Shown piece by piece: positions 1 through 64,000 of a stretch of DNA of 64,000 nucleotides (positions are counted from its first letter, which is position 1; each line of letters starts with the position of its first letter). The position numbers were made by a program, and so were the translations under genes. Origin of the DNA: Dimorphilus gyrociliatus (lineage: Eukaryota > Animalia > Annelida); NCBI GenBank assembly GCA_904063045.1, contig CAJFCJ010000019.1, positions 2,543,179-2,607,178 on the forward strand, read 5' to 3'. The notes below the pieces were generated by a model. It was not told the DNA's origin and made no database searches. It was given only the letters and a program-made list of their open reading frames with translations.

Positions 1-200
1 AAAGGACATTAAGCACTATGTAGAAAAACAGACAATAATGATAATTTTCTCTCTTCCTCTTTATAAACACTTCTACGTGTTAAACAATAAACATTTGTCG
101 GTGATTTTCTCTCCTATTTTTTTTAAATAGGATATAAAGTTTATTCCCATTTTAATTCAATTTCTTGATTAGTTTTGGCGTTTGAGAATTGATTTTGTTT

Positions 201-203
201 CTT

Positions 204-238
<35 letters not shown>

Positions 239-252
239 TTCCCTTTCTCTCT
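201..252. repeat. (CT)n microsatellite
   Basis: Near-perfect CT dinucleotide run visible directly. Confidence 0.95.
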
Positions 253-1040
253 TTTTGATCTAAATTTGGAATTTTTTAATCTAAAAATTCCGATAATAAA
301 CATTTCCGATAGCAAATCTGATATTTTATTTTCAATAAAGAAGAAATTACTCTTTCTATTATAATAATAACAACAAACGAGAAAATTTTACATCGATCAT
401 AAATAATCCTATACTGGCATTTTATTTAATTATTCTCAAGAGTATTAAGATTAATTCTTGATAATGTATTAAATTAGAGTTAAGAATTATGAATATTCAT
501 TATTTTCAGTCAAATTGATTTAACACAATAATTTAGGTTAGTTTTAAAAGAAATATTTAAAGCTTAAAAATATTTTTTGTCCTATTGTTTGTGTTTAAGA
601 TTTTGTGTTTTTAGTTTTATTTTCCATAAGATTAGTTTGGATTATGAGAATTTTCTATACACGTATTTAATTGTGTTTTTAGTTAAAAATTCAATTATAT
701 GTGAAAAAATTTTATTATTAACTCAACTAGTTCGTTTAAAATCAAACAGTATTAAATAAAAGTATTAGAAAGTTTCATATAATTTATTGCATGACTATAA
801 AAGTTAGATACCAAATATTAATATATTAATTAACAGTTGACAAGTCTTAAAATATTCAAAAAACAAAAAGATGGAAAGTTTAGCCCTAATATCGCTCATC
901 TTATGCTTTAACTATAATGGCGTAATATGGACACCGTATTTCAGAGCGTTTAAACAAATGTGCTCTTTAGTGATACGTATTCGTGATATTTTTCGCATTT
1001 CCAGCCACCTAATTGAACTTTTTCAAATAATAACATTATT

Positions 1041-3424
1041 ATGAGTGATAAACACATAATATCGACAACTAAAGGTGAAAATAACCAAGTTAAATGTTCA
1101 GATTGCAGCGTTTATTACAAAAGAAAATCTTCATTGAAGTCTCATATGCGAATTGCCCATAATAAACAAGCGGATGATGCGCTATCAGTGGTTCATATTT
1201 TAGAGGAAGATATTGAACAAAAAGACGAGGAGGTTATTGAGCACATTCCCCATGCCGAAAGGCCTTTTATCTGCAAAATTTGTTCGAAAACTTTCAAAGA
1301 CTTAACAAACGCAAAAACTCATCAATTATCTCATTCTGATTATAGACCATTCGTCTGTGAAGAAAAAACTTGTAAAGCTGAATTTAAAACAAAAGGAGCC
1401 CTCGTTAGGCATTGGCGTCGACATACTGGAGCGAAACCCTACGTTTGCGACAAGTGCTCTATGACATTTCGTGAATCTGGTGCTTTGGCGCGCCATAGAC
1501 GATCAAAAACACCATGTTATAAAAAAATTCGAAAAGGAATTATTAATGAAGAATGTGTTGTAGTTATTAATGAATCTGACTTGAAAGGATCAAGCGAAAA
1601 AATTGTTGATTCTCCAACAGATGGCGTAACAATTTCCACGGAAGATTCTGACGTTACAGTAGTGACTTATGAGGTTATTATAATAGATTCAATGTCATTC
1701 CATTTATTTTCTAAAAGACCCCTGTCTCATTAATATTATAATAATATTCGTTAAACAGGTGGACAGCTTAAAAGAGGAAAATTCTAAAGTCGTTACAGGC
1801 GATTTACATAAAGATGATATAGATTCGGCCTTGAATCAAAACTGTAAAGTCTGCGGGGAAAATTTGTCTCAAATTGACGATCCATGTACTCATTTAAAAA
1901 CTCATTTACTTCGAATACCTTTCCAATGTCCAAATTGCTCCTATTCGGCTAAAGAAGAGGAGGATATTCGTAATCATTTACATCTTACTCATTCCATAGA
2001 TACTGGCGAATGTAAAAATATAGTGAGTGTTGCTACTAAACTAAGATTAAACGTATAAGTCAATCAAAACCCTTTAAAATGATTCTTTAAAGTCGTTGAA
2101 AAACATTCTATTTTGTTATAAACACTATTAGCTAATGTATTCCTCTTGTTCAAACAGGAAAATCTTCTAAAATCAAAGAGTTGTGGGATAGGAGTTGATT
2201 TACCAAATGATGAAAACTCCTCCGAATATGATTCGATTGTTTCGTAAGTAATTAATAGTAATTAATTTTTATCTTTCTATTCTGTACAAGTACAGAAATT
2301 GGTTGTTAAGTCACTCTGTTATTTAATATAAATCTATAGATGACGTATAGTCTATTTTTAGACTTATTAATAGTGGAGAGGGAAACTATTGTTTTTTTTC
2401 TTTTGTACAGCAACGCGTCCAAAAGTCTCATTCAACTCTTGGCCTATAAAACGTCCACGTGGGCTGGTTGCAAGATAGACGAGTATTCTAAATATTTGAA
2501 GAACTTTCTCTTGGGTTTAATGAACTGTCCTGTCTGTGACAAGCCTTTCAAACAAAATGCTTATTTAAAGGTTCATCTCAGAACGCATACAGGTTAAATT
2601 TATTTAATATTTATTTCCTTATGTGCTAACATTCTGGGCCCTGTCAAGCACAACAATAACGACCTCTTGATTACATTTCAATTAATAACAATTGATTTGT
2701 ATTAAACGCTATATCTGCACCAGCCTGTTCAATTTAGGTTATATTTGACTTTAACTTCGCTTTCCTTATCAACAGGTGAGAGACCAGTAGAGTGCAAGGA
2801 ATGCGGTAAGAGCTTTGCTTCAAAAGACACTTTAGCGAAACACGCCTATGTTCACAGTAAACATAGACGATTTCGGTGTGGTGTCTGCGGAAAACAGTTC
2901 AAACGTTATGCTCACGTTGTATCGCATCTTAAAACTCATACTGACGAGAAACTAATCTTTTGTAAGGTCTGCCGAAAATGTTTTCGGACGACGGTTAGTA
3001 ATTAAAGTTAATCAATACGCCATTATTGAATAAGTAATCAATTTATTAATATTGCTTACAATGACTTCTATAGAGTGCATTAAAAGTTCACCTGAGAACC
3101 CATACCGACTCATACGCCTACAATTGCCCATATGAAAATTGCTCTCATAAAAGTCGAGAAAAGGGTGCTATGCTTCGACATATAAGAACGCATACGAAGG
3201 AGAGACCGTATTCATGTTCAAAATGTGGAAAGACGTTTGCTGAACAAACATCTCTCTCAAGACATTTAAAATCTAAAGGTGCTTGTAGTCAAATTCAAAA
3301 ACTAATTATCGAATGTACGGAGATGGAAGCTGACGGACAGGAAATAATGGAAACTTGTGCTGAAGAGGAAATTAGTTACGTCTATATCCCAGTAAGTATA
3401 ATTAAGGAAACGATAAAAAATTAA
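1041..3424 (+). CDS. E4F1: C2H2 zinc-finger transcription factor, E4F1-like (6 exons)
   Basis: Phase-consistent exons 1041-1673, 1759-2022, 2158-2243, 2411-2592, 2776-2993, 3074-3424 with GT-AG introns. Multiple C2H2 fingers. FRESGALARHRRSKTPC and REKGAMLRHIRTHT..FAEQTSLSRHLKSKGAC match my recollection of E4F1 signatures (FRESGALTRHLKSLTPC; REKGSLVRH..FAEHGTLNRHLRTKGGC). Confidence 0.8.
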
Positions 3425-3621
3425 TGATATTAATTTTATGAAAATTGCAAAAATTGTATTCAATAATTAGGAGCATGCATTTTCTTTTCAGTGGTTTCTA
3501 AAACTGCTGCTAATGGTGTTTTTTTTTTGATTTAAGCACTATAAATGACTCAATTATACATGTATACTGCGAAACACAGTACACATATATAAATATATAT
3601 ATTTAGGCTAGTAACAAATGT

Positions 3622-4965
3622 TTAACATCCAATTAAAGCCAATAGTATTTTCTCATAGTTCGAAGAGGTATCTTCCTGCAAAAACGATAAATAAAACTTT
3701 TAAGCTAATTCAAACAGAATAAACAAATAGAACTCTATGACAAAACTAATAGCTAAATTATTTATGCCTGAAGGAATTAATAATGACTTAAATAAACTAT
3801 ATACCTGAATCCATTTTGCTAATGTTTTCTTGCTTTTATTTTCAGGAAGTCCTAGAAATTCCTTCTTAATTTCTTCCATGTCAACTTCGCATCTCGACAC
3901 AATGATTCTAATCAGGGTATCATCATCAGTTCCCAATCCTTTCATAGACTTAAGAAGAGCTTTGGCGAACTGAGCTTCCTTATTCTTAACGAAACGGGCT
4001 AGCGTTAGCATTGCCTTCTTGACATCGCCGCCCATTTCACCATCAATGGCTTTCTCAATATCAGATCCAGTTTGCACTTGATATTCGTAGAAAACTCTTT
4101 TCAAGTGAGAGAAGCTCCTGCATATGTTCACATTCGTTAAGAATAATTTTGTATACTGATAAGCAGTTTTTTTTCCTAACTAATAAATTGTATAGTTAAC
4201 AATAAAAGCGTATATGCAAATATACAATGTTTGTAATCCTAGTGCGTTTACCTGCTGCATAAAATTCTATTAAAAGTTGATTCATCTGTTCCCCATCTTT
4301 TCTCACCGGCAGCGTATAGGTCTTGGGCATCTTTCTTGGCCAAATTTATATCAACCTCTCTGAAATTATCTGGTCTTCCGGCTTGTAGAAGAGCAACCAG
4401 AAAACGACGAAAATCCCCGGAAGTATCTCCAACTACATCGTCCTCTAGCGTACGTTTATACAACTCCATATACCTTTGTTTTATCGCCTCCATTTCCGAT
4501 GGATTTCTCGTACAAATAATACTTATCAAAAGATCTTCGTCGGTTCCCAAGCCCTTAATCGCTCGATTGAGTTGTTCAGCATCATAAGTGAATCTATCTC
4601 TGCATAATGCCAAGACAACAGTCTCTAAGTTGCCGCTTAGCTCACTCTTCAGTCTACTTTCCAGGTCATCACCATACATAGTCTTGAACTGCTTTCTAAT
4701 ATCAGCTCTCTGGTCGAAACTTCTCCTACCAAATACATCAACAATAACCTTATCGTTGCATCCCAACCCTTTCATAGCCTTGTACAATTTAGTACAGTCG
4801 GCTTCCGGGTTGAAATTTGGATCTGGACGAAGAGAGGGAGTACCGTGCTAAAAAAAAAAAACAAAAAATATAGATTAACAACAAGATTCCTTATCTAATA
4901 GATTAATCGAAATTATAAGTATATTTTAAAGTATATCTTACGATATAATCAAAATACTGTGCCAT
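3622..4965 (-). CDS. Annexin with four annexin repeats and a short N-terminus (4 coding exons)
   Basis: Exons 4965-4942 (MAQYFDYI), 4847-4252, 4117-3805, 3675-3622. Repeat motifs KGLGCND, KGLGTDE, RWGTDE, KGLGTDD. C-terminus DTSSNYEKILLALIGC*. Confidence 0.95.
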
Positions 4966-7239
4966 CGTTCTTCTTCTGTGTTTTACAACTGATAATGGTC
5001 TACTGACACTCCCAAAGAATCGTCAGCAATGTATGAGTAAACGAAATTATCAGATAGGCTGAAAACTCCTCTTACATAAATATATCATTCCTCGATTAAA
5101 GTTTAGTCTTTCCGTAAGATGGCACTTGTATCGCAAATTCTTGTTTTTTATTTTCAAGAAGCTAAGAATTAAATAGAGCAATAGAATCTATAATCGATTA
5201 TATTAGTTTAAGATGTTAATCCGTGGATTAGAGTCATATACCTAAGATTGTATTATTTAGGACTAAAAACGACGAATTGAGAGAAAGAAGGGGGATTTGC
5301 ATAGTTAAACCAATCCCCATAAAGAGATCCATTTTCGTTATTGTCTTTTATCAAAGATTTGGCTTCGTAAAAGACCATTCTTACCTACTTCTTTATAAAA
5401 GCACTTAATAAGCTTTGTTTTTTCTCTAAACGTGATAAAACTTGCATCGAGAAAGGTGTAAATACATATAAAGCCAACTCTGTTGAAAACGTCAAAAGAA
5501 TTTCTTGAAAGTAGCGATACCAGTCCTTTTGTATTATAATCGCAAAGAGATACTAGTATTATTGTTTCTATATGGAATTACTTATAAGAAATACATAGGA
5601 AAAATTCTTTATTAGTAAAAGGGGTAGTGGTCTATACTGATTACTTTCGATTTCTTCAATGATTGATTAGTATCGAAACGCCCGCTTGTTTATTGACGTT
5701 GCCGAGTCCTTAAAAAAAAAAACAACCGTAATACCCTTCAAGCAACCTTTTACTGTTATGCTATTTTAATTATCTGTCATTTTTTTCCCCTACCCGCATA
5801 TTTTTGTTCTCTCTCTTGTCAAAGGTTTTTCTATAATCTAAGCGTCTGCTGCTGTTGCCTTGAAATTGATCCGTTATTTGCGGTAGCAACGTTGTTAAGT
5901 ATATCCAGATAGCTGAATTTATTTTCAAGCAACTGAACACTAAATATTGATTACAAACCGTTTATTTAGGCCTATTCACTTCAAGACCGCAATCAATCGG
6001 TTCTGGCAATGTTCGATTAGAATTATATTGATCTACCCCCAACTCTGTACAAATACAGCAGAATCAGCACTAGATATGCCGCTTATAATATTTTTACGAG
6101 GTGTAAAACGCTTGTGCCATTATAAAATGCTATTATTTATTAGTTCCTCTTTCCCTTAAATATCGAATAAGATATATTCATTTGGAAATGAAGCCTTTAA
6201 TCATATCAACAATAATCGAAGAGAATATTATTTTTCAAGGATTGTTAGGTGAAAACTAGAGCGAAATAGGACCTTTATGGCACAAATAACATTATATATA
6301 ACACTTGTATAATTCAAAGTTATGGAAAGATATTTCAAATTTTCCTTTCCATTCCCCCATAGCTCCGCACGCTCTATAAATTGCCAATCAAACACCGGCA
6401 AGTGTCAGTTCGCTTATCTTTATCAGAGATTTCTTTGGCGCTTATCGATCGTAAAAACGCAGACATGTTTGGGCTTATGAATATCTGAATGTCTAGAATA
6501 TTACACAACAAATATTTTATATTGGCAGTCACTTTATGTTTATAATAACTGTAGGTGTGTATGTTAACTCATGTATGTGCGTACAATGTATATAATGTAT
6601 ATATATATACATTGATATACATGAATAGTTATGTAATAGCATACAGGCACACACAAGTATGACACAATGTACAAAAGAATGAGGAGTCGTGACACTGCAT
6701 AAACTGCAAAATGTATCAATTGTAAACTGCATATATTCATATTTGTAAGATGCTAATACATATATGTAAAGTATTTAATAAGTACATTGTATATAATCTA
6801 TACACACTCATTTTGAACTATCTAATAAAAAGCACTCAAAATCTTAGCGTGAATAACTTCTGTACAATTCCATCACAGCAATCGCTTGGGCCGGATTTTT
6901 ATAAAAGATATGTACATGTAAATTATGCATATATATATATATATATATGCCCCATTTGAATTTTCTATATAAAACTATAAATTGATCACAGACTTCCTAT
7001 ATACAATTTTTCTTCATTCAGAGGACGGATTCGATAAGGACGGTAATAGTTTGCTTGAAAATAATAATGAATAATTATGAAAAAAAAGAACAATAATAAA
7101 AAAGAGTGAATAGAATAACAAAGGATAATATAAGAATAAAACAAATGGATAAGACGTAAAAATACATGCATATTGGTTATATACGTGTATGTTTTACGAA
7201 TAATTAATACTCATACGGCGTTAATAATGTAAGAAAGAG

Positions 7240-8532
7240 TTAATTAATGGCCGAAGGAGAATGTAAACTGCTGAAATCCAATAGATTTCCAACATTCAAG
7301 TTATCCAGAGCACGATCTAGTTCATCCCTATTGGATTCTTCCCATGGGTGACCAGCTTCGCTTATTGGGGACGGAGCTATAGGTGTTGATAACCCAGATT
7401 TGCCGGAAGCCTCATTTTGAGACTCCTCCATTGAATATTTCTCCCACCACTCTGGTGGTTTTATGCCAACTCCTGATACAGTCAAATCCAAAGCCCCACC
7501 GCTGCAGAGATCAAGGGGACTGTCTTGATCGTCGGTACACAGATCTGCATCTCTTAGCAATTCCTCCAGTTCGTCTGGAGTGTCCTGATGATTTCTATTG
7601 GTGCCGTCTATAATCTGCTCAGTTTTCATTTTCATACCCCCGACATCTATGTCTTGTTCGAGGAGAGCATTCCAAGAAATATCTTCGGCTGCCAAGGTCG
7701 AATCGCTAGACGAATCGACGATGGCATCGGGACGGAGTTCTGGCTCTTGTTTCACAACAACAACCTTTGGTTCGTTACTATTGGCTGCTTCTAATGCTGC
7801 TACAGCCCTCTCAGTTTCGGAAACTTCTTTTTTAATTCGCTTAGGTGTAGGTGTTGTTGGAGCAACAAAGTTTCCAGCATGCCTTCGCTTCTTGAACACT
7901 CCATTTACAAACATATCTGAGTATTCTGGATTTAATTTCCAAAAACCTCCCTTACCGGGTTCATCCTTTCTCCTGGCCACTTTTTGAAAACACTTATTTA
8001 AAGACAAGTTATGACGTATTGAATTTTGCCAACTGGGATCGGCCACTCGGTAATACATATAATTTTCCGTTATCCAAGAATATATACCAGATAACGTAAT
8101 TTTATTCTTCTTACTGGCTTTCATCGCCATACAAATTAAAGTGGCATAGCTATATGGAGGCTTTACGTACGGATTCGTCTTATAATCGATGTTCTCTAAT
8201 GAGTTGGGGGCGGAAGTTTGTCTGAGAAGCCCTACGTGATGAGGGTTGAATAACGACGCATTCATGGGTAGGACGCTATTCGGATCGACGTTCTGCGTAT
8301 GAGGATCCAGCGATCCAACAGGGCTGCTGGGAGCTGATTGAACTTTTTGCGGATTAACAGCCGATGATGGTGACGTTATCGACATAATATTGAGATTTTG
8401 CAGCCAAGTTAAAGAAGTTAAACTATCATCAAGTTGTTCGACTCCATTTGGTGGTGATGAATTCTCCCTAGCCAACCAATTCTGCCTGAGACGGAGTGCC
8501 AAATTCTCCCGTTGACTTGACACGATCGGCAT
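7240..8532 (-). CDS. FOXJ1: Forkhead box J1, single coding exon, about 430 aa
   Basis: Forkhead domain KPPYSYATLICMAM..WQNSIRHNLSLNKCF..DEPGKGGFW plus the FoxJ1 N-terminal motif LDDSLTSLTWLQN. First in-frame ATG is 8532; the ORF-track start at 8631 is a TTG. Confidence 0.95.
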   Translation of the reverse strand: MPIVSSQRENLALRLRQNWLARENSSPPNGVEQLDDSLTSLTWLQNLNIMSITSPSSAVNPQKVQSAPSSPVGSLDPHTQNVDPNSVLPMNASLFNPHHVGLLRQTSAPNSLENIDYKTNPYVKPPYSYATLICMAMKASKKNKITLSGIYSWITENYMYYRVADPSWQNSIRHNLSLNKCFQKVARRKDEPGKGGFWKLNPEYSDMFVNGVFKKRRHAGNFVAPTTPTPKRIKKEVSETERAVAALEAANSNEPKVVVVKQEPELRPDAIVDSSSDSTLAAEDISWNALLEQDIDVGGMKMKTEQIIDGTNRNHQDTPDELEELLRDADLCTDDQDSPLDLCSGGALDLTVSGVGIKPPEWWEKYSMEESQNEASGKSGLSTPIAPSPISEAGHPWEESNRDELDRALDNLNVGNLLDFSSLHSPSAIN

Positions 8533-9904
8533 TTTTGTCGTAGCGGATCTGCTCGAATCGTTTCGGATTAATTGGTGGCACGTGTTTGAATCAAATTCTC
8601 TCTCTCCCGAACTACCGCGCTTGGCGCACAAACTTGCTCAATCATGTCGCCAACCGCAGCTAATCGTTAAGCCTATCCTTATCTATTTAGCTCCGCGTTA
8701 CAAAGGCCTATTACAGTCTATTATAATCGCCGTTATATATACCGGTATATTTGTATATATATCTATATATTTAAAAACAAATATCATAATAATAAAGTAA
8801 AATATATGATTATGCAAAATTATCCTCTAACCGAAATCCTACTATTATAAATGAAAATCCCTGTCTCTTCAATACTAGTAAAAGTTTAACTAAAGGTCTA
8901 CTTTAAACGACATAATATACAAAAAAAGGAAAAGGAAAATGAAAAAGGTAACACCTACCCGATTGATTAAATAACCAACTAATTAAATTCGGGTAATCCT
9001 ATAACATATACGTGTGCAAACACGCTTGATTAGTTTGTTTACTAGTTTGAAATCCGACTGTCCATCAGCCTTTTTGATAAACGCCGCTCTTCCGACTGGC
9101 CAGAAAACTCCAGTGTTCAATCGTTTTTATAGAGTTTTTCTAGGCAACAAACGTAAACTCTACTAAACAATTAGTTTGTTAGGCCTATAAGGGATTTTGC
9201 TTAGTTACCAATAAACAGTAATGTAACTAACGAATATATTGAGGCCTATTCACCTATTGGTTGGATGGTGATCCTCCAAGAACGTTATGCTTTCCACCAT
9301 TGTCTTTGTTTTACATTTTGTATTCGTAATTTGCATTTATATTTGACTATTTGAAACTATTCGTTTACGTCAGTCGACCGAACAATTTTTTACAAATCAT
9401 TGCGCCATCTATTGGCTACGATGATGGTCACCCAAACAAACATCACAACTGTAATTTGCAGTTCACTGTCGATACTCCCGCAAAAAGTTCGTATTTCAAA
9501 ATTTTTTATATCATTAAGAATAGAAAACAAATTGCACTACATTGTCAGTCGTTTTTAACGGACAAGTCTGTACATTGAACTGTACACACGCACACAAACA
9601 GTTTATGACAATACAAAAAGAAACAATACCCATCGCGTGTTCTCCGCAAATTGTTAAAAAATTTTTATAAAAACATAACAAAATTGGTAGATGAAATAAA
9701 AAAAAAACAGAAAGGAAAAATTTAATGGAAACGGTAGGACGCTCGTTAGGATTATAGAACATAAATTTCTTCTGTTTTTTACTATTGGACGCTCTTCTCA
9801 TATTGCTTCCTGAGTAAGTTGTTTTTCAGAAGATACGCATTACTTTAATTTCTTTCAGGTTGAGCGTCATGCGTTGTGAGATCGAATCTAACTGAGGCGT
9901 CGAC

Positions 9905-10541
<637 letters not shown>

Positions 10542-10999
10542 TTAGACAAGAAATTTACTAGAAATAGCTCTTTGTGTACGTTTCGCTCCGGCAAATGAAC
10601 CGCGTGATTGACGTGGCCTACTTTACACGAATGATTGTCTATTGGTGTAGTTCACAGGAAGTGGGTGTGGTTTATAAGGTCAAAACATTGGAGCATTGAA
10701 ATACTCCGCCATCCCCCCCGATTTCGGGAAAAATTTAATTGCGTATTTAACTTTTTTCACTAGAAAAAGACTCCAACTTTTCAGATTCCGGTTAATAGCA
10801 GATTTTAAATTTCCCTACATGTAAAAATAATAATTTAATACCTTAAATTGTTCCTTTCACTTCCTATAGTTTGTAAACAAACGTGACGTCATATTTTACT
10901 GTAATACTGCGGGACTATTATCCGCCATCTTTGGTATTTTTTATTGATTTAATTTAACAATGCAAGTTTCGATTCTGAGGTCCTATTGATATATCTATA
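10542..10999. promoter_or_regulatory. Bidirectional promoter between UBALD and MGRN1/RNF157
   Basis: 458 bp between divergent start codons. Full CRE palindrome TGACGTCA at 10884-10891 and an ETS-like CAGGAAGT near 10655. Confidence 0.6.
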
Positions 11000-13403
11000 A
11001 TGGGCAACTTTCTAAGCCGCCGAAATTCGGGAGTACAGGAATTGGAATATTCCTCTCAAAATGCCTATCGATATCCACCACGATCTGGTTGTTATTTTGG
11101 TAGTCACTTTATTATGGGTGGTCAACGTTTTGAAACAGCACAACCAGAGGCTTACTTATTTGGTGACAATCATGATCTAAACTGGCTTCACTCTAGACCA
11201 TATCCCGTGCGTATATTAACGTATCCAACTTTCATAACTTCCAACGTTTTAATTATTTATTAGTTCCCTTACCCCGGCCCATGTACAAACGAAGCAACAA
11301 AAACTTTGAAAAGCCTGGTAAACATCCGTAAGGACACTTTACGACTAGTGAAGTAATTTCTTTGAGACCTTGACTAAATACCTTTTTTCTTACAAATTGT
11401 CTTATCACTTAAGGACTTCAGAAAATACACAGGCAGTTCTTCCTGGCGAGGAAACGCAACCAAATAGTGGCTACAACCTAGAATTCACCTTTGATTCAGA
11501 TGTTCGCGTTGCTATAACTATTTATTACTTTGCTACCGAAGAAATCAGTAATGGACAGGCTATGTAAGATCTTTAAAAATTAGAGTGTACCCACGAATTA
11601 TTGCAATTAAAAATTTTTAACAGCTATCAACCACGTGATCCCTCCACGACTTCAGAAACATTTCATTACAAACGTGGTACAAATCAACAATTTAGCCAGT
11701 CAACACATATATTCGATCCTAGCAAATATCCAGAGGAGGACGTGAGTGATAGAGTCAAAAAGAATGTTATACTTAAAAAAGATATATAATTTTAATTAAA
11801 ACAGTGGCAGTATAATCCTGATAAAGAGGTTTTCCCAATTGTTATTCAGTGCAATGTAGAGGATGATCGTAAGTGTCGTTAAAAAATTACAATTTTTCCT
11901 GGGCCTTTTATAATTTAAGTATTGTTCATAGAGGAGAGCGTCGGCCACAGTCACATTACCTTTGCAATAGCAGAAACAAATGGCGACGATTACGTTATAA
12001 AAGCTTTGAAACAGAAACAAGTTGTCGATGGTTTATGTTTCTTGTTACAGGAGATATTTGGTATAGAGAATAAAAATTCACCAGATTTAAAAGTATTTTA
12101 AATTCTTTAGAATGTTTTCATTTGAAAACAATTCTCTTTCTAAAATTAGGCTGATTCTGAAGAAATAGAGGACACTGGCTCGGAATGTGTTATATGCATG
12201 TCTGATATAAGAGATACATTGATTTTACCTTGTCGACATCTTTGTCTCTGTAATACTTGTGCAGATTCTCTACGATATCAATCAAGTACTTGTCCCATTT
12301 GTCGTGTACCATTCAGAGCTCTACTGCAAATCAGAGCAATGAGAAAGAAAACTAATCAGCTACCATCGTCTAACCCAGTAATTAGATTTTCATTTCATTT
12401 GAGTATGATTTCAACTTCTATAGTCTTCATAGGGTGAGAATGATGTCGAAAATACTTCCCAGGAGAATATTCCTCAAGGTTATGAAGCAACATCATTGAT
12501 GGAAGCCCTTAATGGACCATCGGGAAATTCAAGAAACCAACAAAATACTCAGCTCATGCCGCCAGATGGTAAGTGAAATCAATTTTTCTCGTCCTAGCTA
12601 ATTAACAAATATCTAGGACAAAATCCCAACTTGGATAGACTTTTGGGTAAGTAAGTTAGAATGTTGTACGATTGAAAATGTCGTGTACTATTTTTACATA
12701 TCTTTATTATCAAGAATTTGAATTTTAAAGCACAATTTTTCTTTATTATTATCATCATTTCAAAAATAATCTATTCTTTTTGCATTTCTTTTCTAGGAAT
12801 AGGTAGTGCGGAGAATGGAGAAGTGCCAGAACAACGGTATTTAATTTAGTTAAATTTCTTATTGTCTCTCTAACACTTATAATTGAAACAGTACCTCTAA
12901 AAGACGTTCATCAACTAAAAGTAATCGTTCTATAAGATCAAATCAAGGGGTAGAGGCTGAGTCATCTAGCCAACACCCAACAGATATTAAAGAAGGGGAA
13001 AAAAGACAGTCTTTCAAAGGCAAACGATCTTCGACAAGCAGGTAAACAGTCTTTGATATAAATAAGTTACTTAAGTTTATCTAACGATTTGGTAAACAGA
13101 CGACGCGAAAGGCAGTCAGAAACGAATGAAGAAAATGAAATAAATGTTGAATTTAAGGGAGTTTCTGTCGAGAGTTTGTATAATTATAACATCAATTTCA
13201 TTGGTAATAATAATATGATATATTTGACAGATAACCCGACTCCTTCATCAGCTAGTCTACAAGCCCATGTTACAGTTATGTCTGACGGGGTTGAATTAGA
13301 TAAAGTTGTTGTAAGAGATCAAGAAGAGCTACCGGGAACACCCTGTCCTTCAGAAAAAATAATTTCCTGCACAAATGATGCAAATAATCAGAAACAAACA
13401 TAG
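11000..13403 (+). CDS. MGRN1: RING E3 ubiquitin ligase of the Mahogunin/RNF157 family (about 12 exons)
   Basis: MGNFLSRR (myristoylation-type start), YRYPPRSGCYFGSHFIMGG, EAYLFGDNHDLNWL, C3HC4 RING ECVICMSDIRDTLILPCRHLCLCNTCADSLRYQSSTCPICR. Exons include 11000-11206, 11264-11352, 11414-11563, 11624-11741, 11805-11868, 11932-12092, 12150-12377, 12433-12568; 3' exon boundaries are less certain. Confidence 0.92.
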
Positions 13404-13624
13404 GAAATATCCCAAAATTACTTGATTTAAAGATCTTCGTGTAAATGTCTCTGAAAATGAATATGTTAATTTTTTTAAATTTCTAGTCGAGTGTAACATT
13501 TAGAATTTATGAATATGAATGCACTAATGAATAAATATTAGATATATAAAATAAATATCTTGTAAGGTTTTATTGATAATATTCAAATTCCGAAATGATC
13601 ATTATATTCCGGTCACAGTCTTCT

Positions 13625-14431
13625 TTATATTTCTCCTTTTCTATAGAATAGCTTTGTTCCTTTTAAACCGAATCCATCAACTTTAATACAATAGGATATG
13701 AGTGAACTAAAAAAGAGGAGGCCAAGTATCTGTTATTGTATACAGAATTAAGAGTGTAGAAATTTTTAAAAATAAAAAATTTGAAATAGGAATTGCGTAC
13801 AAGGATGAAAACAAACACGGCTCTGACCCAGTTTGTCCAATTATATGGAAACTTCCCCGCTGAACTATTCTCTACTTTAAAGTTTCTGCTCATCTTCAGA
13901 AAAGGATTTCTTTTAGCATTTTCTATTTCTTTTTTTAAAATGGCAAATTTTTTATCTTCATCGTTGATTGTTCTCTGTCTTAATTCGTAAGCCTTTTTTA
14001 CCTTAAATAAATATGGCTTATTATGACATCTTGTACAATAAACTCCTATTTACATTATATAGTAATTTTTCATATATATGACTTTCTAAACGATTTGCTA
14101 GCTGAACTCTATCAATTTTAATTAAAGCCCATTTCAAATCAGCAAAGACTAAATGCAATTTATCTTTACTATTCCATCTTGCCAATTGCTCGTCGCAAGG
14201 AAATCGCGGTGGTTCTAATACTAGAGCCCTCTTTAGGTTCTTTATTCTTTTACTTAATCTAATTTTTAGAAGTAATATTATTTTGTTACACTCTTCATTT
14301 GATAACACATCAGTAGTCGTAAATATATCCGAATTCGTTAGTTTTAATTCATTCTCTGCTAATTTCCTACCACAAAAGTTATCAATATACGAAAGAATTA
14401 GTGTAAATTTCCCCCAAACTAACACTTTCAT
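13625..14431 (-). CDS. Transmembrane and death-domain protein (TMDD1-like), about 227 aa, 3 exons
   Basis: Exons 14431-14054, 14001-13801, 13729-13625, all phase 0. Death-fold-like pattern LSNEECNKIILLL..PCDEQLARW..DLKWALIKIDRVQLANRL, then a TM helix WVRAVFVFILILGLLFFSSLISYCI and a short tail. The TMDD1 resemblance is from memory. Confidence 0.65.
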
Positions 14432-14523
14432 AATAAATTACAATTTATACTGATCGGTTCGGAATTCAAATTAGGCGCCTTACGTTTTTCCGGAATACAG
14501 GACCGCAGAAAAATATGGTGCTG

Positions 14524-14560
14524 CTTCCTTTTCCGGTAGCCGTGGTCGATCGCGATAAAG
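14524..14560 (+). promoter_or_regulatory. 5' TOP-like non-coding first exon of RPL38
   Basis: Pyrimidine run CTTCCTTTTCC followed by donor AAG|GTAGGC at 14561. Confidence 0.65.
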
Positions 14561-14773
14561 GTAGGCTAAATATCTTTAAATATCTTGTAATTTACAGCTA
14601 AATATGCAAAAATTTTTGTGAAAACTTTACGTATATGTTAATAAGTATGGTAATCACAAACTGGCTGGAGAAAAAATGACTTAGAATAGGGTGTTTGATG
14701 TTAATTGTATTGAAACATTCCTAGCACATTTTCTCATATATACTTTTTCATTTTCAGATCAAATAGCACCAAA

Positions 14774-15103
<330 letters not shown>

Positions 15104-15419
15104 CTGAACTTTGTTAATGTGTACATTGTGTCGAAATTTTAAGACAATAGACCCAATGATACCAGACATTTGAATCAGTCGTTCTTAATTATAATTGATT
15201 TAGTTAGGTAATTCACAGTACTCTATGTAGGTTTTATAATCATATTTTCCGCTTGATATCGTTTGGACACATTTATAAGTAAAGTGAGTATTTTATTTAT
15301 TATGGTTTTTGTATGAGATTAAAAGCTCCATTTTTTGTTCAGTCATCTCTTCTGCGCCATTGACCAAAACATTAAGGTATGTTTTTAGTTTTCATATTGT
15401 AGATAATTCTCAAATTAGA

Positions 15420-15510
15420 AAACTGATGAATCGTAAGAATTTGACACCTCTTGTATTAATACCTTTAAAGGTATGATGTACTGAATTCGCTTACGATAAC
15501 GACTGAATGT
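15420..15510 (+). ncRNA. Box C/D snoRNA, SNORD60/snR48-like, copy 1
   Basis: Box C TGATGA 15424, box D CTGA 15503-15506, guide TTGACACCTCTTG 15441-15453 antisense to conserved LSU rRNA CA(A/G)GAGGUGUCAG, stem-loop then C'-like TGATGT, internal stem ATCGTAAG/CTTACGAT. Box D lies 72 nt from the 3' splice site. Confidence 0.85.
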
Positions 15511-15699
15511 AGGCAATATAAATAATATCAGTTTGCAAACTTTTCAACCCTGTTCTAAGTTATCTCTTATTATTTCAGATAAAAAAATACTGACAGTTTG
15601 CTCTCCACAATTAAATAATTAATCAATGTAAGTATTATTTTATAAATGTATTTATTTATATTCTATGCGGGCTTTGAGAATTAAAATTAGACAGACAAT

Positions 15700-15788
15700 A
15701 AAGTGATGAACTAAAGCATTTTGACACCTCTTGTATTAACGCTTATAAAGCGTGATGTACTTAAATTGCTTATTAAAATACTGAAGTA
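15700..15788 (+). ncRNA. Box C/D snoRNA, SNORD60/snR48-like, copy 2
   Basis: Box C GTGATGA 15703, box D CTGA 15781-15784, identical TTGACACCTCTTGTATTAA segment from 15721, different stem-loop CGCTTATAAAGCG, then TGATGT. Box D lies 70 nt from the 3' splice site. Confidence 0.85.
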
Positions 15789-15934
15789 AAACAAAAATTA
15801 TATTAAAACATTACCTTTAATATTTTCATCTTGTAATTACCTTTTATCTTTCAGTTACTCTTTCCAATTAAGAATAGCAAACCAACTTGCATTTATAAGG
15901 TGTGTATAAGTTTCATTTCATTATTAGAAAGTAC

Positions 15935-16017
15935 TTGTATGATGACATTTCATAAACCTAGCTCTCTAAAGACAAGTCTGAACAACTTGTCGGTGCAGAC
16001 AATTTTTAACTGATTTT
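15935..16017 (+). ncRNA. Box C/D snoRNA candidate, target not recognised
   Basis: Box C ATGATGA 15939-15945, internal CTGA 15978-15981, terminal CTGA 16010-16013. Box D lies 72 nt from the 3' splice site, as in the two neighbours. Confidence 0.65.
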
Positions 16018-16313
16018 AATTTAATAGACTTTCTTAACGACAAATTTCTCTTCATTATACTAATTTTAGCTGTATTTTTTCACAGGTTTTGAGGCCATGA
16101 TATGAAAACTCGAAAATTGATCTTTATCAATGCTCGGCAATTCTTAAGTCAGAAAATGGATCAAAAAATCAGCAATCCGCTCAGTAGAACAGCAGCTATA
16201 GGTCGCGTAAAGGGTACTTTTGCGACCATCGATATTTCCAGTCCAGTAGAAAAGATTCATATTTAACTCGGCATTTATCAATAAAAACACATTACGACAC
16301 AATACATCGACCT

Positions 16314-17164
16314 CTAAAAGTTTCCAATATAATACGTAGATGCGCTATAGAATTTGTTAACTAGCTTTTCTAAATAAAAAGCTAGTTCATTTACACAGGT
16401 GTACCATCTCAGATTAGAAATTCCTTCACCTCTTCGTTGAAACTTTGTATTAGTATCATGTAGGAATCTTATTAAGTATGTCAGTCCAAGGACAGAGCAA
16501 ATCTTTTTCTTCTCTAGAGTACTCTTTAAGTGAGATGACTCGCTTTCATAAGCAATATCCTTCCAGAAAACCGTTTCAATTGTTAATTTCATCCGTTGGA
16601 CGAAATTCTGCCACTCTTCGCCGCTATCGGTTTCTTCGCTCAGAAAAAGTTCTAAGATAGTTTCAATCGAAAATGTTGCAGGTACTGTTGACATCTTTCC
16701 GCAATCTTTAACCAATTTTCTGTCATGCTCGTTTATTGTTCTGAGTTGTGATGCAATTACTATAGGGTAATCATATGTAACAATCTTCGGCGAATTTCGA
16801 AGGCTCAGAGTTCTGAGAAAAACTTTAGCCAAATCCTTAGAAATTGAATATTGTATCTGGAGGAAAACACGTTAGTGATATTTCATGACAGAGTAATTTA
16901 ACAATTAATAACAATATAATGGAAGCTTAAAACGGCTATTTCATGATGGTGTTTCGACAGTTCTAACTTCTTTAAAATTTTTTCCAATAACTCAAACATT
17001 CGCTCTTGATCGATTTCCGTAACATCTCCACAGCAGCCTAGATCATCTATTTTAAACTAATTAAGAAAATAAATGCTTTTTTTTGCAGCTAACCTACCGT
17101 TCACCAATATATCTTCAGTCAAAAGTTCAACAGATGGTACTTGACTATTCTCGTCCAAATTCAT
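16314..17164 (-). CDS. Divergent MRG-domain protein (MRG15/MSL3 family) without a recognisable chromodomain, 3 exons
   Basis: Exons 17164-17098, 17037-16913, 16856-16314 are phase-consistent. MRG-like pattern: QLRTINEHDRKLV, VPATFSIETILELF, CSVLGLTYLIRF, FYLEKLVNKFYSASTY. Confidence 0.7.
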
Positions 17165-18139
17165 TTCTCATCTTTATATTAAAAATTTTTTTATAGATAT
17201 TAGCTTTATATCTAACTCTTTTGCCTTTAGTTTTCTTATTATTTAACTGTAAAAATTCCAACCTTATTTTATTTACATCTAAATATCGCAAAATATCAAG
17301 TCAATTTCCGGTCAATAAAAAATTTGTGGGATTTTTTTTGTTTATAACCCGGTAGATAAGATTCTTTCATAAGAGATTGTCGACTTTTAAGGGACTCTCT
17401 AAACACGAGAGCCAATGAACACAGTTATAATTGAGACAGAAATTGTTTTAAACGAAAGTTTGTACAGTCTTAGGTTAAGATTGTAAACAGTTATTTGATT
17501 GGATAAAACGCTGAGTCGTATAAATCCTATCTGTCATTGGGATGGAGAGAATTTGGTTTTTATAGACTCCCGAAAGATTTCAATATTGAGTTGACCTATA
17601 GACTCAATCCGATATGCACATTTCACTTAAGGTCTATATATTATATCTAGCATAAATTTAAGATAGAATTGACTATATACAGATTGACATAGATCACGAA
17701 AAATTTTTGGAGAGGAAGGAAGAATGAGAGGTGAAGAGGAAAGGCGTTCCTTATCCAATTATATTAACGATTGATACAGTTCAAATTTTTTGAAACGGTT
17801 ACCTGAAAGAGGAGAACTCTTCTCTAAGAGATAATTCTAGCTTATTAGAAAAAGAGTAACATCTAACGTTATTTTGCAAAAAAAAAGTTCAAGGTACACG
17901 CATTCCAGCTCATATTCAAAAATTCAATAAGCAACAGCTGTTCCAATGCTTTAAAGCCTAGCATAAGCGGGAATGCGTCATTTGTTGTTTGCCAGCAGAA
18001 AGCGTTGGATGTGCTGGACCGACGGCATGACGCAAACGTTAAAATCTAAATGGATACAACCCTTTCGATTAGATAAACATTGTTAAAAGAGTGATAGAGA
18101 AATTTTGAATATATAATTCAATAAAAAAAAACTAGAAAA

Positions 18140-18866
18140 ATGAAGAAGATGCCAAAGGTGAAATTACCCAAAAAGACGATGATAACCTATGGGCAAGAGG
18201 CGGCAAAGAGAGATAGCATAGCCTTTGTCATCGGTCTTTTTCTGATTTACGTTGGGACCCTCCTAGTTGGACTTGGATTTAGAATAGAAGGTCTTAACAA
18301 AACAGTAAAGTAAGCTGAACTTTATTATTTTCATACACTTTTTGTAAATCTTTTATTAGCAAAGTAACAATGCGCAATATACATAAAATAGTCGATATTT
18401 AATGTGTAAGCGATAGTTTTCTAGGTCTCTTATTCAATCCCGATTTTACCTGTAAACAGTAAACAATTATAAAATCTTTATTGACTTTGAAATTCATTTT
18501 TTTTAGGGTAGCGTTTATCTCTGGTGGATTTACAGCCATTGGGGTCGGCTTGTTCATGCTTGTTTTAGTCATTATATTTATGAAACCTGTTAGTGCTACA
18601 AGGGAAGAGCAACCTATAACACCGCCTCATCGGAACCGTAACGGCCGCCAAGTAAAAATTTCACATCAATCAAAGTCGCAGGTTCGACAGAAAGATACTG
18701 CAAAAGCGAAAGTTACCTCTGTTAAAATTGATAGAAATCGTTACGCTTATGAAAACCCATTACTCATGTTCGTTGTATTAATTCTATTTTGAAAGTAATT
18801 TAACTATGTCTTTATCTTTACAGAGATAGGCCTCATTCTCCTTACTATCACGACCGACTAGTATAG
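18140..18866 (+). CDS. Orphan two-transmembrane protein, about 157 aa, 3 exons
   Basis: Exons 18140-18309, 18507-18767, 18824-18866 (phase 2/2). Hydrophobic helices IAFVIGLFLIYVGTLLVGLGF and VAFISGGFTAIGVGLFMLVLVIIFM, basic cytosolic tail. No family recognised. Confidence 0.7.
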
Positions 18867-18946
18867 ACCTAGAACGTCACAATTAAACCCCATCTCGTTT
18901 ATTGCATGATTATACTCAAGAAAGTTATCTCTCTGCCTCTGTCTCT

Positions 18947-18951
<5 letters not shown>

Positions 18952-18992
<41 letters not shown>
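18952..18992. repeat. (CT)n microsatellite
   Basis: Perfect CT run between the 3' ends of two convergent genes. Confidence 0.95.
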
Positions 18993-18999
<7 letters not shown>

Positions 19000-19194
19000 T
19001 ATCCCTCTATCTGTCTCATTGAGCTGCCTGCCTCTTAACTAACTACGATAGCTGGTCTATTATATAAAGAAAATTGTAATGAAAATTGCGTATTTCATAA
19101 CTATTTTTACTTTAACGAAACACAAAGTTTTATTAAAGACATGCATATCAGTTAAGATTACTTGAAAATTGTTTCTTGAACATAAAGGGAACGC

Positions 19195-20708
19195 CTAGAA
19201 TGATAAGACGCCGCTAAGATGTCGTATCTCTTCGTAAGTTAGCCAAAAAGTTAACGACCAAGGAGCCTGCAAAGAGAAATATGAGATATTGACAAAATAA
19301 AAGAAAGATTGTTTATTATAATTCTCAATGCTTACCATTCTTGCCCAAGTTGGAATGAATCCTTTGTAAAAGGCCTTAAATCCTTCGTTGCGAGCGGTTG
19401 ATATAAAGCAATGGATGGAGGAAGAATATAACTTGCTTGTAGATTGGTTCATCATTCGTGTTTTTACAACATCAGCAGGAGTACCAAGAGTAGCTGCTAT
19501 AAATCCTGAACAAACACTGTAGTAAGAGACAATAAATAATCTTTGTAAAATTAAAGTTTTCCAGACACAATACAGTTTTCTACTGCAAAAATTTAAATAT
19601 TTGATTTTTATTAACGCACCTACTCAAGGCGTGAGTTAGATGATTATCTCCTAAAGACGTATGCTTTAGTATATGATGCTTGGCGGTATCGTATGTTGTT
19701 AGATCTAGTGATAAGCTTTATAGTAAGATCTATATTGATACTATATAGGAAATTTAAAATAAAGAGAGAAATGCTTGCTATATCTATGATTAGAAATAAG
19801 AAGGACAAAGGAATACCTCCTAAATTGACTAATGCAGCTCTCTGAACGTTAGGTAGCCATCCTTTCCATAAACCTTTAATTCCACTTTCTGTCAAGATAT
19901 TTCTGAAAGCATCCGGTACGTTCTTCACTCTATCCACATGATATCAATGCGGTCACATATTTTATCTACTTTTTTTTTATTATCTTGATAAAAGTTAAAA
20001 GGTTCTCTTTGAGCTGTTACCTTTGCGGTAAACCATCTAATTTTCGTTTACCTTCCATTTGCATCTGAACTTTAACCAAATCTGTTGGACTGGCGATAAA
20101 TTGGGCTAAAGCTCCAGATGACATTCCACAAAGTACAGCCTTCCTGTAAACAAGAAAAGGAAAGTGAATAAATAGTCCTTTCGCTTTTTCTATTTTGTTT
20201 ACAAACCATAGCGGAAAGGTTCCATCATGATTCTTTCCGAATATTTTATCTCTAGCATATTCGTAGAATCCCATGCGACAACCAGTGTACACTATTGTTT
20301 TAAATTAAAAATCAGCTTAACATTTCATGTAAAGAGGCAGAGAATTAACCTATATGTCTGTAGATTGCTGGAGTAACTCCCTGCCATAGTTTAAAGGGCC
20401 CTTCTTCACTAACTGTTAAAGATAGGCTACAGCCGATGTTCTCTTATCTTACATCATAGTAATCGATAAATATATAACCTATGCCGCAAAGCGTTTTTGT
20501 TACGCCCCTGTATGGAACAGCTGATGCTACCTCGCCCTGAATTTGTAGTCTTGTTTTCGTTATATCTAGTGGATATGTTACTGAAAACAACAGAAAAATG
20601 TTTAAAACTGAAAGAAGCGCGAATTTTTAGTTCAATTAACAAACCTGTTTCTGCCACTGTTGCAGCACTTATTGAAAGAATATATTTAAAAATAAAGCTT
20701 TCAGGCAT
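19195..20708 (-). CDS. UCP4: Mitochondrial uncoupling protein 4 (SLC25A27 family), multi-exon
   Basis: [21 protein letters not shown]|[89 protein letters not shown]. Three carrier repeats. Start codon is the least certain part. Confidence 0.92.
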
Positions 20709-21322
20709 AATGGCAGCATTCAATCTATAGACAAAAGATAATCAACCAAAAACAAACGAAAGCATCAATATCGATAGAATTGCAAAACAGATGTCACTGT
20801 TGACGATCAACACTTATTTTCGTACAAAAGATAAACATCTGATAAGAAATTTCTTCTACAAATATTATTTGTCAATTTTTGCTTCAAAAATCTCACTTAC
20901 TCTGATGGGAGTGATCTGAGTACGAAAATGATAATCAGGTAAATCGTGATATCTCGCCATTTTCCTTCCCGATAATTCTTAGTCAGCTCCTGTGATTAAT
21001 TACAGTGCGATTTAAACTATCCTACCAGTTTATCTTCATTGAAAATTTCACTGAGTCGCAGCTCACACACCATTTTTTACATTGAGGTGATTTGAACTTT
21101 GATTATAGAGTTGCCAGGGCAAGAAATTTGATTTTCCACAAAAATTTCCGGTATGGCGCAAAATCAATTGATGTAATTTAAATCGCTGAACATGTCTTAT
21201 TCAAGCGCTATATGAATCGGCACCTCTAAAATCTTATCGTTCGTACCTATTTTGTTATATATAACATTGATCTCTCGACAGATTGGAGAAAATCAATGCT
21301 TAATAAGGCCTAAAGTCGATAA

Positions 21323-22190
<868 letters not shown>

Positions 22191-22782
22191 AGGCTTGAAA
22201 ATAGAACCTGTGTACTTAAACATAGTTCGGACGATTTACAAAATAATGCAGTATATTCTGTCAATGGAAATAAGAAATGCTAATAATTGTCGGGTATCGC
22301 TGAAGCCTCATTAACTGCAGTTACATTTTTTCCGCATAAATAAGTTGAAAGCTTCAGTAATACCATTTTTTTCGGTTAGTTCTGCTATTCATTTACCTTC
22401 ACCAAACCTGAGTAGTTATATCATTTATATCCATATTTTAAAATATGATTTCGTTATGTAATTTAAGTTCCTTTATTTTGTCTGACTATTTTTAACATTT
22501 ATCACCTATACATTAGTATGAGTGTGACAAGACTTATATATTGCGTGTATCAAAAGGAAAGGAGTAGAGCACCTGGCTAAAAACTAACATTCGATGAAAA
22601 ATTTCATTTTCTTTTTTTTTTACTACTCTGCATCTAATATTGCCATTTTGCTTACGATTGTGTTTGTGATGATAATTTGTATTTATGACGAAAATAAAGG
22701 CGATCTTTTTGTAGTTTCACGTCAGAAAGTATGTGATAATGCTTTACATGCTATATTCACAAAAATTCTATTAAAAACAAAA

Positions 22783-24989
22783 CTAAAAGGTAGTTTCAAC
22801 AATCCCAAGGAAATATCTGGTGGGAAGGACTTCTATTGCTACGTTTGGATTATCCAAGTTAAAATGCATTGGAAACTTCAATTCTGATAGTTCTGAATTG
22901 CTTAAACTATCAAGCTTTGTTGATAGCTGGTTAATGAATTCTTTATCGCAATATATCTGGCGGTAAAAATGATATATTGTAGCTATATATAATTATTATA
23001 TGTAAGTTTCTTATTCTTACTTGTAAAGTTTTACCACTTGAGCATAATCTACGGGATTTGGAAACTATACACGTTTGAGATTTAGACTTTAAATTTTCCG
23101 GTATAAAAACGATTACTTGACCTTGGAGACTTTGGAACGCTAAATATTTTTGAAATGGTAGTCTTCCCCTACAGAAAGAAAAGTATATACATTTTTTTTT
23201 ATCAAAGTTGACAAGATTCCCACCTAGCAACGATATTAGGCAATAATTGAGCAGCTGAAGGATCAAATTCTATTTTGACTTCCTCTAATAAATTTTCTAT
23301 TTCGTCGTCTTCGTCATCAGTGGCGCAGTTAAATGCTTCTAAGTGGGAGCTCCCAATTCTAAATTATTAAATATTTCAATAAAAAAAATAGTAATATGTA
23401 CTGTACATGATGTGAATGATATGACATGCCTCTTTTTTTATTCAAATCGCACAATAATAGATAATTATGAATCAATTTTTTGTAATAAAAAATTGAATAG
23501 ATTTTATTACTCACGTATCAATCCATCGGCAATTCGCGGATACATGAGCAAATTTTGAACCTTCATTATCAATTAACGATTGTAGAACCTACAAATACGA
23601 AGATATTAGTAGAGTCATTTATCTCGTCATATACAAATATATGTCACATATAAAATTAGAATTCTAATTTTCATTGTCATAATGAAAAATAAATGCTGAC
23701 TACACACCTGACCATATTTGGGGTTAGTTTCAAAAATTGAAACATTTCTTAATACATCCGTAATCAAATGTGCGCCACTTAAACTGTTATAATAATAGCG
23801 TTATCATGCATAAAAAAAAGCTTAGCAAAAATAAATAAATAACCACAACAATCAGTAAAATAAATCATAGCATTGGATTTTTAAAAAGACAACCGTGAAC
23901 GAATACCTTTGATCTTGCGTTAACATAGTTAATAAGCTTTTCCCCTTGTAGCTGTTAGAATAGAAAAAAGTGCTTATGTTCTTTTTATCATTTATTAATA
24001 TAAGAGATAAAAGTTCACTTTTGGGCTGCTCTTAATTCATCATCAGTAATTCCTACTAATTGCCGAAACTGCATTGGTCCCGAAGGTAGATTCAATGTTT
24101 TTAAAATAGGGTCTTCGGCTACTATGAAGTTTCTAATTCGACTATTAGGATTTATTGGATCAATACTTCTTTTCCACGGAATATGATCACCAACCCGGAT
24201 TAAATTTCCTTAAAAGAGCATAAGTTAAGAAAATTATTTTAAATTAATAAAAATGAATTATGACTAAATTATTTACCACTTTCTAACATATATTCGGATA
24301 AACTGTAAAGAATATTTAATGGCCAAACAGGTGGTTGACTTTCCTCAGCATATTTCAAACGAAAAGTTAGCTCTAAACTTGTTTTCTCAGTTTGTGATTT
24401 TCTATAAAAGTCATAAGGAAATTATTTGCTATAGAGTATAAAAGTTTCTAACAATAATTACTCTGTGGAATGTATATCGCTTAATCCTAAGCCAACATAG
24501 TGCCAGTGCTTTGATATTTTCTTAACCGTTTCTTCGCGGCATAAGAATATTAAAATTCCATCAATAGGGTCAGAACCCCCTAGACTTAAGGTATAAAGAA
24601 AGAATTTAATGTTTTCATTTGATTTATTCGTTATTAACTTATTTTTAAATATCAAAATAACTATTCTTACGTTGTAGGCGATTTAGATATAATTTCGTAT
24701 TTGTTCACTTCTGTACTATATATTGTATTAAGATAGTTAGTAATTGCTTTGAAACCAACTGCTGAACGAAAATTCTGGGAGACTTTTTCTTTATCCATTT
24801 CTCTAGTCTTTTTCAAATAAACAACTAGTTCGCGTTTCTACTATAAAAAATATTAAACATATTATGAACACAAAAGAGCAGCATCTATTTTCGAATTTTT
24901 ACTATTTCTTCAATCCAGAATAATTTTGTCGAGTTTATTTCTTCAATACCAAAATATGGCGTCTGCTTTGTCCGACTTGATGAATGCAT
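22783..24989 (-). CDS. SUFU: Suppressor of fused homolog (divergent), about 10 exons; start at 24989 or 24798
   Basis: Phase-consistent exons give LGGSDPID, HWHYVGLGLSD, LELTFRLK..PPVWP, GDHIPW, AEDP, QLVGITDDELRAAQ, LITD, GSKFAHVSANCRW, RGRL. Several intron positions match the SUFU pattern as I recall it. Confidence 0.88.
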
Positions 24990-26293
24990 CCGTATTGAGG
25001 GTTAAAAATACGAAGATTCGGCATTTTCAAGAAACAAAAATGGCGGCACTAAATGTATACTACTGTTGGGGTTTTTAGCATACAAAATTTATTTATATTA
25101 ATATTTCTTTCATATATCCAACTAAAGAAACAACTTTCTATAATATATTTTAATCATTCAAGTAGTGAAATAAATATTTTCGATGAAAAATTCTTGTCTT
25201 ATTGTTTGGAATCTACTTGTTTATAATAATATATTCGTAATTACCCATTAATTTCTGGTTTATTTTATCAGAATTCTGTGATATAAATTGTGATTAATGG
25301 TTAGAATTAACTACCTAAGGAATTATTTCATGTACTGAATGTGAAGCCCCTGTTCTGTACAAGTCCCAATAGTTTTATTTATTTTACAATATGTCGTTCT
25401 AGTGACGCTGAGTTATACACAGCTGCAAATGTTTCTCTCTCTTGTACTGGCAATTTCTTTGTTAATAAAATGCGGAACTAGGCAGACTGACATTTTTAAG
25501 TAGGCGTACATCGTAGGATGCGGTTATACCAGTGTGATTAATATCGATTGGATGACCAAAAAAAAAAAAAAATATATTCCCATACAGGAAGCATTCAAGT
25601 ATTACGTAAATGGAATAGAATTAGGAAAGGACTTCCAACGTAAATTATAGTGCACATCCATCAGATTCAATCGATAGGGATTTTACATTATAGAAATATG
25701 CGATCGCGTATTTTAAAAAAAAAAGAAAAAAAAGCGACAGCAGATATTTTAAGCGTTTAAAAAAAGTAAAGATCAATATTGCGTTGTGTACTGACGTTAT
25801 ATACAGAATACACTAGGCACATTACGTTGAAGTTTGTATTTTTTTAAATGAACAGTATTTTACTCCTAGCATCATTGTTCTGTGTCACTAAATATTTAAT
25901 AGGCGCAATCTTAGGGTGTGCCTGTGCTAGCGAAACGACGAATTAGCTACAAGTGCAACCGGGCCTGTACACTTTCTATATTGGTAAATCTTACAATATC
26001 TTCCATATAGGCTCAATTCAGAGCGCTTTCTGTTATCATCGATCAAGCCTATGCAATTAGATCTAGTACAAGGAATTGTATCTTACAGAATACAATGCAA
26101 TTATATAAGCTGAATTCTAGATATTTATAATCTCCATATTTGAGGAAATACCAAACGTATGCATCGTGTCAGACATGATATTCTAGGAAGATTATGTTTG
26201 ATATTCAGGTTAAACATTAAAGTAGAAATTTCGTACTGATTAAAGTTAACAGAATCCCTTGGCAAAAATCAATAACTCAACAGTTGATACTAG

Positions 26294-26432
26294 TATTGTT
26301 CGCCAATTATAAACATACAGAGCGGATACTGTAAACTTATCGGACGAACTAATCATATTATCATTCCCCCTACACTCGACACGGCTCTAATGCAATAGAA
26401 CGCGATACAGAACTCATTCATAATGGAAAAGG
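26294..26432 (-). ncRNA. Box H/ACA snoRNA candidate (139 nt)
   Basis: Hairpin - H box ATAATA (26361-26356) - hairpin (GTTCG..CCGAT/ATTGG.CGAAC lower stem, TACAG/CTGTA upper stem, internal pocket) - ACA 3 nt from the end. Intronic, about 58 nt from the acceptor. Confidence 0.55.
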
Positions 26433-26658
26433 CCGACACATTCGTTGTCGAAATGCCAAATGTTTTAGTGACATTTTACTTTAATAACATAAATCGTCTT
26501 TCCTACAGTAAGAGTGTTCAGCCAACTTGAAAACGCTATACAAAATATTCATGGCCATATTGCTCTATTTATTATAAGGAAATGAAAAAAAATCGTTCGA
26601 TGCCACGTGGTCCGCAACATATTAAACGTTAGGCTTAGAAATACTGGAAGACTTACAA

Positions 26659-26732
26659 CATCGCATGCCCTTATCAAACCTCCGTCCAGTGAAAGGAGAA
26701 CTGGGAAGAAGATTTGACAAGGAGACGCAATG
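26659..26732 (-). ncRNA. mir-184: pre-miRNA of the mir-184 family; mature 3p arm 26688-26667 UGGACGGAGGUUUGAUAAGGGC
   Basis: 19/22 identity to canonical miR-184 (UGGACGGAGAACUGAUAAGGGC) with an intact seed. Long hairpin with 5p arm CCTTGTCAAATCTTCTTCCCAGT, 2-nt 3' overhang geometry, lower stem CATTGCGT/ATGCGATG, and CNNC (CTTC) at +17. Confidence 0.92.
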
Positions 26733-27269
26733 AAGGATTTTTGTCCGTAGAATCGATGCCGCCCAAATCGATGAGGTGTGGTGCTGTATTGTAAAGGGTC
26801 AATTAATTTCCTCCTTTATTCTACGTCTTTCCTTGGTATAATTTCGAGAAAACTTACTCGAAGGCATACACTACAGACAATAAAATGTTTTTCGTAGAAT
26901 AGAACGCCTTAATTCTCGCCAAATGTTCGACTAAAAGACTACCAACCTCACCATCACATTTCTGTCGACAAAATGGCGGAGTAGAAAAGCTGATCGATTT
27001 TCCAGTGAAAGTGTAAAAATTTTCGCACAGTTTGTACTCGGTCAATTCGATTTTTCACCCCCCCTAATCAACGCCACCTACATAGCTAGGTAACAAGTTT
27101 TTATGCACTGCTGCTGTTATTAGACGGGTTTGTGATCAGAGACTTTTATATTTAAAAGCATTATTTCGTTGTTTTAAGTACTCTAGCCGTTTATATACGG
27201 TACGATTAAATAGTTTTTAATGTTTAGCCTTGTACTTTAATATGATTCTTGTTGATATTTCAGAAAAAT

Positions 27270-27674
27270 ATGAACGCTCCTCCAACTTTCGAGTCATTCA
27301 TTTTATTCGAGGGCGAAAAGAAAGTCACTATCGAGAAAGATACAAAAGTACCGAACGCAGCTATATTCACAGTAAATAAGGAAGATCATACTATAGGAAA
27401 TATCTTAAGATGCCAATTGCTTAAAGATCCAAAGGTTGCATAATATAATACTCTTAACAAATATAATTAACCTAAAAACAACCAATAGGTTTTATTTGCC
27501 GGTTATAAACATCCGCATCCTCTTGAGCATAAAATCGTTCTTCGGGTGCAGACAACACCTGATACTACTCCTCAGATAGCGTTGACTGAAGCTATAACGG
27601 ATTTGATATCAGAGGTTTCGCTATTAGAAGAAAGATTCCGGGATGCGATAAGAGAAAAGAAAGAAATTGATTGA
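27270..27674 (+). CDS. POLR2J: RNA polymerase II subunit RPB11, 116 aa, 2 exons
   Basis: Exons 27270-27434 and 27489-27674. [32 protein letters not shown]|[15 protein letters not shown]. Confidence 0.97.
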
Positions 27675-30600
27675 TAACTTCATACAAACGGAAATGGAGT
27701 TGAGACTTTTATTATACTTTTGTTTATTTTTTTGTTTTGATACATCGTAAACTAACGCCATCTGCCGTGTAATTTCACCTGAGGCCGATACTTAGCTTAA
27801 TGTATTTTACACGCTAGAGAGCCTTCGACGCGTGCATCTATCGATGGTCGACTTGGCCCGATAACAAAATTTCAATTAGAATGAATTAAGCTCGCATTTT
27901 ATGCGTAATGAAACACGGTGCGTTGAATTCGCGTGCGTATTGTTGAAGCGACAGATGCCGGCGACTCAACATTTCTCCTCCACTTCACAAGTAATTCCCG
28001 CAAAAAAAAAGCGCGGGATCACATGAGATGAAAAGCTATAAAAACTATAATGAATCGCTCTGTGCTAGGAACATACACGCCCGACACTTTGAACCTGTCT
28101 CTCTGCTTTTTCGAATCTAATCTTTCAACAAGGCTCGTTTGTTACGCGATTATGTCCTTTTCTTCGCCGGTATTTATATTTCGGACAGACGGTACGAGCA
28201 GGATTTGTTTGACATTTAACAATGAGGGTAAAAAGGAAAGTTAAATAGGGTAAAGATAGGATAGATTGGTTATAATGAGAGGTTAAAAAGAGTAGCCTCA
28301 ACCCTTACGTTTTCTTTCACACTTTTTTCTTTTAATTTTACGACTCGATCGTGTAGGCGAATCTGTTTATAGCACCTTTTTTAGCGCCCATACGTATGTC
28401 GTTTATATCGAGTTGAATGTTGGCGGCTAATTAATGAAAAAGAATTTTTTAGTTCACTCAGCGCAGATGCACTAATTAAAGACGCGAAAATTCGCGTGAG
28501 TCGGTTAAAGGCGTCGTCACGCCTCTAGATCACAGAATTACGTAATCTCTTTGTCAGTGCACGGACGCTCTTAAAAGCTCGCCGCCGAGAAAAATTAACT
28601 TGTCCGACCTATGTACTGACATTCGACGTTGACCGGTGCATTGGACGCCGGCAGCTAATGTCTCTCGCTGAGCGGTCACGCGTCCCTCTTCTCACCCGGC
28701 AATTTCTCATTATCTCTTAAATTCATTACCATTTCGTAAAAGTGGGAAAAATCTTCATTTGCCGACAGTTGTATCAAATTGCATATACTGCAATGCACGC
28801 GACGGAAAGTGACAGAGTTATTGGCTGGCTTTAAAAATTTCCCTTTATCGTTTCAATCTGGCGTGCGTATGTATGTGTGTGTGTATAGGTATATTAGGTA
28901 CTGTGCATGCAGCGTCGAACGACGTAGGGCGTCGATTCGCAGTTTCGATAAGACGTTTTTCTTTTTGTCTAGTATTCCATAGTTTTCCGTAATTGCTGTA
29001 CACTATAATAGAATCGTTCTATAGAGGCGTCAGTAAATTGTTCGCTCTTCTTACAAACGCCTTTGGCGGGCACGCATATTCGACGCCCGCATTTTTGGAG
29101 CTTTTTAATCCATTTTATTACGTAATGGAGTGCTATCGAACTATACCCGCATACACTGTCGTTCGCGTGCTATGCAGTTCGTGTCTCGTATTACTATTAC
29201 CGCTTTTTCCCGTCTTACGTAATCTGTCTCTTATTTAGCTTTTAGTGTAAATTGTTAGGAGTGAAAAATGAAAAAAGAACGAACTTATTCAAGTGCATCG
29301 CGTTCAATCATGCCGTTCTTTTATTCTTCCCTCGAGGATTCTAAGGGGACGCTACGCACGAAAATTTATCGCCAATATTAATTTTTAGGCGGTTTTTCTC
29401 GTGCGAAGAAAGTATTTTAGAGGAAATTAATACAAAGAACAAACCGCAAAGAAAAATATTAGAAGAAAATAAGAAGAGGAGATGGAAGAAGAGGGGGATT
29501 ACCGGGGAGGATGAATTGATAGGTTGACAGCGTCCTTATCTCTAACCTGTTGCACTTATTTGCATTGACAGGAGTGAAAACGATGCAAATGAGAAAGCAG
29601 ATTATCGTCGAGTGATCTGCGGGTGCTGCGTGGAAGTGTTTATTGACGCTGATTGTCTTCTTCTTGGCACCAGTCGTCTTTTAGCTTTATCACCAACTAA
29701 TATATTCATACTTTCTTGAAATGACACAGGGTTACGTAACACGCGTTCGCTCTTAACGCGTCAATCTCACTCTACTTAAAATCGTTTATAATCCTTGTTT
29801 AAGATGGCGTCGAAATTTATTGTTTAATTTTATTGACATACATTAGCTGATACATTTATCTATTTAGACTAATACCTTTCTAATAAACAATGCATTAAGG
29901 CACTTGTATGCTTTCTGTATGTTGAAAGTATTATATGGAGAGATTTCGTATTATTTTCACCACAGCTCATTTTGTTCTCCTTTCCATACCCCCTCCTACT
30001 ATACCAATTAACGTTATCAGGCGTGGCACCAGATTACACGTTGTAAATAATCAGATTAACGAAAATGCCACCTCTGTTGCCCGTCTGTTTTGTCTTTTTT
30101 TTATAACGGGTTGTAAAGAGAAATTACCGTATCGGATTGCAAACGGGAAAGCGTTTCAAGTTGTACCACAGAAGTACCCCCCACTCTTCGTCTGATTCTT
30201 TATTGTTTTAACAGCTACCCATATTGTGTAAATTTACATAGCGTATCAATTGGAAATTGATGGTAATTTTGTGACGTAATGGGAAAAAAAATACGAGTAC
30301 TTTTCCACTTTGTATACAAAACTGTATATTGTATATAGGCACAAATCGGACTTGAAATAAATATGTATTTTTTTCCAGATTATACGGGCGTGTCAATCCG
30401 CTAATTATGCAAATAATCAGCTTTACTCTAGCGAAGGAGCGCGCGCCTTTAACGAGATAATCGGCTTAGAAACGTCGTTGTCCAAGTGTCGAAAGCTGCC
30501 GACGAATTTTAATCATAAAGCTTGAAAAATTGCAACATTACTCCAAAAGTACACATTCTTCCTGTCTTTTTCCCCTCACTAAATACAGTATTTATATTTA

Positions 30601-32588
30601 TGTGCGTACACTTGCACCTTTTATTTATTAGACTCTTATGCACTATGCAGAACGTACCGCACACTTCAGAAAAAAAGAAATTTCCCCCGCCTAGGTGCAA
30701 ACTGCCCTCAAGCGCTCTACGACATTACGACGTTTGCATGACACAATCAGCGTCTTATCGAATCGTTCCATCGTTAATATTCTCCTCCTAATCATTTTTA
30801 TCTGCATCAATCAATTTCGTACGACAGATGCGCTCCGTTTATTTTCTTCTATATTGATTATTTAACGCTTTTTATTTGTCCGATTAAGTGAAGATAAATG
30901 TCGCTAGTTCCTCACCCTCAATTATACTTTATTATAGGATAAAACGTCAAAGAATTAGCATACGTCATTCAGGTATGCGGCCCCCCTCCAACACAGTTAA
31001 GTCCTAATAGCTTGTACTTGCTGAGATTTCCCGTCATTTTAGACGCTAGTCGGTATCTAATTTCAATTTGTTCGGCACGAATTGAAAGTTAATAGAATTC
31101 TTTGCGAATATTTCTATTATAAAAGCGAAAAGAACAAACAAAACAAAGGAATGATAGTACTATATGCCTTTTTTATGTATTCCCAAAAACAAAATGGTGA
31201 AAAAGAAATAAACAATTTTATTTATGTTCAACATATGTATAATACATAATTTATGTACAGTATTTACAGAATAAGCTTCATAAATAACTGGTAAATGTTG
31301 TTGAGAAAAGCGCTGTCTTTGCTTTCAATTAATAAATACCAAGTATAAGAGTTATGTACTTAACGCGTGTACACATACACACACACACACTCTCATACTC
31401 ATACTTACATATAAACACATAGATATAAGTGCTCTGTACTCTCTTGTATATTAACATATAAAATTATATATACTTATATAAACATATTTATATATAGATA
31501 TATAACACACATACACGCACACGCGCTTGTACATATTAGAAGTATATTTTATATACTTTTACATGTGTAAACACCTGAGTAGTTTGTTTATAAACACAAT
31601 TTTATAAATAGGTAAATATTTCTGTTAATTCGTTTTACAGAGAGAAGGTACATAACAACGCTTTTCTCTTTCTTTTCACTATTTAATGGCACAATATATG
31701 TTCGTAGGTTTTTTTTTTTATAAAAAAAAAAGAAAAAAAAAACTTACGTTAAACATATTTGTTTTATAAAAAAAAAAACAAAAATACTAGGTTATAAAAA
31801 TATATAAAATCTCACAAAAGAGATATGCATATGAGTGTAAAACAAAACAAAAAAATATAGAATACAGATAATAATAAACTAGATAATGGGAACTAGTAGA
31901 GTGTGAACACAATAAACGGCTAATTATCGATAAATGACGTGCAGACATAAAACGTATGTATAATTGTGAAGTGATAAAAAAAAAGAAGGAAATTAAGGGG
32001 AAAAAAACGAAAGAGGAACTAAATACTAATTATTTACAAACACTTTAAGTTGAAGGAGATCAATGTGAAAACTGAAGAGGAACAACGATGAGAAAATCAG
32101 CGTGATAGACGTATTTCAAAGTCGATTTCAGTCACTTGAACAACATCTGTTGTCTCGTTCGCGGTAAATCAGTCGACAAGAGATACGTGATTATGTATAA
32201 ATGAAAAATATACACTATTATAAGCACCGCGCTGAGCACCAATCTTCTACTACTTCTTCTTTTCGTAATAAGTGCAAGAGAATACATTTATATATGTGAA
32301 GAGAAAGAGTACGTAGTGAGGACCAAAGAGTGAGAAAAGTGGAGATTTATATAAATCAGTACCGTTACTAGCTACTTTTTTTGTTCGGGGAAAAAAATGC
32401 CAGCTAGGTAGAAGCAATCTCGAACTTTTTCCTTCTTTCTTCGATTCATTCCTAGATCAACTGCTGTTATCTGTCCTTCTTTCACCTTCCTTAATGCTTT
32501 TGTTTTTTCTTTTTTCTCTTTATGTACAGAGACACGTAGGCATATATGAACGTAAAAAAGTAAATTGCCTAAGTATATAGCGCGGCTG

Positions 32589-35500
32589 CTAGGGCTGATT
32601 TTCTTCGTGTTCATTTTCGGCTACCAACGAGAGTTTGTGTTTTAGCTTATCAGTTACTTCGCCTGTTTCATCAAATGAAAGTTGAAAAGTAACCGGCCTC
32701 TTTTCTGAATTTTCGTAAATTTCCATTTTGGGATCCGTTGAAGAACCCTCAACTCGTAATTGGGACATTGAGGATACAGGTGTCGAACGTCTGCTTGATG
32801 TAACAAAGACAGATGATATTCGACGGCACAAAGATTCTGACCAACTTGCGTTGGAAGAGTTCTGTTCGGGGAAAAAAAACTTATTGTTAAAAGGGTCATA
32901 ATTAGCCTTAAGCGTAAACCGAGCGGGACACGTGCGGACGGTCGTCTACCTATTCTCACAAAGACATCAGCTATGCAACACTGCACCGCGTTAATTGGCT
33001 AGTAGTGTCTGACGTCACAAAGATCGACGCACGTGTTCAATCGATTTGCATACACGGAGCACCACACAAAGAGACGAGGCGTTTGATGGATTAAAGCGGC
33101 CGAGGCTCGACCGGCCCGGGTCATCCACATATCTTACGCAATATCGCACAATGCTTCGCGACCGTTTCTTTTCTTCTTCTTTATTGCGGGGACAGGTTCA
33201 TGTCACTTTCCGCAACGGTACGCGGCACGCGTCCAAAGTGTTAAATAGCCTCGCGCGCTGTCGTCGGGTAGGAATGGGAGCCCGCGTCAATTAGAGAGCC
33301 GTCAACAAACGTACACTTCTGGGTTAGTTGGCCTTAAGGGCAGCGAATAGAAAGTTGCTTTGATCTATTTACATTGGGTATATATATACTGATTACGTAC
33401 GGTCTACTAAGAGTCGTTCTAATCTATAAATATACGATATATGGAGGGGAACGAAATCGACTACTTTGCACAAAAGCAATTCATCTTCTCTTTTACTCGC
33501 AGGTGCCTAGAGCAAATAAACAAAAGTGCCTCTAGGGCTGACGTCATCTTCGCCTGGTATAGTAGAATGACGAATATCGATAAGTCTAAGATATAAAGGA
33601 TCAGTTTGACGTTAAACGACTCATAAATTGTTCAATTGTAACGTTTCTCAGGCGATAAGCAATACACCAATTGCCGGCAATTAAACATTTGATACTTTGA
33701 CGCCTAAGACAGATTCTTCCAGTGGTTCAACTTGCATTTCAGAGAAACCGGATAGGATCTTATCAGCGTGATTCCGGCAAACTAAAAACGTTACACACTT
33801 AACCCAAGCGTCACGTGTCCGTCGGAAAGTCGACAAATCCCATCCGTCCGTTAAACATACCGATTTTCCATTTGCAACAGGGAAAGGGTGGGGGGGAGGT
33901 GGGTGGGGAGGGCGAGTGAAACTTTGAAGTCAGACGGAGAAAGTTACGGGCGATATTGATAGACGATTAAAGAGCAGAGAGAGAGAGTTTGTTTGTACTA
34001 TATATACAGTATATGTATAGATACGCGAGATGAGATAAATAGATAGGAGGGAGGAGGAGGGAAGATAATTAAATACTAAAATATAAAATGAATACAATTG
34101 CTGTAAAACTTCCCGCACGTAACATTATATAGCCATAAAATATGCGCGATTACACGTGCGTATACGCGTTTATTATAAGTGGGAAACTTCATTTTTACAC
34201 GCAGCAAAAGGCAGTGATGGTGGCGTTTTGTAACTGTCAGCCGCAGATGGTAAGCAAGACGATACGACGATTGTTTTAAAAAGCTGTTGCGCCGTCTAGG
34301 GAGTCTTTTATATAATACCTAACTCTATCTATCTTAAATGTTTATATAAATGTATCAGATTATAGTTCATTATATAAGTTATATTGCCATTTACTATATT
34401 ATATACTATGGTGTATTTATTTCCTTTTTATTTCATTTCCCTTTGTCTAATTCATTGACGTGATCTTTCGCAGGCGGATATGATGAATGACATTTTCATT
34501 ACGAAATTACACAAGGTTTTCTCCCCACAGTAACAGAAAAATAATGTACCGAAATATTGCATTGCTATGGTTATTCTAATGAGGCAGAATATTAATAATA
34601 TTTCCTTTTTATTTAAACATCCCTTAATGCGCGTCAATTCATTTACAAGTTGAACGTAGATTAAAATCGAATAAAACAATAATCTGTCATCGATCAAACA
34701 GAAGTAGAAGAACATTAATCATTCATCGAAAATTAACGCTCACTTTTTACTTTTTTTGTCTATTAAAGGTTGTTATTGAAAAGAGGGACGCGCTCAATTC
34801 GCTTCAGTCGCCCTTTGAAGCTGTAATTCAGCATTTGATAAAGCGGGGTTTGATTACAAGCATCTGATTCAAGTATAATTTATTTTACACATTCAATATA
34901 TTTATATATCTATATATGTATTTATGGACACGTCGCTTTCTTCCATGTGTATTGGATATAAATCTTTTATAGATACCGCCATACAATCGTATACGACTTC
35001 ATAAATCGGTATTGGTTTACAGGTGCGCTCCCCACCGATAAAAGTAAACATCTGATACTCGCCAGGTGCACGCTGCTCATTTCACACAGCTTTACGTAAT
35101 CGAGAGTTTCACGTCATTCTTAACCATACACCTCTCATCGGCCGGAAGGGAAAATTACATACCGACAACGGCACACTTACAGATTAATTTACTCTTCAAT
35201 TAATCTCCTAACTGATAATTCATTTCATTTTTTCCCCTCTTCATAAATTACAATGAGTTATAATGCGCGCGTGCATTACACGAAAGAAACATAAACAGAT
35301 ACTGCATTACAACCATCAAACGCTTTTGCCTCACACATAAGATAAGATAAGATAGGAAAATAAAGGATATATTACCAAACTTTGTAGACTGTCGTGGAAT
35401 TCGTCGGATATTCTCCGCAATTGTTGCCCAACGTATTTGGACTCTTCTTCACAAAAAACCGGCATTGAAATCGCCCTCTTCCGTCTTCCACTATCCACTT

Positions 35501-38445
35501 GGTCCGTCGTCAACACTGAAACATTACAAAATGCCGTTGAAAAACGATTTGCCCACGATCCGCGAACGCTCTTTCTCGCCCCGCCCCTGCCGTTCGATTA
35601 AGCTCCGCCCTTCCTTTCAGTAATGGACACCGCTGCGTTTGAAGTATTCCCGTATTGGGGCACATTGTTACCCGCATTCGAGCATGACACACACACACAC
35701 ATACAGACACAGTCTGCGCGGTGCAGGTGCGCCTTGTGTATAGTGCTAATGAGCGCTTTTTTTCAATACTTAACAAGTAAACCTTCCTATTGAGCGTACA
35801 AAAGTGAAATAAAGGCAATTAGTACCGATTGTTCATTAGTTCTCTTACACAAGCGGTCAATGATTTACAAGTCGTCGAACTATTCATTTACTGAATCAGC
35901 AAAAATTAGTGATGAATATCGAAAGAAAACAAATATTACTAATAGTTTAAATAGAAAAACAACATTAAAAAAAACCATCATACCCATGTGATTAGTCACA
36001 TGATTAAGCTTCCCTTATGATTTGGTTAACCTTATTGGGACAAAGATGGAAGGGGAAAAAAAAAGTTTTGCAGGAGAATAATTATTGCGTAACGAAGTGT
36101 CAAAGAATCTTTAAAAATAATTTTTTATCTTTCGTCAAGTAGTCGCATTAAATTAAGCGACTGCTACAGTAAACATAAAAGCGTCACATAAATCTAAGAC
36201 CAAAAGAGCAGTTACACACTGACAAAACGCAGTAAGTTCCGTCTGGGGAAACGTAAATAGTTTATACAACTCTAAGAATATTGCGGCCAATCAGCGCAAA
36301 GCGACCGTTCTTTGTTTGCCGCCCCGTAACTCTAGCTTAGTCTTCTCTTTACGATTGTAAACAAAGAAATCACGAAATCGTTAATATTAATGACCCGCAT
36401 ACACCGCTGATTGGCCAACGAAAGATAATTAATGTGCGGATCGTTTTTTCGCTCTCAACTTTCTGCTTTTTGCCTTTCATTATTTCGTATATTTACGCCA
36501 ATATGCATTATTGAATAAGTTATTAGACGGCAAAAGCTGAACAATTGCGGTGTGACGATTGAATATTTTTATTTAAATAAAGGCGCCGAGCGGTAGTAAT
36601 AATAAAGATGTCAGGGAAGGCGATACTCTTAGATCTTTGCCGTGTATACTTTTCACAAATAAATATACCGAGGCAATACGCAAACAGACTGTTTTGCTAA
36701 ATAATCAACACGGTTATACAAGGCTAGATCACGCAAAAGAATGTTTTGCTTGAAGACTGTTGACAATGGACAGTAATGAGTGACTTGCCCGAGGGACGCC
36801 TCGCGGGAGAGGAGAATTGCGGAGAAAAAAAAAGGGAAAACTATAAGGGCGGCAATTCTTGCGCTGAGCATGCCAAAACCCAATTACGCATAATTAATGA
36901 CATAGGATGATGACTGATCAAATAGAAGGCGATTAATTTCTTCAGCCAATCCATGCTAAAACTTTTGCTCTCATAAATAGATTGAAATTAATAAAACAAG
37001 TGTCAAAAGTATTAACTCTAAATGTATGTGCGATTAAGAATCTCATATTATTTATACAATCTTACATAATATATACATATGAAAACTTTTTATATACATA
37101 GTCCTATACAAATTTGTCGGCAACGACAAACTCGAGTTGAAACACGTGCATTCTATCAGTCATCTCTTAGCGAGCACCTTAAAAGCGTCAGGGGCACCCT
37201 GAATTGATTACTTCATTTTTCTTCAAAGCTCAAACATTGCGAAATACTCTTTGGCATGCCGCAACGCGTACTGAATAGGCTGTTATATACAAATCTCGAT
37301 TAATAATGCGTATATTTTATATATATAAAGAAAACAATTGATTGTCTATACATGCTGATGTCAGACAACATAAGAGCATAAAATCATCATAAATAGGCAA
37401 GTCATGTGAGAAAGTTTTATCGATAAACGATTCTTGGCACGCGCCTATAGAGATATCTATATTTTAGATGACCAAGTTAAATGTTGTTTCATGTAGTTTC
37501 GAGTGTCATAAAATTACCGTATAAAGTAGAGTGTCGAATTTACTGAGCTACCTTTTCATGAATTTTCGCTTAAGAAATATACGCGTCACGTTTTTTTTAC
37601 GCTTTTCCGGTCGGTCGGCACGTTTTGTAAATGAATATGATGCAAGCATTTAATTTTCTATTATACACATTGACAGCTCAATAGATGATTATGTCACGTG
37701 CAACACCCTTCATTAGGCGAATTATGAATCTGTAGAAGGTCAGCCAAGTTGTTATTTTTGAATAATAGCTAATTTAATACCAGGACGAGTCACGTCCTTA
37801 AATAATCAACAGGTACGTATAGAATATTCTAACGTGTACTTACCGTTCTGAAAAGGCAATTGGGAAGTACAAATTGAAATTGAACGTTTTTTAGAACTCA
37901 TAATCACTGTTTGAGAACTTTTATGCAACTGTCTGTATTCTTTGTTTACAGTAAATAGAAGGTTATCTAATCGCTTCAATCGGTGACTAGCCTGTCAATA
38001 GGCCTCATAAGGTTATAAGGTCATTGACTACTCACCATTTTTCTTTGTTGCCTGCGGTCCTATGCTTTAAATGACTAATTCATATCATCTTACGTTAAGC
38101 GGAAGTTCCTATCAGTCGTAATATGATTTAATAACAATTTGTGAGGTTGTTATCAGGTGATTGAGTTGAAATATGTTAGGGAAAATGTGTTTGTTTTCAA
38201 CTTAGTTAATGGCCACGTAATCTGGTTTGTTGAACATTAATAAAAGTTTTGTGATAAGATGGACTCGCTATTCGGTAAGCAACGAAAAGATATTTGCCAA
38301 GAAAAAAAATTTACTCACCCGGAAAGAAGGAGGAATTCAATCTGGGACTTGATGGTAAACTTAACGACTGTTTCCGTACATTTTGGAAATTAGACGGTAA
38401 AAACACATCGTCGTCAAGGCTTTCCTCGGAAGAGTAATATTGCAT
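32589..38445 (-). CDS. BH3-only pro-apoptotic protein, BAD/BMF-like, 179 aa (187 aa with optional microexon)
   Basis: Exons 38445-38319 (phase 1), optional 38059-38036 (24 nt), 35515-35376, 32861-32589, all with canonical splice sites and matching phases. BH3 YVGQQLRRISDEFHDSL, preceded by RKRAISMP and RKQSLSLP. N-terminal EESLDDDVFLP. Confidence 0.8.
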
Positions 38446-40538
38446 AGCGACTGGCTTGTTGAGGGGGAATGATTGCTAGCGCAGCATGTGCCTGGAACAC
38501 TTCGAGCGGGGCGCTAGTTCCTAGACAAAGGCTTACTCATTCCAGGCAATGGACTTGCACAAACAATCTCCTAGACGACTAGGTCTGGAATAGAATTTCC
38601 AGTCCTGGAAGTGCTTAAATTTGACGTCTAATTCCCTGTGTGCCTGTGATACTGCAATGTTCCAGGAAGAAATTTCGTGCAATTTTAAACAAATCGAACG
38701 TTCTTTTCGCGCGCGCGCTAAAAATGAGGTCACGCGAGATCTCGGCGCTTCCGTTTCTTTGTTTCGAAGAATAGTTGTTTACGGGAAAATTGTTGTTAAT
38801 AACTACTTGTTACCTGCTAAAAGTTGAAAATCCATGAGAAATTAAGCATAACTGGATAGTTGGAAGATTGCCAAGTTTTTTCCAAGGTAAAATTTATAGG
38901 ATTTTTCTACTCTATTGTATTTGCGTGCGGTCAGTCACAAGTTTCACGCCCCGGGCGAACAAGCGGCAATGGGGAGGAAAACTTGTCCTTAGAACGAATT
39001 CTTTGGCCCTTATTTTAGGCATTAAAATTGTTACATTCTCTTTTATTGCTCAACTTAACCTTCCTTCAAAAGCTTAGATCTTTGCGTTCTTATTCTCAAA
39101 GAAAAAAAACAGCAAAAAGAATGATGAAGCATATTGGAAAATGCATCCCTTATTTATTCAATTTTCATGCTCAATGTATCGCGGTGTCAATGACATACGA
39201 GACAAGTAGTTTGACCGCACTGACCGCCTAACTGACCGGAAGTGCTCAGTCAGTTATCCATAGACGCGCATCTGTTTATGGGTAATTGGAATTTTAGTGC
39301 TCAATGATAAAATTGGAGTGCGGCGCAAGGTAACGATAATGACTGCCGGAACAAAGCTGCTTGAGAAACATAAAAGAAACCCGATTAGAGTTATGTCTCT
39401 ATGCCTTGGGGCTATCACGGTCGACTGGCGTCATTTTTTAGAGCCTCGAGATGGCGTAGTTACGAAAGCATTGTACTATTAATCTTTCCAAAATTATAAC
39501 TCGTTGAATCGGCACGTGGTCAAGAGAAGGACTTCGAGTGTGGTCAGTCTCCCACGCGCGCCTAATTCTTGGTGAGCACATGCTCCAGTGTTGGGTAAAG
39601 GGTGGGAGTGTACGTTTCTTGCTCGTTTGCCCCCGTTTGTCAGCTTAAGAGCTTAGAGCTAATTATCGGCCGAATGGGGTTGGACAAAGAGACGCGCCTA
39701 GCTCAAAACGTTTTGTGTACTTACGAAACGATATTTATGCGTTACGAGCTGCATTAATGCAGTCGGAATCGTATTAATGCCTTCGGCTCTAATCATTTAT
39801 TCAAAAGACTCGGCTATAGGTGGAGAAGCGCGTAAATCAATCAATACTCGTATATAGATGATAAGCTGCATGCGAAAGATCGCGGATAAGTATGGAAACT
39901 GTTAATTATATGAATTGTGGCAATAAAAATGGTGATAACTGTCAGTGCTCTTACGCTGCCGACTCTTTACTGCCTTTGTTAACGCGTCTTGTACAGTGAT
40001 GCATGCATATTCGTTTGCAGTTTTGTATGAAACATTTGCCCATCCCATTCGTTTATTTATTCCGCTATTATCAGCTTTGGTTATAAGAGAAAAAAAAATG
40101 TATTAGCTTCTGTTTGCGTAGCTGTATTTTTTCGTTGTTCATACGTAATCGCTACTTAAACGTTGAACAAACTAAAAATTGCTTTGTAGTTTCTACGCTC
40201 GGGCGAATCGACTAATTAAATTCGATCGCAGGTGGTCTCACGATTCTCTTCTGTCTCTTACCGGGCTTCCCGCCACTTCAATGAATTTGATAATTAACGC
40301 TTTAGCCTTTTTTGTATTCTTTAACATCGATGGCAGCGCCATCTCGGTATTGTGTGATAACTAGGCCAGCACATGATCGATTGACCTGAAAGCCTAGAAA
40401 ACAGGCTAAATGGAACTCCGGGTCAGTATTTTGAAATATTCATAGACTTAGACTCTTTTCTGATTGGTTTAAAGTTGTTGCTTAAATAGTATATAAGCGG
40501 GAAAACATTAAATTTAACATTAAACTATCTACGGAAAT

Positions 40539-42373
40539 ATGACAGCGTTTTACAGCAACTATATACTTGAACAGCAGACAGTTAAATCGATTAGCGTCGG
40601 ATTTATTGTTCTGGTCGGTGTCGTTTTGGTAAAAAAGGTGTTCCAAAGGAAGAAGTATAAATTGCCTCCCGGCCCTCTTCCCCTTCCGATTGTCGGAAAT
40701 TTGCTACGTGAGTTAATTATATTTTTGTACACAAGTCCAGTTATGTGCAATATTGATTTACAATTTTCTCATAAATAGAAATCTTTCGTGTGAAGAAACG
40801 ATTCCACGAACATTTGTTAGACATTTCTAAACAATATGGCCCCGTTATATGGATGAAAATAGGCGGATGGAATACTGTTTTTCTAAATGATATTAACGTT
40901 ATAAGAGAAGCTTTAATGAAAGATTATGATTTCGCCGGAAGACCAAAATTCCCATCAGGTAGATAGTATTTATGTGTGTGTGTGTATTTTATATCTTTGT
41001 TTTTCTTCTTGTTATCAGTATAATATAAATAAACATTATCTAGCATATATTTATTATCATCTTATACAGCTATGAGAATCACTAAAGGAAAAGACATTCT
41101 CTTTGGGGATGTAAGTGATGTATGGAAATTTCATAGAAAATTAGCTCATTCGTCCATCAGAAGTTATGCTAGCGGGAAAAAATTAGATGACCTAGTGAAT
41201 CGTGTAGTTCAAAACTGTTGTGATTTAATGCTACAAGAAAAGAAACCATTTGAAATGCATACATTCTGTGGCTTATTTGTATTTAATTGGCTTTTTGGTA
41301 TAATATTTGGTAAGGAAAAGGACGTTAAAGACCCTGACTTTGTTAATTTAAAAGATCTTACTCAAGAAGCTTTAGATGCGTTTGCATCAGGGTCTACAGC
41401 TGACATTTTCCCCGTTTTAGACTATTTGTCATTTGGTGAGAATAAGTTAGATAAAACAATTAATAAACTTTGTCGCGTACTGGAAAGAGAGATGAACGAA
41501 CATTTGGAAACTTTCGATGAAAGTCAGTTTTTCATAGTGTATTTTTTTTTCCTGCTGATAAACTAATGTCTTTTGCTTTTGATATAGATAACCTTAGAGA
41601 CATTATGGATTATATGATATGTGCTCAAAAACAAGTTAATCTAGAAGAGAGGAAAGAATTATTATCGGATGAACATGTTAAAATGATCTGCTTCGATATG
41701 TTTGGAGCTGGTGTTGATACTGTTTTAAGTAGTTTACATTGGTATTTTGGCCTCATCATTCAACATCAAAATGTTCAAGAAAAATTACACAAAGAAATAG
41801 ATGAAAAATTGGGAAGTTTGTCGCCCTCAATCGAATCTCGATCGAAACTGGTTTATACAGAAGCGTCAATTATGGAACAATTAAGATATGGAACATTGGC
41901 ATTACTAGGCGTTCCACTATCGACAATTCGTGATACGACTGTAGGTAGGTAGTCTAAAGGAGTATTTCTTCTTACAAAGTGCAAACAAAATTGTGTAACA
42001 ATAAAATATGTACCTTTATTCAGGTGGCTACGATATACCGAAAGATACAATGGTTCTAATTAATATCGGTGGACTTCACGAAAATAATGAACTGTGGGGA
42101 GACGCCGAAAATTATCGCCCGGAAAGATTTATAGCTGATGATGGAACTCTCATTGAAAAACCCCGTCATTTTATGCCTTTTGGTATAGGAAAGCGAAATT
42201 GTCTGGGGGAAGTCTTAGCTAAGAATACATTAGGAACGGCTATTCCTGCATTCTTACAGAGATTGAATTTCTTACCCCCAGAAGATGGACAGCCCTTCGT
42301 CGCAAAAAATTTAGGCTCTTCTTTGGCAAATTTATGCGAAAAGTATAAATGCAGAGTGGAAGAGAGGCATTAA
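40539..42373 (+). CDS. Cytochrome P450, clan 2 (CYP17/CYP2-like), 5 exons
   Basis: TM anchor plus PPGPLPLPIVGNL, I-helix GAGVDT, ExxR (EQLR), PERF, heme motif FGIGKRNCLG. Exons approximately 40539-40707, 40779-40958, 41070-41522, 41589-41945, 42024-42373. TATA-like TATATAAG near 40491. Confidence 0.93.
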
Positions 42374-42464
42374 ATCACCCGTTATTAATATGTATTATTT
42401 CCCATAAGTATTATATTTGATAATATATAGTGTATATTGAATGAATATATTTCAACCAATCATT

Positions 42465-45216
42465 TTACCCGAATTCAATGTCTTCTCCATCACTATTTTC
42501 CTCTTCAGAGGATTGACATACTTTTCTTATCCGGTCTAATGCCATATTGAGTTGTTCAATATGATTACCTGATTCTGTAGGTTTTTCTCTCTTTGGATTT
42601 ACTTCCACTTTCTTAAGCTTAATACCCTTTCGTATTAACATTAGCATATCAGCCATTGGATCTATGAATAGTGATATAATAAGTATAGGGGAGGTCAGCT
42701 AACCGTAAAATGCTTAAGCTTACCAGATTTCTCCTTTACTTCTGTTTTCTTTAAATTACTCTTGGCATCTAAGAGTCCGGAAAGGTTAACATTTCTTTTT
42801 TGTTCAATCGGGGAAGTCGGAGAAGGTTGCGGTGGTAGGGGAGGTGGTGGTGGCGGCGGCGGTGGCGGCGGCGCCGCTGTTGCTGGCAATGGGGCAGAAA
42901 CAGGTGGCAAAGAACTTGATATCATAGCAGCAGATACGGGAGGCGGAGGTGATAGAGGGGGGGGAGTAGGAGGGGGTAAAGAAATTAGAGGTGGCGGTGA
43001 CGGATGAAGAATCGGAGGTGGTGGAAGTGGTACAAGAGGAGCGGATAATGAAGGAGGAGGTGGAGGAGATGGAGGAGGAGGAGGGGTACTAGGTGGTAAA
43101 GCACTTTCTTGTAGTTTCAAGCATTTTCTTTCGTTTAAAAGATGGGGTTGTATGGAAGACGGCATAGAATATTTCTTTAGAGGGCAATAAAATGAAACTT
43201 TAAATTGATAAATAATTATAAATAATAAAAACTAATACCAATTTATATTGCTTTAATCGATGAAGTGCCTTTTTTCGTTCCTCATTGATAAATTCCGATT
43301 TTTCTTTGTTGTGTCTCCACTTCTCTTCTCTTTTCTGTAAATTATTCATAGGAATTTAGAAAAAGAGCCATAAACAAGACATATTGTTTAATTATAACAA
43401 CCATTTGTATACTATGATGCCTTTTCCTCTCCTCATTAATTACTTTTATCTTTTCTTCTTTTTGTAAATGTTCACTTGATAAAGATTTCTATTAAATGGG
43501 AAAATAACTAGAATTATTATTAATTAATTAAAAAAAAACACATAAATAGCTTGTGATTAAAGGGAAAATTTTTTTCATTCAAAAGTACCTTTTTGCTTCT
43601 GATTACGGCTCGTTGTCTTTGGATACGATTCAGCTTTTTCCCAATAGCATTTAATTCTCTGTCAAGCGGATTTTCATCTTCGTCTTCAATAACCAAACTA
43701 AAGTCCTCTAAAGCGTCGTGAAATTCTGATTCCCTTTCTTTATAATTTATAAGGGAGAGCGGTATAAAAAAAAGTGAAGGCAAATTGAAATTTAATACTA
43801 TGCCAACGTGACAGATTACTATTTATACGTGAAAAAAAAAACAAACCGTTAATTTTGCCTCTTATGTAATCCATTAAGTTTCGGTAATAGTGCTCTTCAT
43901 TTTCAAGGGCCTCTAATTTGATGTTAAAAATATTTAATTGCCATTTATACGCTTCTTTCTCCAAAGATTGTATTTTTTCCTGATTCGACGATGCCAACTG
44001 TATAAAAAGTGAACGGACTCGAACAAGTGCTAACAAAGAAGAATATAATATACCTCTTGTTGACATTTGTCCCTTTCGTACTCGTACTTTCGTCTGACGC
44101 TCTCGTAATATTGACGCCTTTCATTAAACAAGCATTTCGATATTCTATAATGAAGGAAGCATTGTAGCGTTTCTTGTTATTTGCACTTATCTTATCGTTT
44201 GTTTAATATCGTTTTTTATATAGTTAATCAAATTACAAACTTTCTTAAACGACTCTGTGCTAGAAGATCAAATGAGGCGTTACCAAATTTTCTTCTATCT
44301 TCAAGCATACGCTTCTCGGCGTCTATAAAAAGAGAATTAGCTGGAATTGTGCCAATAACACTAAAAGAAATTTTAACTAACCGGCAAAGAGGTCAACAAC
44401 ACTTTGATAATATTCAGTATATAAATTTTGAATGTTTTCAATAGCTTCCTGGTACTCCTTCTGCCAATTGCAGAACTTTCCCTTTAATTCGTTTTTCACC
44501 CTGTCGCCAACATCGTCACTGGCTAGTGTATTTTTAGCTTGCCTCAAATTATTAAAAGTCGCCTCTCGCAAATCAAGAAAAGGTTGAAGTAAGTAATTAT
44601 AGAATACGGCAAGAAGACGTTGCACATTTGATAAACAATCGTCTTCCTCTTCGTAAATATCAGTCATTTCCCTCAAGGTAACAGCATGACTTCGATGGGA
44701 TATTAAAGTGTTTAGACAGTCAGTGGCTTTTTGTACGTTGGCTTCGTAGTATTTCCTCTTGAGAGAGCCAATTTGCTCAAAGTAATCGTCCATGGATAGG
44801 GGTTGTTCAAATAAGATGGACAGTAATAGATTTTCGCCACAAATATCTAAGGCGTGTCGTAAATACTGTTCTATTTCTTTGCAGAGATTTTCAGACGGGG
44901 GTTCAGAGTTACAAAAGTAACTCCATATACCTCGAGGTTCAACAGGCAATTTTGGAAGGCACATTACGAGTTGGGGCCGAATGGTTGTTAATCGTTCATG
45001 TATGGTCTGAATTTGATATAAAGTAAACATTCCTGCCCATCCCTCACCACTTTGTTTAGCGGTTCGAGACTTACATCGGCAAGATATCGCAAGAGACTTC
45101 TCGACGAAATTCCAGGCGACATCAAACTGAAGGCGCCTTTTATCCTTTTCTAAATTGAAAGCACCTTGCTTAACTGCTATCCAATTGTCATCTAAACTGT
45201 TACATTCATCCTCCAT
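42465..45216 (-). CDS. JMY/WHAMM-family actin nucleation-promoting factor
   Basis: MEDECNSLDDNWIAVK (JMY/WHAMM N-terminus), coiled-coil middle, polyproline tract at about 42840-43095, WH2 motifs (LLDAKSNLKKT; MLMLIRKGIKLKKV), central helix and acidic tail. Confidence 0.85.
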
Positions 45217-45957
45217 TCTATGATCTTCAATCCCAGTCCCGAAACGTTCCAATTAACCTTTTACATCTATCACGATAATATGAGTCAGTAAACAAGTCTG
45301 GAATACCAGGTTTCGCTAGTATTAGGCCTGATTTACGCGCTAAATTTTCAGTTTTAAAGCTAGAGCAAATGAATCGATTGCAAACGTTATTTGTTGAAAT
45401 CTTGTATTGTCTATTGAATAATTGATCTAAACACATTTCAGTGTGGGATAATAACAACGATATCTGATTTATCTAGAGCAGTAAAACCTCTACAGACGAA
45501 TTACATTGCATTAATCTTTTTTTACTTTCAATGTCACAGATAAAAGGTAAAGAATATTTTTGTAATTTTGCATGCGTATATACAACTACTTTACATATTA
45601 TACATGACTTATTTATGCAGAAAAAATCGACTAACAGGAATCGTTCTAGAAAAGAGATAGATAATAAGTTCAATATAATAAATACACGTTATGTTTGTAC
45701 ATGTTTATATTAATATATAAACATATATATTGTCGAGAGATTAATAAATAAAAATACTAATATATCATATTTGAAACTGTTATTTTTAAAGAAACGTGAT
45801 GTTCGCTCAGATGAAATTGACACAAACGAAGGGAAACATAAACAAATGGAATGTGTTGAACAAAATACAGCGTATTGCCTAAATCAATTGAAAAAACACA
45901 TAAAACTTAACCTCTATGGCTTATTTTTTTTTAATTGAAATGTTTTCCCTCTTTCTT

Positions 45958-46520
45958 CTAGTAAGACGGTGGTTGAAAATCTCCCGCTGGAGGCTGAAAG
46001 AGAGAATAATACACTTTTTAGAAAACAATAAATGGTATATAAAAACGGCTTGACAAACCTTCTGATCTTGGTTGAATGCTGGTTGCTGATAAGGATCAGG
46101 GCCCATATCCCCAACAGGAGCGGGGTAATTCGAATATGGGGAGGCTGCGGTATCTCCAGCCGGACCTGTTGGTTGACTTTGATCATACTGCGAGGCAAAA
46201 GTTTCGCTAATTCCCTTGCGGTAGTGTTGAACCGCAAAGAAGGTTAAACCGGCCTAAGAAAAAAATTTTTTTTTAACTCTATCTGATAATGACTAATAGA
46301 TTATTTTAAGAGTATAATGAATACGTACGAATGTCCCTATTGAAAAGAATGAAAAAGCAATGGATGCTTGTATACCAGATACTCCAAATTTGTTTTTGTC
46401 CTCAGTTTTCCTCCAAGCGTCTGTTAAATAACAGAAGCAAACAAACCAAAAAAATGTCCATACTCCTATAAGAAAAAAAAAACAATGTCCGCTTGTAATC
46501 TCTATCTAAAGATATAAATT

Positions 46521-46578
<58 letters not shown>

Positions 46579-47222
46579 AATATATATTAATTTATATATT
46601 AAGTATATATTAGATAGATATTAAATATCTACTGTAATTAATAATGAAATGTCTAGTTTGCAAATATGAATTAAGTTAATCTTAAATGTTATTCAAGTAC
46701 CTGAAAAACCCATATCAGCCATGACTATGTACTTTCTGTGTTGAACAGAACTTATGTGAGTCTCGAACAAGGCATCCAGAACTAAGAATGCGGTTAGTGT
46801 AAGAAATGCGATGACCCCGATAGCCGTCCCGAATCCGCAAGCATTTTTGTCATTATTAAATGCACACTCATTTTCTTCCCATCCTTGAGAAGATATGCAG
46901 CCGAACACAATGATGGCAAATAGCTGTCGTATAAAAGATAATGAACGAATAGAAATTATTAATATCAAAACATTGCAGGTAAAAGGCTTAGTAATGGACT
47001 ATTATTGTTTGTTTTATGTAAATTCGTTAAAATGATACTGTGCTCGTTCACTGTCATGTGACGAGTCATTTCGGACTTGAATTCGAGGTATTTTAATGCA
47101 TTTTAACTCACCCAACTGACTAGTCGTAGAATTACATGCGGTTTTCTAATAAATGTTAAAATGTTAAAGGATCCACCGGCCATACCAGCCCCATACGCTC
47201 CAGCAGAGTTTGCAGAGTCCAT
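45958..47222 (-). CDS. SYNGR: Synaptogyrin (MARVEL tetraspan), 5 exons
   Basis: Exons 47222-47112, 46923-46701, 46465-46329, 46253 to about 46059, and a last exon ending PPAGDFQPPSY* at 45958. Motifs FAIIVFGCISSQGW, CAFNNDKNACGFG, DMGFSGVWTFFWFVCFCYLTDAW. Confidence 0.93.
46515..46590. repeat. (TA)n-type compound microsatellite in a synaptogyrin intron
   Basis: TA runs punctuated by AAA, seen directly. Confidence 0.9.
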
Positions 47223-47594
47223 TTTGGATTTTTATGCTTCCAGTGACGTCATATACGAATTATCGCTCAGTCGACTGGTGGCCGGTAGAATTTTATTTTT
47301 GCACAACATCAACTGGGCTTTCCTCGTTTACTTTAGCTTTTTAGCAGAATATATTGCGCCATCTGCCGATCGCTTTCATTTTAATATAATAAGTCTCAAA
47401 CGAATAAGTTATAATCTAGGAAAAAGCAGAAGAGGAAAATACGACGAAAAGAATTTTATATTTGTGTTTGAAAGAAAAAAAAATACTGTTGTTGTTTTTG
47501 TTTTTTTGGTTTATTTTGTATTATTCATTTATACATAAAGACTCTTAAGCATATAATGCGTCGTTTTTCTAGTTAAAAATGAACAATAACTCAT

Positions 47595-50500
47595 TTAAAT
47601 CCATTTATTAGTAATTAAAGTTTTGATCATACTCTTCATTAGTCCATATCTTTGTATCATAACATACCTTTTTGATTCTTCATATCGTCTTTCCATTGTC
47701 GATATTAAATCTCTAATCATGTTAATTTTAATTCGATATTCTTTTATTTGGGTTTGAAGCCCATCATTTTCGTTACTGATTTCTTTGCTTGTCATTTCTA
47801 AATTTGTACGAAAATTCTATATTTAATATAGATTTAGTAAAAAAAAACGACAAAAATGTAATAAATCAATCTAGTCGTACCGGCTAGTTGTTCTTCTTTC
47901 TTTTTCATCTCTTCTTGAATTCTTGTATTAGCTAATTGAGACTGAACTTGTTCGTCATTTGACAGAGTTAAGTGCATAATACACCTTTTGATCATTCCCT
48001 TTAATATGGCATAACGACGGAAGACGTCAATGTCTTTGCTTTCTTCATATTCTTTACTTAATTGGTCGATAACTGATTTCATCCGCTTGTACTCGGACTG
48101 AACAAGACTGCACTCTTGGTTTAGTTGTTCGTTTTGTTTACGGGCCTCTTCTTTAACCCTGTCAATACCTGTTTAAAACGACATTTAGAACATAGAAACA
48201 AGAGACAGAAGCCTACCAAAACAATTTATACAAGTAATTAGAAATTGTGATGAAAGATAGACAAAATTAAGGAAGGGGTGTAAAGAACAGATAACCAGTC
48301 AGCACCTGCTGCTAATCCGCTTAGCCAGCCGACACCTTGAATATCTTCTCGAGAGGGAGCAGTTTTGGCTATTCCCTGATAGAGACGATTAAGAAAAGAG
48401 TCATAAAATTCCGAACATACTCCGTTAACATAATCTAAAAGAGCTGATGACTTAGCCAAACTGAACATCATGTAACGTTTGACGTAGTCAATTTGTATCC
48501 AAGACGGCCTGTATCGCCTCTAATGACATTATATTAACGATATCGTTCTGTATTTATTCAACTATTAACTAAGCAGGACTAGCTGACAAGACGTGATGAC
48601 TTTAGCCAGATGCTTAGCTCTAATCCTCTTAGTAAGAGCGTTAATTCTATATTTAAATACCACTGCAACAGCGATCTCTAGTCGGCGCACTCATTCAATT
48701 GTCTCACTTCAAAGTCGACCCTTTTGGGTATATATATATATTAACAAATTTTGTAATTATCAGGCTATTCATAAAAAAGAGTTCTAATGATGATTTTCCT
48801 TTAATTTTAATATCATTGAATATTTAAGAGTAAATTGACCAATCAAAGAAAGAATAATTAAGCTTTTTGTTTTCATTTAATAGTCTTATACGTCAGCACC
48901 CTCTGTTGTATATCTATAAAACTATTTGATAGAAACTCTAATGAGCGCTGTATAAAGTTAGTATTAATGCTTAAGTTGGTAAAAGAGGTTCCAAAAAGCT
49001 AATAGACTACTGTATTAGAATACATTGAGCAAGAAATTAAAAAGAAGAAATTCTTTACTATAAATAGATTCTATAGAGTAGGGGATTTACTAGCATTAAA
49101 TAAATGTTCTTGAGGAGGTTTTAGAACATAGGGTATATATAGGTATAAGTTATTTAACATATCATCTATTACAGCATACATTATATATACAGTATATACG
49201 AATGCAATTGTGTATATATTAAAATATATAGTATAAAATCTAGCTAATTTTTCGCCACCTATGTATGCTCTTTTTATAAGGAATTGTAATTTATTTCATA
49301 TCTAGAAAGGGGAAAAAAAAAAACAATTCTCATGATGCCAGTAATAGCATTTCCTTAAACATTCGAATTAATTGCACTCATAATTCTATAATAACTTTTA
49401 TATATTTCCTATATGTTAACGTTATCCGCCGTAAAAAGGAATGATTCAGCTTGAGAAATTAAATTAAATTTTGATTAAAGGCCATTAAATCATCAAAAAT
49501 ATAAATGAATATAATATGCGTATATATATATAACTGTATATATTCCGTTTAAATACTTTACAAAGTAATATAAAGACGGTAACTCTGGTCACGTTTTTTT
49601 TCTCTTTTTTCCAAGATATACATCACTAATTGACGTATTCTTGAGCACTACACAACCTGTTGTTTCTTCAATGTCGCAAGGTTGCCGGTAGCACACGGCC
49701 AAATAAATTGCAAAAAATAAGCAATACTATATAAAAAAAGAAGCAACAGCGCTTGATTAGTTTTCTCACGTATATTTACATCTTTTATTAATCTTAATAT
49801 AGTTTGGCGACAGAGGGGTTGGGTTATTGTCGGTTTTCGTATAAAAATTATTTATAAACACGTAAAAGTGGTTTGTAGCAAGTGACAACTCACCTTGAGC
49901 TCTGTAATATACAATATATAATATAATAGTTTGTTTGTAATTAGTTCTAGTGATATATGTATGGCAGTATAGGTATTCCATATTTTTCTCTTTACAGGTG
50001 AAATAGAAGATGTTTAAAATAAAAATTTAAATTGTTATTTAAATCTTGTTCGCCTTAAAATACATGTAATAAAGTTTTCTTCCTATTTCTCTACGTCTTA
50101 TATGAATGTATAGATATAGACTGTATAAATTTTTATATATTTACAATATATAGATGATATATATATGATAATATACAGTATATGTATTTATAGGTTAATA
50201 TTTATGTTGGATATATTCTGTTCGATGTAAAAGGCCTAAAAACGAATTACGCATTAGGCTCTTCTTTTTGTGTAGAGGTTTCAAAAAGCGTCTCTATGGG
50301 AACAGATGTGCACATTTGAAATAGGATTTGTTTTTGAACATAATCAGGCAAAGAGTTTTGGTTGAGGAGGAAGTGGGGAGGTTCAAGGGATGGTGAGGAC
50401 GTTTAAAGTAAACTAGACAGAGAATAAAGGTTTCAGATTTTTTTTTTCTATTCACGCTACTTACCTTTCTTTCGGCAAACTGAAAAGAGTAAGAAAAAAG

Positions 50501-50935
50501 GATGTAGTGACCCGTGCTATGAAGAATATCCAATTAGCAATCAAGCTCAATTAAAGCGGAAATTGTCTAGAGACCTATTTCCTTCATATTATTAATATTT
50601 TGGTAAAGTCTTAAGTTGGTAACAGCTAAAGAATTTATAGCAGGACAAAGACAACCGATTCATTCTCTTCATTAGAAAGATCGATAAATCTTAGAAAATT
50701 TTTTCACTATATCAATAACAAGACGATCTATATGCGTGTGTAGACAGCTGCATTTTCCATAGAAGAAAGAAATAATGACAAACTGTATCACCACAACACT
50801 CTACCAAGCGTCATTTACTAGCAAATGTACTTCCGTTCGTTTGTCTCGCTTGATAAACCCCGGCTGTAATTTTTAGATAAAGTAAAAGGGGGAAAGTAAC
50901 ATACCTGATCCCCAGGTTTGTCTCAGCAAAGACAT
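47595..50935 (-). CDS. Uncharacterised coiled-coil protein with an internal repeat; 5' part built from microexons (model tentative)
   Basis: Solid 3' exons: about 48436-48306, 48168-47881, 47797-47595. Tentative 5' chain 50935-50905, 50479-50465 (15 nt), 49901-49894 (8 nt) and about 70 nt from 49726 keeps frame. An alternative start is the ATG at 48471. Confidence 0.55.
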
Positions 50936-52286
50936 GATAAGACGCGTTCCCTGGTCGTCAATTCATCAGATGAAAGTTCTTGTAAGAGAAGAAATTTAAG
51001 ATAAAGCCTTTCCTTATTTTTCGCTTAAAGTAAGCAAAAACAAATATGACTTGAATCTAAAATAAATAAAACATCAAACATAGAATAAAAGCTAAAACAA
51101 TAAATATACAGCAACTTACGTTGTGATTAAAAATGTTTTACAGTAAATCCTGCAGACCGAGAAAGTAGACGTCAGGTAGATGGAAACGCTACAGCTTCCT
51201 TTTACAGCTAACGAAAAGTGACGCCGGCGTGCACGATGGACGAAGTGAAGGTTGGCGAGGCGACTAAAGCGTCGACAAAGGCGTTCCCAGGTTTGCTGCC
51301 TGCCGGGAATTGACGCCGACATACGACACTAATGCAGACTAGTGAGTTTCGAACGTGTTGCATATACTGTATGTATATGTATGTAGCTTATTTACTGTAT
51401 ATATTTATATTATATATCCGAGTATGGTAATTTTTAAATGATTATGTCATAGAATGCAAAATCATGTTAATTTTTATTTAAAAATATCAAAGTATACTTT
51501 GAGAATATTTGTATATATATATATAAATATGTGATACTTTAAATATCTAATATATAGGCACGTCAAACTTTATTCCATCTCAGTTTAATTAGTGTTCAAG
51601 CTGCCAAATGCATGCTGCTTACACTCAATTACAAGTTCGAAAAATGAGACAAACCTCATACTGTTTGTAGAGCAGCTGGCTCAATTAAATCCGGCGCCTA
51701 ATTAACTATAGATATACAGTTCTGGATATAGCGCTGCATTTTTCTACTGTCTATTTTTCGTTTGGAAAAAATAACACGTATTTCGCTTACAAGAACATAG
51801 TAAATATATTATTATGTACTTGTAAATAAGTGGAACAATACAGTGCACTCTTTATATAGGCTAGGTCTATATTGAGTTTGATATTCATTAACTGGCGCAA
51901 TTTCTCGTTAACCGACGATCAAAAGACTTCTTCTTGACAAACTTGTAATTTAAGAGTGTACGTTCACCGTGATTGATGTTGGTTAGAAATTGAAAATTCG
52001 CAACGACCGACCGTATAATAAATTGAACGCAATATCATCGTCGCTCATGCATATTTAATTTACGAAGTTGACGTCTCCCTCACGCCACCGTCTAATCGGG
52101 AGCATTGCCTGATTAGCACGATCTCTTATCGGTGATTGCTCACAAGCTGTGTTTCCCTCCATAGGATAATTACGAAATCAAAAGGAAGACGATGAACCCA
52201 AACATCTTCACAGCTCTTTTATCATTTCCTTCCTAAGCGGCAATTTGAAACGGGAGATGGCGTTACTTGGTGAGTTGACAAATTTC

Positions 52287-53339
52287 TTAAATAGCTGTTG
52301 TTGCACTAATTTTCTGAGAAACTTGGAAATAAGTATCAGAGCGATCTTTGATATTGAATCTTTTCAGCAGTATTTGACGAAATTTGGCCCCGGTTATAAG
52401 GTAGATAAAAATATTACAAGCGTAATGCGACATACAGACTTCATCAACGACTTTCTTCACCATTAGAAATTTAAAATACGATTGCCACATTGGATCAGAA
52501 CGAATTTGTTGATCAGAAAGATGAATGTCTCCTCCTTCTATTACAGAACCTAAAATATATAGAATGGAGACGGGTAAAGTGGTAGCTATTACGTAGAAAC
52601 TGACGGAGAGGAGCATGAGAGTAGTGGCTGTCGAATGATTGCTACCGCCCATTATCTGATTGCTGGCTAAAAGGCGAATTTCTCTAACGACGAGAAGGTT
52701 GAAGATGAGTATAACGATAGGAACAAGGCCAAATATTATTGTTTCAGTTATAGATGTCCAAATGGTGAACAATGATAAGGAACCCTGTGAAGTCTCTTGT
52801 CTAGCTTCACATAGTCCATTTTTATATTGCCATAGATACGCTTGCATTGAGCAAATTAGTGAAGCGCCTACAATTGAACCAATAACGACCTTTATAGCTC
52901 TTCCCGTATTGCAGTATTGTTGTTTTTTAAATGGGCGACAAATCGCAATCCATCTCTCGACTGTAAAACCGAGGACGAGTAGAGGGCTTAGGCATTGTGG
53001 AACAAGGTAAATAAAGTTAAAAAGTTCGCAAAAAATCGGATAATCTATAGTTGGATAGCCCCAGGCATGTTTTAACTCCATAAGTAGATGCAATGGTAGG
53101 AAAGTCAAATCGGAAATAGCCAAGGTTATCAAATAAACAGCTGAACTGTTTTTTTTTCTCATTCTCTTCTGGAGCCAAACATATGTAGACAATAAATTAC
53201 CGATAATTCCTATAGAATACCATATGGGAGATACGATTCTGTCAACTTTAACAGCATTTGGTATAAAGATTTCAGAAAATTCGCTAACAGAATATCTTTC
53301 AAATACCGATTCATTTGTCAAAGTCGTGTTCGTTTCCAT
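52287..53339 (-). CDS. Class A peptide GPCR, FMRFamide/sex-peptide-receptor-like group, intronless
   Basis: Seven hydrophobic helices. GNLLS, LAISDL, FTVERWIAICRPF, TM7 NIFIY, N-terminal N-glycosylation sequons. Confidence 0.9.
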   Translation of the reverse strand: METNTTLTNESVFERYSVSEFSEIFIPNAVKVDRIVSPIWYSIGIIGNLLSTYVWLQKRMRKKNSSAVYLITLAISDLTFLPLHLLMELKHAWGYPTIDYPIFCELFNFIYLVPQCLSPLLVLGFTVERWIAICRPFKKQQYCNTGRAIKVVIGSIVGASLICSMQAYLWQYKNGLCEARQETSQGSLSLFTIWTSITETIIFGLVPIVILIFNLLVVREIRLLASNQIMGGSNHSTATTLMLLSVSFYVIATTLPVSILYILGSVIEGGDIHLSDQQIRSDPMWQSYFKFLMVKKVVDEVCMSHYACNIFIYLITGAKFRQILLKRFNIKDRSDTYFQVSQKISATTAI

Positions 53340-55773
53340 TTTCGGAATCGTCCAAGTAAAACGGTCACGTTCTTAATTAAGAATGAATCAATTCCCTATC
53401 AATTTTGTAGTCGATTTCAGTAAATGTACTGGAATTTGTTTGTTGTGTTTGTCCTTTGTTTTTTCTCTTTTATTCGTCAATCTTCTTTTCTTTTTTCAAA
53501 AAGTACTTTATTGATTACTAATAAAATCTTTTCCGTTCTCTTTTTAATAAAAATTCTTTCTTGTACTTACTTCCGAATTAAGGAGAATAAAGAAGGAAGG
53601 ATAGGAAATTCTCTGCCTCTGTCTCGCAAGGTTGTTTACCTCTCCCCCTTTTTTTTTATTGCGATCGGATCGAGCGTCGAATGACTTCTATCTCAATTCT
53701 GGAAATCGTTCTATACGACATTGGCGACGTATATAGGCGCTTTCTTCACCTCTTACTCTTCTCATTCATAATCCGTTAAGAAATGTCAGACTAGTATAAC
53801 TTCAGGCTATCGTCTAGCTATCTTTCTTTGCTAATGAGCTGCCTATCCTATTAGGATTTGAGAAGATAGGTGATTCGACAGTAGTCTTTTTCAAAAGACA
53901 ACTTAAACAAACTCTCACACACGTTTTGTCAAAGTTAATATTTATATTAGTAAATCTAGTTTCCTAATATCAATATAGTAGACCAAACGCGGCCTCAAAT
54001 CACTCACAAAGAGCTATCATTCTATTCTTTTTATAATACTTGCTATTGAAAGACGTGAAGTTCTGCTTGAGAAGACAAAAGTAAAGAAGCATACACGCAG
54101 AGAGGAAGACTTATTGAGAGGAGCAGATATATAGAGGCGAATAGGCGAAACACAGGTTCAAGTGCCATTATTTCATTTATATAATAGGTATTAGCGTATA
54201 CTTACTCTCAACGACATTTTGAAAATGATGATTAACTTTTTCGATCGTTTTATCAGTTCAATTGTTCTAAAAAAAAGAATTTATAAGACTTTGAACTTCC
54301 CTTCAGAACTTAATCAAACTTCATTTGCATATTATAAATTTGAAGGTATGGAAGGTGATATCAAATTATCCAAGCATCGCTTTCTACTTACAACTCGAGC
54401 GTAAAAATGATTTGGAATAAATGCGGCTTCGAAATAATCCCTTATCCTTTCCAGTTGTAATATTAACGAATTTTCTACTAATAATTGCTAATTTCCTTAC
54501 AAGCTACAGATTTATGACGGATTTGTGTCATATATAAAAAAAATGAAAGGTATTTTTAATATTTATTGCGACATATACGAATTATAAAAAGTCTATTAGC
54601 GTATAAAGACTTGTATTATATATTTTCTTGTATATTTATAAAAAAAAGGTGTTTTTTTAAATTTCTTTTTTATTTTCGTCGTAAATTTCGTATTTCAATA
54701 GGGCAATTGAATGCCATGACATTTACATCTCTTCGCTAAGATACTTATGGACTGGAAAACGATTAACTGAGATAAACAGGCCTATTATGTATCAATATCA
54801 AAATATACCAAGGGGGGAGAGGGAAGTTCTTCTCTATGTGCATTATCGTTATGTTTCTTTGGTAATTTTAATCTATAAAAAATACATTTTTTTCCTTCTA
54901 TAAACCAGATTGTTAATAGAATAAAGTGAAAGAAAATATAAGTGAGGGAAAGAGAGATAGACAGAGGGAGGGAGAGAGGAAAGGAAGGGAGGAAAAAGTA
55001 AACTTTTATCACCATTTACTTAATAATCATAATTTTATTGATTATAATCTTTATTAAGTAATAGTGCTTTTAAATCGGCCTACATATGGATATATTATAC
55101 TCCATATTAAGAAAAAATGCTTTACGCAACTTGTATTGATGTTTTTCAAAAGATTGCCTTTAGTCTGTGTGTTTGAGTCGATCAAAGAAAATAAGAATTT
55201 CGTCAAAATGGCGCTAATCAGAACCAGATGTTTTTTTTTACGAACCAAAGGACGTAAATGATACTTCCTTAGAGGTCATAGCAACTTCAAAACGTTTTAT
55301 GGTTGTTGGAAAATTTGAAACTGTTACATAACGTATCAAGTTACAAAGAATGAAAGAGAGAAATTAGGGAAGACTGGAAAAGGGCTTGGAAGTAATCAAA
55401 TGTAACAAATTTTCCTAATTTCCTTTCTAAACAAAGGAGGCTTATCAGAAATTTATACGTTTTCTTTGCTTTTTGTTCATCGACCTTTAATTCTCATTAA
55501 TTTCTTTTTTAGGAAGAGAAACAAACTGTTTGTATTAAGAAAGTTTAATTGAAATAGAATAGTATTTTTGCAAAAACTTTTCCTGTAATTCATAAAGTGT
55601 TTACTATATAGGTTTGAGTAATATTTTCAATTTCATTCTGAATCTTTGGTCCATACATCTCTCCTTCTTTCTTTCGTCTTTAGGCAAATGATGATTCATC
55701 ATTTTTGTATATGTTCTACAAATTTGTAAAAATATGAATATTTTTAGGTAATTATCGATAAAAAGCAATAAAA

Positions 55774-58609
55774 CTAAAACACATACTGGAAGGTCATTGG
55801 GATAAATAATAGTTCCATTAGGGTTTACTTCGAAGTCACGAGCATAGATTATTAATTTTCTATGCCTAAGAAGTTGAGGTCCCCAGAACTTTGTGGGCTT
55901 AAACGCTGCTTTTAGCTTTAAACGTCAATATATTATAAAAATGATATAAATTATTAGCACAATGTGAAATCTTACCGAATCTGTTTTGAAATAATAGACC
56001 AGAATAAAAATGCTGAAACCTACGAAAGTACAGAGTGGTGTCGCACCTATGCACCAGCCCAAACTGTTAGCCCAACTAGCAAAGTCACCAGATAAGGGTT
56101 TAAACTGAACAAGAAGAAGAGAATTGTAAAAAATAAAGTCATTATAGAGGTAATATAAATATTACGAATAGTTTACCTCTATGAGTGAATATATATAAAT
56201 GAAAGCTGCTATAACAGGTACAACAATAGACCATAATGTTAGATACCAAAATTTACAAATTTTCCATTGAAATAGGTTACAACACCCTGATTTACCAATC
56301 ATTATACCAATATCATTTGTAAACCTATTCCCTCCTAAAATAGTGAAATAAAACGAATGTATTAGGTAATTAAATTCAAATTGAAGAGTTATTAAAAATT
56401 CTACCATAAATGTAAACCAAAACTACAAATGTAATCGAACATAAAAGTAAACTAAAAGTTTCTATATAGTTGTCGACAACCTCAATCAAAAAAATTCCAC
56501 CCTGATTGATAATAAAGGAATGTTTAAAAGTGATAGAGAATGAGACACTAATACAATTAATCGTATAAAAGTTTTGATTCTTACGTTGAAACACAAGGGT
56601 AAACCCAATATGAACATTAAAATACAAAATATTAGACTAATTAACCATCGTCTCTTTCCAAGTGTGTCCGGCCAATGATCACAAATTGAAACAGAAGGTG
56701 TAAGTACCAAACTACAGCTTGTACTTAAACCAAGCGTGATTACGAGCAGGAAGAATAGCACGTACCAAATAGCGGATTGACCTCCAAACGAAAGTGCATA
56801 CGAACTTGTCGTAAATACCAAATCATAACCTATTGAAAAAATTCAAATATAAGCATTCTCTGGCTGCCTTTATGAAGAAGTTTCAAGGTTAATATATTGT
56901 GTGAAAATCAAACCTGGTTTTATCACACTAAAGTCCTTGATGGCAGATGATTGAACAACAAGTTCACCAATAAATAAGTATATAATTACTGTACAAGCGA
57001 TTGCAATACCGAAATCAAGTAGAGCAATTACAATGCTGTCTCTAGAAGAAAGCGCCATCTATTATATTCTGGTGACATATATGTAAAATGACAAACTCTT
57101 ACCTTAGGACATCGTTATGGAAACGATTAAAACTGGCTGAGGCTATTAAAAATCCCCAAGATAGAGAGAGCGAAAAAAACACCTGCACTATACTATCATA
57201 CCAGATGTTGACGTATTGAAATTTTGAACTATCGAACTGAAGTGAATGAAAAAAAAAAAAGCTCATGAATATTTTTTTCTATATTTCTTTATTTTCCATA
57301 TTCTGTTAACTTACTTCCTGAAAAAATGACTTCAAACCTTTGAAGCCTCCTTCGAGGGTAAAACCTTTGATTAACAAACATAGAAGGAGGACTAGAATTA
57401 TTACCATAAAAATACAACTGGCCTATTTTGTAATAGTACAAGAAAAAAAAAACAAGAAATAGAATAAAAAAAAAAAAGGAAATTGCGATTAAAATTAATT
57501 GTAACAAATCTCTGACTAAGCTTTTACCTTTCCGAACGATTTTACACCCTTAATTAGAGTTAGAAAAGAAATAACCCAAAGGCTAAATAAACAGACAACA
57601 ATTTCCCAATGAATGGTTCCAAAATCATCTAAGTGGTAATTCTTTGACATAACCGCTCTATTAAAAAAGTACTCAGAGGTTGGCAAGATCCAGACGACCT
57701 GAATAAGAAAATAATAAAAGTGAGATTATTGTTATAAATATATAAGCGACATATTTTTTTGTACAATTTGACAGAAAATTTTCCCTTTGAACTAATAAAT
57801 AAAGAAAGAATTCACCTTGTTGGATTCGTTAAATGCGCCTAATGGAACTTTAGTATATAATTCAGCTTTTCCTCCAAATGTCAAATTTCTATCACCATAG
57901 CAGTAGTTAGTTCTCTTATCTACATATGTTTTATACTTTTCCATGATGGTCTCATTATTACAATTCTTTGCTACATCATCCAAAGCGAGTTCTGCGCAAT
58001 CTGTATCGATCGTAAAAGGGAAAAAAATAGAGAATGAAGGGGAAAAGGGGGCAAAGGGAGTGGTAGGGGGGAAATTGTTGAAATAATATTTTTCTCGATT
58101 GTTAGGCCTATTGAAAAATTTTTTTCCTTACATGGAGTATTCCACTCGTTATCGCATTTAATTCCTGGAAAATTGTTAACATTTGTTAACCTATTCACGA
58201 AATACCAAACAGCCCAGGCAGTTATAGTTTGGTAATAGATACCAGTTATCGAAGAAATAACAATAAATGATATACCAACAGACTTTAGTACTGGACTAAA
58301 ATTCCACGGAGTTAACGCTGCACCACTAGTAAATTGACCGATGGAAAACTCAAAGAGGACCATTGGAAGACCCATCAATATTAGAACAACTGCATAACAT
58401 AGTAGAAAAGGAGTTCCGTATTTTTGGCATAGATGGGGAAATTTCCATATATTTCCGAGACCTGCTACCCCACCTGTTGTAGCCAAAATAAATTCAAGTT
58501 TATTATTCCAGTATCCTCTTGAACCTTCCTCATCTATGTCGGCTTCTTCTCTCGGATTATCTTCAAGATATTTGACAGATATACCAATTCTTTTGGGAGC
58601 GTGTTTCAT
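55774..58609 (-). CDS. SLC6 (neurotransmitter:sodium symporter) family member, divergent, glycine/amino-acid-transporter-like TM6
   Basis: RGYWNNKLEFIL..GLGNIWKFP, GLPMVLFEFSIGQF, WYDSIVQVFFSLSLSWG..FNRFHNDVLRD, C-terminal FKPTKFWGP. Multi-exon; last exon ends YVF* at 55774. Confidence 0.88.
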
Positions 58610-59224
58610 TTTAGGGGGCTACGTTTAGATACTGACGTAAATATTAAAAAGTTCTTTGTTAACTTGAAAAGCGACTACGCTACCTTTCGGATACTTTCTT
58701 ATTCTTAGCCTTTGACGTTCGTAAGGTGTCGCTACGAGTTTCTTTCATTGAAAAATCTCGGCCATCATCTACTTAGACTAAGAGGAGTAGACGCTTGATT
58801 GGACGCTGTTTGTCAAGCTTCCTCTACGGCCGGGCGTCGTTTAATGTCATCTCTCTTGATCGGGCCAAGGCCGAGAGTTATATGTATAAAACAGGGCCTG
58901 CGCAATTAAAGGACAAGTTCAGTCTCTGGGGAGATTCGGTCAAGTAGAAGGGGGTATATAGGGAGGGAAAGAGAGAACTTTATCATTTCTCTTTCGACCG
59001 TGGAAAATCAATTTCCATATATACAGTCTATAAAAAATAGTTTTATCTACATTTAAATAGTACAAAAATAGGGTAACAATTTATTTCTAAATAGACTTTA
59101 TGTGATATTTTAAGTACATTTGCATTTATCTTGAAGATTTGCTGCAATAAAATTAAATTCATGCTCTCTTAATACAGATTAGTTAGGAGCTGCCTTTCAT
59201 CAAGAGTTATGAATGTATCATTAG

Positions 59225-59420
59225 ATATATATCTGTATATATATACTGTATATATATAAATACTAATATATTTATTAGTGTAGACACAAACACATATACA
59301 GTATATATTAATATATACTGTATATATATATATATATATAATAATAATAATATATATTTATATATATATATATATATGTATTTATCTAGTATATTTAGGA
59401 TATTTATATATTTGTATTTT
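59225..59420. repeat. TA-rich low-complexity tract
   Basis: Interrupted (TA)n sequence. Confidence 0.8.
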
Positions 59421-61429
59421 ACAGATGTATTCATATGTATGCTTGGATATTTATACAAGCCACAGATGTCGTTCTTTTCTCCTTCCCTCACTTTCCTTTT
59501 AAAGTGGGCCTATATATACACGCGCATGGTTCTCTCTTCAATCGAATAAATATGAAAGCAAAATGGAATTGTAGCAGGGGGCAGCACTGATCGTTCGCTT
59601 CATCATTCGCCGTCGACGGGGATAAGCGAAAAAATGGTGGAAGAAGGATGACGTGGATATTTCTTTGGCTTCTACTAATTCGAAGTGTAAGAGGTATATA
59701 TAAAGTCGAAGGAATAATTAAAAGCCAATAAACGACTAGAGAGTTTATGAGAATAGAATGCAGCTAATAAGCCGCGAATAGAAAAGTCTATTTCGAGTCG
59801 AATTACGGTGAGAGGCTTCTGCACAGAGGCAACTGACCAACGGTACCAGAAAGCAGCAAAGGTCAACTGTAAAAATACTGCAGTTTTTTTCTCTGCAGTT
59901 GCTATGATTTATCGGCGCCAATAGAACTGGATTTTCTCCCTCCTATTCTTTTTCCAAATGTTATACGGCGCCCGATCGATATGCTTTGGTATGGAACGAA
60001 GAAAAGAACGCCTAATATTCCATTCGACTCGCGATTCTTTCTCTATTCTATTCGCTGTACAGGCAAATTGGCGCGTTTACGAATGAGGGAGAGTGTGTTT
60101 GAAAATCTATATATAATTTATACACGACGCTGATTCGGCGGATCAAACGCTTCTTTCGAACGACCTCGAAAAAACGGGCGTTTTTTTTTTCTACGGCTTT
60201 AGATTCGTGTAAATGGAGTTTACTTGTCCTCGCGAATTTCAGCCGTATAAAATTGCGGCGATTAGGTTGGCGGAAAAAGGATCGTTTTTTAATTAAGACG
60301 TTTTCATACACGAATTAGAATACGAACCAACTTTACTGTCTAACATTCGTATTAGCGTAAGAATTTAAACAATAACCTTTCGTGGTTTGTTTATTGTTTT
60401 TTCACCCATCTCGTTTGTATCATTTCAGTTATCTAATCGCGCTTGGCTTTGCCGCTAGTCTCACGAGTTCCCTGGAAAAAGATAGATTGCAGTAGCTGTT
60501 CTCCTCCAACCTAAAATTTCAGACAATAAGAGTTCGTTCACGTTTTCAGATTAGTTGTGGAGAAGATCTGATAGAGGGCGCCACATTGATTTTTTTTTAT
60601 ATTCGAAATGTTGAAAAAACAACCAAAGTGTGAATGCCGAAGTTCTGTATACATATCGCATTCCGCAAACATTCGCCAAATGTTTCTACTTTTCACACGC
60701 ACTCCTCTTTAGCAACAACTCAATATAAGCGACTTGTGCAACGATCTTTTCCGGCGGCAAACCGTTGGGAATAAATCGAACGCGGCCCGATTCGAATTAA
60801 AAGTCGACGAGAAAGAGGGGAATTTTTTCATTTTCATTCTCCCAACTTCTTTTTTTTTTTCATTTACACAGATGCGTTCGCGCAATCGAATAGCCACAGC
60901 CGGTTTCCTTTCAAACTCGGATCTTCCGAACGTAAGGCGTTTTTTTCGCGTGCAGGAAAAAGAGTTTTTTTTTTTTGTGTGTGTGTGTGTTTTTTTTTCT
61001 TTTTCTTTTTTTTTTTTGGGGTGCTCTCCCTGCTATTCCACATAGATTATTTTGGGATTTTTCAACGAATGGGCTGTACAAACATTTTAGCATTATAAAA
61101 CATGCATATGTATAGCACAGCTTATATAAAAAAAATGCTGATAATATGTATGTGTGTCTGTGTGTGTGTACAGTCTATTGGATTTACACTTCCATGTAAA
61201 CCAATGTATACAATGTACAATTATGTAAATAAACAATAAGCTAGATTGATAAAAATATTAATGCACTATATAATTAAAACAGAGTTAATTTAAATAATTG
61301 TTTTATGAAAAGTAAATTTATTCTTTTACATCATTTGACATTGACAATATCTTCAATGTCAACTTAATAAAAAATCTAACTGTACAAATGGCATACATAC
61401 ATATCTCAATACTTTTTTTACGACTTATA

Positions 61430-61720
61430 TACATATATATATATAAATATACAGTTCAGTATATACATTTTGATGTCTATTAATAAACATATATAATCCT
61501 ATCTTATGTATTTAAATTTAAATATATTATACGTATGTATTAATATACTGTATATATATTAAAATATATTTTATATATATTAATGTTGGTATTTATTCTT
61601 ATAACTAGATATTCATTCATTTAACTATAATAATATGGGATCTATGTTTATATGCTGTGCTGTGTAGACTGGCTTTAGCTTTACCTAACATATATATATA
61701 TATATATTTCTATGTGTGTA
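61430..61720. repeat. TA-rich low-complexity tract
   Basis: Interrupted (TA)n sequence upstream of the nAChR gene. Confidence 0.7.
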
Positions 61721-62201
61721 TGCTTTTTTATTATACGATTTTAATTGGCATGCAACCTTTCCCTCATGCATATACTTTTAACTCTTGCTAAGCCTATATA
61801 ACTCCAGCTTTATAGATTAATATTAACGGTTCGTCGCCTTAGGCCTAGACGGAAAGAGGGCTCATATATCGGCAGTTTTATTAGTTTTATTATATGCGAG
61901 CTGGGATGGAGGTTGGGAATAAAAAAATTTTCAGCAGCGGGGAATCGAAAAGAAAAGGACGGACGATGAACTACATAAAAAAAAAATCCGTGCGGGGTAG
62001 TGTATGTGTGCGTTTCACAGCGTGTGCCGGCTACGATAAGACTGCAACGAGCGGCGGGCGCCATGTTGTACTGCAAATCGATCGACACATTAGCATTGAG
62101 CTAGCAGTATGCAGTTGCGTATCGGCGCCGACGTTGCTGCCGTTATCGTACGTCCGTCTTTCATCGGCCGCAAATTCTCGGCCAAATGAGTAGGGAGCAG
62201 G

Positions 62202-64000
62202 ATGAAGGCGAAAATTGGCGTTCTACTCGCCGTTTCTTCCTTTTTCAGATTCGTTCTATGCCATTTATCGTCAGGTATTGTAGAGAGACGCACGTGTGCG
62301 ACATAATAATCATAATCATAATAATAATAATAAAAGGGCTCCCGCTGGACTCTAGTAAATCTCTTTTGTGTGCTCGATACAGGTTTGGGAAGCGTAGATG
62401 AAATCCGACTAGTGAACTACTTATTCAAAGAACAAGGATACAATCCCCTCATCCGTCCAGTTCACAACCTCTCCGAAATCGTAACAGTCGACTTCGGACT
62501 GGCGCTTATTCAACTAATCAACGTGGTAAGTGGGCTGAGAAAAATAATAGCCTCCGGCTGACGTTTACTCGTTCTGTCATTGGCTTTCAGGACGAGAAAA
62601 ACCAGATAATGAAATCGAACGTTTGGTTAAGAATGGTGAGTAAATTTTTATACTTAGCCTATCTAGGCTAGACCATCGATTACCCGGCGAATTCGCATAG
62701 CTATGGCAGGATTATCAACTGACGTGGAATCCAGCCGATTTCGGTGGAATTACAGTTATTAGGATCCTGCCCGATAAGGTGTGGAAGCCGGATATAGTAT
62801 TGTTTAACAACGCGGATGGTAAGTACGAGGTCTCCTACAAGCCCAACGTGGTCATCTACAACTCTGGAAAAGTGCTATGGATTCCTCCAGCCATTTATAA
62901 GTCGTCTTGCACTATAGACGTCGAATATTTCCCCTTCGACGAGCAGAGTTGCGATATGAAATTCGGCAGTTGGACGTTTGCTGCCGATCAAGTTCGACTC
63001 GGCTGGTACGAGGGCAAGGAGAGGGTCGATCTAAACGACTACGTAAAATCAGGAACTTGGGACATTATAGGTTGTCCAGGCGACCACGAAGCCGTAAGGA
63101 ACGGCAGCGAAAAGCACCAAAAATCTCAGATTAAGTTCACATTAAAGATCCGCCGTAAGACCCTCTTCTATACGGTGAATCTCATCATTCCCTGCGTTCT
63201 CATCTCTTTCCTGTCCGTCTGCGTCTTTTACTTACCGACGGATGCCGGCGAGAAGATGACCATGTGCATATCCATCCTTCTTGCACTTGTCGTGTTCCTT
63301 CTGCTCGTCTCTAAAATCCTACCACCGACCTCCATAACCATACCATTAATAGCAAAGTATCTCCTTTTTACTTTCATAATGAACATATTTACTATCCTTA
63401 TTACCGTTATCATAATCAATTGGAACTTTCGTACGCCTCGTACACATCGAATGCCTCGTTGGGTGCGCCTAGTCTTCCTCAACTACCTACCAAGGCTGCT
63501 AGTCATGAAGAGGCCGAATCACAAGGAACGTTCGGCGAAGAAGAACTATAATAACGAACGTCCGTCCAATTCGAAGATGAGCGATGATATTCTTGAACTG
63601 TCCGATGTTCATCATCCTAACTGCAGGTTCAGTAGGGCTCAGCCTTCGTCAAACCAGGCCGTTCTTAATCTAAGCCCCGAGACGCACAAGGCTGTTGAAG
63701 CGGTTCGTTTTATAGCCGCTCATTTGAAGAATGAAGACGATTATGCAGAGGTAATTTTCTTTAACACAAATTCATAAAAAAAAACATATATAAACAGAGT
63801 ATCGCATTTGTATTTGTATAAATAACAAATCATATTATATAATATTTTTATATGAAAAACGTTTTAATATACACAAGAGCCATGTTTCTGACAGATTCTA
63901 GAAGACTGGCGTTATATAGCGATGGTTATGGATCGGTTGATGCTTTATATCTTCCTCGCCGTCACCATTGGAGGAACAACAGGCATCTTAATGCACGCAC
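62202..64000 (+). CDS. nAChRbeta1: Nicotinic acetylcholine receptor non-alpha (insect beta1-type) subunit; 3' end truncated by the window
   Basis: Signal peptide MKAKIGVLLAVSSFF (62202-62274); exons 62383-62525, 62591-62635, 62701-63750, 63895-end. Cys-loop SSCTIDVEYFPFDEQSC, no vicinal Cys in loop C, M2 EKMTMCISILLALVVFLLL (cation-type). Confidence 0.95.

Follow-up and report, generated by a model that had tools for sequence, protein, structure and literature searches.

An exonic mir-184 hairpin with a variant centre in a spliced noncoding transcript divergent from POLR2J in Dimorphilus gyrociliatus

The locus and its transcripts

The window, a 64,000-nt stretch of contig CAJFCJ010000019.1 of the Dimorphilus gyrociliatus assembly, holds a mir-184 hairpin on the minus strand beside POLR2J on the plus strand, and a SUFU-like gene whose 5' end lies farther along the minus strand. 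Transcripts were followed in the Logan contigs of four runs (4501 nt compared), which keep the major path only and are blind to ends, strand and level. The contigs of run X6 are identical to the window and show introns removed at GT..AG joints, three in the SUFU-like gene (60, 86 and 62 nt) and two in POLR2J (64 and 54 nt); since spliced exons of both genes are present, X6 is RNA. Run X5 represents a relative whose POLR2J exons differ from the window by 6-10%, and run X1 is a coral metatranscriptome that holds a close lineage. The features of the locus are listed below, each with the evidence behind it.

27270-27434 and 27489-27671, plus strand: POLR2J (RPB11) coding exons; Pfam PF13656 (RNA_pol_L_2), E 3.4e-8 and 2e-15 from separate searches of the two exons
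27200-27263, plus strand: 64-nt intron in the POLR2J 5'UTR, after a noncoding first exon; GT..AG joint in X6
26970-26979, minus strand: putative promoter-proximal motif CCGCCATTTT; exact-copy search
26858-26990, minus strand: exon 1 of the noncoding transcript, 5' limit provisional; X6 record 23 and X5 record 18 (26948-26894)
26784-26857, minus strand: confirmed 74-nt intron (GTAAGT...ACAG) upstream of the hairpin; joint in X6 record 23
26168-26783 (at least), minus strand: exon 2, one uninterrupted RNA contig; X6 record 23
26657-26734 (stem 26732-26659), minus strand: mir-184 precursor hairpin; Rfam RF00657, fold z-score and covariation
26701-26722, minus strand: predicted 5p (star) arm, CCUUGUCAAAUCUUCUUCCCAG; pairing in folds
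26667-26688, minus strand: predicted mature miR-184-3p, TGGACGGAGGTTTGATAAGGGC, whose positions 10-12 read GUU; alignment to the mature block of 27 other hairpins
26651-26656, minus strand: GTAAGT, a 5' splice-site-like hexamer 2 nt past the stem; sequence, read through in contigs
26647-26650, minus strand: CNNC motif (CTTC), +17 from the 3p end; sequence
26565-26656, minus strand: candidate 92-nt intron (GTAAGT ... T8CATTTCCTTATAATAAATAG), its donor and T-rich tract plus AG being like those of six confirmed introns of 54-86 nt; sequence only
26568-26573, minus strand: AATAAA with a GU/U-rich stretch after it (26546-26528), which may be a proximal poly(A) signal; pattern scan

POLR2J was confirmed on the plus strand with the mir-184 transcript head-to-head on the minus strand, which is the divergent arrangement that a preliminary description of this DNA had proposed. 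Exon 1 of the mir-184 transcript and the POLR2J 5'UTR exon lie on a single gapless X6 contig, which means that the divergent units abut or overlap; X1 cover reaches 27040. The motif CCGCCATTTT has two exact copies in the 64 kb, both on the minus strand, one at 26979-26970 and the other by the SUFU-like 5' end, at 25046-25037. The SUFU-like gene and the mir-184 transcript probably share it as a promoter-proximal (YY1-like) element, and its placement supports an independent promoter for the noncoding unit. RNA cover of the SUFU-like gene begins at least 25 nt upstream of its copy of the motif and, by analogy with that gene, the mir-184 transcript may start upstream of the TOP-like CTTTTCT at 26989.

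The host of the hairpin is represented by X6 record 23 (1305 nt), which covers 26168-26783, skips 26784-26857, resumes over 26858-27198 and then follows the POLR2J introns. Its joint 26783/26858, with 255 nt on the shorter side, reads CT..AC on the plus strand and GT..AG on the minus strand, which shows splicing of a minus-strand transcript at intron 1 and use of the acceptor before 26783. In X5, record 18 is a 139-nt spliced fragment of 26948..26735 with Illumina adapters at both ends; 26948-26894 is followed there by 35 unaligned letters and then by 26783-26735, a layout consistent with splicing of 26857-26784. RNA contigs confirm this intron, which places the hairpin in an exon of a spliced noncoding RNA, as had been predicted from the sequence. 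The prediction that the hairpin fills a 127-nt exon (26783-26657) fared less evenly: the 5' boundary, at the acceptor 26784/26783, is used, but the 3' boundary is unsupported and about 50 nt of exon 2 precede the mir-184 stem.

Neither exon 1 nor exon 2 contains an ATG-started open reading frame longer than 36 aa or gave a Pfam match when the exons were searched separately, and a coding gene at the host locus was rejected because the open frame of neither exon matched Pfam. A search for transcript contigs through exact small open reading frames likewise returned no match. One frame stays open for 140 codons over the junction (27045-26858 plus 26783-26552, minus strand), in sequence of 65% A+T and with no ATG in its first ~120 codons; it is probably open by chance, though odd. 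Farther downstream, long T and A runs at 25575-25735 draw unrelated contigs, especially from run X2, and two apparent joints, from 25578 to 25711 and from 25733 to 27718, were set aside as low-complexity artefacts and not splicing.

The mir-184 hairpin and its centre

The microRNA mir-184 (Rfam RF00657; MirGeneDB Mir-184) is a bilaterian microRNA. In a permissive Rfam scan of 25500-28000, RF00657 matched 26734-26657 on the minus strand over its full length (model 1-86 of 86) with 47.6 bits and E 1.4e-8, a score 6.5 bits below the curated gathering cut-off of 54.1; scanned at the gathering threshold, the whole 64-kb window gave no match. The three altered centre bases described below and the short loop probably account for the shortfall. 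Folding of the 82-nt hairpin gives -36.9 kcal/mol (z -7.49), a stability that none of 200 shuffles reached, and in a sliding 90-nt fold of the minus strand over 27060-25200 it was the sole significant hairpin, with no second miRNA or structured RNA. Its stem extends over 26732-26659 and ends in the pair C26732-G26659, leaving U26658 and U26657 unpaired; in the folded helix a C/C mismatch (26724/26667) separates the lower stem of 8 bp from the upper one of 16 bp.

Comparison with other hairpins and with the rest of the genome gave a consistent picture. Across 28 aligned mir-184 hairpins the lower stem covaries at six pairs, each with both sides changed in 3-13 sequences, and the window hairpin keeps every conserved stem pair of the alignment while having the shortest loop of the 28. 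It is the sole mir-184 match in the 77.9-Mb, 349-contig genome, among the 56 of 9370 candidates that were scored, and the genome holds no paralogues of the hairpin or of exon 2, which is single copy. The full-length RF00657 match, the stable fold and the conserved seed agree with the original assignment to mir-184, and judged by its sequence the locus is a genuine copy of this ancient microRNA. Dimorphilus was entered in MirGeneDB 3.0 as a genome-only species without small-RNA reads (PMC11701709), and its mir-184 hairpin is probably already catalogued.

The predicted mature 3p carries the seed GGACGGA, and its positions 1-9 and 13-22 match the protostome consensus and are identical in the 27 other hairpins. 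When the window and these 27 diverse hairpins were aligned, the mature block was invariant outside positions 10-12, which read GUU here versus AAC in the family. This variant centre had been noticed before; it was seen again in 26688-26667, together with a compensating change on the other arm. The 5' arm reads CAAAUC in the window versus CACUUC in the family, and the 5p AAU (26715-26712 region) pairs with the altered mature centre, such that U11-A and U12-A replace A11-U and the C12/C mismatch and G10 wobbles with U. The usual C12/C mismatch is therefore gone because of the 5'-arm changes, and the altered centre, being compensated in a hairpin that still works in the modelled fold, is not a sign of decay. 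The 5p arm itself would start at 26722 if the conserved CCUU and a 3' overhang of 2 nt are taken as guides.

To place the GUU centre among other sequences, metagenome contigs were scanned with the pattern TGGACGGAGNNNTGATAAGGG, which yielded 116 stretches; L074 (labelled human gut) was left out of this analysis entirely, and matches with T next (the vertebrate type) entered the triplet tally only, being excluded from the alignment and further searches. The centre triplet was AAC followed by C in 99 matches and GTT in none of the 116 stretches, and the only hairpin-type exceptions to AAC were AAU in L086 and, as a tandem pair, GAU and GAA in L017 (also in L043). Synteny with POLR2J or SUFU was found on none of the metagenome mir-184 stretches. 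The tandem pair occupies L017:2453-3016 (identical in L043), where 472 nt separate two mir-184-like hairpins that have GAU and GAA as their centres and an A after GGG; from its sequence it looks like a tandem diverged mir-184 pair of some invertebrate.

Compared with the Mir-184 family, the Dimorphilus copy is thus alike in its full-length covariance-model match, in having the mature product on the 3' arm and in a lower stem that falls in the same alignment columns as those of the 27 other hairpins, and it differs in GUU instead of AAC at positions 10-12, in the counter-changes of the 5' arm, in its loop and in a score below the cut-off. Positions 10-12 of a microRNA form the slicing and central-pairing region. 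The GUU centre could alter central-pairing targets with the seed kept, and it records a rare compensated three-base change of the centre in one of the most invariant animal microRNAs.

The GTAAGT at the stem base and the downstream sequence

The preliminary description had the stem end 2 nt before a GTAAGT, with CTTC at +17, and both placements were confirmed in the sequence. CNNC motifs are known to function in Microprocessor processing, and this CTTC may do so as well. GTAAGT occurs in the window at a rate of 2.7e-4 per nt per strand, and 26656-26651 is the only GTRAG in 26783-26168; because the hexamer is so rare, its presence at the stem base is unlikely by chance (~0.3% for a 10-nt slot, noticed post hoc). 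Intron 1 is spliced from a GTAAGT too, and other confirmed donors nearby are weaker (GTAATT, GTAAGA, GTAAAA, GTACGA and GTTGCA).

The RNA contigs bear on whether this hexamer is a used 5' splice site, as had been claimed. X6 record 23, the same contig that is spliced at intron 1, crosses the GTAAGT (26656) unbroken and continues 488 nt beyond it; X5 record 17 likewise crosses it unbroken, from 26664 to 26457, and X1 record 2 crosses it unspliced. X1 is unspliced even at intron 1 and comes without coding exons, for which reason it is possibly DNA and uninformative on splicing. No joint leaves 26656 in the contigs of any of the four runs, in which minor forms drop out. Splicing from 26656 is not the main form, and rare use is possible, since contigs follow the dominant path and may lack infrequent forms. 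The earlier proposal had depended on the AG and GT sites that flank the hairpin, and it is split by these data: the AG acceptor at 26784/26783 is used, whereas the GT at 26656 is read through.

Downstream of the GTAAGT by 92 nt, the tract that closes the candidate intron, followed by AG, resembles confirmed acceptors. Given this acceptor-like tract and a length typical of introns here, a short intron at 26656-26565 would be more plausible than a long intron bearing a snoRNA. Contigs continue past the acceptor-like tract at 26565 and past the AATAAA, and use of either is not visible in them. Among the other mir-184 loci listed, GTAAGT was found within 40 nt after the mature sequence in 0 of ~100, so the arrangement is not conserved in the mir-184 family.

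An H/ACA RNA had been predicted in the sequence that follows the hairpin. Rfam gave no match in 26150-26665 even at E<=10, and a 196-nt region and two would-be H/ACA hairpins had fold z-scores of +0.41, -0.81 and +0.45 against shuffles. A rule-based H/ACA scan, which required two stems (lower and upper), a two-sided pocket and a pocket-to-box distance of 13-17 nt, yielded a single 9-bp model before the ACA at 26463 and none ahead of the AGAGCA "H box" (26566). Its totals were those of shuffles (10 versus 8.4), 64% of which yielded an H+ACA pair. The 3' splice-site-like tract (26565-26600) ends in an AG with which the "H box" AGAGCA overlaps, and the box also adjoins the AATAAA. With no Rfam match, no fold signal and a geometry equal to that of shuffles, an H/ACA snoRNA at 26640-26458 was rejected, and inspection by eye for box C/D motifs found none convincing. 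The proposed splice-versus-crop switch that would feed both a miRNA and a snoRNA is unsupported because there is neither a used donor nor a snoRNA, and nothing beyond the placement of motifs speaks for it. That this switch was not borne out saves effort, since competition between splicing and cropping has already been described in mammals.

Two smaller items concern the same flank. The idea of a telomerase-RNA template at CCTAAC (26634-26629) was dropped, as only 6 nt match. A 6-bp hairpin (TCGACA...TGTCGG) followed by CCTTTTCC lies at 26433-26451 on the minus strand, just past the ACA at 26463-26461 and near the X5 contig end at 26457.

The related lineages add information on the hairpin flanks. 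Seven differences listed for X5 in the first POLR2J coding exon all fall at multiples-of-three spacing, that is, at one codon position. X5 contigs hold both flanks of the hairpin at depths of 2.7-4.9, and the hairpin itself (26734-26665) is absent, a gap that fits efficient cropping. Record 17 begins 2 nt below the Drosha cut predicted for the 3' arm and stops 1 nt past ACA+3 (ACA at 26463-26461), and over 26664-26457 it differs from the window by 2 bases and a 2-nt deletion in a T run. Divergence of the hairpin flanks in X5 is 0-1%, compared with the 6-10%, apparently synonymous, of the coding exons; these values suggest constraint on 26457-26664, contamination of X5 by a near-identical strain being possible. 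In the closer lineage of X1, 26531-26732 contains 7 substitutions.

Explanations of the locus

We hold it fairly probable that this locus is devoted to mir-184, its product being a spliced lncRNA that serves as the primary transcript and runs divergently from POLR2J. Transcription would start in the promoter region common to POLR2J; in the RNA, the short exon 1 is joined over the 74-nt GT-AG intron to the long exon 2 carrying the single hairpin. The Microprocessor (Drosha/Pasha) would then crop the exonic hairpin via a lower stem of ~10 bp, probably aided by the CNNC at +17, and release a 56-nt pre-miRNA, from which Dicer would yield a 22-nt 3p with the canonical mir-184 seed and the GUU centre. 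The GTAAGT would not serve as a constitutive donor, and the downstream sequence would be 3' flanking sequence of the pri-miRNA instead of an H/ACA snoRNA. The near-identity of X5 over 26457-26664 hints at an extra constrained downstream element, for which a lncRNA that serves as pri-miRNA does not account.

Such a transcript has counterparts among known systems. It is built like lnc-pri-miRNAs such as human pri-miR-122, in which a spliced noncoding RNA chiefly carries an exonic hairpin downstream of an intron (PMC11347158), and it differs in its tiny scale, with a 74-nt intron, an RNA of <1 kb and a promoter region shared with POLR2J. For the human cases Microprocessor-dependent termination has been described. 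Like the 5'TOP snoRNA hosts of the GAS5/UHG type, it is a short spliced noncoding RNA beside a housekeeping gene with CTTTTCT near its possible start; unlike in those hosts, no snoRNA was found and the miRNA hairpin is the only structured element. With these contigs, a conserved microRNA gene of an annelid whose genome is very small can be viewed at transcript level for the first time.

Other explanations turn on what the GTAAGT does. The hairpin could be a splice-site-overlapping miRNA (SO-miRNA), with 26656 as a regulated or inefficient donor and 26565 as its likeliest acceptor; U1 and the spliceosome would compete with the Microprocessor at the basal junction of the hairpin, where splicing would remove the CNNC and the AATAAA, and cropping would destroy the exon. 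A perfect GTAAGT, the same as the donor of intron 1, 2 nt from the stem and the sole GTRAG in the exon, argues for this, as do the acceptor-like tract (T8...AATAG/AG) 92 nt on, an intron length typical of this locus and a CNNC that falls inside the would-be intron. Competition of this kind is documented for mammalian SO-miRNAs and the MIR222HG mini-exon (PMC3794580, PMC7566567), and known cases such as miR-34b and the MIR222HG mini-exon likewise have a splice-site consensus against the hairpin base and the CNNC on the intron side (PMC3794580, PMC7566567). The splice sites of those cases, however, are annotated and used, whereas the Dimorphilus site was not seen used in contigs: no joint leaves it in four runs, and X6 and X5 read through it while X6 splices intron 1. 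The hexamer is also missing from the 40 nt after the mature sequence in all of the ~100 other mir-184 loci listed, and in later work cropping of endogenous SO-miRNAs was without effect on exon inclusion (PMC6097652). We regard regulated splicing at 26656 as unlikely, though deserving of some weight. A GTAAGT that is present yet read through would also suit a non-splicing U1-binding element, one that suppresses the AATAAA 83 nt downstream in a telescripting-like manner or recruits the Microprocessor. In mammals, U1 affects the choice of poly(A) site and the processing of intronic miRNAs. The AATAAA at 26573-26568 and its GU/U-rich stretch do follow the hexamer and contigs do continue past them, but the motif could be a chance match and contigs are blind to 3' ends; we think this role improbable.

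The downstream sequence might instead hold a second functional RNA at ~26664-26457, an atypical snoRNA-like or other stable RNA whose 5' side is freed by Drosha and not by splicing. The ends of X5 record 17, 2 nt below the predicted Drosha cut and 1 nt beyond ACA+3, are what such an RNA would leave, and the record is only 2 bases and a 2-nt deletion off the window, compared with 6-10% in POLR2J. Its depth, however, is only 2.7, and the 7 substitutions of the closer lineage X1 in 26531-26732 make the constraint inconsistent between runs. Against it, too, are the lack of an Rfam match, of a thermodynamic signal and of H/ACA pocket geometry, the overlap of the "H box" AGAGCA with the AG of a 3' splice-site-like tract, and the possible cross-contamination of X5 by a near-identical strain, and we consider this RNA very improbable. 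A scheme in which mir-184 output results from a choice among cropping, splicing and early polyadenylation in one RNA of ~0.7 kb seems rather unlikely; the U1 site at the basal junction would head a mostly retained 92-nt intron containing the CNNC and the AATAAA, and the Drosha cut might also free the constrained 26664-26457 RNA.

Within the spliced mir-184 host itself, the 3' part of exon 1 (26858-26936) stands out as a diverged block in both related lineages, with sequence on both sides aligning well. In X1 the block spans 26864-26936 and is of the same length and unalignable, and in X5 it spans 26858-26893, with 35 letters in place of 36.

Follow-up and report, generated by a model that had tools for sequence, protein, structure and literature searches.

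We analyzed a 64-kb window of the genome of the annelid Dimorphilus gyrociliatus (the whole stretch of 64,000 nt; positions are counted from its first letter). Its minus strand probably holds a genuine protein-coding gene, apparently unannotated, for a short and mostly disordered BH3-only protein. We read it as a divergent and shortened representative of a family that is old among bilaterians and that combines BAD-type phosphosites with features of the BIM/BMF type, namely TQTPSP, the flank RPEI...ELRRIxDEF..Y and DDVF, an acidic motif. Because the two sets of features are mixed, BAD/BIM-like is a more fitting description of the gene than one-to-one orthologue of BAD.

The BH3 exon

Three exons make up our model, and the second (35376..35515, minus; acceptor tgtaatgtttcag, donor TTG/GTAATA, phase 0) is the one that defines the family, as it carries both the second phosphosite (site 2) and the BH3. 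Its sequence leaves no doubt that exon 2 encodes a BH3, which bears out the claim of an earlier note on this DNA that a protostome encodes a BH3-only protein here. The exon 2 frame scored 41.5 bits (E = 5e-12) against a family HMM when 13 kb were translated in six frames, 32.2 bits (E = 1.8e-8) against a second family HMM in the whole 64 kb, and 30.6 bits against a further one. It aligned gap-free to exons positive for the Pfam model Bcl-2_BAD (PF10514), with identical spacing from site 2 to the BH3 serine (20 residues) and an identical exon end. The BH3 core, VGQQLRRISDEF (residues 71-82; 35397..35432, minus), fits the pattern h1-x3-L-x2-h3-[GAS]-D-x-h4 with V71 as h1, L75 as h2, I78 as h3, S79 (35406-35408) as the small residue, D80, and F82 as h4. 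AlphaFold2 predicted a single alpha-helix spanning the BH3 (residues 22-45 of the exon-2 piece, pLDDT 90-98; residues 65-88 of the protein, 35379..35450, minus) and disorder in the N-terminal 20 residues of the piece, the site 2 region (pLDDT 55-62). The language-model neighbours of exon 2 were BH3-only families, including BMF and "Bmf2" clusters.

Structure and domain searches placed exon 2 among BH3 sequences. BAD BH3 peptides were its best PDB matches and made up four of the five; in 6fbx_B, a BAD peptide with GQQLRRMSDEF, 10 of 11 residues were identical. No BIM, BMF or PUMA peptide matched the window BH3 at E<=10. With the window exons scored separately, PF10514 gave 17.9 bits on exon 2 (E = 0.0043), spanning site 2 and the BH3, under its gathering cut-off of 28.2 bits, and had no match in exons 1 and 3. 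The Bim BH3 model (PF08945, Bclx_interact) gave 17.3 bits (E = 0.0043), likewise under its cut-off of 25 bits. Neither Bim_N (PF06773) nor the BMF model (PF15185) matched the window exons, and a Pfam search of the exons returned no other Bcl-2 domain (BH1, BH2, BH4 class).

Gene model

The three minus-strand exons have canonical GT/AG sites and sum to 540 nt, which translate in frame to 179 aa; coordinates and sequence are as the earlier note described. Exon 1 (38319..38445, minus) begins with ATG and contributes 42 codons plus 1 nt before its donor CGG/GTGAGT, in phase 1. Exon 3 (32589..32861, minus; acceptor gttttttttccccgaacag) adds 90 codons and TAG. It is Ser-rich and ends in the acidic stretch VAENEHEENQP, and the C-terminus has no hydrophobic anchor, again as had been proposed. 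Intron 1 (35516..38318, minus) is 2.8 kb long; intron 2 (32862..35375, minus) is 2.5 kb long, lies in phase 0 and interrupts the gene 6 residues past the FH of the BH3. Elsewhere in the window, recognizable neighbours are a P450, a mitochondrial carrier, FoxJ1 and RPL38. The window is AT-rich and has several chance ORFs of at least 80 aa.

An upstream coding exon is needed, because the exon 2 frame, followed upstream of its acceptor, reaches a stop without an in-frame ATG. The 5 kb preceding exon 2 offer 80 phase-1 candidates running from ATG to GT. Only two of them have a strong donor, the longer being exon 1. Exon 1 also contains the only occurrence of [DE][DE][DE]VF in six frames of the whole window (DDDVF, residues 11-15; 38401..38415, minus), a motif also found in the N-terminal regions of relatives. 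Of 160 candidate acceptors, that of exon 3 ranks first for both pyrimidine run (12) and ORF length (90 codons). Exon 3 is nevertheless the least certain part of the gene model: it showed no significant similarity to the C-termini of relatives, and neither AATAAA nor ATTAAA occurs within 890 nt downstream of it. Neither exon 1 nor exon 3 was individually significant against the family HMMs. In four RNA runs, coverage at the locus consisted of intronic repeat fragments; the exons were uncovered and no joints were seen. We infer transcription and the exact joining of the three exons from the features of the sequence.

A somewhat unlikely alternative is that exon 2 is real and belongs to a different transcript, with a cassette or alternative start at 37906-37844, another 3' exon, or an end within intron 2. 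The 63-nt candidate inside intron 1 (37844..37906, minus) maintains phase 1, ends at a strong donor (ACG/GTAAGT) and encodes (V)IMSSKKRSISICTSQLPFQN, including KKRSIS, which resembles the RKRAIS of site 2. The ORF at 35331-35516 continues beyond the exon 2 donor, and reading into intron 2 adds 15 codons before a stop. The median intron of D. gyrociliatus is 66 bp (PMC7854359), far below the length of either intron here, and exon 3 lacks the homology and poly(A) signal noted above. The acceptor of the 63-nt candidate, however, has a poor pyrimidine tract; the sole acidic VF motif of the window lies in exon 1, and relatives also have theirs at the N-terminal end; exon 3 clearly outranks the other candidates among the 160 in acceptor and ORF; and relatives likewise have three coding exons. 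We retain the three-exon model.

An unnamed family of relatives

We found about 50 relatives in bivalves (including Crassostrea virginica and Mytilus), gastropods, one nemertean and hemichordates, with others among Pfam-BAD-positive exons from unidentified eukaryotic contigs. Every named match is called "uncharacterized" or "hypothetical", consistent with the earlier remark that BH3-only proteins are rarely annotated in lophotrochozoans. The family core consists of R-x-R-x-x-S-x-P, followed after 18-25 residues by (V/F)G(R/Q)ELRRISDEFHxSY. The window protein fits the corresponding pattern (RxRxxSxP, 18-25 residues, LRR[IV]SD[ED]FH, and an exon end 6-9 residues past FH), and in relatives an intron also falls 6-9 residues beyond the same FH. 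Three coding exons with an intron just past the BH3 were found in Ptychodera, Tubulanus and Gigantopelta as well. The acidic motif occurs as DDEVF, DEDVF, DDDVF or EDDVF in P0040, P0041, P0045-47 and P0049-52, and DDDVF exons were also found in L001 and L004. Full-length relatives contain TQTPSPxxQ, a BIM-like dynein-light-chain motif. TQT is absent from the 179-aa protein; the one nearby minus-strand TQT, in a short frame at 40155-40084, is probably due to chance. Against any single relative, the window protein scored about 15-25 bits.

Conserved phosphosites and the relation to BAD

The earlier note had proposed a complete BAD phospho-switch. All of the motifs on which it drew (RKQSLSLP, RKRAISMP and LRRISDEF) are present, and S59 and S79 are 20 residues apart, compared with 19 in mouse BAD. 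Site 2, RKRAISMP (residues 54-61; 35460..35483, minus; S59 at 35466-35468), has RxRxxS with Pro at +2 and is of the S136-like Akt/14-3-3 type, and its position -2 is Ala, where the canonical 14-3-3 mode-1 motif has Ser. Across relatives, Arg at -5 and -3 is invariant and the Ser and Pro are nearly so; the RxRxxSxP site was found in 48 of 50. LRRISDEF is near-invariant, and its Ser was never changed to Gly or Ala in the roughly 50 members. On these alignments, the family keeps the S136-like and S155-like sites invariant, or nearly so, which supports this part of the proposed switch. The first site is more doubtful: RKQSLSLP (residues 24-31; 38353..38376, minus) is S112-like and basophilic in degenerate form, since it keeps Arg at -5 and Pro at +2 and has Gln in place of Arg at -3. 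Its alignment with the RDRSxSLP module of relatives is weak and non-significant, and both site 1 of the relatives (RxRxxS[ED]) and PLPD are missing from the window protein. We also found no statistical support for the suggestion that a post-BH3 SWS segment echoes the SWT of BAD.

Since the two sites are invariant or nearly so in mollusc, nemertean and hemichordate relatives, a regulated switch may plausibly predate the split between protostomes and deuterostomes. Invariance alone is no proof of phospho-regulation, however, because a Ser at the small position before the Asp, and the RR preceding it, also fit the plain structural needs of a BH3 (BIM has RRIGDEF).

Strict one-to-one orthology of the gene to vertebrate BAD, with all three sites of the switch complete, is unlikely, and on this point we depart from the earlier note. 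The PDB matches to BAD peptides favour such an orthology, as do the Pfam BAD alignment over site 2 and the BH3 and the BAD-like lack of TQT and membrane anchor. Several relatives also reach or approach the PF10514 cut-off (29.7 bits for P0027, 33.6 for the L004 exon and 28.6 for the L001 exon; 27.2 for P0030, with the remainder at 14-27), and their alignments are long and collinear over profile positions 57-158. Against it are the sub-threshold score of exon 2, the degenerate site 1 and the BIM-like character of other members, which carry TQTPSPxxQ as BIM does. BIM peptides were the best matches of hemichordate and gastropod relatives, and P0027 scored 45 bits with the Bim BH3 model and 30 with that of BAD. 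An invertebrate-only profile retrieved BIM at 30-33 bits, and no canonical LRRMSDEF BAD was listed. The recognized neighbours of the gene in the window differ from PLCB3 and GPR137, presumably the neighbours of human BAD, neither of which is among them. Hence we favour the BAD/BIM-like description.

Annotation status and integrity of the gene

No protein containing exon 2 was found in public protein collections, by near-identity among 1.84 billion representatives or by word-indexed searches. The FoxJ1 protein of the same D. gyrociliatus genome is in the collection, so the BH3-only gene looks unannotated.

The absence of annotation and of exon coverage in the RNA runs would also suit a pseudogene, decaying or silent, in a genome with many gene losses, as would the strong divergence of the protein and its loss of TQT, site 1 and PLPD. 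We consider this very improbable, as the reading frame runs uninterrupted through the three exons, their phases agree and their splice sites are intact, and the family-invariant residues have all been kept amid the divergence, as would be expected if selection acted on the motifs. A chance assembly of ORF fragments carrying short linear motifs is scarcely credible, and effectively refuted for exon 2: the motifs are short, chance ORFs of at least 80 aa occur in the window and exons 1 and 3 lack individual significance, but the E-values of exon 2 against the family profiles, its gap-free alignment with identical spacing and exon end, and the uniqueness of DDDVF all argue against it. A genuine gene of the BAD/BIM-like family remains our preferred reading.

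Discussion

We propose a mechanism in which basophilic AGC kinases (of the Akt, S6K, RSK or PKA type) would phosphorylate S59, creating a 14-3-3 mode-1-like docking site that would confine the protein to the cytosol. S79, which lies in the predicted helix beside the invariant Asp, may be a further target of the same kinases, and its phosphorylation would block groove binding. Phosphorylation of S136 and S155 acts likewise in mammalian BAD. Bcl-2 binding, phosphorylation and 14-3-3 binding of the window protein are thus predicted by motif and by analogy.

Our evolutionary reading is tentative. An ancestral bilaterian BH3-only gene may have joined TQTPSP and the acidic DDVF motif, a BIM-like BH3 flank, an Akt/14-3-3 site and an in-helix phospho-serine, with vertebrate BAD, BIM and perhaps BMF as descendants that divided these modules. 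If so, vertebrate BIM and BMF kept TQTPSP and DDVF, and BAD kept the Akt/14-3-3 site and phospho-serine. Lophotrochozoans, to our knowledge long said to be without BH3-only proteins, would still use an undivided, kinase-gated BH3-only sensor, from which the D. gyrociliatus gene would derive as a minimal, BAD-like form.

Among known systems, C. elegans EGL-1, Drosophila Sayonara and the schistosome and Hydra BH3-only proteins are short like the window protein and have a single feature in common with it, a BH3 motif, which in those proteins binds Bcl-2-fold proteins. None was retrieved in our searches, and we saw no sequence relation beyond the LxxxxD core. Published searches seeded with these proteins have failed across protostome branches (PMC8998228).

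The window gene belongs to the unnamed family, examples of which are C. virginica LOC111129941, Gigantopelta aegis LOC121370143, Tubulanus polymorphus LOC141915267, and proteins of Ptychodera flava and Glandiceps talaboti. Like other members, it has site 2, the BH3, an FH-x-S-(Y/L) tail, an acidic VF motif, and three coding exons with an intron just past the BH3. It differs in length (179 aa, versus 280-355 aa in full-length bivalve and hemichordate members), in site 2 spacing (20, versus 22-24 in mollusc members) and in having no TQT, site 1 or PLPD.

BMF, whose motif is EDDVF, resembles the window protein in the acidic motif near the N-terminus, and resembles the relatives in TQT and a W-containing segment after the BH3. 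However, the BMF model is weak on relatives (12-17 bits), and the window BH3 sequence differs. With BIM, the window protein shares ELRRI-x-DEF; the relatives share RPEI..ELRRI.DEF..Y.RR with BIM peptides and the extended TQTPSPxxQ motif with snake BIM. The Bim BH3 model reaches 42-47 bits on hemichordate-type members, versus 17.3 on the window exon. Unlike BIM, the window protein has no TQT, Bim_N or C-terminal hydrophobic anchor, has Ser rather than Gly before the Asp, and has the RxRxxSxP site, absent at that position from the BIM sequences compared.

Compared with BAD, the h3 residue of the window protein is Ile, as in BIM, and not Met; its S112-like site lacks Arg at -3; and we know of no N-terminal DDDVF in mammalian BAD. 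The likenesses are the GxxLRRxSDEF core with RRxS inside the BH3, an RxRxxSxP site 20 residues ahead of the BH3 serine, and a protein predicted to be disordered and free of a membrane anchor. By analogy, regulation as a BAD-like sensitizer by Akt/PKA and 14-3-3 is our working model for the window protein.

A predicted three-exon gene with a BAD-type BH3 exon

Three predicted exons on the minus strand of the window join into one reading frame. Exon 1 (38445-38319) opens with an ATG and ends at the donor CGG/GTGAGT, where the slash marks the exon boundary; exon 2 (35515-35376) lies between the acceptor tgtaatgtttcag and the donor TTG/GTAATA; and exon 3 (32861-32589) follows the acceptor gttttttttccccgaacag and ends in the stop codon TAG. 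When joined by script, the segments gave 540 nt encoding 179 aa with no internal stops, which is exactly the in-phase reading proposed in the earlier note. Database searches were run exon by exon, and the joined 179-aa protein was analysed in local scripts.

The frame of exon 2 scored 41.5 bits (E = 5e-12) against a profile of its relatives among 721 six-frame fragments from 28-41 kb, and it was the sole significant match to a second profile (32 bits, E = 1.8e-8) among 3,973 fragments from the whole window. Judged by these profile matches, we consider exon 2 secure. The frame before its acceptor reaches a stop without an in-frame ATG, and an upstream coding exon is therefore needed. Only two of 80 ATG..GT phase-1 candidates within 5 kb upstream of exon 2 combine a strong donor with at least 10 codons, exon 1 being the longer of the two. 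Exon 1 also holds the single occurrence of [DE][DE][DE]VF across six frames of the 64-kb window, and a [DE]3VF-type motif is N-terminal in relatives as well; its assignment is likely. The 7.9 kb downstream contain 160 phase-0 [CT]AG acceptors, among which exon 3 ranks first both in pyrimidine run (12) and in ORF length (90 codons), and its product is Ser-rich, unlike AT-rich junk. No AATAAA or ATTAAA follows it within 890 nt, and an HMM of family C-termini does not recover it. Because of this last result, the proposed echo of the BAD SWT segment in SWS (W-x-S-L-R-R) is not significant. Exon 3 is thus the best candidate for the last exon, as yet unproven.

We note a candidate 63-nt exon at 37906-37844 (minus strand), which might serve either as a cassette in phase (1/1) or as an alternative first exon. 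The segment, ...caaacag/TG ATT ATG ... AAC G/GTAAGT, has a strong donor and a weak acceptor, and its product is (V)IMSSKKRSISICTSQLPFQN; the KKRSIS within it resembles RKRAIS of exon 2 and sits at about the position of site 1, the upstream RxRxxS[ED] of related proteins. No exon with the RxRxxS[ED]/PLPD or TQT modules of those proteins was found in the introns or upstream of the window gene. A short stop-free frame at 40084-40155 (minus strand; QRKNTATQTEANTFF), 1.7 kb upstream of exon 1 and adjoining the start of a cytochrome P450 gene, contains the sole TQT on the minus strand near the window gene, probably by chance.

The window protein carries DDDVF (residues 11-15), RKQSLSLP (24-31), RKRAISMP (54-61) and the BH3 VGQQLRRISDEF (71-82). 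In the earlier note, RKQSLSLP, S59 and S79 were likened to S112, S136 and S155 of BAD and read as a complete phospho-switch. The S136-like site 2 (RxRxxSxP, here RKRAISMP) and the in-BH3 serine are present and, in the joined translation, 20 residues apart as claimed; RKQSLSLP, however, has no Arg at -3, and "complete" overstates the case. The protein is 19% Ser, and its C-terminal tail is acidic with no hydrophobic stretch, in agreement with the proposed lack of a C-terminal TM anchor. With a 27-row alignment as input, AlphaFold2 predicts residues 65-88 to form a single helix (pLDDT 90-98) and the site-2 segment to be disordered. We also note in exon 3 a degenerate echo of LRRISDEF without the Asp, LCRRISSVF (residues 100-108, cited alongside window positions 32550-32589), as well as SRRSTP, which by sequence are further basophilic-kinase-type sites; C-terminal RRxS sites are found in relatives too (IRRRASF, RQRSYSE, TRRHSQ).

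Against Pfam Bcl-2_BAD (PF10514, cut-off 28.2 bits), exon 2 scored 17.9 bits (E = 0.0043) over profile positions 89-126, covering site 2 and the BH3, and against Bclx_interact (PF08945), the Bim BH3 model, it scored 17.3 bits; both scores are below cut-off. A search across all chain sequences in the PDB gave five matches at E<=10. Four were BAD BH3 peptides, the top one being GQQLRRMSDEF (6fbx_B), and none of the five was a BIM, BMF or PUMA peptide. The neighbours of exon 2 in a protein language model are the BH3-only families BMF, Noxa, PUMA and BIM.

Relatives form an unnamed BH3-only family

A degenerate-pattern scan of metagenome contigs identified four eukaryotic loci (L001-L004) that encode RRDRSRSEP followed by LRRISDEFHxSYxxL, with the two serines 20 residues apart and a GT donor after the BH3 at the same position as in window exon 2. 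Two of the four, L001 (326-2878) and L004 (2895-5335), on contigs of 45-49% GC, are three-exon genes with an upstream DDDVF exon, a BH3 exon that passes the Pfam BAD cut-off (28.6 and 33.6 bits, respectively) and a downstream SWWQRV exon. We note that this gene mixes BAD-like features with what we take to be BMF-like ones.

When these loci and the window exon served as seeds, profile searches recovered family proteins from bivalves (Tegillarca, Sinanodonta, Potamilus, Mytilus, Crassostrea virginica, Mercenaria, Ruditapes), gastropods (Gigantopelta, Batillaria), a nemertean (Tubulanus) and hemichordates (Ptychodera, Glandiceps). All of them are named "uncharacterized" or "hypothetical", which bears out the view that BH3-only proteins are rarely annotated in lophotrochozoans. 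R-x-R-x-x-[ST]-x-P is present in 48 of approximately 50 family sequences and LRRISDEF in nearly all, with 18-25 residues between site 2 and the BH3 serine. Arg(-5), Arg(-3) and the L, R, R, S, D, E and F of the BH3 are invariant in a 17-row alignment, in which conservation is 90% or more for the site-2 Ser, the BH3 Ile and the His that directly follows the BH3. Across the approximately 50 sequences, site 2 and the BH3 serine are thus invariant or nearly so, as expected under the earlier reading.

Most members also have site 1 and a PLPD motif, many have the acidic [DE]3VF motif, and all full-length members (at least 240 aa) have [SG]xTQTP. In Ptychodera, Tubulanus and Gigantopelta, the phosphosites and BH3 lie on one exon that ends 8-10 residues past FH; it is flanked by an N-terminal and a C-terminal exon in Ptychodera and Tubulanus, and the annotated Gigantopelta model has the BH3 and C-terminal exons only. 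By exon layout, these structures parallel the three-exon model of the window gene. We also note a set of bivalve proteins, 309-355 aa long and likewise "uncharacterized", from oyster (C. virginica LOC111129941), mussel and clam (P0042, P0045, P0050, P0052 and others); they carry the full set of modules, namely TQTPxP, acidic VF, RxRxxS, PLPD, RDRSxSLP, LRRISDEF and a C-terminal W-x-S-L-R.

Transcripts, annotation and genomic surroundings

The RNA runs with word-level matches to the locus came from coral metatranscriptomes and contained 10-18% of its words. Their reads on 32520-38519 gave zero depth on the three exons and no exon joints, with only short intronic pieces at 95-99% identity, and with exon 3 as query the matching sequencing runs were DNA-type only. 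Short pieces of the two introns (32968-33176, 36115-36395, 37152-37302 and 37609-37780) are present at approximately 95-97% identity in coral metatranscriptome contigs of two separate studies. Probably these pieces are repeats that are transcribed in D. gyrociliatus or in a coral-dwelling close relative. Scans of 31.5-40.6 kb against Rfam and for repeats were both negative, so that the introns contain no known ncRNA and internal repeats are absent.

No protein closely resembling exon 2 was found among 1.84 billion cluster representatives, and two word-indexed protein searches seeded with its own words gave no near match. The sole "significant" matches from the 1.84-billion library (P0001-P0003) are proteins of approximately 3,500-3,800 aa, two of the three without an aligned stretch, and were judged spurious. 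The FoxJ1 protein of the same D. gyrociliatus annotation is present in the public collection. At 2.8 and 2.5 kb, the introns of the window gene are unusual against the species' median of 66 bp (PMC7854359), which may be why the gene was apparently overlooked in annotation.

D. gyrociliatus is an annelid, so the "protostome, lophotrochozoan" host of the earlier note is correct. FoxJ1, a single-exon gene at 7243-8532 (listed as 7.2-8.6 kb), was located by exact look-up on contig CAJFCJ010000019.1 of GCA_904063045.1, an accession assigned to D. gyrociliatus in a published genome paper (PMC10212961). ORFs in the window further reveal a C2H2 zinc finger (1-3.4 kb), an annexin (3.7-4.8 kb), RPL38 (14.8-15.1 kb), a mitochondrial carrier (19-20 kb), the cytochrome P450 (40.5-42.4 kb), a GPCR (52.3-53.3 kb), an SLC6 transporter (56-58.6 kb) and a nicotinic receptor subunit (62.8-63.8 kb). 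With P450, mitochondrial carrier, FoxJ1 and RPL38 as flanks, we recognised no synteny with vertebrate BAD neighbours.

A putative phospho-switch

What is known biochemically of BAD and of BH3 peptides suggests how the window protein might act. Its helix would engage the groove of pro-survival Bcl-2 proteins with V71, L75, I78 and F82, along with D80. Basophilic kinases would phosphorylate S59 (Arg at -5 and -3), creating a 14-3-3 mode-1-like site (R-x-x-pS-x-P), and the same kinases would phosphorylate S79 (RRxS) beside the Asp, blocking groove binding. Upon loss of survival signalling, the protein would be freed to trigger mitochondrial apoptosis. Arg-x-Arg, Pro(+2) and the serine, which never gives way to Gly or Ala, are strictly retained across phyla amid otherwise free divergence, and this argues for such a mechanism. 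It is not proof: the residue that precedes the Asp has to be small in any BH3, and BIM has the RR but not the Ser.

Implications for spiralian apoptosis

A 2017 oyster study knew of no BH3-only homologue in Mollusca (PMC5550854). A 2022 survey reported Bim/Bad/Bmf-seeded candidates in echinoderms and regarded BH3-only proteins as "potentially present" in Lophotrochozoa (PMC8998228), and the Bcl-2 family section of a 2024 lophotrochozoan apoptosis survey covers multi-motif members only (PMC11463336). No described lophotrochozoan or annelid BAD/BIM-like protein was found in the literature searched, which lay outside subscription journals. The family proteins are already in public databases without informative names; the window gene itself appears to be unannotated.

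The oyster, mussel and clam proteins with the full module set contradict the published absence of BH3-only proteins from Mollusca (PMC5550854). Conserved in bivalves, gastropods, a nemertean, hemichordates and D. gyrociliatus, the family offers a concrete candidate for the upstream sensor that mitochondrial apoptosis in spiralians has so far lacked, and its motifs point to a kinase-gated BH3-only sensor in spiralians that would unite BAD and BIM features. Two questions become testable: (i) whether survival-kinase gating of apoptosis is older than the protostome-deuterostome split, and (ii) whether BAD and BIM had a common ancestor. At 179 aa, the D. gyrociliatus protein amounts to a natural minimal version, handy for biochemistry.

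Comparison with BAD and BIM

Our comparison of the family with BAD, BIM and BMF drew on Pfam models, peptides from the PDB and a pair of snake BIM proteins, a set that contains no canonical LRRMSDEF BAD proteins. Site 2 and the in-helix serine are BAD hallmarks, and several members align collinearly with Pfam BAD over positions 57-158. In profile searches of the kind suggested in the earlier note, the protein relative P0027 (29.7 bits) and the L001 and L004 exons pass the BAD cut-off and window exon 2 does not. The two retrieved BIM proteins have no PF10514 match, and an invertebrate-only profile scored PF10514-positive exons at 57-67 bits versus 30-33 bits for BIM. On the BIM side, the hemichordate and gastropod BH3s match BIM peptides best (DVRPEIEVGRELRRISDEFHLSY versus the BIM 23-residue peptide), and these members score up to 47 bits on the Bim BH3 model. 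An extended TQTPSPxxQ is common to full-length members and snake BIM, and BIM is collinear with both modules of a family profile. As for BMF, the acidic DDVF motif of the family presumably recalls its N-terminus, and the BMF model gave weak matches to family relatives.

Since evidence is present on both the BAD and the BIM side, the family is best described as BAD/BIM-like, and it is possibly close to a common ancestor of BAD and BIM. The observation made in the earlier note is confirmed, and its interpretation is supported in part. Within the BAD/BIM-like family, the window protein is the most reduced variant, without site 1 and PLPD and with an RKQSLSLP that lacks Arg at -3, and also the most BAD-like one: short, with no TQT, no anchor and a BAD-type BH3.
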